From NCBI GenBank assembly GCA_001179505.1, contig CDMY01000226.1, positions 1-64,000 on the forward strand: a stretch of 64,000 nt of DNA, given 5' to 3'. Made by a program: the position numbers and the translations under genes. The notes under the pieces were generated by a model that saw nothing but the letters and a program-made list of their open reading frames with translations, ran no database searches and was not told the origin of the DNA. Shown here piece by piece: positions 1 through 64,000 of this stretch. The DNA is from Vitrella brassicaformis CCMP3155. Its lineage: Eukaryota > Protista > Chromerida. Each line of letters opens with the position of its first letter. Within the stretch, counting starts at the first letter, position 1.

Positions 1-74
1 CCTTGATCTCGTCGCCGCCACAGAGACGCTCTCGCCGACCGTTGGATCACTCTCGCCGCTGAGTCCTCATTCAT
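1..74 (-). CDS. Probable 5' exon of an IQ-motif (calmodulin-binding) protein, running off the left edge
   Basis: Minus-strand ATG at 74 reads MNEDSAARVIQRSARASLWRRRDQ, matching the IQxxxRxxxxR consensus. It lies divergent to the SRCR gene. Only 24 codons are visible. Confidence 0.45.
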   Translation of the reverse strand, partial: MNEDSAARVIQRSARASLWRRRDQ

Positions 75-455
75 CTCCACTGGGGTCAACGCACAGCCCA
101 CCCGAGGGCAAAGCACGAGGGTGTCACTATGGCCGGTGCTTCCTGCGTAAGCCAATAAAAAAAGCGCACGAATCTGAACTGTCCCTCCTTCTCGTGAACC
201 GTCGCTCTGGCTCATCTGTTGCCTTAACGGGCAACGACAGCGATCCTCCACAGCCACTCTCATCTACCGACACGCTGCGCCCGTGTAAGCCCTGCTCTAA
301 CTCATTTGCCGAGCTCGCAAAGGGTCTGGCGCCCTGATGACATTCTAGCTTTCAGGACGTCATGGCGGCAACGGGCAAGGGAAGTCACAAGGCCCAACTT
401 TGCCTCCGTGATCTGTCCCCGCCCTTGTTCCTTCTCTCGTGTGTCGCCTGCTGCC

Positions 456-2517
456 ATGCACACCTCAACACAGCTGCTGCCCCTTCCTCTCTTCCTTCTG
501 CTGTCGGTGATGCCCGTCTGCAGCGCAGGAGGTGAGAAGGAAGGGGAACATCCTAGTGCAGTGGAAGCCAACCCGGTGGCCAACTCCTGATGCTGCCTGC
601 CTTTCTGCCTTTCTCTGTCCGTGTGCGCTGGCTGTGTGTGTGCAGTGCCGCCTCTGGGTGCCCTCCTCCCTCCCAAGCAAATGGAGGGCTGGGGCTGGGG
701 CGGGCGGGCTGCAATGCGGTGGCCATCGGCTGGCGGTGACGTGCAGTTGGTGCCGCATGAGGGCGCATTGCGGCTGGAGGATGGCCCGTCGGCCTTCGAG
801 GGGAGGCTGGAGGTCTACCATGAGGGACTCTGGGTGCGCCTCTACACACACACACACACGCTCCAAGACATCTGCTGTCGGTTCCCTGCAACCCAGTGTG
901 TGTGTGTGTGTGTGAGCAGGGTACAGTGTGTGACGACGAGATCGACGCCGCCGACGCTGACACTCTCTGCTCCATCCTCCTCCACCAGATGACCAACAAG
1001 ACCTCCTCACTGACGTCGGCAGCCTTCTACACCCAGCCGCCCACTCACCCATTCGCAGCGCCCTTCAGACCCATATGGCTTGACGACCTCCACTGCCCCA
1101 ACGGCAGCGGCACCAAGACAGTGCTCGACTGCTGCCGGCTGGACAAGGAGGAGGAGACCACCTGGCGGAGCCGATGGATTATGGCCTTCATGGGTGTGGG
1201 GCGGCGGGGTGGCGGTGGCGATGTGTGTGAGCCGATTGTGTGGGGGAAGGAGAACTGCAGGGGGCACGAGGAGGACCTCTGGCTCAAGTGTCACGTGGAC
1301 AACACTGGTTGGTGAGGGGAGTGAAACAAGGCGGACAGACAGACGGACACACATATACGCAGCGGGCCGGGCTGTGTTGCTTTGGTCAGATTGGCTTCCG
1401 TTGACGGGCTTGAGCTCAGCGGTCGACCCTCGCTCCGCCCGCTGTATGGCGGATGACCAGACCACTACCCGTAAGCACACCATTGCATTGACACACAGAC
1501 AGGCAGACGAAAACACCATACCCACATCACATGTGCTTCCTTCCTTTGTCTGTCTGCATGTGTGGGTGTTGTCGTCATGTCATCAGAGCGTCCACCCAAG
1601 CACCATGACCCGCCGCATTCGTCAACCAGCAACGGCAGCACCCCTTTCGTCCTCCCTCCCAATGTGCCCCCACCGCCCAAGAGCGGCCCGACAGCCACAC
1701 ACAACAACACACACACGGAGAGCACCAACGGCAACACCAATCGCACCAGTGACGGGGACGGCCGCGCCCCTGAGGATCACGCAAACCATCATGGTACGTG
1801 TGTGACGATCCCCACCAAGTATGCCGCCATGGCCATGTTGTATGGATGTCCTGTGGTCGTGTGTGGGTGGATGCAGTGGCATCATCAGCGGTGGAGGCGT
1901 TTCGTCTGGTCAACGGCAGCCACCCCCACGTGGGCCGGCTGGAGGTCCGCATCAACGGCCGCTGGGGCACCGTCTGCCTGCCCCACTTCGACTTCGCCTC
2001 AGCCCGTGTGGTGTGCAACAGCATGAGCATGACCACCCGCCCCTTTGTCAACGTCTACCCATGGATCGCCTCCCCCTCCCTCCCCCTCGCCCCGCCACAC
2101 ATGCCGGCCTACCAGCTCGCCCTCACCTGCAGCGGCAACGAGACCACACTGGCAGCCTGCAAGGGCGGGCTGAGAAAGGAGGAGCAGATGAGCAGCGTCG
2201 CGGCGACCACAAGCATGGCCGTCACGCTGACCAACAATCGGCCTGACCCCGCTGAGCAGGAGAGGCGCACCAGGATGCCCTTCAGGCGGCCGGTGCAGAG
2301 CGCCGGACAGGAGAGCGGTCAGGCGCAAGGCGCAGGAGCTGATACGGGCCTGCTTCTGTGCAGTGGGCACTACTTCGACGTCTGGGTGGAGTGTGGGGCC
2401 GATGGTGTGGGTGAGGCGATGGACACCGACCGAGAGGAGCGGCTGCAGAAGCCGGCGAGGGCCGAGGAGGGGGCAGATCAGTCAGACAGGAGCGTCACAC
2501 TCGGCGATGGCCCATGA
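456..2517 (+). CDS. Secreted protein with two scavenger-receptor cysteine-rich (SRCR) domains and a Pro/Thr/Asn linker (5 exons)
   Basis: Signal peptide MHTSTQLLPLPLFLLLSVMPVCSA. SRCR1: LRLEDG..EGRLEVYHEGLW|GTVCDD..IWLDDLHC..WGKENCRGHEEDLWLKC. SRCR2: FRLVNG..GRLEVRINGRWGTVC..ARVVC..LTCSGNETTLAAC. Phase-consistent GT-AG introns (e.g. 532-645, 834-919). Confidence 0.85.
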
Positions 2518-2692
2518 TGATCAGTGTGTGGTGGCCTTGCCTTGCCTGACGCCTCAGGCACTTGTATTTGTCGAAAAAGGTCGAGGTGTCTGCCTGTTTC
2601 TTGAAGCGAGAGCTGTGCCAGTCCAGTCAGACTTCCTTTCTCAACGGTCTCTTCGTGCACGCTGTTGTTGGGTGCGGGGGATGCATGGCGTT

Positions 2693-3203
2693 CGTTGTTG
2701 AGTGTCGCCTTTCGTCTGTCCCCTAGTAGTCCTAGGTTGGCTTCCCGCTACCCCTCCATTTCACCCGTGCTATGGTGTGTGGTGGGTCGGTGGCGGGGCG
2801 GCGGCCGCAGGACAGAGAGGACAGACCGAAGGAAGCTAGCAACACCCACACACACACCAGACAGACAGACAGACAGACAGACAGACCGGCCGTGTGTATC
2901 TGCTCGACATGAGACCCTCAGTCTGTCTGTCATCTCGTTGTTCCATTGGACACCTCCCGGCAGCTCTCTGGCCTGCCTTCTGTCTGTCATCACCTCCATG
3001 ACCTTGGTCTTTCGGTGCCGTGTGAGTGCTCTGTGGGACTGAGGTGGTGGCGGGGATGAGAAGCAAAGCGGGACAGAGAGCCGCAAAGGGCATGTATTGC
3101 TCAGAAATGAGAGCTACGTACATCGAATGTGGAGCCCGTGTTGATATGAGTGTCGGTGCCATTGACTGTATGACGTCAAGTCCATTGAACCGAGTCAGAT
3201 CTC
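2693..3203 (+). repeat. Dispersed ~0.5-kb repeat, copy 1
   Basis: Reverse-complement match to 17575-18046, with identical blocks such as TGGGTCGGTGGCGGGGCGGCGGCCGCAGGACAGAGAGGACAGACC and TCCATTGAACCGAGTCAGATCTC. Confidence 0.9.
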
Positions 3204-3404
3204 AGTAAGCACACATGCCAGCGTCCGACATGGACGATCACTCTTTCTCTCTTGCGCGAGGGCTCTTCTTTATCCCCAAGAGCGCAACCTTTTCTCTCTT
3301 GAGCACACACAAGAGAGAAAGAGTGGCGCCCTTGGGGACAGAGAAGAGTCCCATCTCGCGCCACGCCAGCCAATAGAGAGCACTAAGGATCTACACAGCA
3401 GGGG

Positions 3405-3751
3405 CTATGAGGATGTGGACGGCTCTGTCTTGATGATACCGACTGCCTTGAGGAGAGATGGAGCCAGACGCAGCGCCACCACATACGCTGCACACACAAA
3501 AACACAGTCAAGGCAAACACACACACACAGTGGTGAGTGTGAGGCAGTCCGTCATCGATATTCGATGTCTGGTGCATCTGACCTGCGAAGAACCGCAGCT
3601 TGAGGACGAGCTCTCGCTGCAGGACCGTCTCCTTCGGCTCTGACAGACGACGGACACGCAGTAAGACACCATAATGAGCATGAGATCCATCAGTTCTTAT
3701 GAAAGGGGTGCTTGTACCCTCACCATTGAACTCCTTCTTGAACGCAAACAT
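3405..3751 (-). CDS. TOM5: Tom5-like mitochondrial outer-membrane translocase subunit, 55 aa, 3 exons (3751-3724, 3639-3583, 3487-3405)
   Basis: Spliced product MFAFKKEFNEPKETVLQRELVLKLRFFAAYVVALRLAPSLLKAVGIIKTEPSTSS. Both GT-AG introns are phase 1 and keep frame. It aligns by eye with human TOMM5 ([26 protein letters not shown]) and yeast Tom5 (MF start, AAYV..L..P). Confidence 0.72.
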
Positions 3752-3824
3752 CGTCTTCCCTTAGTCTGTGCAGACTGGCGATCAGGGTTCGCGCCAGGGC
3801 GCGTGAAACTGATGCAGCAGAGCG

Positions 3825-5652
3825 ATGGCGGAACAGCGCATTCATCCGGCGGCGTCTGATGCCAGTCTGGATGCTGGGGTGGCCGAGCCAGAGACCATCG
3901 GCACAATCGTCGAGGCAGCCATTGTGGAGGCCAGGGCAGAACAAGCGCATGAACCAACAAGGGAGGAGGGCGGCGCACAGCAGGTTGGACAACAAGGCTA
4001 TGAAGGGTACGCTCGACAGCTCTCACACCCGTCCAGTCTGCGCCGAGCCCCCACTTCTGTCCTCACGGGCACACCGGAGCAGCCGCCAAGACCTGACGAC
4101 TCCCCCACACCCGTTCCCACGCCGCGGCCTGGCCTCGACAAGGCCGGGGGGAGTGTGGAGAGCATCGCTGCCAGCGAGTTGTCCAAGGCATGGCCGCTGA
4201 CCCAGTTCTTCAGCCGAGTGGGGACGATGTTCGCCCACACTCGGACGGCGGAGTTCCGTCGGGTGGTGTTGGTGGACCAGGAGGGGATGCCTTTCGAGGA
4301 GAAGATGCTGCAGAAACTCAAGTCGTGGGACGTCAATGGTGAGCGAGTGATTTGGAAGGCATGTGTGTGCATGCAGGTGCGTGTGTATGTGTGTGTGTGT
4401 GCGTGTCTCGTTTCAGGCGATGGCAAGTTCTCTCTCGAGGTGGGACTGACGTGTTGTTTGTGGGCTGCACTGCATGCTGCGGTTTGTATGGCCTGTTTGT
4501 CTTGATGCTGTCTGTTGTGCTGACTGATTGCACAGGAAGCGGCTTTCGCCGCGAAGGAGATGCTTGCTGAAGTGCGGAAGATCCAGCGGCTGCGGCTGAT
4601 GGTGTTTCTGTTCATCATTCTGTACGTCTTCACCGTGGGCATCATGCTCATCATACTCATCGCTGCCGAAGAGGTCGGTGACCCAAGACTCGCAGACAGA
4701 GCCATCCATAGGTTGCCTCCGTCCACATACGTGTGTGTGTGTGTGTATGTGTGTATGTGTATGTGTGTGTGTGTGTATTGTATGGGTCAGATAACGAAGC
4801 AGCACAAGCCTGATGCCAGTGGGACATTACGGACAACGGACAGGGCCCACTCCATCATAAGTCAGTGCGGGGCGTCGAGCATTGAGCATTGACCTGGCCG
4901 CCTGTTGTGTATTGACCTGGCCGCCTGTTGTGTGTGGCATGCAATGCATTTGTGTGTTGTTTCATTCTGCTTTCTTCCGATTGGCAGAATCGCACAACTA
5001 CATGGAGATGGCCAGCATCTTCGACCTCCTCGCCATCGACCTGATGGCCATATCGAACGTGAGCAGAGGGGCGCATCGCCCGTCTATTCGGCCCTCCATG
5101 TGTTGATGTGTGTGAGTGCAATGCATCTGTGTAGGTCGAGTACATATACTTGCCTCTCGATGATCAGTCCGAAGGCCTCTACAAGATATGCAGAGTGAGC
5201 GACTGACTGACTGGGTGGGCCACAGGCAGAGGCCTTCATTCGGTGTTTGCGTCTGTCTGTATCCTCAATCCTTGTGTGCAGGTGACACGGTCAGATTTGC
5301 AGGCCATCGCGTGGGTTGAGTTCGTGGATGGGGAGATACTCACCATACAACCAAGTATGATACGAGCAGCCCATGAGCACGAGAGAGACACCATATGTCT
5401 CCTTTTCTTGCGCCAGCTTCTGCGGTGCTCCATGATCCCGTCACGAACGAGGAGTTGGCGAGGTGGGCCGCGTCGCCCCCTCGCCGCTCCCTCCAGCAGA
5501 CCAACGTGTCCTGGCCATACTTTCCCGCAGACGGGGCGGCGGAGGCCGGGGCTGCCGCGGGGCAGCCTCCGGAGGGGGGCGAGGGCGTGGTGGACGAGAG
5601 CGCCCTCCACCCGCACTTCGGCTTCACGCCACTTGGGGACATTTTCCGCTGA
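3825..5652 (+). CDS. EF-hand-containing single-pass membrane protein (~7 exons)
   Basis: Splicing builds the EF-hand loop SWDVN|GDGKFSLE|EAAF, followed by the hydrophobic segment LMVFLFIILYVFTVGIMLIILIA. Stop TGA at 5652. Confidence 0.7.
4888..4933 (+). repeat. 23-bp tandem duplication inside an intron
   Basis: ATTGACCTGGCCGCCTGTTGTGT occurs twice in tandem. Confidence 0.8.
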
Positions 5653-6100
5653 TCGGCTGACGGCCTTCGGCATGTCGATAGCTGTAGGGAGATGAGACAG
5701 CGGTTGGCTGATGCTTCAGGTGTAGATGTATGTGTGTGTTTGTGTGTCTGTGTGTCTGTTGCCCAAAACTGTGTGTATTGGGGTGCCTGTGTGTTGCGAT
5801 GGGTGTTATGGAATCGACACCGAGTAGACAAACACGCCTGCATGGATCACTTAGACATTTTGTATGGGTGTGTGGATCTGGGCAGCTCCGCGACGTTGAC
5901 GGGCCTATTTGGAGCACGGTTGGACCATCGATGAGCTCAATCCAGCAACTGCATCATTGCTGGACAATCCATTTATTCATTAGCGGCACAGTCGTGTGCA
6001 GACCATTCCCTACTGAGCCAACCACAAACGACCGAGCCATGTCTCTGTCTATACTGAATTGCGGCAGCAAGAGAGAGAACTACCGTAATGCCTTTTGCCT

Positions 6101-9100
6101 CTACATTGCAGACGGCACTCGTGCTACTGGCGGCGGAGCGGTTGGCTCAGCGAATGTGGCGCCCATTAGCGTCGCTTTGGCCTTCAGAAGATAATCCCGC
6201 TCCTTCGCACGCGCCTGTGAATACGTGAGGCACATGACGACATCCCGAATGGGATCGTTCCTTGTGTGTGTCTCTGTACCTACCTGCTTTCTGGTGTCGT
6301 AGTTGCGCAGCAAGAAATCGCACGACTCGTGGAGCGAGGCCAGCTTGGAGTGAACGGCGTCAAAAGTCTCCCTCTCATCCCGTAGCTCTTTCTTTACTTC
6401 ATTCAGCTTCTGCAGGACAGAGGGAGGAAAGGGATACATGAGAGCGCTTAATCTTGCCGCTGGGGTCACCTGGTCCGCAGCTGCCTTGATGCCTTCCTGC
6501 TCGGTCATCTCCTTCATCCTCTTCTCCCACTGGTCTGTCCACTGAGCCATATCGGTCTGATAGGAGTCTACGTCGTTCTTTTCCTCTGTGTCGGCCACTG
6601 CCTGGGCCTTCCTGATGTCCGCTACCAGTATGTCGACGTGGTACAGGACATTTGTGGCGCCATCCTTCTTGCCACCGTACTCGCCTTCACTGAGGCAAGG
6701 ACCGACAGACAGACACATGAGCCATCCATGTGGGTGGCCTGTGTGTGCTCTCGACATACGGTGTCTCTGGGGGCGGCGGGACATCCACTGCTGGCGGCTG
6801 CTCTTTTTGTTGGATAAGAGATGTGAGTGGGCTGGATTCCTGCTGTCCATCAAAGGAGGAAGGAGGGCCTGCACACATCCGTGGAATAATATGCTCTTTC
6901 TCTCTCTCTTCTCATACCACATGTCACTTACCCGGCCTCTCTGCTCATTAGCGTCGCCCCTGCCGTCGATTTGCACCTCCGATGTCCACCCTCTCAGAAA
7001 TTGGTTCTTCGTCGGATGCTCCATTCGCAGCGGAGTCGACAAGAGAGCTTCCACCCTGGTACGGGCCTTGGTCGGTGATGTCAGCTGCAGAAACGAAATG
7101 CCCTCGAACACATGGCCCAGGTCGTTGGCCATACCCACTTGCTGCACACATGACCACCGAGACACATTGAGCGAAGATGCACACTGCCCTGCACCTGCTG
7201 CTGGAGCTTCTCTGCAGACAGGGATCGAGACAGAGTTCAAGAGGGCTGCAATAGAGTTTCCTCTGCCTGTACCTGCGGCGTAGTACTGTGCAATTCGATT
7301 TTTCGCCTTGCCAAGCAGCTCTTCAGCCTGCGTCCTTTCCAGGCCCTCATTCTGTCGACACGATAGACACACAGACAAACATGCAGTTTCATCTTCGCTC
7401 TCTGTCCTCATCGTACACATCACCTCATATTCCGCCTCTTCCGCAGCCCGGTTCTTCTGGGCCTCTTTCATGTCGCCATCGATCTGGACGATGGCGGCTT
7501 GTATTGACTGCATCTGAGCTGCCGCATCGGCCGCCTGCATCACACGCACACATACGGACGGACGAACAAGAGGGCAACCATTCATTTCTCATGCGGATGT
7601 ACCTCCTCTTTCACTGTCTCAACGTCGCTCAGCAGCTGTGAGATTGTCTGGCTCATCGTCACGTTCTCCTGTCGTGTGTTCGCAAGCTCTTCACTGCAGT
7701 AATCGCGATGCTGGTCATCCTTGTGCTGCTCATCGGCCATGGTATCCAGCACCCGATCGACCAGCCGCGCAACAGGCGCGAACTTGCTGCCGCCCTTAAC
7801 CCGTGGCTGTCCCTGTCTCTGGACCTGGCCAATGCCGGCACGCTGCATGAGTTGACTGAGGACGGCAGGGGGCAAGGAAGCGGCCAGCTGCATCAATTGG
7901 GCTTTGGTCAGCTGCTGTGGCTGCTGCGCGGGGAGGCCCACGGGGGGTGAGAGATGACGAGCAGCGGCCTTGTCGAGTTGGATGAGAGATGGGGCCGGCA
8001 CGGTCTTTTTGAAAAGGTCCAGCGCGTCGTCGTCATTAATTAGTTTGACGGTCTGCCGACGGCACCACACCACAGATATGCATGGATCACTTCTGCCCAT
8101 GCGTCTCACCTCACTGATGGCCTGAAACTCTTCGCTTCGTGACGCAGCACGAGCCTCGCGCTCCTGCATGTTCAGCTCGGCCATCATTACATTATGGCTG
8201 AGCAGGAAACATCATTGGCTCCTGCCGGTCGTCTCACTCACCTTAGCTTTGGTCTCGCAGCTGTTCACCAAGCCCTGGAGTGAGTGCTGATTGGCGGCAA
8301 GCCTCTCTTGTGCCTCCTGAGTGTGCCGTGTACACATACCATACGGTAAGTAAGGACATCGATGACAACGTCTTTTGTGAATGTGTGCTGACCTTCAGGT
8401 TGGTCTTTCGGTCCTGCTGCTTCATCTGTAGAGTTGCGTGGCGGTGGCTCTTCCGCTTGAGGGCCTGACAGGGGCAGAACACCCAGAAAGACACACCTGA
8501 CCGCATCATAAAGAGCGCCCGCGTGTATTAGCGAGCTGACCGCCTCTGCTGCCATTTTCTCCTCAGTCTTGGATTTGTGAAGCTCGTCGAACGCCTGGGC
8601 AGCTGCCTCCTCGCGCTTGTTCTCTGCAGCGACACATTATAACAGATAATACATTGACTGCCTTGCTCGGCGTGTCGGAGCAATCGCCAGCAAAGTGGTT
8701 GACCTTGTGCAAGGTCCTGCTCGAAGTTGTCCAGCATTTGCGCGAGCATGCCCAGGACCTCCAAAGACTGCGGGGAGTAGTCGCCGAAGGGGCTTTGCTG
8801 GCTGATCGCGCTGAGCACCTGCTGACTGCGGCTGCTGCCCGAGGCCTGACAAATGCCAATAGCACAGGGGGAAGATATGCATCACTTCATTCTCTCGGGC
8901 GTCAGGACCTGCAGCTGTGCCTTCAAGCTGAGGAGCTGCTGACTTCCCTGCCCATTGACAGAGGATGTTGGCCAGCACTCAGTGAGGTTTTGTCTCATAC
9001 CTGTCCCTGCTTGAGGATAGGAATGGCCTGTTTGAGGGCCGCAATGGATGACCTGAGGTCGGCGGCTTCGCTCTCGTAATCCTCCCTGTCGCGAGCCCTT

Positions 9101-9641
9101 CATAACACCAGAGCACAACGTTCAATGCCCTCCCGACTTGACTGCGGAGGAATGGCACCTGACTGCGGCGGCTTTTTTAGTTCTGCCGTGGTTTCTCCTA
9201 CTTCGTTTGTGAGGTCATCTATCTCCTGGCAGAACCGGCTGAGTGTGGCAGTGGTCTCCTTGATCTTCCCCTCCAGCTTTGGAATGGTCTCCTCATCCGC
9301 CTTAATTGCATCGCTGAGCTGACTTTGCGTGGCTGACAAAACACACCCGGCCAAGTATTCATTGCTCTGTGTGGGTACCTGTCGACTCGTGTGTACCTTT
9401 GCAATAGCACGCATGTTTGTCGTACAGTTGGTCCTGTGGAAATACAACGGCAGGCAGAGTCTGTGGGTCTCTCATGAAATGAACTGACCTCCTTCAGGGA
9501 CTCCTCTTCGACCTCCTTGGCCAGCGCATTCAATAGATTAACCACCTTCCTGATGGGATTTGGACCGGAAAGCGCAGTGCTACTAGCCGATTGCTGCCCC
9601 CCGAACACACCGATTGCCAGAACAGACAGCCAGGCCTTCAT
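6101..9641 (-). CDS. Secreted long coiled-coil protein resembling an abundant dinoflagellate/myzozoan hypothetical family (many exons)
   Basis: Leader MKAWLSVLAIGVFGG. Motifs NPIRKVVNLL, KE|DQLYDKHACYCK, YSPQSLEVLGMLAQM, KLINDDDALDLFKKT, DQHRDYCSEEL and LHESCDFLLRNYDTRK|ARAKERDYLLKAKATLMGA. Family resemblance is from memory, not a search. Confidence 0.7.
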
Positions 9642-9733
9642 TTCAGGGCGCTGTAAACACTGGCCCGCGACCCAGATCGCTTTCTCCTCACTGTGCGCCA
9701 AAACTGGAAACCTGCTCATTTCTGGCGTGAGGG

Positions 9734-12700
9734 ATGGCGCTTGTCAAGATGGAGTGCGAGGATGTGTCAGAGGAGGCGACCTCTGTAGTACCGAAGAGGC
9801 AAAGACCCAAAGGCATTCCGTCCGTGGTACGTGGCAGATGGAGATGTGGCTGCCGCGCCTGCATCCATTTGCTCGTGTGTGTGTGTGTGTGTATCAGCTG
9901 TCCCAGTATTGCGAGAACTGTGGCGAATGGAATCACTTCCGGCGCACCACATGCACCAAGTGCCTCAAGCCGCTGGTATGAACGAACGATAGAGACCGAA
10001 GCACACATCATGTTGTACTTGTCGCCTCTCTGTGGTGTATGTACATACATCGCATATATCAGGGTGATGAACCAATGCCAGAATACGGGTGCGTGAGTGA
10101 ACAGACAACCAACAAGGCAGATAGCGATGTTTGTGCCTGCGGGAAACACATGTGTGTGTCTGTGTGTGTGTGTGTGTTGGTGTCAGGCTGTTTTCGTCCT
10201 TTCCCGAGTTTGTCCCGCCTCCGCAGCTTGGTAAGCTCAGCCCACACCTGCAAGATCCCATCACTGACTGGTTGAACTACCGAGTGGCGAATGTGTGCAG
10301 CCGCTGAGGGTCATGCTGCTCTTCCATTTCTGGTGGGTCCCCAGCTGACGGAGGACAACCAGGTCCTGTATCGGTTGGCGCCTGACGAGATGGCTGCATT
10401 CATACCACCTGACTATGAGGTGGGTCGGTGAGCCCATCGAAAACAATAGCCATCTGAGCCATCCCTCTCCTCCGTCTGTCATCAGAATGCCGTTGAGGTG
10501 CAGTACGACTCCTCCCAGCCCTGCGGCCTACGCCGCTTCCAAGCGGCCAACCCATTCGTGCATGCCGACGATGCCGGAAGCGCAGCCCCTGCCCCTCCCT
10601 GTCACTGGTTCATCAACGCAGGCGGACCCGTGTTTCGCATGGCCTTCAGTCCGCCTGTCAGCCTGCCACCAGGCAGCGAGGCCGCGGCCACTCTCCAGCC
10701 GCTCACGGTTGAAGATGACGAGGACGCTGGGAACGGGTGTGTGCCGGTGGGCAACTGGGACAGCTCTCTCAACTCGGCCAAGAAGGTCAAGGGCGGCAAG
10801 GGGCCGCCCGACCAGAATACGCCGGCGGGGCTCATGATGGACCACATCGACCACAACCTGAGCTACGTTGTGCTGGCCATCGCTGCTCACTCACCCTACG
10901 CGGCTCTGCATACGGTGGAGAGGGCCGTCAGCGGCCCCTCGCTCATTCAGTTGTGGATGGTGGCAGGCGACCCCGTCAGGGAGCCTCAGCTGCGGCTGTG
11001 CATCGCGCATGAGGTAAGGACAGACAGGCAGCCGACGGCTTTCAACAAGTGTAGGTCTTTATCCTCGGCTGGCTCGCTGCAGGGGGGCTGGGTGCGACAT
11101 GTGGAGTGGGTGCGGCACTCTGCGATGGCCTTGGAGGACTCCACCGAGCTGAGGAGGGTCGGGCTGCTGTTCGCTGTGCTGGGTGACGGCACGTGCTGTC
11201 TGTGGGAGGTGCCCGCGCAGCCCTTCACAGCGGATCCTGCTCCTGCACCAGTGGCAGAGGGCGCTTCGTCGATGGATGTGATTGCCAGCATGTGAGCAGC
11301 CTGGCTGCCTGGAGCACATTCACGCGCAGCCCTGAACAAGTCAAGTCTGTTCTCTATCTGTGTGGTTGCCACGCACGCAGCACATTCCGTCTGCCCCCCG
11401 TGTGGCGGACCGGTCCGGAGCATGGTCTTCTCACTTGCGGCGCCATGGCACAAGGTATGTATGCATGATAACACAACACGCACACGAGACGACATGACGA
11501 TCTATCTGTAAGCCTGCCTGCATGTTGTGTGTGCAGCGTGGCCCTATGACCTGTTGGTGACGGGATGTGCTGATGGCCGCATCCTCGTCTGGCACATCCA
11601 CAGCGACCCTGACATGAGTGACGGCCATCACCAAGGCCACGGTGGGTACCGACTGGCGCCCTGCAGCATCCACTGGGCCACGCCAGCGGTATGCATCCAC
11701 CCACCCACACACTCACTCGCACACACTGGGGATGCGATGCGCATTGTGTTGGTCAGCCGGTTCGGACGGTGACGTGGCTGCCGACCCCCGAGCATCACCT
11801 CTTCCTCACCACATCTAATGACGGCGACTGTCTCCTCTGGTCAGCCAATTACACAGAGATCGGCAGACAGCACAGCGGGCATCAACCGATGTGCGCGCGC
11901 GTGTGTGTGTGTGTGTGTCTGTCAGGGACCGTCGTTTGTCCCACAGCCCGTTGGCCAAGTACGTGCCGACACGCATGCCCGTGACTCAGGTGTCGGCCTC
12001 TCCCCTGGTGGGTACTGTGGTGCTGGGCGGCCTCACGGACGGCATGGTCTACAAGCTGGGGCCACAGCTTAGGGGGGCGGGTGGTGGGACTGCAGCAAGC
12101 GGCACTGAGGGGGAGGGTGTGGGGTCGGGGCACCACACGAGGTTCCGGCTGAACCACTACAACACCCACTGCCACTGCACCACTGTGTGCGGCCAATACG
12201 CTTACGCCACTTACAAAGACGGCATGTGAGCCAACACAACGCCAGCCAGACACGAGCAACGATACAGCTTTGTTTGTGGTTGTTGTCATTACTCGTGCGT
12301 CCAGAGTGACCACGACGCCTCTCGCCCTGATCCACCGGAAGAGGCAGTCGTGTTTCGGCAAGCCCTTCAAGTGGACCGTAGACCTCCCCAGCCCCCCTCC
12401 TGCCGCCGCCATGGACCGACCAGCAGCAGCCCAGGAGCCCTCCCCATCACCGGAGGCCCGTCCCCCTTCCCCTCCTGCCGATGACCAACAACAGGAGGGA
12501 GACTCGATGCAGATCGACGTCAAGCCAGACGTCAAAGACCTGGTGCCTGTTGCTGCTCCTGCTGCAAGTCAGATTGTGGTCAGCCCGCCGCCAGTACCCC
12601 TGAAGGGGCCGCTTTTGGTGGAGAAAGTGATCGAGGCTGACGCCGAGTGGGCCCACAAGCGGCACCAGCAGTGCCATGATTACCCCGCCGCCGCGATGCG

Positions 12701-13118
12701 CATCCGTGTCTCCCGCGACCCCCGGTTCTTCAACCTGCTGGAGGAAAAGCCGGCCGCCCTGTCTGCCGACGGCCAAACGCCCCTCCCGAAGGCAAAGGCA
12801 AAGGCCAAAGCCAAGAGGGGCGCGAAGCGTCCGAGGCCCAGCATGGAGGATGTGCTGCAAGAGCTGACACTTAGCCCGCCGGACACCGACAGTGCTGGTG
12901 GTGGTGGGCAAGAGGACGAGGAGATGTTAAGTGAGGCAGAGGAGGCGAAATTGAGAGAAGAGGCTGCCAAGAGGGAGAGGGGGGAGATGTGTGGGCGGGA
13001 GAGGGAGCTCTTCTGTGTGGCCGCGCTTGACAGGATGGTCTATGGCGGCACTCTGCCACTGCTGGCCTATGGCGGCAGGGCCGGCATCGTACACGTGTGC
13101 GTGCCGCAGCAAATGTGA
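9734..13118 (+). CDS. WD40 protein resembling the TFIIIC subunit GTF3C2/Tfc6, with an N-terminal CxxC-x10-CxxC (RanBP2-like) zinc finger
   Basis: Phase-consistent splicing links YCENCGEWNHFRRTTCTKC to WFINAGGPVFRMAFSP, YVVLAIAAH..SGPSLIQLW, VGLLFAVLGDGTCCLWEVP, YDLLVTGCADGRILVW, FLTTSNDGDCLLWS and AYGGRAGIVHV. Confidence 0.65.
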
Positions 13119-14037
13119 CCGACCCACTGACACAGATGGATGCATTCATTGGTGTGTGGATCAGAGGAGATAGAGTGAGTTGAGTCACTCATGAAGTGCG
13201 GGCATCTGACAGCCATGGTGAGTGACACCAGACAGCTCGGCACCCGCCTCGCCCTGTGCGTCCTTGACCATCACCATCCACCCTGTCCTCTCAACCAAAG
13301 GCAGCTTCATCTCATCCTACACACACACACACACACACGTGCACAAAAGTTGTTGGCAGAGCTTTTCTAGTGTCGTCTCTCTCTCCCTCCCTCACCCGCA
13401 GCTGCTTCCCGATCGCTTTATCGATATGAGAGCTGAAGTGCGGCACAGGGGGGCGTGGTATGCAGACGGGTCCAAACTCTGCACAGAGAGAGAGAGAGAG
13501 AGAGACACATGCAGCCAGCATACATACAAAGAGGTGTGTGTGTGCGTTTGCCATGGCACAGTCAGTCAGGGAGGCAGGCACCTTGTAAGCTGTAGCCAGC
13601 CTGTCCTCTCCCCCCGCCTCTTCAGGCTGCATGACTCCGTGTTTTTTACGTCTCGTCTGTCTGTCTGTCTGTCTGTCCTACTTTGTTGTCTGCCGGTGGT
13701 TGTCTGGTTGTTGGGCGAGTCAGGTCATGCAGGTGCAGGTGTGGTGGTGGTGTCATTGGTGTTGTCAAGTTGCGCCAACAGGTAGCCAACTGAGGTAGGT
13801 ATACAAGCCGGACAAACACAAGTAAGGTGACGTGACCTGCAATGCCATGCGATGCAATGCAATGCGGCATTCATTGATGCGATGCGATGCGATGATGTAT
13901 GTCAGAGTACATGTCCATTCACGATGGCCACGCAGCCCAATAAGCAACAAGTTCAGCCACCCACCCCTCCTTCCCTCCAGGCACGCACGCAGGCAGGCAG
14001 GCAGGTCTATATCCCCCCTGTCTCCCTCTACCCTCAC

Positions 14038-16453
14038 TCACTCACTCGCTCCCTCACCCGTGTCGGCTGAGGGCGCTGCATTCGACCGCAGCCCACTGCT
14101 GACATCGTCCTCCGCCGGTTCAGGGGCCTCCTCCTCTTCACCGCCTTTCTGCTCTTCGCCCTCAGACGTACCCTCAAGCTTGCCACCTTCCGCAGTGCCC
14201 TTCCGTGGCCTTTTCCTTTTGCCCTTCTTCTTATTTTCCTGTGCGCCGGCATCGTCCTGTGCGATGATGGCGGCGACCTTGGCCTCAGGAAGGGCGTTGA
14301 CATGCCCGCCTGGTGTGGCTGTGTTGGTGAGGCGGCTGGACAGGTGCAGCAAGGAGGGGTGGTGGCTAGACACCTCTTTTATCGTGCCGCTGACAGGGGA
14401 GGGAGAGGACATGCAATGCCTCCGCGTGTTGTTGCTTTGCTTTGGTGTGTGCTCACTTGAGCTTCTCTTCGGTTGCACGGAGTCTGCTCGTGGCGTCTGG
14501 GGAACAGAGACACGCCGACGTACGAAAAGGCGAGGGGCCAACCAAATTTGGTCACAAGACTGGCCTGCCTACCCACCAGCGACGGTTTGTTGATAGTTGG
14601 CGGTCTCCCCCCGCTCTCCCGTGTGGTTGTCGTCATGTGTAATGGGAGCAGGAGCCGCTGCCTCGGGCCCTGCCCTGTCTCGTCTTCCGTGTCATTTCCC
14701 AAAGCAGCTGTGGTTGGCTCCTCCGCTGTTGCACGAAATGCCGTTACATCCACATCCACGTCATGCTGTGTTGTCTCCTTCACCACGACATCCGTCACAT
14801 TGACGAGTGTCTCGTTAGAGGCGACAGCCAGCTCAGGCTGGCTCCCACTCTCGTCAGCAGTAGCCGTGGTGGCGTTCTCGGCCACCGCATGGTCAGTGAG
14901 CTCCCCCTCCTCTGTTTTGGTTGCATTGGCGGCTTCGCCTTCGACAGTGAGCTGCGTTGTGTTGTCAGCTGTCTCCTGTGCGACGGTATCGTTGGTGGTG
15001 AGCCCTGCCTCGCCCTTCAACGTACTTGCGGCTGTAACAATGGCTTCCTCCGTCACGTTGGCTGCTGCCGCGATGGTGTCTTGAGTCTCTAGCTCCTCCT
15101 TGGCCGTCGCGTTGACACTCAGGGGGGCCTCCGCTGTCTCGTTCAACGTGACGTTGGTGCCATAATCCTCCCTGACCGTTGTGGCGGTGGCCCCCTGGGC
15201 CTCAGTCTCGGTTGCATTCACCTGCGATGTGAGATCCTCGGTGACGGTCTCATTGCCCGCGCTCCTCAACACATCCTCAGAGAGATCGTCTGTCTCGTTC
15301 TGAGCCACCTCGGCTTCAGCCTTGTGTGCTGCTGCTGCGGCGGCGGCGGCGGCGGCGGCGTGGCCATATTCCTCCTCTTCCCCCTCTTTGCCGAATGTGG
15401 TATTGAGGCCGACAGTAGCATTCACAAGCTCTTGTGCGGTCTCGTTGACGAGGCCGCACGACTCTTCTGTTGCGTTGAGGGTTGCCATCTCCTCTATGCG
15501 ACGCTCCTCGGCGGCCGTGGCCTCTTTTCTCGCCGCCTCTTCAGCCTTGGTGGCATTTGCCGCAGCCGCTGCGTCTGCCTCTGTGCTTGCCGTGACATTT
15601 GCGAGGTCCGCCTCCCGTGCCGCTGTCTCCTCTTCTGTGTGTTGTGCCTTGCGGGCTTTTGGAACCTCACCTTTCGATTTGGACTCAGCCTCTTCCCATA
15701 GTGCGCTCATCGAGCCCCCTGCAGCCATTAATGAAAACAATGCATTCGTGCAGCAAGCGCCCTCCCTGGCTCCGCTGTGTGTTTTGTGTGGGCTCACCGC
15801 ACGGGCGGACCTCCTTCGCAAAGCAGAATGCGGGCGGGGCGTTGAGCGTCGACCTCTCAGCAGCCGCTGCGGCCTCGCGCAGTTGTGCCTGCACCTGGGC
15901 CAGAGCGTCACCTGTCGTCGGGTGCTCGCCATATCCGAGAGCCATCTCACTGCAGCTCAACAGGGCAAACGTCGAGTTGCCACCCATCCCCCTCTTGGCC
16001 GACACGTGGCTGCGGCACTCCCTCAGCTGCTCGGCACACTCCACCGTGGACTCCGATGCCACACAGACGTGTTGCTGCGATGTCGGCTTCTCGTCGCTTC
16101 GCCTGCCCCAGCAGAGCACATCGCCGCCTTTGGAGCAGCCGAGGGGCGAGTAGGCAGTGAGCGGACCGTCGTGGTAGGCAGTGCAAGTGAGAGTCAGGCC
16201 GCCGGGCAGTCTGCACTCCTCCGCAACGGGCAGAAAGACCCAGACGAGTGTATCTGCATTGCAAATCATCCAGTTTGTAAGGGCCCTTGCGGTTCCCCAG
16301 CTGTGCATGAATGTCTGCATCAGCCCGCTGTCCTCCCCTCTGTATCCCGTCACTCGCCTGCAGTGTTCTGTGGCGGAGGCCCCTGGCCGCCTCGTGCGAT
16401 AAGGCCGACCCGAAAACACCGACCAACAGAGGTATCCACGGCCACTGCCTCAT
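14038..16453 (-). CDS. Secreted acidic mucin-like glycoprotein: Cys-rich N-domain plus Ala/Glu/Thr-rich stalk
   Basis: Signal-like start MRQWPWIPLLVGVFGSALS, then a Cys-rich exon (EECRLPGGLTLTC..GCSKGGDVLCW). The long exon ~14640-15700 has about 20 N-x-T sequons. Some junctions are uncertain. Confidence 0.55.
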
Positions 16454-16569
16454 CGTTAGAATGAGTGATGGACGAGGGGCCCCGCCTGGGCTGGGCTAGA
16501 GCGTTGCACCGTGAAATTGCTCTTTGATGAGTCCCTTCGGGTCGGCAGGAGGGATCTGCCAATCGGGCG

Positions 16570-17420
16570 ATGAAGAAGGGAAGACGGAAGAACAAACTCG
16601 ATGCCGAGCCGCAGCCGATGCCCAAAGCTGTGCAGCCTGAGGAGGGCATCTCTGGCTGGCCTTCCATGTCGAGGAAGGAGGATCTCGTCGCCGGCATTGT
16701 GTCCCATTCGGTGAAGCTGCACACCTGTGATGGCTTCCTGAGTGCCAAGGAGTGCGACAGGCTGATTGAGTGGCTGGACAAGGGGGAGAGGTGGCAGTTG
16801 ATGAACTGCCCGCAAACCAAGGAAAAACTGCGTTCAGGTACACACATTCAATGACATGACATGCACACAGACGTCAACACACACAGCACGTGTGTGGCCG
16901 GCCTTCAGGATGTGCCATCGCATTCAGTTCGACTCTGTGGCCTTCGCGGACATGCTGTGGCACACGGGTCAGCGACGGACGGACGGACGGACGGACAGAC
17001 AGACAGACAGCCGTATCCCATTAGCCACGCACACCCGTTGCTTCGCTGTGCGCCCGTGTGTCAGGCATGGACGCAGTCTGCCAGCACCTTTTCCGTCAGC
17101 GGGGCGTGCGGCTCTACGAGAACATTCGCTTCTACAAATACACCAAGGGGCACGCCTTTGGTCCGCACTACGACGAGGCCATCCGGTTCCCCACTACAGG
17201 CGAGGAGACCAAGTGGACGCTGCTGGTGTATCTGAGCGAGTGTGTCGGCGGTGAGACCGCCTTCCTGGACGGCAAGGGGAAGCAGCCGGTGGCCATAGCG
17301 CCCAGGGCGGGGATGGCCTTGCTGCACGCACAGGGCCCTAGGTGTCTGCTGCACGAGGGGAGGGAGGTGAGGGATGGCGTCAAGTACGTCATGAGAAGCG
17401 ATGTGGTCATGAAACTGTGA
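16570..17420 (+). CDS. 2-oxoglutarate/Fe(II)-dependent dioxygenase (prolyl-4-hydroxylase-like), 3 exons
   Basis: FLSAKECDRLI, AFRMCHRI..FADMLW, IRFYKYTKGHAFGPHYD, WTLLVYLSECVGGETAF and LLHEGREVRDGVKYVMRSDV provide the HxD...H...R motif. Confidence 0.9.
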
Positions 17421-17574
17421 TGAGCAGAGACATATGAGAGGACGGACGGTGAAGGGTGGGTGTACAGAGAGAGAGAGACAGAGAGAGTGGCGGGTCGGTG
17501 TCTGCTTTGATTTGATGAGCGGGGAATTCATCCAGCCATGATGTGATGCAGTGTACAGCTGATGCATCTTCCCC

Positions 17575-18046
17575 GAGATCTGACTCGGTTCAATGGATTC
17601 GATGTAATACAACCAATTCGACGTAATATCAACACTGTTCTGAGCAATGCATGCCTTCGGGCTCTCTGTCCCGCTTTGCCTATGACCGCCGCCACCACCT
17701 CAGTCCCACAGTGCACTCACACGGCACAGAAAGACGGTGGTGATGGTGGTGTTCTGAGACAGAAGTCAGGCCAGTGAGCTGCCGGGAGGTGTCCAATGCA
17801 ACAACATGACAGACAGACTGAGGGTCGCATGTCGAGCAGATACACAGGGCCGGTCTGTCTGTCTGTCTGGTGTGGGTGTGGGTGTGGGTGTTGCTTGCTT
17901 CCTTTGGTCTGTCCTCTCTGTCCTGCGGCCGCCGCCCCGCCACCGACCCATCACACACGATGCCACGCGTGGGATGGAGGGGTGGCGTGACGAGTCCGAA
18001 GGACTGCGAGAGGGACAGACGAAAGGCAACCCGGACCACAGCAACG
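17575..18046 (-). repeat. Dispersed ~0.5-kb repeat, copy 2 (inverted relative to 2693-3203)
   Basis: Reverse complement aligns along the length of copy 1, with indels in the (GACA)n and (CACACC)n tracts. Confidence 0.9.
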
Positions 18047-18178
18047 AGGCACTTCTGTACAGTCCACACGTAAATGCTGGCCTTCGGCTCGCTTCATAAA
18101 AGATTACTCCACTCGCGAATCCATGTGATCATCTTGGGCACTCACTGGTCTGTCTGTCTGTCTGTCCCCACACGTGTG

Positions 18179-19471
18179 CTATGCGTACAGTCCCGAGTGC
18201 GAGGCGTGTCGCTGCTGCACGCGCTTGGCCACCTCATCGAAGTCCTGCCGGTCAATCGGCAGGGAGTGACGACACACTGCACCCATCCATCCATCCATCC
18301 ATCATCCACCCACCACAACAGACAACAGAAGTAAGCAACGAACAACCATCATCCACCATCCACCATTCGTCCCACACTCACTTGGGCAGGTGTTGTGGCG
18401 CTCGAGCCAGAGGAGGAGGCAGTCGTAGTGGAACATGTGTTCGCAGGGCATCTCCTTGGCCTTGCCGCCCTTGACGAACTCCTCGTGGCATATGGCACAC
18501 GTCGGCATCGAACCGTCAGCAAATGGCTGGATCTTCCGCATCGGCAGATCAGCCCTGAGACAAAAGATGACACAGCGACAGACAGCCCATCGATGGTGTG
18601 CCTGTGAGGTTGTGGGTGTGTGTTGGTGTTGGTGTGTATGAGTGAGTCCTCACCTGGCCGTTCTGGCTGCGGGTGGAGGGCCGCTGTCGGAGAAGTCTGG
18701 GGCATCGCCGACGATGAATGGGGCGGCACCCTGGTGCATGCCCAAACCCACCTGACCCACATACAGCGAACAAACAAAGAAAGAAACAAACATACAAACA
18801 TACAAACATACTACATACATACAAACAACACAACCACAGATGGTCCCCCTCCCGTCTGTCTGCCATTCATTGTGACCTCTCCAGCTGCCTACCCCATCCC
18901 ACCGCACCCCACCTGCTCCATCCGCTGCCGCAGCATGTCAAGCAGGTCGGTCATTGCACCACCACCGGGCCCGTCGGCCGTGGCCTCCTCTCCTGCCTGT
19001 GTCCCCGCCTGCCTCTGCGCCTCCCGTCTGTCCATCTCGTCCCTCTTGCGCTGCAGCCTCTCCTGCCCCTCAGACACCTCCCTCACGGCTGTTTCCACCC
19101 ACAGGTCGGCCTCCCTGCGTCGGGGGTCGTCGAGGGGCAGCGTGAACTGGTAGCTGAGCAGCAGATCCAGGTTGGGAGACCAGTAGGCAGAGGAGATATA
19201 CCGGGTTTGGCAAACCGTGAAGGCACGCTGCGGGACACAGACAGGACGACACACCAAGTGGCGAATGGCGATGCGGAAGCGAATTTGGGTTGCCTGTGTG
19301 ATGTACCTTGATAGTGGCGTGGACTTGGTCTGCGGAGGCGGCTGTATCGCCCCTCTCCACTGCTTCTGCGAGTGCCTTGACAGCAGAGATGAAGGTCTTC
19401 TTGGCGTTGAGCTTCTGTGTGAGCTCCTGCCATTTGTCGCACGCAGATGCGCTACCCACTGTCACTGTCAT
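18179..19471 (-). CDS. RING-H2 E3 ubiquitin ligase, AIP2-like
   Basis: N-domain WQELTQKLNAKKTFISAVKAL..RAFTVCQTRYISSAYW resembles the plant AIP2 N-terminus. RING-H2: CAICHEEF..EMPCEHMFHYDCLLLWLERHNTCP|.CRHSLP. Ends SGLYA*. Confidence 0.8.
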
Positions 19472-19555
19472 CGCGCGGTAGCTGCCTTCTTCCCGACCTC
19501 ACCAAGCTCGCATTGCTAGGGTGCTCTGTGAAACCGCTCTCCGTCGGACTCCACA

Positions 19556-20644
19556 ATGGAAAGGAGGCAACGCAGACGGCAGTCCTTCGATGGGGCCCTC
19601 CTTCCGTCCACAAACCTCTGCGAAAAGGCCCTCTCCCGAGCCCGCACGGCGGATGACTCGGTCCCATCCAGAGAGTCAATGGAGCGCAGCCCCAAGGCCC
19701 TTTGCGGCAACCTGGGGCGGATTCCTGACGTCCTGCTCTGGTAGCTACACTGACTGCATCACAACACACACCTGAACAAACCGCTTCAAAAGAGTGATGA
19801 GTCTGAGCACTTTGAGTGTGTTTTCATGTCAGGGAGGTTTGTGGCCTGTTGGGCGCTCGAGGCGTGCTGACTCTCTCTGAAACCTGCAGCCGTAGGCGAG
19901 CGGCCAGGAGGGCAGTGGGGGGCCTGCCAGTGGTTGCAATGAGTGTGTGCGTGTGTGCGCGTGTGCCTGCAGGTTGTCGTGAGGTGGCGATGAAGCCCTG
20001 TGTGTGGGCGCAGCTGTGTGCCATGCGGTGGCCCAGAGGGCTCAACGCCGCGGCCTATCACCACCAATGCATTGCGCTCTACAGGGACTCGTAAGCACAG
20101 CACCACAAACAGTCCACTCGTCGTGTCATTCGTTCATTGGTCGGTTCGCTCGCAGCAACGGCTGGCTGCCTCTCAAGCTGGCGCAGCAAAGCGATGGCAG
20201 TTCCAGCGGCGACAGCCGTCCGTCGTCGGCCTCGTCGTCGGGCAGCTGCGGCCGGTCGCGGGCTGCCGCGCCGTTGTCGCGATGGGTGCGTGCTTCCCCA
20301 AGATTCGACATTCAGAAGCACAAGGTGACCAGCCCCTTTGTCAACACCATGGACCTTCGTCAAGACGGAGAGAAGGTTTACACCGTCACAGAAAGGTGAG
20401 TCAACTGGACCGTTGGGTGCGTGTGGGTGGAGTGTGATTGAGTGTGTCTTGTGTTGCAAGCTTGTGGTGTCCTTGTTGTGTTGTTGTGTGTGCAGTGGTC
20501 GTGGTGGCAAGTCGCTGATCAGTGTGTATGATGTGGCGACCGGCGCGCTCGACCACAGCAAGACGGTCGACGTGCGAAGCATCAACTGCATCGACTGTCA
20601 GCTCACAAGCACACACACGAGTCGAGGAACAAGTGAATCATTCA

Positions 20645-20677
<33 letters not shown>

Positions 20678-22375
20678 ACCGCGTGCGTCAGTGTGTGGTG
20701 GTATCTATGCAACTGGCGACGACGGCGGGCACGTGAGGGTCTTCTCCAAGACAGACCACCACCAAAAGGCCACTATGAAATGGTACCTCACTCAGTCACT
20801 CACTCACTCACTCACTCTGCGTCGTATATGGGAATTTCTATGGATCGTTGTGTGTGTGTGTGCGTGTGTGTCTGTGTCTGTGTCTGTGTGTCAGCATGAG
20901 TGAGGTGAATGACCTGCGTCTGACTCGCGAGTCGGTCGCCATCAACGTCCGCACCTCATCCAGATACCCTGGTGCGTACGCCAACGAACCTAACCACACA
21001 CAGACACCCCCCCCCCACCACCACTCCACACACACACACTGTCCTGTGGATCGCTCCACAACCAGCTGGTATGGAGGTGTGGCACATCGAGAGCGGTCAC
21101 CGCGAGAGGCTGCGGCCGGCCGACACCAACGACAAGTGGATCCACGCCGTCGACCTCAACGAGGACAAGTCCATCAACGACGTCACATTCGTCGGCGAAA
21201 ACACCGCCGACGGCTGCTTCTGGATCTTGCAGTGCGACATGAGACGCAAAGACAGGTGTGCTATACGGCGGGGGGCGGGGCGGGGCAGTTGTGGTATATA
21301 TTTGCCGTTGGTTGGGCAAGTGTATGTGTCGGTGTGTGCGGTTGGTGTGTGTGTGTCAGGGTGGTGTTGGAGCTTCAGCAGAGCAAGCGCATGTTGTGGC
21401 CTCTGCGTGTGACGGGGCGGCAGGTGCTGTATGCCTACGTGCACCGCACCGGCGACAGGAACGGCAAAATCAGACACCTTGACCTCAGGTAGGGTAAATC
21501 ACATCACATATAGCTATCCTTTGCACTGCACCAGTAAGAACCAAATGTGATGGACCGGATCACATTTGGTTCTTACTGGTGTCAGATACCCGAAGCCCTC
21601 CCCTCTCTTAGAGGACCACCGCCCTTACCCTTCCTCCCCGGCCTCCAGCCGCCACTCCCCCTGCAGACGGCGAGGTGGACCACACATCATCGACGCACCC
21701 ACACCGCCCTCTCACATCCGCCCGCGCCCGTCGGCCAGGCACTCAACCACACGAGTATCATCAGCATCGTATACCCCACCACCAGCAGCGGCGGCAGCAG
21801 CAGCAGCAGCAACGGCATCCGACGTCTCCCCGCGGCCGTTCCCCAGCATATCGTCGATTGCGAGTGCCATCACGGGGGCGGCTGTGGCGTGTGAGAAGGG
21901 TGTGGCGAGCGACATGGTGCAGGTGTTGCCGCACCGAGTGGAGGATTTCCGGATTATGCATGGACACGTGAGACAGACAGACAGACAGACAACAAGAGAG
22001 ACAGACGGACACGGTTGTTGCCGTCGCATCGTCGATGGATCGTTGTGTGTGTGTGTGGTCCAGATCTATGCCTTGTGTGAGTCCAAGAATGAGTTGTCTC
22101 TGTGGCGCAGCCCACTGGCCACCGCCTCGCAACCACCCGAGTGCCTCAGTGTGATTGATATCTTCGATCCACAGGGCTGGAACGAACCTCTGAAGCTGCT
22201 ACAGTGCTGCGAAAGTGAGAGAGGCGAGAGAGGCGAGGGACAGAACAGACTCTGTGCAGGTCAGGTGCAGTGCACGGTCTGTGTGTGTGTGTGTGGTGCA
22301 GATGGGTGGACCTGCACGTACGGCGAGCATCTTGCTGTGGGTAAGGTCGTGCAGCCCTGGACCTTTGCACCATGA
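19556..22375 (+). CDS. F-box protein with a WD40/beta-propeller-like C-terminal region (many exons)
   Basis: Splicing gives the F-box LGRIPDVLL|WEVCGLLGARGVLTLSETCS|RCREVAMKPCVWAQLCAMRWP. Later repeats include IYATGDDGGHVRVFS, LYAYVHRTGDRNGKIRHLDLR and NELSLWRSP. Confidence 0.7.
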
Positions 22376-22891
22376 CTGACTATGACTGACTGATCGACTG
22401 GAATGTGGGCGGCGTTGGGGAATATATGAATGGAATGGTCGAATGCTCGTTCGGATGTTTGGATGGATGGCCGGCTGTCCCTCCCTCCCTCCCGTTTTGC
22501 TGCCTGCTTTGTGTGCCTGTCGGGGTGTGTGCGCGTCATTGGATGGATGGATGGATGGATGGCACTGTTTGCTGTCATCCCTTGCCTGCCTGCCTTTGCT
22601 CTTTCTTTCTGTCTTTGCCTGTGCTGGTTTTGCTGTTTGTTGTACTCTTATCAATTGCACCGTGTAGAGCAGAGCTCGTGAGAGTGTGTGAGCTCACCAC
22701 GGAGGCAGGTCTGTCTGTCTGGCTGTATGCCTGCCTGTTTGTCTGTCTGTCTGTCTGTGTCCGTGCATCTATCTATCTACGAGCAGTTTTTTGCCGTAGG
22801 AATCAGCCAGCCCATCTGACAGCACTGTTCCCCTCCATTGTGATGGTGGGCAGAGAGGGAGGCCTTCTCTCTGCCCGTGTATAGTCCTCTT

Positions 22892-22922
<31 letters not shown>

Positions 22923-23457
22923 CCTGTCCTGCCTGTCCGTCCGTTCCGCTCGAGTGTCTAAAAGTCGGTTTTGCCTGCCTGCCTGCCTGTCTGACTGCTG
23001 ACTGAGTGGATGGACCAATGGATGCCGCGTGTCCTTACCTTACGACTAGGCATTAGTCCCCGAGGGGGACAAGGGTGGCTGGGGTCATACGGATGGGAGA
23101 GGGGGGACAGGGAAGGAGGGAGGGAGCGGGTGTTCTCTTAAGCCTGGCCCGCTCGTTGGTTGGTCTTTGAGTGGAGTGAGTCGAGCTGAGAGACACTAAC
23201 GAGGGATCATATGCGTTTGGAACGGCACTTGAGCAGCGAATGACTCCAGGAGTTCATTCAGCACAGCCTTGAACTCGTTCGTTCGATGTGTGCGCCGCGC
23301 TGCCATGCCGCCGCCATGAAACCACCACGACACACACGCCGTCCGATCAACACTCACTAAGCATGCATCTACGTACACGTCAACCAACATCAAAACAGGG
23401 CCTGCCTCAAAACTGAGCTGCAACGAGCGCGTAAACCCATCACTCACTCACTCACTG

Positions 23458-24130
23458 TCACTCAGCCCCCTTCTTGGCCTTCCTGCCCTTCTTCTTGGCC
23501 TTCTTGGCCCCGTCTGCCGCTGCTGCTGCTGATGTGGCTGCGGCTGCCGCAGGGAAGCTGCCGTGCCAGCCTGCCCGTTCCGGCGACCTGGCCTCCTCTG
23601 TGTTGCTGCCACCGTCGATCTCTGTCACCCTGCCAGCCTTCTGCTTCTTCTTGGCCTTCTTGGAAGCTGAGGGGAGGGGCGAACCTGTGGCTATGTCGTG
23701 GCCGTGGCCGTCAGCGTGCTCCGAGGTGTGGTCGTGATGCTCCTCCAGCAGCTGCAGGTGGGTGGCCTTCCTCTTCTTGTTGGCCTTCTTGGCTGGGACC
23801 TTATGGGCGAAGCTGGGGGTGGCTCGGTGAGGTTGAGAGGGGTGGTGGTTGGACGCGGCGTCCTGGGCCTGAGCGAAGGGAAGCAGACCAGAGCAGATGA
23901 ACCAAAGGACAGTAAGCATCCATGCCTGCAGGTGTGTGTACCGACCGACCTGTATCCGTTGGAGTTTGCCGGCCATCCTGTCGGCCTTTCGGCAGGTGCG
24001 GCCCTTGCATGCCGCCAACAGCTCGTCAGAGTGCCGCCGGTGCTTCTTGGTGCTGGGCGAGTGTGCAGTCTCGTCGGCCTCGCTGTCGTCATCGCTGTCG
24101 TGGGTCGTGTGCTGCAGCCCATTGCCGGCA

Positions 24131-24162
<32 letters not shown>

Positions 24163-24741
24163 AGGGAGGTAGATGGGATGGATTCACGACGACGTGTCGT
24201 GTGTGCACTCCAATGGGTTTCTGCCTACGTGGTTGCGTACGTGTGTTTGTATCTTGTTAGCGATGTTGTTGTAGAGGTCTCCCCACCAGTTCTTCCACTG
24301 CTCCTCGGGAGCATCCTTCGAATCAGCACCCAACTGAGACAGACAGAGATACACAGACGGAAGGACACAAGACATGATGATGATAATGATGATGACGACG
24401 GACGTGTGTCGGTGCCCCCCCCCTCCCCTGCGAACCCCTAGCGCCTGTTCCCTCTTCTTGATCTGGAGGCAGCTGGTCGTCCCCTGCTGCTCCCTACCGA
24501 GACCATTGCCCCTGACAAACACACACACACACACACACGCACAGATCAGGCGAGGTCAGGCGACTCGGGCAATGCGACGCTTGCATCTGTGTGTCGGGGG
24601 TGTTGTTGTTGGTGTCATCGTGACCTTGGCTTACTCTTTCCATCCCATCTTCTTGAGCATGACCTCCCCGAAGCTCGACTTGAAGGGCTTGCTCTGCACA
24701 CCGCTCCCGGACAGCAGACGGTCGTAAAACTTCCTCGACAT
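23458..24741 (-). CDS. G-patch domain protein (GPATCH4/PinX1-like) with a Lys-rich tail
   Basis: SSFGEVMLKKMGWKE|GNGLGREQQGTTSCLQIKKREQALGV|GADS..WKNWWGDLYNNIA, ending KKAKKKGRKAKKGAE. Confidence 0.8.
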
Positions 24742-25374
24742 GATGACGCTGGACACACAGGCTGGTGGAAACGGCCAGAGTGGACAGCCTCCACAGCGGT
24801 TTCGAGGAACCCTAGAGATACGTGCGAGCTTGAAGATGAGGCGCGTTGCTTCCTTTCCTTCGTCACGGCCAGGCACGCACACTGTCAGCCCGTCGTGAAA
24901 GATCCGTCATGCCAAAGATCTCATCAATTTCTTTGCATTTGCTTGTCTTGCATCGCCTTTGGTTGTCTGTTCCCCTTTGCTGTTTGCCTCTCTGTGCGCC
25001 GGGCCGCATGCGGGTGCGGTGCATTGACCAGTGACAGAGAGCGGCCACTGACGGGCCGTAGTCCTACTCGTTGGTACCGCACTTACTCGTTGGGCCACGA
25101 CCATGCTCACTTTTCGCTTGTGTTGCATCGTATGGTGTGCTCAGGTTGGGTGTGTCGTGTGGTTGGTTGGTTTTGACTTGTCCGTACCAGGGGCACTACT
25201 CACTTCTGTTAGTACGCACCTACACCTGTGATGCGGACCATCCATCACTTCTCTCTGTGTGTGGATGGTGCGCTGGTGCAGGGTGTTGTTCCGTGGTATG
25301 TTCGACTATTGACTATTCGGGTTACCACGGGTGCGTTAGCATGTACTGCTGGTATGTCACCCCCCCCCCCCCCC

Positions 25375-25674
25375 NNNNNNNNNNNNNNNNNNNNNNNNNN
25401 NNNNNNNNNNNNNNNNNNNNNNNNNNNNNNNNNNNNNNNNNNNNNNNNNNNNNNNNNNNNNNNNNNNNNNNNNNNNNNNNNNNNNNNNNNNNNNNNNNNN
25501 NNNNNNNNNNNNNNNNNNNNNNNNNNNNNNNNNNNNNNNNNNNNNNNNNNNNNNNNNNNNNNNNNNNNNNNNNNNNNNNNNNNNNNNNNNNNNNNNNNNN
25601 NNNNNNNNNNNNNNNNNNNNNNNNNNNNNNNNNNNNNNNNNNNNNNNNNNNNNNNNNNNNNNNNNNNNNNNNNN
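25375..25674. other. Assembly gap (300 N)
   Basis: N run flanked by poly-C on both sides. Confidence 1.
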
Positions 25675-26603
25675 TCCCCCCCCCCCCCCCCACACACACA
25701 CGCCATCACATATGGCTTACTCCATCCATCACCTCTCTCTCTCGCTGTGCGTCTGAATGGTGGTGCAGGGTGACTGTGCGTCCGTGATGTCGTGTTGGTT
25801 TGGGTTGTCAGGGCATACTGTGCATGGACCGCTGGTACGCTACTCGCCCCACCCCTACACACACAGTGCTGTCCATCTCACCTGTGGTGTTGTATGTGGC
25901 TGGTGTCATGTGTGTGGTGTGGTGGTGCAGTTTTGTGTCCTTTGACTCTCGTGTGGACCTCTGCGTGATATCTACTATACGTCTGTGGTGATCAACGTCA
26001 CTCACATCCGCTCAGCGGTCCAACACACGTTTCACCCAGCGAACAAACACACACGCTCACTGGCTGGCGTTGGCTGGCATGCTGCCTCGGGCTTCCAGAG
26101 TCCAGAGTCCAGGTGTACATCCGTCAGTTGTGTGTTCGGCTTGAAATACTGGGGGTGTTTTTCTGTTCCGTGTGGTCATGGCTCTGCCGCAGAGGTTGCT
26201 GGTATGTATGTTGTGCGCCACTGTTTTTGTATGTGTCTTCAGTGTTCTTTCTGTGGCCGTGACCGTACGTTTATCTGTGATAAATAAAGGCCTTATGCGT
26301 ATCGATCGCATTAGGTGTCTGTCTGTCGTTTTGTGCGTTGCTGTGCTGTGTCCCATGACCGATACTGCCGGCAAGGCCTTGATTGAAACATACACTAACG
26401 TGTCGGGTCCACCACATACATACACACCTTTCCCTCAGCTTCTCGCTTGGAAAATAGGAAGCGGAGCACACAGACACCGCACTGCAAGGCTGAGGCGAGG
26501 GTGCATCAGTGTAGGTCTGCTTGCCATTCATCTCCCCCTCTCTCTTGCGGCCTGGCTGGCCTGGCGTGTGCGCACTTCTGAGCTGCTGCAGTGCTCTCTG
26601 CCC

Positions 26604-26903
26604 NNNNNNNNNNNNNNNNNNNNNNNNNNNNNNNNNNNNNNNNNNNNNNNNNNNNNNNNNNNNNNNNNNNNNNNNNNNNNNNNNNNNNNNNNNNNNNNNN
26701 NNNNNNNNNNNNNNNNNNNNNNNNNNNNNNNNNNNNNNNNNNNNNNNNNNNNNNNNNNNNNNNNNNNNNNNNNNNNNNNNNNNNNNNNNNNNNNNNNNNN
26801 NNNNNNNNNNNNNNNNNNNNNNNNNNNNNNNNNNNNNNNNNNNNNNNNNNNNNNNNNNNNNNNNNNNNNNNNNNNNNNNNNNNNNNNNNNNNNNNNNNNN
26901 NNN
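26604..26903. other. Assembly gap (300 N)
   Basis: N run followed by a long poly-C. Confidence 1.
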
Positions 26904-26934
<31 letters not shown>

Positions 26935-28092
26935 CTCGTTCTCTCTCGCTCGAGATGTGGACAGCGGCAGTCATTGTACAAGGGACACCTCAAGTCAGTG
27001 GGTGGGCAATCCCTGCTCACTCTAGCATGGCATACACACACATTGTCACACACACACGAATGGAGTGAAGTGACATGAATTCAGTAAGAGGTGATGATGA
27101 TGAAGATTGTGCGATGGATAGATATGTTTTTATCGAAAACGCTCCCCTCTCATGGCATGGCATGGCCCGTGTGAATGAATGACCGATGATGACCTTTTCC
27201 ACCCCCACACTCCCACCACCCGTCACTCCAGACTCTGTCCTGTGATGGATGGACTGCTGCACTGCTTTGGGCTAACCAACGCACGAGTCACTCCCCCGCT
27301 AGCTCGCTCACGAAGGGATACAGAGAGCACAGCACAGTGATTCGTGCAGGCACGTACAGCGGGCGGCAGGCAGGCAGGCTGGCATGAAGGAAGGAAGGAA
27401 GAAAGGAAGGCTACTCACTCGCTCCCTCACTCACTCTGATAAGATGTGCTCTCTTGATCGCCGGCCTGTCTCTCCGTCTCACTCAGTGTCGACAGCTGTG
27501 TGCCGTGGTGTGTCGCTCGCTGTCGGCCATCGCCCCCTCGCCATCTCACAGACAGACAACGAGAGGAAGATGACCGACAGAGCCACGACACACGAAGGCA
27601 CAGCCTCGAGCCACCACCAGAAGCTCAACAAGCCATCACTCACACACTCGATGTCAGCATTTCTCTCTGTGTCCGACCAGCCAAAGCTCTCTGTTTGGAG
27701 GTGTAAAGGGTGTGTGTCGGACATCACTGGCCTGGCTTCGTTCTGCACCTGGTGACGTGTGATGGCCTCTCGCCTTGGCAGAGAGACCGGCAGGCGTCAC
27801 CTGGGACAAGAAGAAGTCAGCCGAGTGGTGTCTGTCATGCTTAACAGGCACCCTTCCTTTTTGAAGCCGTGAGGAAAGATAGAAGAAAGGCTGGCCGGCC
27901 GACTGAGATGAGCGAGCGAGTGAGTGTCCCACCCGTCTGCCTGCCTACAGCGAATTCCCATGGTGAGCGCTCTCACACACATGCAATAAGCTGATGTCGT
28001 GTACTCGCGTATTGGACACACAAATCGATGGCCATGCAATGACGATGGATGGATGGACACACGCACTAACACGCACAGTCTCTCTCTCTCTC

Positions 28093-28392
28093 NNNNNNNN
28101 NNNNNNNNNNNNNNNNNNNNNNNNNNNNNNNNNNNNNNNNNNNNNNNNNNNNNNNNNNNNNNNNNNNNNNNNNNNNNNNNNNNNNNNNNNNNNNNNNNNN
28201 NNNNNNNNNNNNNNNNNNNNNNNNNNNNNNNNNNNNNNNNNNNNNNNNNNNNNNNNNNNNNNNNNNNNNNNNNNNNNNNNNNNNNNNNNNNNNNNNNNNN
28301 NNNNNNNNNNNNNNNNNNNNNNNNNNNNNNNNNNNNNNNNNNNNNNNNNNNNNNNNNNNNNNNNNNNNNNNNNNNNNNNNNNNNNNNNNNNN
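28093..28392. other. Assembly gap (300 N)
   Basis: N run between (TC)n and poly-C. Confidence 1.
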
Positions 28393-30016
28393 CCCCCCCC
28401 CCCCCCCCCCCACACACACATACAACGTAAACACCATTCATTCATTGAGTGCACAACAAGGCGGGCGAAAGGGGTGCACAAAATCTGACTCGCTCACACA
28501 CTCAAAGACGAAAAGAAAAGAAGAGAGCCCCTGACTTTACCCGACCCGAGCGCTATGCTTTCACTCACGTACACACATATATGGATTGGATGGATGTGGC
28601 ATGCTTGTGGGTGGCATGGAATGGCATGGAATACAGTGGGTGGCATGGTATGTATGGATGGCGGAAAACGTCCTGTGTGCACGGACCTCAAGGAGAAAAG
28701 GCAGGCAGGCAGGCAGGCAGGCAGAAAAGAGGAAGGGAGAAAGGAGGAAAGGAACGATAAGGCGCTGGGCACTCATTCACTGATGGGCAGGGAGCGGGCG
28801 AGCGGCAAAGGGAAAAAAAGGGATGCCGCCGCTAAACCTGCCACACACACGGACCTCGTTCGACACGCCACTCACTCACTAGGCACTCACTCATTCACTC
28901 ATCAAGGAAGGAATCGGGCAACCAGTCAACGAAAAACCCTCTTTCTTCTCCTTCTCCTCCTCTCCACTCCACTGAGTGACTGCATCGAGATACGTGTTTA
29001 TGTACAGCATCGATCGCTGCAGTGCTCTCTCTCTCTCTCTTGCCCTCATCTGTCGCATATCATCTATCGCATATCATCATTCCCCTCAGTCAGATTTGAA
29101 AGGCAGGCTAGGCTAGGCACAGGGCAGACACCAGGGCAGGTGGGTAATGGTTAGATCTGATCATGGAGCGACATACATATGCAATGGGGTCGGCCGCACT
29201 TCTCTCCGAGAGGGGCGCCCATCGCATAAAAATACACACATACACACAGTCGGGAGGGAGGGAGACATTGGGCAGGCGAGAGGGACGAAGGCAGACAGGC
29301 AGCAGAGAGGAGAGGAGAGGAGAGGGCCACCAGACAGAGCAGACGATGCGCAGCATCTCTTCTCCCATCCATCATCACACAAACACGTATGTTTGCATTA
29401 TCGAATTGATAACCAGCCAGCCGGTCAGCCAGTCAGTATGTTATGTGCTCTCGCACACCCTTCCCACCACCTCCCACCCCCCCCCCACACACACACACAC
29501 TTACACACCCTCAAGAGCGATAATACATACCCCGCCCACCCCTCCCCACACACACAAGGCGTCGCGTCCACCGACAGGCAGCGAAAGAAAAACAAAGTCG
29601 ACTGGCTGCAGCGGACACACCGGTGTGCGGTGCTATACACACCACAACAGACAGACCACACAAGACAAGACAAGACAAGACAATCCCCCCACTGCGCCCC
29701 CCCTCCCCTCATCCAGCCGAGCTTTCCATCAATCAATCAATCGTCATGCTATCCATCCCATCCAGCCCTCCCACACAGAGATACGCACGGGGACTGTACA
29801 CCAAGGAAGAAAGGGGGGACGCGACGCTTGGCAGGGGCCTCTGTCAGTCGAAAGGTCGAAAACACGCGCACCGTCGTCAAGTCATCACGACAGACACGGC
29901 CGCGCACCGCCATGAAAACGACCGATTGATAGATAGACAGACAGACAGATGGATGTGCCTTTAAATCTACACCGGGAGAAAAGATACACCCAAGACAGCC
30001 AGCCGACCTCCCCCTC

Positions 30017-31446
30017 TCATGCCCACCTCAACGTGGACTGCCTCCTGCCCCGCCTCTCCCCGCCAGACTCTCCCCTCCCTCTAAACCGCCTTCCACCACC
30101 CATCATCCCCCGCAGGCCCAGACCAACCAACCCGCCGCCCCTGCCGAGCGTCCGCAGCCCAACCAAAGCTGCCGTGCCCAATACTCGACCTGCCCCGCCC
30201 ACCAGGGCCCCGCCGAGGCCCATCTGCCTCGGCCTCTCGTCTGATGGGGGGTAGATCCTCTTGGACATGGTAATCATGGGCGCGTCGCACTGAGATTTGA
30301 CGCCGGCGATGCCGTCGGGGATGAGCCTGCAGCCCCTGATGACCTGCCCGGTCTCCTGGTAGCCGAGGGACGTCCAGAAATGGCGCAAAGGCATGTGATC
30401 GAGCTCCACCTGACACAGAGACAACATGCAACATGCTGACCCTGTGTGGGTGGTCAATTCCCCCTCCCCCTCTCTCCTTTGGTCTGGCTCTGGCTCACCT
30501 TGACAACGATCTCCCTGGCCCCCCACCACTGTGCCACGGCCTCGCACTGCCTGACGAGCTCGCGACCGATGCCTATCCTCTTCAATCTCGGCTCGACAGC
30601 CAGCTGGTGGATGAAGAGCCGCTCGGGGACGAAGGGAGGGGGGGTGACGAAGGCGGGCGAGTCGCCGGAACCATAGTCATCGTAGGTGGTGTCGTAGTCG
30701 TCAGGGCCGGCTGACCGATCCGATGACACTGATTGTGAGACGAGTGGCGGCGGCGCCTCCATAAGAGACGACACATTGGAGGTGGACAGCTCCACATAGC
30801 CAAGAAACTCGCCGCTGTCGACGTGCTGACCGAATGACATACACACAGCACACACAGGTTCGGTGGGATGTGATGTGATGCGTTCGTCTGTCCCTCCCTC
30901 CCTCTGCCTCTGTTGGTGGCTGTCTGGCGTCGTTTACGTACGTACCTCGGCCGAGAGCAGCAGGACCCTGTGTGTGTCTGTGGGGTGCTCCGTTCTCCTG
31001 TGCGCCGCCCTGAACCTCTCGTAGAGCTGGTTGGCCGTGTTCTGGCTGACAAAACCGGCCATAAACCCAGAAGTGTGCCCGCCCAGCGTCCGCACTGCCA
31101 GCGATGTGGCCTTCTTAAGCTCTCGACCATACATCGGCCTGAATGAATGAATGAAACACACAGACACATACATGCCACGCCACGCCACATGAGATGAGAT
31201 GGAAACCGCACCCCAGTCTAGTCTCGCCGACTCACTCACTCACCTGACAGTCAGATAAGGCAGCGAGCCGTCCTCCTCTATACCAAAGTTGGCAGTGGAG
31301 GGCAGCTGAGGCGTCACGGCCAGCATCGCGGGTGTTAACCGAAATGCTGAAACCTGCCTGACGGTGCGGCCATTGAGACGGAAGCAGTCTGCCTGGTGCG
31401 TCAGGATGGAGTAGAGCAGGCAGACAAGAGCGACGGGCAGTATCAT
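30017..31446 (-). CDS. GNAT-family N-acetyltransferase with a bipartite (signal+transit) plastid-targeting leader
   Basis: Leader MILPVALVCLLYSILTHQADC-F-RLNGRTVRQ. GNAT motifs EFLGYVEL, LFIHQLAVEPRLKRIGIGRELVRQCE and PLRHFWTSLGY. The 3' end is uncertain. Confidence 0.8.
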
Positions 31447-31764
31447 GTACGTATGTAGGGGGCGGGCAGGGGAGGGAGTGGGCGGCAAATGGGAGAGAAA
31501 GAAAGAGGGCCTCAGGCACCAAGAGGGAGGGAGGGAGGGAGGTCGGAAGCGGTAAGCAGGTCCAGTCGAGGTGAGTGACGTGGATGAAGAAAGGGCGGCA
31601 GACGTTGTGATCTAAGTGACTGTGTGGGAGCTTCACCTCTCCTATGCAGCGGACAAGCCCTTCGCGGGGAGGAGAGAGAGCAAAGATCCCCGGCCGCGTC
31701 TGCGAGCTTAGCTAACGTCGCATGTGGCTCGCGGAACAGAAGAGAGAAGTGGTCATTGCAGTTC

Positions 31765-33197
31765 ATGGCTCACTTGCAAAACGGTTCGAGAAAGCCCCGG
31801 TCCGCCGCCGTCTCTGCAGCCAAGAAGACCAAGCCACAGGCCGGTCTGCACTCGGGTGAAAATGGCATCGCAAGAGACGAGAAGAGGGCGTGGATTGACA
31901 TATACAACCATGCCAGATCCAGATGGACGGCCTCAGACAGGGAGGTCGATGTCACGGTAGGCCCCAAGTGGCAAGAAACACGGCAATGATCTGTTGTCTC
32001 TTACGTGTGTTTGGCTGTTTGGTCCAGGGCCTGGTGGGCAGCCTGAGGTCCCTTCGCCCAGCAAAGCCCTCACGAATGACTACGCATGACATCGTTGACC
32101 GAAACCTCAAGTATGAGCGTGGCAACAGGATGTCATTTCCTCTCCCTATCCGGCCGCAGTCAGCCGGCAGCAGGAGCAGAAGGCTCCATCCGCTGCTGGA
32201 GCTCGGTCGGCTGCAGGGCAACGTCCACTTATCGCAGCTCATGACTCGGACTCGGGCCGACTCGCAGACACTGGACTACTTCCGCAGACCAGAGGACCGC
32301 CTGGCTTTTTTCCACTCCCAGCCACCTGTTCAGACAGTCACACTGATAGACAAGGAGAGGCGCCTGGATGGCGCCAGGTTGCGGGAGAAGGGCGGCGAGA
32401 GGGCTGATAGGAAGAAGCGGGCGAGGAGGCGGCAGAGACGTGGGAGGAAGGGCGGGGTGCTGGAGATGATCGCATTCTATGAGTCGAAAGGGCGCGACTG
32501 GCGGGGGCTGCCGCTCGCATTCAACCAGAGAGAAGGTACTTACACCTAGACCACTTCACTCACTCAGTCGGCTGGAATGAGATCCGATCGATGCTATCTA
32601 TATTCCCTTCTTCTCTACCTGCCTCCCTGCCTGCCGTATTCAGAGACGTATTGCGCCCCGAAGGACCGGTATTCCCTCCGTGACATTATCGAGTCGATGC
32701 CAATTCGCACGCCGACCATCCCTTCATCCACACGTCCCACCACCGCCCGAGGCCGCACCTCAACCTCACCCACCTCCCCTTTCCCATCACGGCCGACATC
32801 CCCCCGATACGCCGGCCGTCCCGTCTCTGCGCGGTCTGCCTGGGCATGCGACACGAGCACGTCAGTCGGGAGAGGCAGCTCTCACCCCGTGTCTCGTCCG
32901 CTGAGTGCCCAGCGGGGCGCACGGCATGATGCTATGGTGCCGCGTGTTGGGGCTGAGCGGGTGGTGGAGGACGAGAGGAGACACCAGGCCAGAGAAGAGT
33001 CAGGCCGGTCAGAGGCAGCGAGAGGGGAGGATGTGCAGGTGGTGTGTGTGGCTGATGAGGGTGAGACGGATGAGAGAGATGAGAGTGACTCGCTTGAGTC
33101 GTGGGGTCTGTACGAGTCGAAGAGGGATTTGGATACGTGTGAGAGGATGCTCGAGAGGAGGACCAACGTCAATGTGTATGGGCTCATGTTCAGCTGA
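31765..33197 (+). CDS. Hypothetical basic/low-complexity protein (3 exons)
   Basis: ORFs 31624-31989, 31923-32549 and 32577-33197 join through plausible GT-AG introns. No recognised domain. Confidence 0.5.
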
Positions 33198-33408
33198 TGT
33201 GGGTGTGCACGTGTCAACGCTGCAAGAAAGATTGGCATGGGTTTCGAGAGCAACACATCTGTCCACTGAGTGAGTCCCCCCCTCACACCCCCATGTTTAC
33301 GTGCAGGGACGCACGGCAATTCACAGTCAGTCTGGTATGTCACACATGGCAGAAAGACAGGCAGGCAGGCAGGCACACACAAATAGGTAGATGGACAGTC
33401 CCCCAACC

Positions 33409-33708
33409 NNNNNNNNNNNNNNNNNNNNNNNNNNNNNNNNNNNNNNNNNNNNNNNNNNNNNNNNNNNNNNNNNNNNNNNNNNNNNNNNNNNNNNNNNNNN
33501 NNNNNNNNNNNNNNNNNNNNNNNNNNNNNNNNNNNNNNNNNNNNNNNNNNNNNNNNNNNNNNNNNNNNNNNNNNNNNNNNNNNNNNNNNNNNNNNNNNNN
33601 NNNNNNNNNNNNNNNNNNNNNNNNNNNNNNNNNNNNNNNNNNNNNNNNNNNNNNNNNNNNNNNNNNNNNNNNNNNNNNNNNNNNNNNNNNNNNNNNNNNN
33701 NNNNNNNN
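33409..33708. other. Assembly gap (300 N)
   Basis: N run flanked by C-rich tracts. Confidence 1.
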
Positions 33709-34249
33709 CCCCCCACCATGACATGACATGACATGACATGGCAAAATCAGTGATCCCGTCCCTCTGTCTGTCTGTCACAGGGCCGACAGGACAAGTAAGT
33801 GTATGGACACATTGACACACGCGCACACACACACACACACATGCTCGATACAGACAGGTACATGACAAATACCCTACCCTGTCTGTGTATGATGTGTCGG
33901 CCTCCCCCAAGCCCCTCACTATCTTCGTGTGGAGAAAAGGTCTCAACCGTCAGCTGTGGTGGCCGACGAGCTTGTCCCAGCATCACCACACAGTCACCAC
34001 TTTCCGCCACATCCATCCGACTCGAGGAGACCGCGAAGTGAGCAACTGTGTGGTGATGATGGGACAAACCAGCGTCAAGTCTCACTTCTCTCTCGCTACA
34101 CCCATCCATCCAAGCTTGCCTCTATCGTGCTGTGTGCGCCAAACTGCCTGCCGCATCCACATACACCTACTCGATATCACTTCTGCACACCGCCTGGCCG
34201 TCTGTGTCACCATGTCTGTCTGTCTCCATTCATTCATTTCATTCTTCAT

Positions 34250-37200
34250 TCACTTGTTGGCCTGATATGGTTCAGTCAGTATCAGCCGTCCACCCTCTCC
34301 GCTCGCTCCTCGGCTGCTCGTCTCCCCCCTCCCCACCTCCCGCCTCGCGCATGGACGGGAACGCCCTGCTCTCCTCAGCACGAGAAATCCTCATGTCCAG
34401 CCGAACGCCCTCCTGCAAGCATCACACACGGGCAGCAGTCAACCACACCCACACCAGTGAGTGACAGACACATACACACGGACACAGATGAGCACCGGAC
34501 AGCGCACCTCACCTGTATCTGTGGCAGCGGGCTGCCCGTCGGCAAAGACATGTCGGGCTCCCTGTCCCTGTCCCTCTCAGCCCCAGTGTCGCCGCCAGGT
34601 ACGCCTTCCTGCTGCTGCTGTGGCGGCCTGTAGTAGTGGTTCTGGTCTGGATTTCCCTGTGTCACCGACAAGGTGCGATAAAGACCAGCGGGCGACAGAA
34701 ACGGCTGACTGGCCATGGTGTCCTCCGGCGACGGTCCTTCCCTGAACCCCAGCTGCCCCAGCCCCCTCCCTGGCGACAGGGGTGGCTCAGGCAGCGGCAG
34801 CCCCTCGTTGTCCGTCAGGGACTCCTCGTCGCCCTCAATGGTGGTCGCCCGAACATGCTGCGCCGCATACGAGGCGGCAGATGTGACCGACCCGATCGCC
34901 TGAAGCACCTCGGGCGTAACAATGGGGCCCAGGCCGGCGTGAGCCACCTCGTCAGTGAGGGAAGACACCGAGACCTCCGAAAGATACGAGGCGCTGGACA
35001 TGTGTGAGTTGGCGGCAGCGGACCGCTCGGATCCCTCGCTCAGGACGCGGTAGAGGCGCGAGGGTGGGACGTAGTTATCGACGTTGACGAGATCACTGAG
35101 GACCAATGGCGCCTGGGGGGAGCGGGATGGCCCGCTGCTCTCCAGAAGGGGAGCCTCCAAGACGTGAACTGACGGCGGGGTGCTGCGTGCGGCGATCAGC
35201 TTGGCAAAGGGCCGGCGGACCACAAGCATGATTGCCATGAAGGAGAGGTAGATGAAGGACTGGAGGGTGCAGGCGCTTGAGAAGCCGAAGTTGGCGTCGA
35301 ACACGCCGCCAATGACGGGACCTAGACCCTCTCCCAGCGACATGGCCGACACGCACAGGGCCACCAAAAGCTCCTTTGCTTCTCCACCCAGGTGCTTGGC
35401 GTCTTCCTGCAGCCAGCCATCCATTTATTCACACATGCAGACTGGCATCAACACAGGCGGATGGTCCTCCCTCCCTCCCTCCTCCCTGTGCCCCTCCCTC
35501 CTTACTAACCGCCATCCATGGTATCGCCGGCACGAATGAGAGTGCCTCGCCCCAGGGGATGAGTGTCAGCGACGCCACCAGACACACCCATGCACCGACT
35601 GATTGATCAGCACACACACACACACACACACACGACAGATGCACTCGCTGTGCACGCAGGCAGCACTCATGTATGTCTGCAGCGCATGTACTCGAATGGT
35701 CGCCGATGCCCATTTTGAGGAGGAGCCAGCAGGGGCCGAGGAGGAGGTAGCCCACGACCAGGGAGAGGAAGCCCAGAGATTCCACAACGCCGTAAGCGGG
35801 CCAACTGTTGGTCCACTTGCCAACCAAAACGGCGGCGAACGTGTAGTTGCACGGATTTATCGCAGTGATGGCGCCGATGGCCGCATCGGGCAGAGGGCCT
35901 GAAGGATGCCACAAACAAGATGCGCACACACCAACGACACACATGAGCAAAGCAAAGAGGGGCACCGCACGTGAGCGGGCACTGTTGCCTGTCGCCTCAC
36001 CGAAGAAGACATTGAGCCTTGGGGCGAGGATTGGGTCTGACACAGCACAGCAGAGCACAGCACAGCACAGCACAGCAAGGGCACGGCACAGCACATGCAC
36101 ACTCCATACCATCCAAATCCCTAACCCACCCACCGTAGAAGCTATAGCAGGTGACCGTCAGCGCCACCCCGGCCAGCGTGAGCAGCGTCTGGGGACACTC
36201 TCGCAGCACACCGATGTACCCAATCTGTCGCAGCGGGTTCCTTTGCCCATGCCTCTCATCTCCACCAACACCAGCCCTCTCCCTCCCCGCTGCCGCCCTC
36301 CTGGGCTGTGGAGCGCCACCGTGGCGCTGCACCGGCGAATTCTCGCCTTCACTCGGCCCTCCCTCGCCCCTCCTAGCCCCACGACCGAAACGAGGAAACC
36401 GTTTCCGCGGTGTGTGGTCATCCTCTGCTGGTTTGGGCTCCAGTGATGCGATGTAGCCCGTCTTGGTCTCGTCAGCTCCCACGTCGTAGGGCGTGCCCTT
36501 CCACTCGTATGATGGTGTGACGTCGGGGGTGGGGTACTGCTCAACTGCTGCCGTGTCCTTATGCTTGGCGTCTGTCGTCTGGTCGGCGATTGGCTGGACG
36601 GACGCGGCAGAGCTGGAGGGGTGCAGGGGGGCGCGCTTGAGAAGGAGGGTAGCGTACGCCGCGCTCATGACCAACAAGGCAGCCTGCGCCAGGAATGGGC
36701 AGGGGAATCCACCGATCTGATAGAGGAACCCCCCAATACAGCGGCCGGTCAGGCAACCTGTGCCCAGGACCGTCTCTGAGCAGACAGAGAAAACAGACAG
36801 ACCACCAAAGGCACAAGACGATTGAACTCCACAACATATATCCACAACATACATCCACCCTTCCACATGCCATGCGCGTACCAACAATGCCGATGGTCCA
36901 GGCCAGATTGTGCGGGAAATGTCGCGCAAGCAGTGTGAATGTCGCCGACGTGAAGAGGCTGCACATCGCTCCCAGAACGGCTCGCAGCACCAGGATTGCA
37001 GCAAAGGTGCGAAAGAGCGCCAGAAGGACATCTGCGGTGGCCTGACAGACACATCGCCAGAAGAACGACAACAGAGTGTCGGTCGCAGGAGGAAGGTCGG
37101 ATGGCCATACATACCATGGCAAGCAGGCTGCCGCCGAGGCACAGCACCGCGCCGAATCTCAGGACGACGATGCCCGCAGCGGGGGCAGCCACGAAGCCAC

Positions 37201-37743
37201 ACAAGGGAAAGATCCCGAACAAGATGCCTGCAGGGAAACAGACAGGGCGATGCGACCAAGATGCATCACATCCATCAACGGAGGCTCTCGCTGCGCCCGC
37301 CGGTTTTGTCCGTCTGGTATGCTAACCCATTCCGGCCCCACTGATGCCCCTGCCGGCAAGGTAGTTGGCCAAGAAAGGAGCGGGCAGAGTCTTCTGCGAG
37401 TACACCCAGAAGATCTGAACATAGACATTCATCCATCCATCATGCCATTAGAAAGAACAACGCTACCACCCCATGACGGGCTTCTTCTGCCCTGACTGAC
37501 TGTCCCCAGAGGCAGGCTTACGGCGAAGTTGAGAGCTAAGAGGAGGGCGATGCTGCCTTCCTGTGTCTTTGCTGCTGGGGCGGCGGCCTTGCTGTCTTTG
37601 CTGGCGGCCCTCGTGAGGTCCAGAGTGCACTCATTGACCTCCAACACACTGATGTCCCGTGAGTGGTAGCCCAGCAGAGGAGCTTCAAATTCTTCATTCT
37701 TCTCCATTCTTCGCTTATCCCCAGCTGCCAGATCCCCCTCCAT
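34250..37743 (-). CDS. MFS transporter, SLC18B1/vesicular amine transporter-like
   Basis: Many TM exons: FGIFPLCGFVAAPAAGIVVLRFG, ETVLGTGCLTGRCIGGFLYQIGGFPCPFL, DPILAPRL, SAMSLGEGLGPVIGG. Long Ser-rich C-terminal tail. Termini approximate. Confidence 0.8.
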
Positions 37744-37929
37744 CACATCTCTGGGAGTCAGGCGATGGGCGAGGGGCGCATGGTGGCAGAATTTGTCCTG
37801 CCCTAGCGCGAAACGCTTCTTTGACGTAGCTCGCATCCCACACCAACGAATTTGCCACGCCTTGTCTTGCTGCTGCTCCCGCCCTTGTCTGCACTGCTGA
37901 GAGTGACGGGCTGCACTGCTGGTCTGGCA

Positions 37930-38514
37930 ATGAAGCTCACCATCGCTGGCTTGCTCGGCTTCCTCAGCTGCTCTGTAACGGTAAAGACCTACCAAGGGAC
38001 ACCACACCCTGCCAAAGAGGCCAGCCAGCGGTGCATCTCTCATCTCATACGTGTGCAACGCCTGTGTCTGTCTCTCGCGCCTCTTGTGCCTCCTGTGCAG
38101 GCCTTCGTCTCCCGCCCCCCCTCACCATCTTCGTGGAGGCCATCGGGCAGCCTTTCACCCCCCCGCCACCTCCACCGCCCCTCCAGGACACACCTGAGGA
38201 TGCAGGAGACCCAAGTGGAGGAGAGACCTGCGGCCGTCGAGGCGCCCAGCGAGCCGGAGGCGGCGGCAGAAGCGCCGAAGAAGGCGGTCAAGAAGGGCAA
38301 GCAGGCCACCTTTGGTCTGTTCTCGCCGGCGGTGCTGATTGGCAAGCTGGTGTTGGGCGACAAACAGCTCAACAAGGTGCGGGGGAAGATCATCGCCTTG
38401 CACAGCCAGGTGATAACGCAGTTTTGCGACTTCACGGGGGCGCAGCGGAGCATGCGGCAGCGGCTGATCAAGAAGGCCAAGACGACGGGAGATAGACTGG
38501 GCATGCTCATCTAA
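37930..38514 (+). CDS. PGR5: PGR5 (cyclic electron flow protein), nuclear-encoded with a bipartite plastid leader; intron 37981-38100
   Basis: GLFSPAVLIGKLVLGDKQLNKVRGKIIALHSQVITQFCDFTGAQRSMRQRLIKKAKTTGDRLGML matches the PGR5 core (RGKAIALHSQVITEFC..GLIRLAKKNGERLGFL). Leader MKLTIAGLLGFLSCSVT|AFVSRPP. Confidence 0.95.
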   Translation: MKLTIAGLLGFLSCSVTVKTYQGTPHPAKEASQRCISHLIRVQRLCLSLAPLVPPVQAFVSRPPSPSSWRPSGSLSPPRHLHRPSRTHLRMQETQVEERPAAVEAPSEPEAAAEAPKKAVKKGKQATFGLFSPAVLIGKLVLGDKQLNKVRGKIIALHSQVITQFCDFTGAQRSMRQRLIKKAKTTGDRLGMLI

Positions 38515-39917
38515 ATGGATCCGACTGGGAAGAAGAGAGGGAAGGGAGGGGTCTTTGTCGATGGGTCTGCCTGTCTGCCTGCCTGCCTGGTGCTGCGTGT
38601 CATGCCGGCTGCTGATCGTTGTGTCTGCAAGCTGGTTGCCTCTCTGTCTGTCAACGGTGCTATCTATGTGTGTGTACAATTATTATTCTTTCCTTTGTTT
38701 TGTTCTCTCGGGCGCTGCGATGGCCAGACGTCAGGAGGGAACACAGACAGACATACATGTGTGTGTTCTACGGCACGATGTGCGTGTGTCAGGCAGGGGT
38801 ACACCACAAACTCACACCCGCAACATACATATCTGCGTGTGGCTGGCTGTGCGCTTGGGATCCAATCACAGCCCTTTTTGGTGCCCGACAATGATTGATG
38901 TGTGTCGAGTGGCTGACTGATGGACGAGAGCAGTGCGGGCGGGGCGGGGCGGGGAGTGGCGGGGTGGTCAGACAGGCAGGCAGGCAAGCATGGATGTGAC
39001 TGTAGGGTCCTTCCTGCCTGCCTGCAGCCACGCAGAGAGATGCGAGAGGGGAGAGGAGCGAGTGGTGTGAGTTCGGTGGGTGGGCAACGAGCCCACAATT
39101 CATGAGTTGATGCACCCTTGCCTCTGTCTACCACTGGCCGGCCTGTTCCTGTCCGTTCCTGTCCTGTCCTGTCCTGTCCGTCTGTCTGTCTGTCTGCCTG
39201 CAATGCCTTTCTCCTTCCCTCGATGCGTCGGCCTGCTCGAATGCGCGCGTGTGTGTGGCTGGATGTGTGTACACCCCTGGCCTGATTTTGTTCTCTAAGA
39301 GAGGTGTCGGCCGGGTTGGCTTGGCGGCCGGTTCTTCAACTGGAGTTTCTTGCCATGCTGTCTAGCTATGGGAGGGCCGGGCAGAGAGGCTGGCTGACAC
39401 GCAGATGCAGGCAGGCAGACACACATAGACACACACGAGCAGACAGGCATCTTGAGTGTGTATGGGATGTGGCTGTAGGACACTCATGACTCGCTATTGC
39501 TTCTGTGACGATGAATTTTTCATCACACCCTTCGCCAACGATCCAATCTATCACGTATACATCGATGGGCACATGCCAAGGCCCTGGGCCAAGGCGGCGA
39601 CCAAGGGTACCTTCACCGAGCCGAATCGCCGTCCCAGGAACAGCGGCGTCATCACCGAAGGCAAGCCGGACAGAAGACAGGGACGAATGTTCATTTGATG
39701 CAGGTAGCGGCTGCCCATCAGGAGACGACGAAGAAGAGCAACAGCTTTTCCGACCGGATGTCGAGAAAGAAAGTCGAGAACGACTTCCGCGCCTGAGACG
39801 ACGTTTTTTTTTCTCTTTTCTCGGTGAAGATCCCAAACTGCTGACCTGAGGCGAAGAGTATGAGTATCTCGGCAGCTTGCTGGCCGCACATCTGTGCGCC
39901 ATTGCCATCGAAATCGA

Positions 39918-39965
39918 GGTATATCATCTTTTGCGCATCGTGATGGCCGCAAAAGATGATATACC
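39918..39965. repeat. Perfect 18-bp inverted repeat (hairpin)
   Basis: GGTATATCATCTTTTGCG + CATCGTGATGGC + CGCAAAAGATGATATACC. Confidence 0.95.
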
Positions 39966-39977
39966 GGGAAAGAGTAC

Positions 39978-40490
39978 ATGGACCAGATGCTGGCTGAGGC
40001 GGACCGCGCGCTGGCGGAGCGCTACCAAGGTAGCTGGCAGAGCGGAGTCGGTCCATTTGGACAAACGCATTTCTTTCGTTCTCTGGCTGGCCGTCCGTCC
40101 GTTGACAGGTCCCGGCTTCGAGGCCGAGGAGAGGGAGCTGGTGGCCCTGAGAGACCTGCACGCCGCCGCCCAGCAGAGCCTAAGCAAGGCTGTCCGCGGA
40201 GCGAACTTGTCGGCGCTAACCCAGCTCAGGCGAGAGGGCCACTATGAGCGTGCGCTGGCGATGACCCAGGGGGACCGCCAGGATTTGCCGGCTGAGATGA
40301 CGAAACGCATCCTGATGATGCAGACGAGACTGCGGGTACTGACACACATGGTGGCCGACATATTCATGTGTGTATGTCCTGTGTGTGCGTGTTTGTCCAT
40401 GGTGCAGGATTTGCTGCAAGACACGTGGATGCAGGAGGGCCGCTTGAGGGTGAACCGATCAATACAAACACACACACATACACACTCACA

Positions 40491-40527
<37 letters not shown>

Positions 40528-41517
40528 TTTCCCTTGTCTGCTATTGTCCTATGCCAGGACGAACACGACAAGAAGATAGCAGCCCTTCTTCGATCCGATT
40601 TACCCGTACCGTCGACGTCATACTGTGAGCCTGAAAGAGATGACGCTCTACGTATCATCTGAGAGTGTTTTGTTTCTGTTTCTCAGATGCTCATTCGTCG
40701 CAGCACACGGGCTCGACCCCATTCGACAGCCTCAGTGCCTACCACAACCCCACCTCCCCCTCCTACCCCGCCTCCCCCTCCCCGCCGCACCGCCCATATG
40801 GCCAGCAGGCGGGGCAGCGGTATGGGTATGGGTATGGGGGTGGTAGCGGGGGTGGATGGACCGCGCAAGACGTGAGCGAAGAGAACTGGCATCATCCCTC
40901 CATCACTGTCGTGTTTGTGTGTCGTGTGGGCGTCTGTCAGGTGTCTGTCAGGGGATCGACTGCGGGCATGGGCGGCAAGTTCCAGCATTCTACCACCAAC
41001 AGCGGCACCAGCAGTCTCAGTACGCACAAACACAGACACACACACAACTGCTAAGCCAGACGCACCGGTCAATATTACATATTGGTTGGTCGCCTGTTGT
41101 CGACTTCAGATTGGCCGTATGGAGATCACCTCAGGGGTCGCCACCACCCGCCTCCGAGAAGCGGCGGTCGCGGCCTACAGACGTATAGAAGGGCTGATGG
41201 TGGCTGGAAGGGGGATGGGAGTGAGCGGGGCCGGCCGAGACGACCAAATGAAGGGAGGATACTTTGTGTTGCCGCGATGGGGAGCTGCCTCTGCAGCCTG
41301 GTTCGGTTTGGATGTGCCTGTGCAGGTGTGTGGGTGACCACAAGTACTGTTACATCGTGATGGAGATGGCTCGCGGCACGACGGTTGCTGAGCTGCTGGC
41401 CCGCAAGAAGGCCGAGCGCTTGCGGGTCCCTGAGGAATTGCGCCGGCGCATTATGGCTTGCCTGCTGCGAGCGGTTGACTGTCTGCACAGCATTGAAGTA
41501 GGGGCATCCAGCATGGA
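39978..41517 (+). CDS. Hypothetical multi-exon protein ending in a truncated protein-kinase-like segment
   Basis: Phase-consistent exons run from MDQMLAEADRAL to KYCYIVMEMARGTTVAELL..RRRIMACLLRAVDCLHSIE (kinase subdomains V-VIa). No HRD or DFG follows. The 3' end is unresolved. Confidence 0.45.
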
Positions 41518-41593
41518 AGTAAGAGGCAGGATGATGTGTTTGTGTGCGCGTATGCGTGTGTGTGTGTGGAAATCAGCAGCACCAGCAGCAGCG

Positions 41594-43196
41594 ATGGCGT
41601 CAGCAGCAGCGAGCGAGAGCCTTCCATGGGGCCCGTGGACGACGGACGAGGAGATGTTCCAGATCTACGCCGATCAGAATCAGCGCTGGAGGGACCTGTG
41701 GCAAAGTGAGTGGACTGACAGAAGAAAGGAAGAAAGAATGAAAGGAGGGAGGGAGGGAGGGGGAATGCCCGGCCGTCAGATAGGTGCGTTGAATGTCATG
41801 CGGCTTTGTGGGCTGTGCGTGTGGCGCTGGCACAGAGTTGGCCCCCGGGCGGCCGTGGAGCGAGGCCATGGACCTCGTGTTTCTCTACGAGGACAAGGAG
41901 TACCTCCAGAGTGAGTCGGTAGTCAGCAACAGCTCACGTACTGGCCCCCGCCTTAATTCCCTTCCTGTGTGTCTGTCCCTCTCTCTGCAGAGAGGGTCAA
42001 GGAGTGGAGGGACCGGGCCCAAATCTACCAGACGAGCGTCGTCAAGCTGAAAGAGAGACAGGTGGGTGCCGTGCGATGCGATGCATGAGTCAGTCGATCG
42101 ATATATCGGTGCTGTGTGAACGCACGTGTGCACACGTCATGGTATGGTGCGTTCTTTCACACGACGTCGTGCAGGAAGTCCTCCTGCAGATGCTCGCCCA
42201 GAAGGAGGTAGGTCAGAATAATGAATGCCCCACGGTGGGGCGTGTGTGCAGGTGGTGTGGACACGTGCCTGTCTGTGTCCGCCTGTGTGTGTATCCGTCG
42301 AGCAGAAGGCCAGCAAGGCGTTGGAGGCTGACAAGAAAGCCATGGCGGCCGAGATTGAAGCACTGAAAGCCAAGGTACTCACGCACACACACACACAGAC
42401 AGACAGCAGCAGGCAAATAGCCCACGTGGTTCATTCTCTGCCGTCTCTGTGCTGTTGTTTGTGGTCTCATGAATGCGCCCACAGAACTTACAACTCAAGC
42501 AACAGGCGGCCATCAAAATCGACAGCCCGGCCCCAACACACACACACCACCACCACCACCAATGGTGTGCCTCCCGCACCACAGCCGCCCATCGCCCGGC
42601 CCATGGCGGCGGGACCACCAGCGGCACCAGGAGCCCCACCAGCGGCACCAGGAGCCCCACCAGCGGCACTCCCCTCTCCGGCCCCCCTCAGCCCGCAGCC
42701 ACACGTGCCACTGGCAGCCAGCAGCATCTACGGCGCCCCCCGCCCGGCCCACCAGCAGCTCCAGCCCCACCAACACCAGCCGCACCAGCACCAGCGCCAA
42801 CAGCAGCAGCATCAGCAGCAGCAAGGGCCAGGCCAGTTCCGCCCCGTCCGTGAGCCGGTGCGAGGGCCGGTGTTTGGTGGGGGTCGATGGGGTGCCGGAG
42901 GTGTGGGTGTGGGCCAGCAGCATCAGCGGCACGAGGGCGGTGCTCACGGCAACTTCAACGATCGCCACGGCGGCCGTGTCGAGTGCCCGGGCGCCGCTAT
43001 ACCTCCGGCCCACCTTCGACTCCCCTACATGGCACAGCCACATGCGGCCCTGCCGGGGCTGTATGTCCCCACTCTAGCGCCACCCGCCCGATACTTCCCC
43101 ATACCGTCACCGCCACCATTCGCCGCGCCGCCGCCCAGGAGGAGGAGGGACCAATCGCCGCAGCCTGGCTGCTGCGGCCTTTTCTCATTCAGATGA
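41594..43196 (+). CDS. Coiled-coil protein with a Pro/Gln-rich low-complexity C-terminus (may be continuous with the upstream gene)
   Basis: Exons MASAAASESLPWGPW..DLWQ|LAPGRPWSEAMDLVFLYEDKEYLQ|RVKEWRDRAQIYQ..|KASKALEADKKAMAAEIEALKAK. The last-exon frame is ambiguous (stop at 42853 or 43196). Confidence 0.5.
42615..42669 (+). repeat. 21-bp coding tandem repeat (~2.6 copies; GAPPAAP in the long frame)
   Basis: Unit CCACCAGCGGCACCAGGAGCC. Confidence 0.85.
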
Positions 43197-43478
43197 GGCC
43201 CCACGAGTGTACCCAAACCCTGCCCGATACTGCCCCATACCACCACCGCCACCACCATTCGCCGCGCCGCCGCCCAGGAGGAGGAGGGACCAATCGCCGC
43301 AGCCTGGCTGCTGCGGCCTTTTCTCATTCAGATGAGGCCCCACGAGTGTACCCAAACCCTGCCCGATACTGCCCCATACCACCACCGCCACCACCATTCG
43401 CCGCGCCGCCGCCCAGGAGGAGGAGGGACCAATCGCCGCAGCCTGGCTGCTGCAGACTTATCACATTCAGATGAGGCA
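43086..43478 (+). repeat. Tandem repeat, ~3 copies of a 136-139-bp unit spanning a stop codon
   Basis: Units start at 43086, 43222 and 43361 (GCCCGATACT...CATTCAGATGAGGC). Confidence 0.9.
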
Positions 43479-43928
43479 GGGAGGGGGGGGGGAGGCTGTG
43501 GTGGCACGCGTGTGCTCCTTTTTGTATTGCTGCCTACATTTTACATCTGTTGGCCTTGTGCATCCATCGATCGACGTTTGTTAGGATACGAAGAAAGCTA
43601 AAACCGCCCTGCATTGCGAAGTGTTGGTTCGTGTATGGGCTGGGCTTGCTGGCAGCCGGGCGGGGGGGATGTGTGTGGGTGAGATCATGTCATTTCAGGA
43701 ATGATGCATTCATAACATGCAAACAAACAAAAAAACATGCGTGGCCTGGGCGGACCAATCAATCAGTCAGTCACAAGCTTGATGATTGATGCCTTTGGAT
43801 GTCATTGCGTGTAGTGCACGGTTAAGGCGCCGAATCAAATGCATGTACACTACAGTAATACGGACACCGCACGTCAAACCATTCAGCCATCCATCCAGCC
43901 ACTCATGAACAGACACGCATGCCATGCA

Positions 43929-44228
43929 NNNNNNNNNNNNNNNNNNNNNNNNNNNNNNNNNNNNNNNNNNNNNNNNNNNNNNNNNNNNNNNNNNNNNNNN
44001 NNNNNNNNNNNNNNNNNNNNNNNNNNNNNNNNNNNNNNNNNNNNNNNNNNNNNNNNNNNNNNNNNNNNNNNNNNNNNNNNNNNNNNNNNNNNNNNNNNNN
44101 NNNNNNNNNNNNNNNNNNNNNNNNNNNNNNNNNNNNNNNNNNNNNNNNNNNNNNNNNNNNNNNNNNNNNNNNNNNNNNNNNNNNNNNNNNNNNNNNNNNN
44201 NNNNNNNNNNNNNNNNNNNNNNNNNNNN
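43929..44228. other. Assembly gap (300 N)
   Basis: N run. Confidence 1.
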
Positions 44229-44937
44229 CACACGGGTGGGTGGGTGGGTGGGTGGCCGGTGCTGTGGTGGGTGTCTCTGTGGTGGGTCATCTCACTGTCC
44301 CCCGAGCGACCGCTATCCCCCTGCCGGCCACCGCACCTCAACCACCACCGTCACCACCACCACTACAACCAGCTACCTCTCCCCACCACGTCCCCTCTCT
44401 CTCTCTCCTATGCATGTGTCTCTGCCCCTGTCTGTCTGTCTGTCTGTCTGCTCATGTCTGCCTCGCCGGTCTGCTGCATTATGGGTGGATGGGGCGGCGC
44501 AGCACCTACACAACCTACACAACCTACACAACACACAACAGACGGTCTGTATCGGAGAGAGAATCTGCATTGACGGTAACAGTCGTTTGTGTGCGGCCAT
44601 GGGCGTCGGCGGGCCTCGCCGGCCGTCACGGTGAATGCAATTTGCGACCTCTGCTGGGAACAGAGCAGAGGCCGGCCCAAAATGGCAGGTTTCCCTGGGT
44701 TTCACAAGGGCTAGAGCAGAAACGCGAAACCCTACACATCTCCCCCTTCCCTCCCGCGCGTCAAAAATGAAAGATCCCCGATGGATTGACGGGGCGTCGT
44801 CCTGTCCCTTGTGACAGCCATCCTCATTACCCCACTCGCCCTCCGCACTTTCCTTTCATCTGACTGCCCTGAGATCTCAAGCGTCATCTCACTTGACGTG
44901 ACCCAATTGAGAAGACAAGGCGCCAGGGTGTTTGTTG

Positions 44938-47900
44938 ATGGGGAGATCTGCTCTCGCGTATGTGTTCCTGGTGGTGGTGCTGGCATGGTGCGGGTGTGGC
45001 GTCCATGCGCAGGGGTCATTCGAGCCTGACTTCGAGGTGTTGTCTTTTCTCCCCGACAACGAGGACCGCCGACTGACAGCCAAGCAAGCCATTGTTGTCG
45101 TCTTCAATCTGCCGGTATGCTATGCACGGTGTGGAGATTCCCATTCAGGTGTCCATGTCCACGTGTGTTGGTGTGTGTGTGTGTGCGTGTAGGTGATCCC
45201 GCTGGGTGCCGACTACATCACAGACGACTTCACATCACCGTTCAACATCACCGCCAACAACGCCCTCGGCAAGATACCGGGCACCACCTACTGGGTCACC
45301 ACATCCATCGCACGATTCGACCCGGCCGTCGACTGGCCGAGCGACCTCGAGGTCACCGTCAAGATCAACCGGGACCTCACTAGCGTCAGCGGCAAGGCGC
45401 TGGTCGACTCACCTGCATTTGATGAAGCATCGCTGGCAAGAGTCTACAAGACCGACACTCAAAGCCTGTCTGTTGGGGTGAGCCGACACATCACACCAAC
45501 CAATAAAGAGCTTGCATGACACCTCTCTCTCTGTTGTCTGTTGAACCTCTGCTCGATCAGACTGTGCGGTCCAATCGCACTCTGGAGCTGACTGGCGGGC
45601 TGTGGGCCTCCAATGTCGACAAGTGGATCGATGACGCAGACGAGGTCCCCCCGGACAGCGAGATTCGGGTGACTTTCACATCACCCGTCACCCTTAAGCA
45701 GCTGCAGACCCTCGACCCCTCCACCAACCAGTATCCCATCCGCATCGTCAATCGCAAGACCGCATCGGACATGCTGCCAGCCGACGCCTTCACCGTGGCC
45801 AAGTGCCGTCAGCGACCGACGATGCCCGTGGAGCCGCCGGGCGGGTGGCTCATGGCTGGCGGGGTCACTGCTGCAGAGGTGGAGAAACACGGGCTTAACG
45901 GGACCACCAAGTGTGTGGAGCTGCGGCTGAAGAGTGGGGAGGGATCCAGTGGTGTTTTGAAGAGCGGGGAGGTGTACGAGGTGGTGCTGCAGCCTGGCAA
46001 GGCCTACTCACCGCTGAGTGGACCATATACGAAGAGGAACGAGAGCGGGGGGAGCGACAAACCGGTCGGTCAGCACGGCCTGCACTGCATCCCACACACG
46101 CAAACCACCATTCATTAACCCCGTTGAGTCGTCGGTCGGTCTGTCCTTGTCTGTCTCTGCTGTCTGTCTTTGTGTGCGTTGGTCGACTGCTCAGCTAGTG
46201 ACGGGTCTCCGCCCGTTTCGCTTCCAAGCCCGCAGGCGCTCGGTGTCAGTAGGGTCTGATCGGCTCACACTGTGGGTGCGCCACGGCCTCCCGCCCGCCA
46301 TCACGGCAGACATCCTCGCCAAGCAGATCATTGTCACGCCAGCCGTCGGCGGGCTCAATGTCTCCCTCGACAATAACGCCACCGTCCGTCTCACCGGCGA
46401 GTTCATCCCCTCCACCTCCTACACGGTCGCCGTCGCAGCCAGCCGGAGCATCATCGACGGCTGGGGTCTGCCCCTCGAGAGCTCCAGCATCCCCTTCAAG
46501 ACGAGGGCCGGCTCAGAGATCGTCGAGATGGCGGATTCCTATGAGCCCCTGTTCTTTCCAGTGGTGCCGGGAGTCGACGGATCGGGTGACGATTTCACAT
46601 GGTCGGTCATCTATCGGCCACAGCACGGTGGGGGTGGCGATGCCCGTGCGGCGCCGACGGTCCGGTCTGCCGCGCTGTATCGCATCCCTGCTCAAGAGAG
46701 CGACATTGGTGCTTTCCTGATCAAGGCATTCAGGCCGTCGGACGCACCCACCACCGAGTAAGAGAACGGGGGCAGACCAGGCCACACACACTTTCCCATC
46801 ATCCCCTTGCTACGGTCTCATCTGTGTGTGTGTGTGTGTGTATGGTCGATCAGCTCGGGCTATCTGGCGGCAGACATCAGCGAGCTGTCCGAGTCGCTGT
46901 CCCCCGCCCCGGGCATGCCCCTTCTCGCCAACGCCACTCTGGCCCCAACCGCGCCCTCACTCTACGTCGCAGAACTCCGCTACGAAATGTGCCACACGGC
47001 CGGCAACGGGCAGAACTGCTACCCCCGCATAGAGTCCGCTCTGGTCAACCTGGCCACGGCCGCAGTGACGGTAGCGGTGTCCCAGAGGGACAAGAAGGGC
47101 ATGACGAGCAGGGTGACCGCCAGCGCATCGGGGCTGGCCGACGGGCTGCCCCTCGAGGGCGTCAGGATAACTGCATGGGAGCTGAGGACCAGGCGAGAGG
47201 GTAAGCGGAGACATACATGAGAAGAACAGGGGCCATGTGCACTCATTCATTCATCCTTCCATGTGTGTGTGTGTGTGTGTATGTGTGTGTATGGGTGCAG
47301 TCACTGCGGTGTCGTTGGGTTTCGGTCTGACTGAGGAGGATGGCGTGGCATCCTTCGACATCACCCCCCAGGAGCCCTGGAGCACCGTGGTGGTCGTGCT
47401 GCAGTCAGCCGATGACACGGATGCATCACAGCCGTCCTTCGCCGTCACTGGACCCATATCACGAGGCCACAGGCACTACCCCCAAGCTGCCGAGCAGAAC
47501 GCTGAGGATGCGGCGGAAGATGCCCTCTCCAGCAGCGACGTGCAGGCCACCTGGACCACAGACAGGTGAACACTCACTCACACCAGCAGCAGCACAGGCG
47601 TTGCACTCTCTCTCTCTCTCTCTGTGTCTGTGTCTGTGTCTCCCAGGGGCATCTACAAGCCGACCGACACGATAGCGATTCATGGTTTCGTGGCAGCGAC
47701 GGTTGAGAGGTGCGGCCGGGAGGTGACGACGGGCACAGGCTGCCCTCTTGGTGACGTCAATGAGAGCGCGGCTGAGTGGGTCGTGGCGATGGCCTGGAAG
47801 TGGGCTGAGAATACGTGTGATCTGGCTGTCGCGCCCATCGACAGGATCGGAGCCTTCAACCTCACCGTAGGCAGCAGCTTACCTCCACACACTGAGGACG

Positions 47901-50900
47901 CACAAACAACACGCGTCAAATCCTCGTTCTCTGTCTCCTGGATCATGATATCAATTAGGTGGAGGTGTCACCTGTTGCCACGTACGGCCCTCTCGCCACC
48001 CCTCAGCTGCTGGTCGGCCCCCCAGGCATCCTCCAGGGCGCTTCATGCACACAGGTCGGCGCCGACTGCCCCGTCGGCCAGTTCTGCGACCCCGTCATCA
48101 CCCCGCAGACCAAGGGGCCAAGCACCTTGCTCATCTCTGACCCCCGGCCGCCATCGGTCGTCATGACGGTCGATGTGGCGCCCGTCTGGGTGCCCAAGAC
48201 GCTGCTGAAGGTCGAGGGGAAGGTGGAGACCTACACTGGGGTGCCGCTGCAGCAGACGGCCGTGATGATCGAGGTCGACGTCAACCCCAAGGTCAAGATC
48301 AACGGCACCGACGGGACATTCTTTGCGTTCGTCAGTGAGACGCAGGAGACGCAGTGCTTCCCCGAGAAGAATCTCATGAAGATCACCAGCAACATCGTGA
48401 CCGACGGGAAGGGGGAGTTCGCCGTGGACCTGACGATTGATCCTAATGACGAGTATGGCCGCATCACGCTGTCGCTGCTGGACCAGCTGCGGATGAAGGT
48501 GACGACCCGCGGTGTCACCGGGGAGTTGATCGAGGAGACCGACAACATCGTGACGGCTTACATGGGATACTTCATCAAAGACATCAAGGTGGATCCCTCT
48601 CCCCCACTCCCCGGCCGTCCCTTCCGCCCAGCCGTCTCCACCGCCCCGCACCCGGACGTCACCCCCGCTACGCCACCGGCGGGCAGCAGCACCACCCTAT
48701 GGCTGTTTGAGGCCAAACACGACATCAAGCCAGACATCGAGCCATACCCCTGGTACCGGATGATGGACGACCGGCCCACGGTGCCTGCCGACTGCCGCGA
48801 GTACATTCGCTACGAGGATGGTGAGAACAGCCTCGTTTCGCCAGGCAAGATGGAGGCCACGAGCAACTTCACGCTCAAGAAGACGTGCAGCGATGTCGGT
48901 GGTGGTTTTGGTGCTGACGACGAGTGCGTGCTGACGATGGACACCTTGGCGCACTACCTGGTCGTGGCGCAGCTGGTGGTCCCCACCGTCTCATCGGCCG
49001 GCCACTTCGCCCAGTGCACCGTCATCGGCAGCACAGAGAAGGAGTGGCAGGAGTCGCCCCTCGACTCATGGAGCCCGAGCGACATCGCCGCCAAGTTCTC
49101 CAAGCCGTCCTACGCTCCCGATGAGGACATACAGCTGTCGTTCCGCAACCCGTTCGCGTCAGCAGCCAGCGCCATCCTGTTCTGGGGCATGGGCAAGTGG
49201 AAGCGCGTGGCCGACATCGGTGCAGACGAGCTGGCGACCGTCACGATAGGTCCCATGGGAGCCGACTGCCTCGAGACGTGTGACGTGGCCATCGTGCTTG
49301 CCGCCCCCATCACAAGCGACATTCAGCTGGACCCCTCGCCGCCCACGGCTGTGCTGCTACCTTCCTGGGGCCCGCAGTACGTCAAGACGACTGTTTCTGT
49401 GAAGATTGAAGGGGCCAACAATGAGCTGGCGGGGGTGAATGTGACTCTGGATCGGGAGAGCTATTCCCCCGGGCAGGAGGTGACGGTTGACATCAGTGCC
49501 GAGATGAAGGGTGAGGGCTCTGCTGCCGATGGGGTGGTTGGCGTGCTGGTGGTGGATAAGGCGCTGCTGGACATCCACCCCCACCCCCTGATGAAGCCCT
49601 CTGAGGGCTTCGTGCCGAGCAAGGCGGACCCTTTGTCAACAGTGTACGCGTCGTATAAGGGGCTGGTGTCTCGCCAGGCCTACAACACGGGACGAGACAT
49701 CCTCATGCGACGAATGGCCATGGTGAGTGAAAGGGTCGGTGGGGCCACACACTCAGACAGACTCACCACCACACTACACCAAGCTCTCTCTCTCTCTCTC
49801 TCTCTGTCTGTGCGTGTCTGTGTCTGTGTTTGCGTGTGACCAGAGCCCCTGGATCGAGCCCAGCTGGCCCTCCCGGCCGGACGTCTCCGACTTGGACAAG
49901 ACAGACGACGAGTACCTGGATAGATTCCTCGCTCAGCTCACCAATTTCCCCTCTGACTTCCTCTATCCCACCCCAACATCCTTCTACCAGCCACGCACCG
50001 AGAGGGCAGCACACTGGAAGGCCCGAATGGGCGGAGGGGGGCCGGTCAACGGCGTTGAGCCCGTCGCGTACGCGGCGCCGCCCAGTGGTTTTGCTCCTAC
50101 TTCTGTGTCACGGGAAGCGGACGATGGAGGCGCAGGCGCGTCCGAGGAGATTCTGGCGTCTGCAGTGGGGGCGGCCAAGACCATTCGAGAGGAGTTTGCC
50201 ACGCTGGTGGCTTTCAAGGTGGCCCCGTTGGATGGCCTGAGGGGACAGGTGCGGTTCAAGCTCCCCGACAACACTGGTAGGCTGGCTGCATGACACACAC
50301 TCATGGACCATGCATTCATAGGTTGATTGATTGCTGTCTGTGGGTGGGTGGGCTGGATTGGTCATGTCAGGCACGTTCGTGGTGCGGACCTTTGTGGTTG
50401 GCAGCAGGATGGGCCCTGACGACAAGCATGAGCTGCAGTGGGGCTCCCAGGAGACCGAGCTGCAGAGCGCCATCGCGGTCAGTTTGCGTGTGAACATGGA
50501 GGAGGAATGTGGCTGCCATGGCACCCACCCACCCACCCATCCGTGTTTTCGTGTGTGGTGTGTATGCAGGTGTCTCTGAAGCCGTACCTTCCCCGCTTCA
50601 TGCGTGTGGGCGACATGGCCAGCTTCGGAGCCGTCCTCACTGTCGATCCACAACAGGTATGTATGACGCACAGATACATACCAGACATACGTGTGTTGTG
50701 TGAGCGCATCCATCCATCCATCCGTCCATCCGTCCATTCGTTAGGTTGACGTGGGCTACGACGTCCGCCTGGAGGGTGTGGAGGGCATCACATTCCTCGG
50801 CACCGAGGAGGACAAACTGAACAGACTGAGGGTGAGGGCATTGCAATGAACAACACCTCACCCCCCCGGCGTCACACAGCAAACAAACAACACAATCATT

Positions 50901-53353
50901 TGATTGCCGTTTTTGCTCTTTCAGCCCACCCGCAGCACCACTCGTGTGACATGGCGCTTCAAAGCCGAGGCCCTCGGCACCGCACGCGTCACCATGAGCG
51001 TCAGGCACATCCAGACAAACCAGCTCCTGGACCAGGTCGAGGACACGTTCGAGGTCCTCCCACCCCAGCAGAAAATCACCATGGGCACCACAATCGCCAT
51101 CTCGCCTGCCGCATTCAACGAAGAGGGGCGCAACGTGCTCATCGAGGAAGGCCTCAGCCTGCCCGACCTGCTGGCCGGAGTGGGCGGGGTCAATGTCACC
51201 GCGTCGGTGGGGCACTCCGGGGCCATTCTCAGCGTGACCAACACGCTGAGCAGCGGGGCGTTTGGGGGCGGCAAGGACAAAGACATTGAGCCGTATGGCG
51301 GTGCGCTGCTGGCTGTGGTGTTCAATCGGTGGATGCTGCGGTCGCAGTACGGTGTGAGTGAGGGCATGGAGGGCATCGACGCAGCCATGGACATCGTCAC
51401 GGAAAAGATTGAGGAGTACATCTCGCCTAAAAACAGAAAACTTGGCTTCCTGCCGCGGCCATGGTGAGTGGTGTGGGTCGGGCAGACAGACACACAGACA
51501 GAACGAGCAAAAGGCGTACACTCACTCTTCGTGGTTGATGCACGTGTGCATGTGTGTGTGTTCAGGTCGACATACACGCAATGGTCCCGCCCCTATGCAT
51601 CCCTGAACCTGCAGCTGACGGCAACGGCCATCCTCGTCGGTCAGGAAGCCGAGTTCGCCCCCCTGGTTGAGCGGGAGAGTCTCTTCAAGGACCGCATCAA
51701 GGACAAGCTGAGGGTGGGTAATCACATGACATGAAACACTGGCAGGCACAGTGAGTGGCACTGCACTGATGGCATCCGTCCGTCGTGTCTGTCTCCCGCT
51801 GTGTGTGACCGACCATGTGTGCAGAAAGAGGTGTATGAGTGGCAGGAGGCCAAGAGGAAATCTGGTTCCAGGTCGACGTTCATCGAGTGGGTCGGCGTCT
51901 CCACCGTGGCGCTCCTCCGCTACGTGCTCGGGTCGACCTATGACTTCAACCTGCCACCGGGTGTGGACGGCGCTGACCTCTCCTTCAAGACGCTCCTGAC
52001 TCAAGTGGCCAAGGAGGAGTACGCCTTCACATCTGCGCGATACTGGGTAGGCGGGGCGGGCTTGGCTGGTGGGCTGGCTGGCTGCACGCACCGATCCATC
52101 CACGAGTGGGTTTGTTACCTACCGGCCGTCTGTCTCTGTGTGATGTGCATGCATTAATGTGTCTGACAGGCTGTGTTGACTCAGCTGAAGGAGGGCCTGA
52201 CGAGCTCCCTGGCCGCCCCCACAATGGCGGCCGCCCGCGACAACTTCCGCATCCAGGGCCCCACAGGCTATGTCGCCAACAGCAAGGGCGGCGACTACCC
52301 TGCCAGCGACATCGAACAGGTGCGTAGTCAGCCCACCAATCCATCATTCCCATGCACATACTTGTCTGTCTGATTGGGTGTCTCCCCTTGGTTCATTGCT
52401 GTCAGGGTTTGGTGCTGCTGCTGTGGAGCTATGACAAGGAGTTTGCCACGCATCAGTTCGCTGCCCGCGTGGGTCTGTTTCTCGCGCAGGGCGGGTCGTC
52501 GGGCCTCTCGCCATGGACCAGGGGGCTGTCGCCGTTCGCCGCCATTTGGGGGGCCAAGGGCATGCGGCGACTCGACGGAGCCACCCAATCCGCCGACCCT
52601 AACCTGACACTTGAGGTGGGGAGAAGCCACAAGAGACATCCATCCTCCCTTGGCTGTCTGATCCGACCGTTTGTTTACGGATGTTTGGGTGGAATTTGAT
52701 GTAGGTTTCTTCCGGTGCAGCGTCCCTTATAAACACCACTTTCACCAAGGCCGCCCCCGGCCCTGTCTCAGACACTCTGCCATGGACGAGCGAGCAGCTT
52801 GACCTCACCGGCCAGCCGCCCAAGATCACCTTCGACGCCGCCGGCACCGGCTCCGTCTTCACCTCTCTCTCCATCGACTTCGTGGCCGCCTCACCGGCGT
52901 CCTACCCCACTTACAAGGGCATCCTCGTACAGAAGCGGCTGCTCCGCCACGACAGCGTCAAGGGCTGCACGGGGGAGCATATCAACGCCACAACCAGCGG
53001 GCAGGTCGTGTGTGTGGTCGCGTCTGTGACCGTCAAGGACTACATGAATGACGTCGAGATCGCCGACGAGCTGCCCGCCGGGCTGGAGGCTTTCGACCCC
53101 CATCTGAAGGGCGATGGCGGCCCGCCCGGCGTGATGCCTTTGCCCCGCCGCAGTGGGGGAGGGGCGGTGGATGGCAGCTTCTGGAGCTCGCTGTTCAGCT
53201 ATCGGTGGTTCCCCATGTGTTCACAGCAGACGATGCGGTCGAGGGTGCTCTTCTCGTGCAGCGCCCTGCACCCCGGCGAACACACATTCACATATCAAGC
53301 ACTGGTGCGTGTGCCTCCATCCGTGTGGTGTTGTTGGTTGCTGTTGTATGTCA

Positions 53354-53387
<34 letters not shown>

Positions 53388-54379
53388 TGGCATAGGCGAA
53401 TGTCGAGGGTCTGTATGTGCTGCCGCCGATCCACTCGTTCGTGAGCTCTGCCCGTGAGGTCATGGGGCTGTCGGCCGCCAGCTACATGGCCGTCCAGTCA
53501 GACAGCGACACACCGGAGACCGACTACACTGACATGCTGCTACCTATCCAGGTGACCCACCAACACACATACACAACACACATACCCACGGGCACATTCA
53601 CTCTGTGTTTGTGTGTGTGCGCGCAGGTGTCTGGTCGGTCGTTTGTGTTGGCCCCCCAGTCGTGTCCGGAGTGCCCTGTGGGTAGTTCCGGGTGTGACGT
53701 GTCCCGCGGGGTGTGTCTGTGCATGGACGTAGCTCACGGGAGGGAGGTTGACTGCGATTCACTCGACGTGCAGGTGAGATGATAGATAGAACGGGAGGGC
53801 CCTAGATAACTACTGGGTAGTTTGCTACGCAGCAGGCAGGGAGGGTAGTCCATGGAAGAGAGTGCTGTGGTCTGTGTGGTCCGATTATGCCGCTGTGGTG
53901 TGGCTGGCTCAGTAGTGAGTTGTGTACATATATATGTACGTGTGTATGTCCGTGTGTGTGTGTGTGTGTGTGTGTGGCGACCGACAAGAAGACACGTGTA
54001 TGTTTGTTGAGCCGGCCAGTCCCTGAAGAAATGATTGGTCTCTCTCCTGTCAATCTCTCCCTCTCCTTGCTTGCTGCAGTCACCTGTGGACCCCACGGCA
54101 AATGGCAGCGAGCCTCCCACCTTCCTTACCAGCTCTACCGGCTCAACGGTACACAGACAGCCACACAATCGCAGCCCCCTCACCACCCGTCTGTCTATCT
54201 GTGTGTTGTGTTGTGCACACATCCATGGCGGTCAGGGTCCCACTCTAGCGCGAGCGGAGAAATCCGGCGGGGGCACCACCTCGGGGGCGTCATCAGGGTG
54301 GACTCCGTCGAGGACCGTCCTGCTCTTCTCACTCGTGTGGCTCCTGCAGGGGGGATGGGCTGCACGGCGGGACGAATGA
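44938..54379 (+). CDS. Large secreted bacterial-type alpha-2-macroglobulin family protein (~20 introns), thioester-less, with a hydrophobic C-terminal tail
   Basis: Signal peptide; Ig-like AIVVVFNLP and GEFIPSTSYTVAV..DGWGLPL; MG2 GIYKPTDTIAIHGFV; VTLDRESYSPGQEVTVDI; GVLVVDKALL; TIREEFATL; VRFKLPDNTG|TFVVRTFV; LKPYLPRFMRVGD; EPYGGALL; GQVVCVVASV..IADELPAGLEAFDP; LHPGEHTFTYQAL|ANVEGLYVLPP. These motifs occur in the order of bacterial A2M proteins. Confidence 0.88.
46804..46857 (+). repeat. Intron 3' segment shared with 56008-56059, copy A (in A2M intron 46758-46853)
   Basis: CCCTTGCTACGGTCTCATC(TG)nTATGGTCGATCAG|CTCG. Confidence 0.85.
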
Positions 54380-55880
54380 GGCCAGGCGGCTGGTGGGGCG
54401 GGAGACAGACACGTGACGTACGCGGTGATCTGATCAATCGTCGTTTTTTCCCGTCTTTTTCTGAATCGATGGATGAAGGGGTCAGGTGGGGTGGCTGACT
54501 GACCTGCGTGGTGGCTGGGCTGCAAGCCGTCGCTGGATGGATGGATGTGTAATGTACATAACTAACCTACACACATACGTACGGTTACACTGGTCTGTCT
54601 CCCGTGCTGTGTGCGGGTTCGCGCACCTGTGTTTGTTGAATAGCCTTCCCTCCCTCCCTCCCTCCCTCACTCACTCACTCCCAGACAGACAGACAGACAG
54701 ACACAAGCAATCCAGTTTGTGTGACTGAGTCACACACGTTCTTTCGTGGTTTGTTTATTTTCCTCTTTCCCTGTCAAATCAAGTCAAGCCAAGTCTATCG
54801 GAAGGAAGAAGGACCAAAAGAGACCCAAGAGATGAGAAGAGAAGATCGAAAGTATCTTTCTTGATGTTTTTTGATGCGCCGTTCGTTCATTCGTTCGTTC
54901 ATGGTGTGGTGTGTGTATTTGTTTGTTGGCGCGCGTGGGTGTGGGGTGGAGGGGGGGGGGAGGCGACGGACCGAGGAAGCAAGTAGGTGGGCGGAGGGGG
55001 CGTGGGAGTAGCCCGAGGCAGCAACGATCGACGCCACAGACCGATAGAGAGACACGCAGAGAGAGAGGGGGAGCTAGTTGCTCAGGCAGACTAGGTGCGC
55101 CGGTGTGTGTTGTGTGTGTCCGTGTGTGTGGCCGCGTGTGTGTCCGTGTGTGTGTGTGTGTTGGGCTGCCTGTCGCATCGTCGTCTCTCCCTCTGTGTTA
55201 ACACAGACAGACAGACAGTCTGATGCTTTGCTGTGGTGTGTGTGGCCTACAAAGCGGCCAGGCCCTCTCACCGGAGCTCTGATCAATGATCTGTCAGTCT
55301 GTCTGTCTGTCTGTCTGTTGCGACGAGGGAGAGAGGACTCTTTTGGTGGATTTCGACCGTAGTGCGTTGAATGCGTGGCAGTCCAAGTAATATGTGTGTG
55401 TGTTGTTCCCAGTACTTACTGACTGACACCGCTTACCTAACAGAGACACCAACCACCCCCACACCAAGGACGGGACGAGACACACAAACGGATGTCGAGC
55501 TTCTGAAGCTGAATCAAGCGGCCAACGAATACGAAATGAATGACACGCGCATACAGAAACATTCGTCCTGGTCGACTTTGTGCGCAGCTTAAGAAACAAG
55601 GAACGATCCGCATGCATGCCATCGGGGGGGGCGTGGGGGCCAACACGAAGGGTTCAAGTTGAAGTTCGGGACTCCGAAGCTTGCTGAGCGTGGCACGCTC
55701 TTACGAAACAAAGTGTATATCCGTCCGTTTGTCCGTAATTGGGGCCAAGCCAGCACTTCCTTCGGTTCCCTGGGTCGCGCGAGCTTGGCGGCTTTGCATG
55801 CATTGCGAAACGCACGGGCGAACGCGTAGCGAGTCCCGCCAGCCCGACGGAGGAGGGAAATTTCATTGAAGTGAGGGGCG

Positions 55881-58168
55881 ATGACGTCGGCAGCCAGCAC
55901 ACCAGGCCGCCGACCGAGTGCCGAGGACAGGCCGCTACTGGAGGGCTTGTACGGCTTCCAAGGGGAGCCGCACCTCGTCTCACTTACCAAGGACGAGGTG
56001 CGGCTCACCCTTGCTACGGTCTCATCTGTGTGTGTGTGTGTGTATGGTCGTTCAGCTCGTCCTCTCGCTACCGGGAGCAAGCAAGATTTCTCCCAACACC
56101 CCTGCCCGCGACGATGCATCGTGAGCACCACAGCGAGGGCACTGCCAGGACCAAGGCTCGGATTGCGTCAGACTATCCTTGGATCGACTTCATTCAGGTC
56201 ACCTGTTTCAGCCGGAGAAGGGGCAACAGTGGTGCGGCGCGTGGCGACGTCGACGTTCCTGCGAGCATTTGTCCGCACGCCAGCCCTCGCCGGGACCGTC
56301 CCGCCGTCCATCGAGTTTCAAACAAACGCAGGCGAGACGTAAGTGCATGCAGCGCCGTGTGCATGATCATGATGAGCGTCTGTACACAACACTTGGGCGA
56401 CCGAAGGTCTGGTCTGTGTGTGTCGCTTGCCTGGCATTGCCTGCAGCATTGTGCTTCGGATGACTTACCTACTCGAAGGTGGCAATATTGATCCGGTTGA
56501 GATGCGAATCGCGGTTGTCACAGCCAAGAAAGCCATACGCGCGCTCGGTCACGTCACCGTAAGAAAGCTTAGGAGCATCGTCAACGCAACGGCACACACA
56601 CGCCCCAGGCAGAGAGTCCATGCACCTGCCCTGTTGTTTTGTTGCCTGTCTGTCCATCGATCCTGCAGCTGAGCGAGCTGAGGACAGACGCCCCCGAAGC
56701 TGAGATGAAGACCCTTGTGGCGACCCCCCTCTCCCCCAAGACACCAGCAAGCGAAATGATCGTCGGCAGGGTCAAGACCAAGACGACACTCTTTCGGATT
56801 CAGAAGGAGAGCCAGCCGACATTAGCGTCGCCGACGAAAGCCAAGTCGGCGCCGGCCAGCCCTCGCCCGGGACCATTAGAGGCGGTGACTCATCTGGCGG
56901 AGTGCTGGGGCACGGTGGTCGACGGGCCTGTGGACAGACTGGAGGGCAAGGGGGATCCGCAGCTGGGGGGGCTGCTGTGTCTCACGCTGCAGCAGGACAG
57001 GCTCCAGGTAGGTACGTGTCATTTACTATGCGAGCAAGCAGAGGAAACCGAGGGCAGCATTTCGCAGGACCTTCATTGTGTTGTCTGTCTGTCTGCCGTG
57101 TCTATCATCATTTGTATTAGCTTCATACTGATTCGCCATCCATGTCAGCATCTGGCGAGCGCAGCGGCCCTCGCTGTGTCACTTCCGTACTAAAGCAGCC
57201 GGGAGAATCGTCCCTCCTAAGCAACGAGTAACCTTTGCCATCCCTGGAGGTGTGGAGGCTCAGGAAGTTGTTGAACAACAGGACCAAGACGCCGAGAAAG
57301 GGGCCCGATTAAGGCCGCTGGCCCCTCCGCCCGAGCTGTTATGGGAGGAGCCATGTGTCAACATATTGGCGATACAGCTGAAGAGGACCCTGAGGGACGA
57401 GACATTCCCTACCATGACGTTCCTCTGTGCAGACGGGGTAGGGTACGGGCATTGCATGCGAGAAACACGCTGCATGTACCTCATTCGTGTGTGCGTGTGT
57501 GTGTGTGTGTGTGTTGTCAGGTTGCTGTTGCGCTCAAGTTTGAGGTGCACAAGGCGCCTGAGACTCGGCGGTCGACCACCACTCCAAGCAGCGACTTCAC
57601 AACCGTCCTGGGCAAGTGGAAGACGGGGCTGAAGAGGTGCAACATCCAAGTAGATGAGCAGCGCGAGATGCGACACACACCGGGGCTCACAGCTTTCCGC
57701 CCCGAGGCACCGCTGTCACCCCCCCGCTCCACAGAGTCACTGACGCCTTTGCTCTCGCCGACCTCTCCAGTGAGTCAGTCACCATCCGCGTCTTCTCCCG
57801 CAGTCGCCTCATCTCCCGAACTTCAAGCTCTGGTGCCTTCCCCGAAGGCCAAGCGCAAGGCTAAGAAGAAGAAAAGGCCGCCGCCCCCGAAAGCTGCGGG
57901 AAAAACCGTCACGCAGCAGGTTAAGACTGTCCCACCCAAGGCAGTGGAAGAGGTGTCTCTGGGTGAGCCGGAGCCATTGCCGAAGAAGAAGGAGAGGGTT
58001 TCGGTGGGATCTGAGAGGGCCCTCACTGGCCAACACGACAAACAGGATTCGGTAGAGACGGCAAACACGACGCCGAAAGGAGAAGACAGGAAGGGAAGGA
58101 GCTGGAGCTGCTGCCTGAAGGGGTGCCTTCTCTGTCTTCCCTCTTTGAGGCTCTTTCCGACAAGATAA
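55881..58168 (+). CDS. Hypothetical multi-exon protein with Ser/Pro/Lys-rich regions and a Cys cluster near the C-terminus
   Basis: Exons ..HLVSLTKDE|LVLSLPG..DDAS|LSLDRLHSG.., LSELRTDAP.., VAVALKFEVHK..WSCCLKGCLLCLPSLRLFPTR*. Start and one junction are uncertain. Confidence 0.5.
56008..56059 (+). repeat. Intron 3' segment shared with 46804-46857, copy B (in intron 55998-56055)
   Basis: CCCTTGCTACGGTCTCATC(TG)nTATGGTCGTTCAG|CTCG. Confidence 0.85.
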
Positions 58169-58639
58169 ACGCACGTCGGAAGGTTGCGTTGCCCCGCCCG
58201 CCGCCCACCTCTGGTACTTTGTTTCTTGACTGCTTGCGCCTACCGAACGACAGCTTTTTGCTTTCTTTCTCCTTTTGAGGAGGAGAGAATGGTATGGGTA
58301 CACTCACTGTCCTTATATGCAGCTCTGGCTGCAAGTGTCGGTCGCTTCATGGCCCGACTGTGTCTCTCACACACAAGTGTATGTCTTGCCTTCGTAGAAT
58401 TGAGCGACTGCGTTGCGACTGTGGGTGGGTGGGTGGCCTGGTCTGGTGTTGGCCTGCGTGCGTTGGTCTTCGCGTATTAGTAGTACGCGGGGCGGGCGGT
58501 ATGTGTATGTGCGATTGGAGGGAGGGACAATGCATTCAATGCATGATCCGATAGATAATCGAATCCGCCATCACGGTGCGCACCGCACATGCATACATCT
58601 AGCGGTCATGTATGTCTCTACCTATCCATCCAGCCGCTA

Positions 58640-60904
58640 TTAGTAGATGCACCCGCGCACACTGTCGTGGTCACGCTTCCGGACGGGCACAGTCAGCGAC
58701 AATATTTGCTCCCTCTCACCCTCCGATTCATCGTCAACCCCCTCCACCTCTTTCGCCCCCCATAGGCCTCTCTCGCACTTGCCGCCAACGCAGCAGTCAA
58801 CCTGCGGCGTGTTCTCGCCACTCTGCTGCCACTGCTGCTGCTTCAGATGCTTCACCTTTCCTGCCAATTTGATGCGGTCTTTGTGCAGCCGGGGACGGGT
58901 GACGGGCGCGGGAGGCAGCAGAGACAGAGAGCCGCTCTTGGGCAGTGACGGGGCCAGCTTGTGCTGCGAGTTGGTGTGGAGGCGGCTCGTGAAGTGCCCG
59001 ACGCACGACGCATACATACGGGGCGGGGGCAGATGGTGAGGCAGGCGGGGTGCCAAGAGGCCAGGGGGCGGGTGGTGGCTGAGCGTCGTCCGGTGGGTGG
59101 GGCTGATCGGTGGAGACGTCTGAGCTGGTGGGGAGGGGAAGAGAGACACAGACACCTGGCACACAGGCGGCCGTACGATGGCAGGCCTCCTCGGTGGTGC
59201 TGGTGGCGGTGGCGGCGGATGGGCAAACAGGTTCAAGGGCCGGACGGGGACGGGGATGTGATGCAGATGGCGAGACATCATGTTGGTTGAGTCGATGCTC
59301 ATCGTCGGGGCGTTTGTGAAGGCCCGGGTGCTCTGCTGGCCTGTCAGCACCGAGTGGTGGTGCACCGGCGACTGCATGACGGACACGCTCCTGTTGTGGA
59401 GCGTGTGGCGCATCACCAGTGGGCTCTTCATGTCGACGTAGACCGGCTCCTTTGCGTCAACAGGGCTGGCACACTTGACCCTGGCCGACGGCAGGGGCGA
59501 CTCCAGGCAGGGCAACATCTCAGTCGGCTCCTTGGCCTCAATGGCATGGATCTTCTTTGTCCCCTGCCTTCGCACCCCCTTCCTCTCCCTCTCTCCGCGG
59601 TGGGCCTTGCTGGTAGCTGCAACAGCGTTCAAGCGCTTCAATGGCGGCGGGGGCGCTTTGTCGCCGCTGCTGGCTTTTCGCTTGATCACGGGAACCCGGG
59701 GCGGCTTCTTGGCTTGGGTTGTGGCAGGAGGGTGGGAGTGCCGCAGACGTGTGGTGGTGACCGGGTGCTGAGGTTTCTCCAGGACGGTGAATCGAGACAC
59801 GGGCGGCCCCGTGGCGATTTTGCTGGCATGAGTCATCGGCAGTCGTGTGGTGAAGGGGCCGAGGTGGGTGTGGCTCTTGGCTGGACCAAGGCAGCCCGTC
59901 TTGTGTGTGTGCGGGGCGTGCGGGGTGTGCTGGAAGGGGAGGGAGGCCCTCATGGGAATGTGGTGGTTGATGCGGCCTCTCGCCGAGTTGCAGCGCCGCA
60001 TCGCCGTCATCTTGATGTCCTTCTCCCTTGCTGCATTGCTGGTGTCCCGCGCCATGGCCGTATGAGTGGGGCTGAAGTGTCTGAACCACTCCGCCATGTT
60101 GCTGCGGAACGCCCTGCCAGAGGTGCTGCCAAAGAGAGTCGGCGGGGGGTAAACAGCTGCAGGCAGCGTGGCTTTCACCTCTGTCTCATCCATGTCTCTG
60201 CTGCCGAATGAGGGCAGATAGTGCTGATGTGTCTTTTCACCGCCACCGACGACAGAGAAAGTCGGGATGGCCCTCTCGGTAGCAAGCGGGGCTCCCGGCT
60301 GCGGATGCTGCGCGCTGTGCATGTTGATGTTGTATGTGGCGTGTGCGGCAGGGGGAAAGGGCGGCGGATAGACATAGTCCTGGGTGAAAGTCCTGTATGG
60401 CGCCCCCCGGTAGAAGCCGTCTCTCGTGTCGCCCAGCACATCCTCGCTCTCATTGTCGGTGCTGTGCGGCACTAGAGGGCCGCCCCGGCTGGAGGAGAAG
60501 GCGATCACCGGAGACAGGATCTTGAGCGGCTCACGAGCAGTCAGCTGCCCCTCCCCCTCCCTCTCTCTGCTTCTGCTGCCCTCGCCAGTGATGTTTCGGC
60601 GGACCACTTTGCCCTGCTGCTGCAGCTGGGGGTCCACGCCCTGCAGGATGTCCCGCATCGAGTCGGCTCGTTTGAACAGGGTTGCCCGGCCGCCCAGAGA
60701 CCGACCTGCAAACACCGAGGCAGCAAGCAATAATTGAGAGACAGTCACTGAGCTCCAATTGTAAGTACTGGGGAGTATATGCCTACGGTCGCCGGGCAGG
60801 AGGGCTGCGGAGGTTGTGGATGACCCACCCCGGTGCTGGCGTGGCGACATGCGGCCCATGACGGCCAGCAGGGGAGAGCTGGTCACGTTCTTGGAAGGAA
60901 TCAT
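58640..60904 (-). CDS. Hypothetical intrinsically disordered protein (754-aa uninterrupted ORF; Pro/His/Ser/Thr/Lys-rich)
   Basis: A 2.26-kb open frame free of intron-type microsatellites. No domain recognised. Upstream exons are possible. Confidence 0.6.
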   Translation of the reverse strand: MIPSKNVTSSPLLAVMGRMSPRQHRGGSSTTSAALLPGDRRHILPSTYNWSSVTVSQLLLAASVFAGRSLGGRATLFKRADSMRDILQGVDPQLQQQGKVVRRNITGEGSRSREREGEGQLTAREPLKILSPVIAFSSSRGGPLVPHSTDNESEDVLGDTRDGFYRGAPYRTFTQDYVYPPPFPPAAHATYNINMHSAQHPQPGAPLATERAIPTFSVVGGGEKTHQHYLPSFGSRDMDETEVKATLPAAVYPPPTLFGSTSGRAFRSNMAEWFRHFSPTHTAMARDTSNAAREKDIKMTAMRRCNSARGRINHHIPMRASLPFQHTPHAPHTHKTGCLGPAKSHTHLGPFTTRLPMTHASKIATGPPVSRFTVLEKPQHPVTTTRLRHSHPPATTQAKKPPRVPVIKRKASSGDKAPPPPLKRLNAVAATSKAHRGERERKGVRRQGTKKIHAIEAKEPTEMLPCLESPLPSARVKCASPVDAKEPVYVDMKSPLVMRHTLHNRSVSVMQSPVHHHSVLTGQQSTRAFTNAPTMSIDSTNMMSRHLHHIPVPVRPLNLFAHPPPPPPAPPRRPAIVRPPVCQVSVSLFPSPPAQTSPPISPTHRTTLSHHPPPGLLAPRLPHHLPPPRMYASCVGHFTSRLHTNSQHKLAPSLPKSGSLSLLPPAPVTRPRLHKDRIKLAGKVKHLKQQQWQQSGENTPQVDCCVGGKCERGLWGAKEVEGVDDESEGEREQILSLTVPVRKRDHDSVRGCIY

Positions 60905-61318
60905 CGTCCAGTCAGCTCAAGTTGCTTCTGAGACAGAACCAAGACAGGCCAGCTGGGGCTGAACGGCGTGCGATGCATTTCTGCACTGCAGTGGTGTCGG
61001 CTTCCACCCCACGCACCTGCTTGCTCGTTCGGAAGGAGGATTTGATTTGCGGAAAGGACGATCAAATGAATCCAGCCGTTTAACCGTTGGTTGAGCTTGC
61101 CCCAATCCCACCGGTGTCTATAGATCTTATTTCTAGCTACGGACGTCATATGTTTCTCCACCCCCAAGGTCGGCTGGCTACAACACGCCCCGAGCTGGCC
61201 GAAATTGCCCACAAATCACTGTGCCGACCAGTATTTGCCTTGGTACACCATGGTCAGGTTCCATTCATCCTCGTCCACTCTCGTTCATGGCAACCAAGCA
61301 CCCACCTCCCCGCCCGTG

Positions 61319-63538
61319 TCAGCCAGCTCCAGCCCCGGCGGCATCGCCTTGGTGCAGGTGGGGGTTCGTGGTGAACATCTTGAACAGATACGTCACCGAG
61401 TACACCAGATACTGCCCCGCCAGCAGCGGGTGGTGCCCCAGCAACGCCCACGTCACACGCGCGATGTTGGCCACCGTCAGCACGATCGCGAAAACCACGT
61501 GGGCCAGCCAGAATATGGCCATCAGCGCCTTCCGGACAGGGTCTAGGTGGGGTAGGGAGCTGCTGGCCGCTGCCTCCTCTGTGAGCAGCTCGGCTGGCAC
61601 GGCCACCGCGCCGCAGAAGAGCATCAGCACCGTCCACAGGATGGAGAACTTGAGGCCCTGACCAGACACACACAGACAGAGAGATAAAGAGGCTTCAGAG
61701 GGCGGCTCATAACGCAGGCAGGCAGGCACGCAGGAAGGCAGGCACCTTGAGTTGGATGAGGAAGGCGATGATGGTCATCAGCACACAGCCCGCCTGAAGT
61801 GCACAACACACCCACACACAGACCGACGGATGGATTGATGGATGTGCGTAAGGTCATCGATCGGTCGGTGTCCTCTCTCTCTCTCTCTCTCTCTTTTTCT
61901 CTCTCTCTGTGCCCGTGCGTGTGTGTGTGTGTGTGTGTGACCTGGAGCATGGGGATAGCCCTGCAGACGTCGTATAGGAGCATCAGCAGCTTCACCCCGT
62001 AGTAGGCCCCCATGCACAGCACAGCCACACCCAACATCGCCTGGGGGGAGCGCCAACACACACACCACACCAACAGCCAAGAAGATACACTCACACGGGC
62101 GGGCATCTGGTTGTCTGTCGGTGTGTGTCGGTGAGTGACATGCATGACTCACAATGTCCCAGTGGAAGACGAATAGCAGGCCGATGAGGGCGAACCACGA
62201 GGCCTTGAAGGACACCAGCACCATCAGCCCCAGACACACGTAGCTCGTCGATCGCCTGCAACAGCAACACACACACACTCACCATTGCAATGTATTGCGT
62301 GCAGCTAACTTCACCTTCCCTCCCTTCCCCCCGTCATGCATTGCACCTGAGCCATGCGACGCACCGGACGTCGTTGCCGGCCTTGACCAAGGACTGATAG
62401 AAGCCCAGCAGGTAGGGAATCAGACAAAACACCTCCGGATACCAACTGACAGACAGACACACCACAACACAACACACCGCACCGCCACACAGAGAGAGAC
62501 CAACCAATGACAGACAATGAAGGACACGCGCCGTCCTTTGTGTCATCCAATCCACCTCTCTCTGTGAGTTGTCTGTGTGTGTCTGTGTGCCTGGTGTCGT
62601 TGAATGCGCCGAGGACGGACAGGCTGATGCCGATGAAGAGGTCGTTAAAGCGGTGGTTGATGAACTCGGGATCCACCTCGTCGAACAGACACAGAAACAC
62701 CGCCCGACAGGACACCAGCCACGAATACTAACAGACAGAAAGACAGACAGACAGACAAGACTCATCCACACACACACAGCAGTGTAGTGAGTGTCCCTCC
62801 CTCCCTCCCACGCACCCACGCACCTTGAAGGTGGCAGCCCCCCATAGCAGGAGGCACATGGCGATCTTCCACATCCACCTCCAGTGGCTGCCCGCCCACC
62901 ACGTCCAGAAGCACCCCATCAGAGCCATCCGGAACTCCAAATTCTGCACCGTCCACTGCTTGCAGAGGTGCATGTCGAAGACCTTGAGCACGGCCCAGTG
63001 CAGCGGGTTGTGGACGGTGTCAATCTGCCCGTTGTACCTCGTGACGGCGTCGATGAACTGCACGCGTGTGGGGGTCATGAGCTCGGGCGACGAGAGGTAG
63101 CTGGCGATGACGCTCTCCGAGTCGGTCGTCTCGTTGCGCCCGTACTCGTCGCAGAACACTATGGCATTCTGCACCAGCACCGTCTCGACCTGCACAGACA
63201 GATCACACCAGACATACACACATAGATAGATCTCCTGTTAACTGAGTGTGTGCAGTGCATGTGATGTGCCTGCTTGTCAGCTGATGTGTCGATCGAATGA
63301 TCAGACAGACCTCCTGAGGCGTGACGTCGAGTATGTCGAGCTGCTGCTCCTTGTCGAAGCGCATCCACAGCTGCAGCACCTCCTCCCGCCCGTCGGCGAC
63401 AGTGAAGCCGCCCTTCCAGCCCATCTGGTAGTAGGCGGGACTGTCATCGTACCCATCGGCGCCGCTTGAGCCCTTGCGGCCGGGCGCTTCGTCGGCGTGG
63501 CCCCTCCGGCGCTTCTGCTTCCGTCGAAACTGCGGCAT
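61319..63538 (-). CDS. Hypothetical multi-pass membrane protein (~8 exons)
   Basis: Hydrophilic N-terminus MPQFRRKQK.., then many hydrophobic exons (WMWKIAMCLLLWGAATFK, VCLGLMVLVSFKASWFALIGLLFVFHW, FSILWTVLMLFCGAV, ALMAIFWLAHVVFAIVLTV). Confidence 0.65.
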
Positions 63539-64000
63539 TCAATCTGATCTGATCTATCAAGATTCTCGAGCTGCAGTTGCTGGTAGTGTTTGCCTCCTGC
63601 TGCCCTGTTCTCTCGCCTGTTTGTGGTTTGTTGCGAGCTCGCATGGATCGGGTCAACACCTGGTCCCTTCCAGAGGTCACATATCTGATCCATTCATGTC
63701 GAGAGAGGCAATCGGGGTATCCTGGTGAGGTGATGCAGGAACGTGTCGAGAGCGGCTGAAGTGCGTTGTGGTGAGCCTAGATGGGCCAATTGATGGCGCT
63801 GCAGGATGGAGCGTAGCTGCTGCCTAACCGGAGGGGCTGAACAGACGGCCACCGGCAGCGCTCATGGATAGCACAGGTGCGCACAGAGAGAGCAGCCGCT
63901 GCCTCCTGTCCATGCATGCCGTCTGATCTGCTGCCGATTCGATTCTTCCGTTTGATTCCCAGACAAACCTCCCTCCATCTCCCGTGTGGTGTGCCTGTCC

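Follow-up and report, generated by a model that had tools for sequence, protein, structure and literature searches.

In known structures of the TOM complex, the small subunit Tom5 has a kink on the side of the intermembrane space, and its C-terminal segment is in contact with the N-terminal extension of Tom40, the two together forming the exit for presequence-less precursors (PMC9260164). Tom5 and Tom6 have been regarded as kept by opisthokonts and green plants (chloroplastids) alone (PMC10952624), and the apicomplexan TOM complex, including that of Toxoplasma, has been described as lacking Tom5 (PMC9490983, PMC13607561). Small Toms evolve fast and their orthologues are hard to detect, to the point that the time of origin of Tom5 and Tom6 is unclear for this reason (PMC5455965). 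A 2026 complexome study of Perkinsus proposed two proteins of less than 10 kDa as putative Tom5/6, namely Pmar_PMAR024099, which has homologues in Toxoplasma (TGME49_277920) and Plasmodium (PF3D7_1365200), and Pmar_PMAR017696 (PMC13623125). HHpred matches one of the myzozoan candidates of that study to yeast Tom5, and co-migration with TOM was seen for two, TGGT1_288245 being found to co-migrate with Tom40, while no small-Tom homologue was recovered from the Vitrella or Chromera proteomes, nor from other myzozoans (PMC13623125).

Here we analysed a window of 64,000 nucleotides (the whole stretch of DNA under study) on scaffold C226 from the genome of the free-living chromerid alga Vitrella brassicaformis CCMP3155, an alveolate, which comprises 72,700,666 bases in 1064 pieces (PMC4501334). 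On the minus strand of this window, three exons join into a protein of 55 amino acids that is a candidate Tom5 (Table 1); the gene is nuclear and present as a single copy in the genome, and both of its introns are of the GT-AG type on inspection of the sequence. The MF start of the protein, which human TOM5 also has, is fixed because an in-frame TAA lies four codons 5' of the ATG (3763-3761). Exon 1 translates to MFAFKKEFN, exon 2 contributes a middle part of 18 in-frame residues (3637-3584) and exon 3 a C-terminal part of 26 residues followed by the stop (3485-3405), and the concatenated exons are identical to a 55-amino acid database protein, hereafter P0001. If the same ATG is read without splicing, a 122-amino acid open reading frame results (3383-3751), in which exon 3 falls out of frame and the anchor is lost; this unspliced frame has no Pfam match and is absent from the protein collection. 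If intron 1 were the only one retained, the exon-2 part would be preceded by 28 additional in-frame residues.

The transcript itself was recovered through the stop-free frame around exon 3 (window positions 3408-3551, minus strand), which was used as the query of a word search and returned one database protein, P0001, with 100% identity throughout the exon-3 part. Two RNA contigs (L002 and L003) from JGI sample 3300017148 carry the P0001 frame unbroken at positions 28-195. By aligning these contigs to the window with blastn, we found three blocks, all at 100% identity: contig positions 1-55 correspond to 3778-3724, 55-112 to 3640-3583, and 109-747 to 3491-2853. The preliminary description of this locus had predicted three small exons spliced in frame to a 55-amino acid protein with junctions at 3723/3640 and 3582/3488, and this model is borne out by the exon translation and the identical RNA contigs, with both junctions crossed by the independent RNA assembly at 100%. 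The gene is thus confirmed as real, spliced and transcribed.

Table 1. Features of the small gene on the minus strand of the window (L002 is one of the two RNA contigs; positions are those of the window).
Feature	Position	Strand	Remarks
5' UTR	3752..3778	-	at least 27 nt; L002 1-27 matches at 100%
Exon 1, coding part	3724..3751	-	ATG at 3751; 28 nt = 9 codons + 1 base
Intron 1	3640..3723	-	84 nt, GT..AG; multiple of 3, without in-frame stop
Exon 2	3583..3639	-	57 nt; charged segment (predicted cytosolic) and start of membrane helix
Intron 2	3488..3582	-	95 nt, GT..AG; splits the Tom5-like motif, with F27/A28 on one side and Y30 on the other
Exon 3, coding part	3405..3487	-	YV..LR..P..LK half of helix and polar tail; ends with the stop TAG (3407-3405)
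3' UTR	2853..3404	-	at least about 550 nt; L002 196-747 matches at 100%

Beyond the locus, both RNA contigs are chimeras. Past a (GTCT)n tract, which lies at about 2859-2886 of the window, L002 (715-2174) and likewise L003 continue at 100% identity on scaffold C525 (31842-32937), a stretch in which a gene with a Prp3_C domain runs on the opposite strand. This junction is an assembly chimera; only the first ~745 nt of the contigs belong to the locus, and the gene is unaffected. Besides the (GTCT)n tract, the 3' UTR contains an imperfect palindrome and a dispersed repeat. The palindrome (3260-3351) is about 92 nt long, with 78% self-complementarity and many CTCT/AGAG runs, and could fold into a long hairpin within the mRNA. 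The repeat is short, occupying about 237 nt (2870-3106), and has an 88% identical inverted copy at 17638-17869. A bicistronic reading of the transcript was dropped, as the two downstream frames in the 3' UTR (108 and 112 amino acids) have neither a Pfam match nor a coding-type GC3. With respect to neighbouring genes, an open frame with a clear scavenger-receptor cysteine-rich (SRCR) domain (E = 1.9e-14; GC3 0.79) lies at 1798-2514 on the plus strand and is convergent with the small gene, heading for its 3' end, and a 494-amino acid open frame lies upstream at 6101-7585 on the minus strand, with a weak match to COG3_N (Golgi complex subunit 3) that falls below the cut-off (E = 0.0044), and is probably an exon of a neighbouring gene.

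The codon-position GC of the 55-amino acid frame is coding-like, with a GC3 of 0.75 and a GC2 of 0.36, versus out-of-frame GC3 values of 0.58 and 0.36 and an intron GC of 0.49. The frame is also the first open reading frame of the transcript and starts at its first AUG. P0001 is on record from the JGI/IMG RNA assembly only, without a copy in NCBI, UniRef or ENA and without any other member in its cluster, and phmmer over 1.84 billion protein representatives retrieved no further protein containing these exons. The gene therefore looks unannotated and missing from the reference proteome, for which the evidence is strong, if not absolute. Such a gap in the proteome fits the failure of the 2026 Perkinsus study to find a small-Tom homologue in the Vitrella proteome (PMC13623125).

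In its architecture, P0001 combines a charged N-terminal part (residues 1-19) with a moderately hydrophobic segment at about residues 20-47, which is broken by R25, R35 and K42 and contains Pro38, and a tail of eight polar residues after this segment. Translation and hydropathy thus reproduce the features first reported for the protein, that is, an MF start, a charged N-terminal half, a single moderately hydrophobic segment and a short polar tail. AlphaFold2, run without an alignment, predicts one helix at residues 11-43 with a pLDDT of up to 92 in mid-helix, and the predicted layout corresponds to a tail-anchored protein whose anchor is weakly hydrophobic. Size and layout agree with Tom5 (55 amino acids versus 46-51 for Tom5, one C-terminal anchor and a short tail), and Pro38 falls opposite the proline in the LR..P of human TOM5, the position of the Tom5 anchor proline, while the AlphaFold2 helix is continuous, without a kink.

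We compared P0001 with known families by three approaches. In Pfam, Tom5 (PF10642) was the sole family at E<=10 among 24,736, with 15.8 bits and E = 0.014, below the cut-off of 26.1; the match is collinear, placing residues 23-44 of the protein on positions 23-44 of the 46 in the profile. The exon-3 open frame alone also had Tom5 as its best Pfam match (E = 0.21), and exon 3 by itself (26 amino acids) had no match in Pfam or the PDB. In the PDB, human TOM5 (7ck6_I) was the sole match at E<=10 among 177,635 distinct sequences (E = 0.41), and residues 13-44 of P0001 align without gaps to residues 17-48 of human TOM5, with R.F..YV..LR..P..LK as the common residues. These common residues are more specific than a generic hydrophobic similarity. 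In the ESM Atlas, where 0.9 was taken as the lead level, the 30 nearest clusters include 9 of Tom5, which score 0.93 and 0.92 (210-213 of 256 features in common; recognition 3026). We hold with fairly good confidence that the Vitrella gene encodes a genuine Tom5-type small TOM subunit.

The likeness to Tom5 claimed in the preliminary description is accordingly upheld in rank, as Tom5 is the top match in Pfam, the PDB and the ESM Atlas, but not in significance, as every score lies below its formal threshold and the Pfam score equals the noise level of the genome. The main alternative is that P0001 is a small tail-anchored protein of another compartment or complex, such as the ER, the plastid envelope or another protein in the outer membrane of mitochondria, and that it resembles Tom5 by chance. 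The sub-threshold scores favour this reading, and the three similarity scores are not independent of each other, since all rest on the same helix of ~22 residues. Scanning all six frames of the whole genome with the Tom5 profile gave two noise matches of 15.8 and 14.6 bits (L004 and L005), which were rejected as low-complexity frames and not genes of this kind; because the six-frame noise reaches 15.8 bits, the Pfam score alone stands at the level of genome noise. The preliminary description chose the locus from raw DNA by its resemblance to Tom5, and a likeness selected in this way could be due to chance. Other small anchors (Emr1, Tom6 and DUF4516) also appear among the Atlas neighbours at 0.77-0.81; the next families after Tom5 are Emr1 and Tom6 at 0.80-0.81, with unnamed clusters at 0.80 or below.

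Relatives of P0001 that could show the motif to be conserved were sought in several collections. A word search with P0001 retrieved itself alone, as did the exhaustive phmmer search of the 1.84 billion representatives at E<=0.001, and 600 pattern matches in metagenome contigs yielded 0 confirmed relatives. Searching metagenome contigs with a degenerate DNA pattern for R.F..YV..LR..P..LK gave 24 matches, all of them unrelated and set aside: they represent a bacterial family of ~250 amino acids or frames with stops, none of them Tom5-like in architecture. A Foldseek comparison of the AlphaFold2 helix with the PDB returned nothing meaningful, the query being a single helix. None of these searches gave homologues from which a profile could be built.

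Against a chance likeness, the three methods each give Tom5 first and essentially alone, and the common residues are specific (Y, R, P and K), collinear and set in a protein of the right length. Moreover, since the open frame is a real spliced message in RNA and its motif is assembled across the junction of exons 2 and 3, the appropriate comparison set consists of the real small proteins of the cell and not of six-frame windows; when one real protein is considered, the Pfam E-value of 0.014 already includes the correction for all 24,736 families. We therefore consider a fortuitous resemblance unlikely.

A second alternative, which we regard as decidedly improbable, is that the protein is a small TOM subunit other than a Tom5 orthologue, for example a Tom6 counterpart or a small Tom specific to the lineage. 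Which members of the Tom5 and Tom6 families are orthologous is ambiguous between lineages (Fukasawa et al., PMC5455965), one of the Perkinsus candidates has itself been named 'Tom5/6' (PMC13623125), and Tom6 clusters are found near P0001 in the Atlas at 0.77-0.80. These clusters lie below the lead level of 0.9, and the best Tom5 value is 0.93 versus 0.80 for Tom6; the Pfam scan at E<=10 gave no match of P0001 to Tom6 (PF17112 / PF15184) or Tom7 (PF08038), and the motif match is to human TOM5. Finally, that the transcript is real and its 55-codon frame untranslated (a non-coding RNA or an incidental frame) is hardly credible, for although the protein is known here from RNA and genome sequence alone, has no conserved orthologue among the sequences searched and is followed by a 3' UTR about three times the length of the frame, the frame opens at the first AUG with an in-frame stop before it, its difference between GC3 and GC2 is typical of coding sequence here and is missing from the downstream frames, and both introns lie inside it, with splicing creating both the frame and the motif.

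If P0001 is a Tom5, it would be expected, by analogy with the yeast and human TOM structures (PMC9260164), to be tail-anchored in the mitochondrial outer membrane, its N-terminus facing the cytosol. Its helix would kink on the intermembrane-space side, presumably at Pro38, and its C-terminal segment may contact the N-terminal extension of Tom40, where it could aid both the assembly of Tom40 and the exit of presequence-less precursors. As for possible partners in the same genome, the transmembrane region of Tom22 was found on scaffold C466 (148416-148580, plus strand) with 33.9 bits, above the Pfam cut-off. Tom7 was not found in the six-frame genome scan, nor was Tom40 in a six-frame scan with Porin_3; these misses reflect the poor exon-by-exon detection of these proteins, not their absence.

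With respect to evolution, it had been suggested that an alveolate Tom5 would extend the distribution of the subunit. This would hold for chromerids, in which none had been found before, but not for alveolates in general, as putative Tom5/Tom6 proteins have already been proposed in Perkinsus, Toxoplasma and Plasmodium (PMC13623125). The novelty is therefore a Tom5 candidate in a lineage where it was missing, and not a new kind of system. The broader account, which we hold somewhat less firmly and still consider reasonably likely, is that Vitrella has a Tom5 with an animal-type R.F..YV..LR..P..LK anchor, that Tom5 predates the split of alveolates and opisthokonts (in LECA or close to it), and that this is the missing small Tom of chromerids, overlooked as a tiny gene with two introns that is absent from the proteome. 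If so, the gene would close the chromerid gap and speak for Tom5 being of ancient origin, and it would offer a bridge, that is, a less diverged query with which the true Tom5 of Toxoplasma and Plasmodium might be picked out among the current candidates. It would also imply that small intron-split genes are missing from the chromerid proteomes on which inferences of presence and absence are based.

Among the described small Toms, the 'Tom6' of plants is described as resembling yeast Tom5 (PMC5455965), and the Atlas neighbours of P0001 include a streptophyte Tom6 cluster at 0.80, with no Tom6 match in Pfam. The myzozoan putative Tom5/Tom6 proteins, compared by their description, are like P0001 all single-helix proteins of less than 10 kDa from the same supergroup, and phmmer with P0001 recovered none of these candidates at E<=0.001. 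Fungal Tom5 (PF10642) is similar to P0001 in length and in its tail-anchor architecture, and differs in that the N-terminal half lies outside the profile match. Human TOM5 (TOMM5; PDB 7ck6 chain I and 13 further entries) has 51 amino acids versus 55 in Vitrella; unlike in the human protein, the tail after the helix of P0001 is longer and rich in Ser and Thr, and the charged N-terminal part is not alignable, while each of the two proteins is a single long helix whose anchor includes a charged residue and a proline.

What the first reader, a model, noticed from the sequence alone, without database searches (positions are those of the whole stretch)
44938..54379. Intron-rich bacterial-type alpha-2-macroglobulin in a unicellular alga-like eukaryote
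Seen: A2M motifs in the order and wording of the bacterial (YfhM/YfaS-like) clade, including N-terminal Ig-like repeats, LPRFMRVGD, DELPAGLE and the terminal TFTY..LPP..EVMG module. A low-complexity bait-like stretch lies just before TIREEF (~50000-50180). The gene has about 20 spliceosomal introns and a signal peptide. Known: A2M protease traps are characterised mainly in animals and Gram-negative bacteria. Inference: an old horizontally acquired (or ancient) surface protease-defence system in a chromerid, bearing on the disputed origin of bacterial A2Ms.
Basis: partly seen in the sequence, partly recalled or inferred. Interest (0 to 1): 0.85.

Follow-up and report, generated by a model that had tools for sequence, protein, structure and literature searches.

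The report
Thioester-less bacterial-type macroglobulin gene in alga
This is a real, spliced and transcribed gene of a chromerid alga for a giant secreted relative of the protease-trapping alpha-2-macroglobulins. It has the bacterial-style end domain but lacks the reactive thioester, and it belongs to an undescribed clade found across many single-celled eukaryotes rather than to a recent bacterial import.

Summary
Window 44938-54379 (+) carries a 22-exon, 21-intron gene for a 2407-aa protein. Spliced transcript contigs confirm the 14 introns that could be tested.

The protein has a signal peptide, macroglobulin (MG) domains, an A2M bait-region domain, a variable bait-like insert, an A2M domain, a degenerate thioester domain, a bacterial-type MG10 domain, a Cys-rich module and a hydrophobic C-terminal anchor. 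At the thioester site PYG-GALL replaces PYG-CxEQ.

The architecture is bacterial-type: bMG10 is present and E. coli YfhM is the best solved relative. The gene is not a chromerid-specific acquisition. Relatives occur in Chromera, a squirmid, dinoflagellates, a diatom, Amoebozoa, an ichthyosporean, a diplonemid, and green and streptophyte algae. In three trees they form one clade (SH-aLRT 100) with a myzozoan subclade, and none has CxEQ. The bacterial sister group and the direction of any ancient transfer stay unresolved, and no animal sequences could be added.

The most likely function is a surface-anchored, bait-triggered, non-covalent protease trap of the MagD (type II) kind. This is untested.

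The parts
44938..54379 (+). Whole coding region: 22 exons and 21 GT-AG introns, encoding a 2407-aa protein. Exons: 44938-45114, 45193-45477, 45561-46064, 46195-46757, 46854-47200, 47301-47565, 47647-47866, 47959-49722, 49844-50276, 50371-50477, 50570-50656, 50745-50831, 50925-51463, 51566-51713, 51825-52046, 52170-52319, 52406-52615, 52705-53304, 53396-53551, 53627-53773, 54080-54148, 54236-54379.
   Evidence: The model has no internal stop. It aligns end to end with the Digyalum oweni protein (model aa 28-2320, E 5e-144). Spliced contigs of runs X1 and X2 remove the 14 introns from 49723 to 54235 exactly as modelled, while DNA runs X3 and X4 are collinear with the window. Introns 1-7 rest on GT-AG sites, frame continuity and family motifs that span the junctions.
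44938..45009 (+). Signal peptide, aa 1-24, with a hydrophobic core and a VHA|QG cleavage-type site.
   Evidence: Inspection plus hydropathy (maximum Kyte-Doolittle 2.93 over 12 aa). The Chromera orthologue starts the same way, with a signal peptide followed by FEPDF.
46354..46500 (+). Weak Big_5 (bacterial Ig-like) match in exon 4.
   Evidence: Pfam Big_5 E 0.026, 15.7 bits, below the cut-off. Big_5 is significant in 7 of 16 relatives.
47959..49722 (+). Exon 8 (588 aa): an array of MG beta-sandwich domains ending in the A2M bait-region domain (A2M_BRD at 49093-49572).
   Evidence: Pfam A2M_BRD 9.5e-8. The AlphaFold2 model has pLDDT 71.9 and pTM 0.61 and is nearly all beta. The listed best 50 of 495 Foldseek PDB matches at E<=0.001 are all A2M/C3/C5/TEP/CD109 chains: C5 at 6e-13, ECAM at 3e-11.
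49961..50176 (+). Bait-like variable, low-complexity insert, aa 1415-1486, directly before TIREEF.
   Evidence: Lowest conservation and occupancy in this part of the family alignment. Length is 18-92 aa across full-length relatives. It aligns to YfhM 942-966, next to the YfhM bait segment 923-942.
50180..50656 (+). A2M domain (TIREEF ... KLPDNTG ... LPRFMRVGD), split over exons 9-11.
   Evidence: BLAST to the A2M domain of a bacterial relative (model aa 1489-1579). The family profile aligns to YfhM 935-1064. Pfam A2M is found in 12 of 16 relatives.
51198..52776 (+). Degenerate thioester domain (TED-like helical domain), aa about 1705-2060, exons 13-18.
   Evidence: hhalign of the eukaryotic profile against the bacterial TED profile gives probability 98%, E 2.6e-13, over 274 columns. 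The AlphaFold2 model of the Digyalum orthologous region is a helical domain followed by a beta-sandwich (pLDDT 83.7, pTM 0.83). Its best PDB match is ECAM MG7-to-C-terminus, 4ziu, at 2.8e-14.
51291..51311 (+). Former thioester site: PYG-GALL in place of PYG-CxEQ.
   Evidence: In the 77-row alignment the window residues sit on YfhM YPYGCLEQ (Cys1187). hhalign pairs the same residues.
52918..53467 (+). Bacterial-type C-terminal MG10 domain (DELPAGLE ... TMRSRV ... HTFTY ... YVLPP ... EVMG), exons 18-19.
   Evidence: Pfam bMG10 1.1e-9. BLAST hits to 78 of 120 bacterial relatives cover this block. The EVMG and R-x-R positions correspond to the EXMY and RDDR motifs of the ECAM C-terminal MG domain described in PMC4498604.
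53627..53773 (+). Exon 20: a six-cysteine EGF-like module after MG10.
   Evidence: Six Cys lie in the 145-aa tail after EVMG. A teneurin-type EGF Pfam hit occurs in one relative and in Tetradesmus. For the window this is inferred from the cysteine pattern only.
54314..54364 (+). C-terminal hydrophobic segment (aa 2387-2403) followed by RRDE and the stop codon. It could be a GPI-signal-like or a short transmembrane anchor, and it is preceded by a Ser/Gly/Thr-rich stalk.
   Evidence: Hydropathy scan. Many relatives end in a clear transmembrane helix plus a short charged tail: Pyxidicula, Clydonella, Ichthyophonus, Odontella, Arcella.

Best explanation
The locus is a vertically inherited nuclear gene of a chromerid alga, probably Vitrella brassicaformis. 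It encodes a 2407-aa protein of the alpha-2-macroglobulin superfamily with bacterial-type domain order: signal peptide, N-terminal Ig-like region, MG domains, bait-region domain, variable bait insert, A2M domain, TED-like helical domain, bMG10. A eukaryote-specific tail follows, made of a Cys-rich EGF-like module, a Ser/Thr/Gly stalk and a hydrophobic anchor.

Shown:
- The gene structure, its splicing and its transcription.
- Superfamily membership, by sequence profile and by predicted fold.
- Loss of the thioester residues.
- Membership of a eukaryote-wide, thioester-less clade.

Inferred mechanism:
- The protein enters the secretory pathway and is held on the cell surface by its C-terminal anchor.
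- An attacking protease cuts the exposed, variable bait insert.
- The cut releases the tethered bait segment and lets the MG ring, the TED-like arm and MG10 rearrange around the protease.
- The protease is held non-covalently. This was shown for the thioester-less bacterial type II macroglobulin MagD, not for this protein.

My confidence in the identity is about 0.95. My confidence in the protease-trap function is about 0.45-0.5.
For: - Gene model and splicing.
- Pfam A2M_BRD and bMG10 on window exons.
- Family profile against PDB: YfhM 4.4e-22 with four collinear domain matches.
- Pfam over 16 relatives: bMG10 in 15, A2M in 12, MG2 in 11, A2M_BRD in 10, Big_5 in 7.
- Folds.
- TED homology and the replaced thioester site.
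- CxEQ is present in 0 of 81 proteins of the eukaryotic hit list, against 93 of 118 bacterial relatives.
- Bait insert position, composition and length variation: with the ECAM bait data from PMC4498604.
- The MG10 positions that ECAM uses to dock the TED and the cleaved bait (EXMY, RDDR) are retained as EVMG and R-x-R.
- Non-covalent trapping by a thioester-less A2M is documented for MagD (PMC5764988).
- Signal peptide and C-terminal anchors in the window protein and its relatives.
- Eukaryotic clade at SH-aLRT 100, myzozoan subclade at 99-100, window plus Chromera at 99.
Against: - No biochemical evidence for any member of this eukaryotic clade was found in the searches run.
- MagD needs operon partners (MagA/B/F) for stability. 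No homologue of YfaP, YfaQ, YfaT, YfaA or PbpC is in the window, and the rest of the genome was not searched.
- The TED-like domain is very divergent. It has no Pfam TED hit and 12% identity in hhalign, so it may have taken on another role.
- The bait assignment rests on position and variability only.
- The anchor type is ambiguous: an 11-17-aa hydrophobic stretch followed by RRDE.
- Introns 1-7 were not covered by reads.
- The RNA nature of runs X1 and X2 is the tool's guess, although spliced contigs are hard to explain otherwise.
Confidence: 0.6

Rival explanations
1. The A2M scaffold has been re-used for a job other than protease trapping, such as cell-surface adhesion, recognition of particles or partners, or a structural coat component. 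The variable insert would then be only a linker. Precedents from general knowledge: thioester-less family members such as complement C5 and insect Mcr are not protease traps.
For: The thioester is lost in the whole clade. The TED is highly divergent. An EGF-like module and membrane anchors typical of adhesion or receptor proteins have been added. About 700 N-terminal residues have no detectable bacterial counterpart by BLAST.
Against: The parts that matter for the trap's conformational switch are all kept under selection across very distant eukaryotes: BRD, an insert at the bait position, the A2M domain, a TED-like arm, and MG10 with the EXMY-type motif. MagD shows that a thioester is not needed for trapping.
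Confidence: 0.3
2. A chromerid ancestor acquired the gene recently or lineage-specifically by horizontal transfer from a bacterium.
For: The C-terminal domain is bacterial-type (bMG10) and the best solved relative is E. coli YfhM.
Against: The best bacterial BLAST matches cover only the MG10, A2M and BRD blocks, at 23-32% identity. Eukaryotic relatives align over the full length. All 28-35 eukaryotic rows form one clade separated from bacteria by a long stem. The window groups with Chromera, then with the squirmid and the dinoflagellates. The gene has 21 spliceosomal introns.
Confidence: 0.03
3. The sequence is bacterial contamination or an assembly artefact, not an algal gene.
For: An assembly gap (N run 43929-44228) lies about 700 bp upstream.
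Against: The gene has 21 GT-AG introns. Spliced transcript contigs occur in two runs and collinear DNA contigs in independent runs. GC content is about 60%, as in the flanks. The neighbouring genes noted by the scan are eukaryotic.
Confidence: 0.01

Closest known systems
Bacterial type II alpha-2-macroglobulins (E. coli YfaS, Pseudomonas aeruginosa MagD)
   Same: Both lack the CxEQ thioester yet keep the MG ring, the bait-region domain, the A2M domain, a TED-like domain and a bMG10-type end. MagD traps a protease non-covalently after bait cleavage (PMC5764988). YfaS/MagD sequences came out as sister of the eukaryotic clade in two of three trees.
   Different: The sister position is weak (SH-aLRT 81), joins two long branches and disappears under LG+G4. 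Type II proteins are about 1500 aa, periplasmic, and work with mag-operon partners. The window protein is 2407 aa, has an extra N-terminal region of about 700 aa, an EGF-like module and its own C-terminal anchor, and no mag-partner homologue lies nearby.
Large bacterial Big_5-type A2Ms of about 1900-2200 aa (Chloroflexota, Acidobacteriota, Myxococcota and others; auto-annotated 'YfaS')
   Same: They are similar in size and in Pfam order: Big_5, MG2, (bMG3), A2M_BRD, A2M, bMG10. They are the best bacterial matches of the eukaryotic family, and the eukaryotic clade nests among them when trees are rooted on YfhM.
   Different: 93 of 118 keep CxEQ. Identity to the window protein is 23-32% and detectable by BLAST only in the MG10, A2M and BRD blocks. 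They have no EGF-like module and no C-terminal anchor.
E. coli YfhM (ECAM) and Salmonella A2M (bacterial type I), solved structures 4ziq, 4rtd, 5a42, 4u48
   Same: These are the best solved relatives by profile (4.4e-22, four collinear blocks) and by fold for the TED-MG10 half (4ziu, 2.8e-14). The bait position and the MG10 EXMY-type motif are the same.
   Different: Type I proteins have the CLEQ thioester, an N-terminal lipoprotein anchor and a pbpC neighbour. None of these is present here.
Animal A2M / TEP / C3-C5 / CD109
   Same: They belong to the same superfamily fold. The window's exon 8 model matches C5 and C3 beta chains best (6e-13). CD109 is also membrane-anchored at its C-terminus, and C5 also lacks the thioester (general knowledge).
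   Different: The C-terminal domain is the bacterial bMG10, not the animal receptor-binding domain. There are no TED_complement or A2M_recep hits. Profile scores to animal proteins are far weaker than to YfhM. No animal sequences could be placed in the trees.
CAGE complex proteins of Tetrahymena and Dictyostelium (bioRxiv 10.1101/2025.09.22.677704)
   Same: Both are giant (about 2300 aa) proteins with a patchy distribution over protists and Gram-negative bacteria, and some of the CAGE beta-sandwich domains resemble A2M MG domains.
   Different: CAGE proteins have no Pfam domain at all, start with helical domains and were purified from Tetrahymena cilia preparations and from Dictyostelium soluble protein. 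The window protein has A2M_BRD and bMG10 and a signal peptide. They are different families.

Membership tests
Alpha-2-macroglobulin / TEP superfamily | Array of macroglobulin (MG) beta-sandwich domains | tested here: met
   The AlphaFold2 model of window exon 8 is nearly all beta (pLDDT 71.9). The listed best 50 Foldseek PDB matches are all A2M/C3/C5/TEP/CD109 chains. An MG2-type DRGIYKP motif is present. Pfam MG2 is found in 11 of 16 relatives.
Alpha-2-macroglobulin / TEP superfamily | Bait-region domain (Pfam A2M_BRD) | tested here: met
   On the window's own exon 8: E 9.5e-8, 32.9 bits against a cut-off of 22.7.
Alpha-2-macroglobulin / TEP superfamily | Exposed, variable bait segment that proteases cut | tested here: inconclusive
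   A variable, low-complexity insert sits at the position homologous to the ECAM bait. Cleavage by proteases cannot be tested with these tools.
Alpha-2-macroglobulin / TEP superfamily | A2M domain (PF00207) | tested here: met
   The domain is split over exons 9-11, so Pfam could not be run on it by reference. BLAST to the A2M domain of a bacterial relative covers model aa 1489-1579. The family profile aligns to YfhM 935-1064. Pfam A2M is found in 12 of 16 relatives.
Alpha-2-macroglobulin / TEP superfamily | Thioester domain fold (helical TED) | tested here: met
   hhalign gives probability 98%, E 2.6e-13. The orthologous Digyalum region is predicted as a helical domain plus MG10 and matches ECAM 4ziu. 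There is no direct Pfam TED hit.
Alpha-2-macroglobulin / TEP superfamily | Reactive thioester motif CxEQ | tested here: not met
   GALL stands at the aligned site. There is no CxEQ anywhere in the protein, nor in any of the 81 proteins of the eukaryotic hit list.
Bacterial-type A2M (types I and II) | C-terminal bMG10 domain | tested here: met
   Pfam bMG10 1.1e-9, 39 bits against a cut-off of 26.2, on window exon 18. It is found in 15 of 16 relatives.
Bacterial type I A2M (YfhM/ECAM) | CxEQ thioester, N-terminal lipoprotein anchor, pbpC neighbour | tested here: not met
   There is no CxEQ. The N-terminus is a eukaryotic signal peptide without a canonical lipobox (by inspection). There is no PbpC match in the window.
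Bacterial type II A2M (YfaS/MagD) | No thioester but a bait region retained | tested here: met
   The definition is taken from PMC5764988.
Bacterial type II A2M (YfaS/MagD) | Encoded with mag-operon partners (MagA/B/C/E/F; YfaP/Q/T/A) | tested here: not met
   tblastn of the E. coli YfaP, YfaQ, YfaT and YfaA proteins against the window gives only chance matches, E 0.23 or worse. The rest of the genome was not searched.
Bacterial type II A2M (YfaS/MagD) | Phylogenetic grouping with YfaS/MagD | tested here: inconclusive
   YfaS/MagD is sister (SH-aLRT 99 for a single long branch, then 81). It is not sister.
Animal A2M/TEP/complement | Animal-type C-terminal receptor-binding domain (A2M_recep) and TED_complement signature | tested here: not met
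   No such Pfam hit occurs in the window exons or in the 16 relatives.
CAGE complex family | No known Pfam domains; N-terminal helical domains; recovered from soluble and ciliary fractions | tested here: not met
   The window protein has Pfam A2M_BRD and bMG10 and a signal peptide.

The most novel reading that the evidence does not exclude
Membrane-anchored, thioester-less, bMG10-bearing macroglobulins may be an ancient eukaryotic family, of last-eukaryotic-common-ancestor age or nearly so, kept in many protist lineages and lost in others. If so, the macroglobulin fold was in eukaryotes long before animal A2M, TEP and complement. The old idea that bacterial A2Ms were borrowed from animals would need rethinking, and protists would have a cell-surface protease-trapping defence of their own.
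Probability: 0.25. Interest if true: 0.8.

Novelty: new variant of a known kind. Interest (0 to 1): 0.55.

Why it matters
Protease-trapping macroglobulins have been studied in animals and in Gram-negative bacteria, and the relationship between the two groups is disputed. This gene shows a third group: a clade spread over at least five eukaryotic supergroups. It has bacterial-type architecture, has uniformly lost the thioester, and has gained eukaryotic membrane anchors.

I found no paper describing this clade in five full-text searches. Only automatic database labels exist, such as 'Bacterial alpha-2-macroglobulin MG10 domain-containing protein'.

The clade offers tractable organisms, such as dictyostelids, diatoms and green algae, for three questions:
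- How does a thioester-less macroglobulin work?
- Do free-living protists defend their surface against foreign proteases?
- What is the deep history of the fold that gave rise to complement?

Tried and rejected
- NCBIfam found nothing on the raw ORF pieces.
- Single-sequence searches against solved structures were nearly blind. Window exon 13 gave only a chance hit, and the full Digyalum protein gave YfhM at E 0.007. A family profile was needed.
- My first thioester count used GCxEQ and wrongly labelled many bacterial relatives as thioester-less. The alignment showed YxCxEQ variants, and the count was redone with CxEQ.
- The window's own protein is not in the 1.84-billion representative library; the best hit was 32% identical. 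The spliced protein therefore had no reference and could not be given whole to Pfam, fold or database tools. I worked exon by exon, through relatives, and in the sandbox.
- No animal A2M, TEP or C3 sequences could be obtained as usable records, so the test 'does it group with animal TEPs' was answered only indirectly, by domain content and profile scores.
- The 'careful' IQ-TREE runs with bootstraps did not finish: 663 s with the mixture model and 265 s with LG+G4. Supports are SH-aLRT values from the quick searches.
- I considered the CAGE complex preprint as a possible prior description and rejected it as a different family.
- The 942-nt joint (50536 to 51479) seen in DNA runs X3 and X4 has a 21-nt side and lies at repeats. 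I treated it as spurious.


Full report
**Gene structure**

The region is about 60% GC, like its flanks, and is broken into many short stop-free stretches on the + strand. Joining them at GT-AG sites gives a single model of 22 exons and 21 introns (75-306 nt). The CDS is 7224 nt, has no internal stop and encodes 2407 aa. It starts at the ATG at 44938 and ends at the stop at 54377-54379.

The model aligns end to end with a 2462-aa Digyalum oweni protein (model aa 28-2320, E 5e-144). It also aligns over long stretches with about 25 other proteins. Family motifs run across the first seven exon junctions, for example FN-x-x-VI-x-LG-x-D, GL-x-PF-x-F and TDRG-x-YKP.

**Transcription and splicing**

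I could lay one stretch of 5951 nt (48500-54450) against four public runs.
- Two runs that the tool guesses to be RNA (X1, X2; one study) hold contigs in which every one of the 14 modelled introns between 49723 and 54235 is removed at GT..AG borders. This includes the in-frame, stop-free 87-nt last intron, which I could not have settled otherwise.
- Contigs of two other runs (X3, X4; other studies) are collinear with the window, introns included.

The gene is therefore transcribed and spliced as modelled in its 3' two thirds. One X2 contig runs through the donor at 53773 into intron 20. If that form is real mRNA, it would end the protein two codons later, without the stalk and the anchor.

**What the protein is**

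- Pfam on the window's own exons gives A2M_BRD (9.5e-8) in exon 8 and bMG10 (1.1e-9) in exon 18, both above the curated cut-offs. It gives a sub-threshold Big_5 match (0.026) in exon 4.
- The A2M domain and the TED are cut up by introns, so I studied them through relatives. A profile of 16 relatives (A1) hits E. coli YfhM/ECAM at 4.4e-22 with four collinear blocks, then Salmonella A2M at 9e-18, complement C5 at 6e-8 and human A2M at 1e-3.
- The same 16 proteins carry bMG10 (15), A2M (12), MG2 (11), A2M_BRD (10), Big_5 (7) and bMG3 (2). None carries A2M_recep or TED_complement.
- An AlphaFold2 model of window exon 8, built with 27 relatives as the alignment, has pLDDT 71.9 and is nearly all beta. 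The listed best 50 Foldseek PDB matches are all A2M/C3/C5/TEP/CD109 chains.
- The orthologous TED-to-MG10 region of Digyalum folds with pLDDT 83.7 and pTM 0.83 into a helical domain followed by a beta-sandwich. It matches ECAM MG7-to-C-terminus best (2.8e-14), then A2ML1 and Salmonella A2M.

**The thioester is gone**

In a 77-row alignment the window's E-P-Y-G-G-A-L-L lies on YfhM's Y-P-Y-G-C-L-E-Q, where the C is Cys1187. A separate profile-profile comparison of the eukaryotic and bacterial TED regions gives probability 98% and E 2.6e-13 over 274 columns, and pairs the same residues. The TED is therefore retained but degenerate.

No protein of the eukaryotic hit list (0 of 81) has CxEQ anywhere, against 93 of 118 of the nearest bacterial relatives. 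My first, stricter count was wrong for the bacteria. This agrees with the sister note on this window (s1-231259).

**The bait-like stretch**

Residues 1415-1486 (49961-50176), just before TIREEF, are rich in A, G, P and S. They are the least conserved and most gapped block of this part of the family alignment, and their length varies from 18 to 92 aa in full-length relatives. They align to YfhM 942-966. In the elastase-cleaved ECAM structure the disordered bait segment is Arg923-Leu942, and the cleaved bait docks on the RDDR and EXMY motifs of the C-terminal MG domain (PMC4498604). The window keeps E-V-M-G and an R-x-R at those positions. The position and behaviour fit a bait. Cleavage is untested.

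**Ends of the protein**

The N-terminus is a plain signal peptide by inspection and hydropathy. After MG10 come a six-cysteine EGF-like exon, a Ser/Thr/Gly-rich stalk and a hydrophobic stretch followed by RRDE. Many relatives end in an unmistakable transmembrane helix plus a short charged tail, and one ends in a bare hydrophobic tail. Anchoring at the C-terminus is therefore a family habit. This differs from the N-terminal lipid anchor of the bacterial proteins. Whether the window protein is GPI-anchored or transmembrane cannot be told here.

**Who else has it**

A full HMMER scan of 1.84 billion representatives with exon 8 found only 66 proteins. None was closer than 32% identity, so the window's own product is not in that library. 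The ones that carry names are eukaryotic:
- Chromerid: Chromera velia (Cvel_24671)
- Squirmid: Digyalum oweni
- Dinoflagellates: Polarella, Symbiodinium, Cladocopium, Gymnodinium
- Diatom: Odontella
- Amoebozoa: Arcella, Pyxidicula, Copromyxa, Clydonella, Cavostelium, Tieghemostelium
- Ichthyosporean: Ichthyophonus
- Diplonemid: Lacrimia
- Green alga: Tetradesmus
- Streptophyte alga: an entry labelled Mesen1

Several come from genome assemblies, not only from transcriptomes.

The nearest bacterial proteins are 1900-2200-aa Big_5-MG2-bMG3-BRD-A2M-bMG10 proteins of Chloroflexota, Acidobacteriota, Myxococcota and others. By BLAST they match the window protein only in the MG10, A2M and BRD blocks, at 23-32% identity.

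**Trees**

I ran three maximum-likelihood analyses:
- 77 rows, LG+G4
- 61 rows, LG+C20+F+G4
- 61 rows, LG+G4

All three put every eukaryotic row in one clade (SH-aLRT 100) on a long stem. All three recover a myzozoan subclade (99-100) in which the window pairs with Chromera (99), next to the squirmid and the dinoflagellates.

The position of the bacterial type II proteins (YfaS/MagD; one search supplied six) is unstable. They are sister of the eukaryotes (support 81, joining two long branches) but sit with the YfhM root. Rooted on YfhM, the eukaryotes nest among the bacterial Big_5-type proteins. The true root is unknown and no animal sequences were available, so the direction of any ancient transfer is open.

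What the trees exclude is a recent or chromerid-specific acquisition.

**Function**

The best-supported reading is a surface-held, bait-triggered trap that holds proteases without a covalent bond, as shown for the thioester-less MagD (PMC5764988). The main rival is that the scaffold now serves adhesion or recognition. No homologue of the mag-operon partners or of PbpC is in the window.

**Organism and prior work**

Other agents' notes on this genome name Vitrella brassicaformis. This fits the Chromera sister relationship and the ApiAP2-type neighbours noted by the scan, but I did not test it independently.

Five full-text searches found no description of this eukaryotic clade. The CAGE complex preprint concerns a different, Pfam-negative family. 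Public databases carry only automatic domain labels for some members.

Noticed in passing
window 53774-53924 (intron 20): One contig of run X2 reads through the donor at 53773 into intron 20 instead of splicing. That form would stop two codons after the Cys-rich exon and give a protein without the stalk and the membrane anchor. It could be a soluble isoform or simply unspliced precursor RNA.
   Followed up: no
window 43929-44228, also 25375-25674, 26604-26903, 28093-28392, 33409-33708: There are five runs of exactly 300 N (assembly gaps). The nearest lies about 700 bp upstream of the start codon, so the promoter and 5' UTR region of this gene is incomplete.
   Followed up: no
window introns, e.g. 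45165-45190, 46825-46845, 47262-47295, 49786-49835, 53345-53390: Many introns of this gene end in (GT)n, (CT)n or (CA)n microsatellite-like runs just before the acceptor AG. DNA contigs of public runs break at several of these places and at intronic repeats near 51500-51560 and 53560-53620, which points to dispersed short repeats inside introns.
   Followed up: no
protein P0033 (Gymnodinium smaydae) in the trees: This dinoflagellate sequence does not fall with the other dinoflagellates in the myzozoan subclade. It falls in the second eukaryotic subclade, with metagenomic sequences. It may be an old paralogue, or a transcript from prey in the culture.
   Followed up: no
relatives P0006 and P0067-P0075 (Digyalum oweni): Ten transcript-derived proteins of 1643-2476 aa fall in one 90% cluster. 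This suggests several isoforms or recent copies of the gene in the squirmid.
   Followed up: no
bacterial relatives P0112, P0118 (alignment): Inside the large bacterial Big_5-type clade, some members have lost the CxEQ cysteine independently (YDSSEE, FDVTEA at the site). Loss of the thioester has therefore happened more than once in this superfamily.
   Followed up: partly
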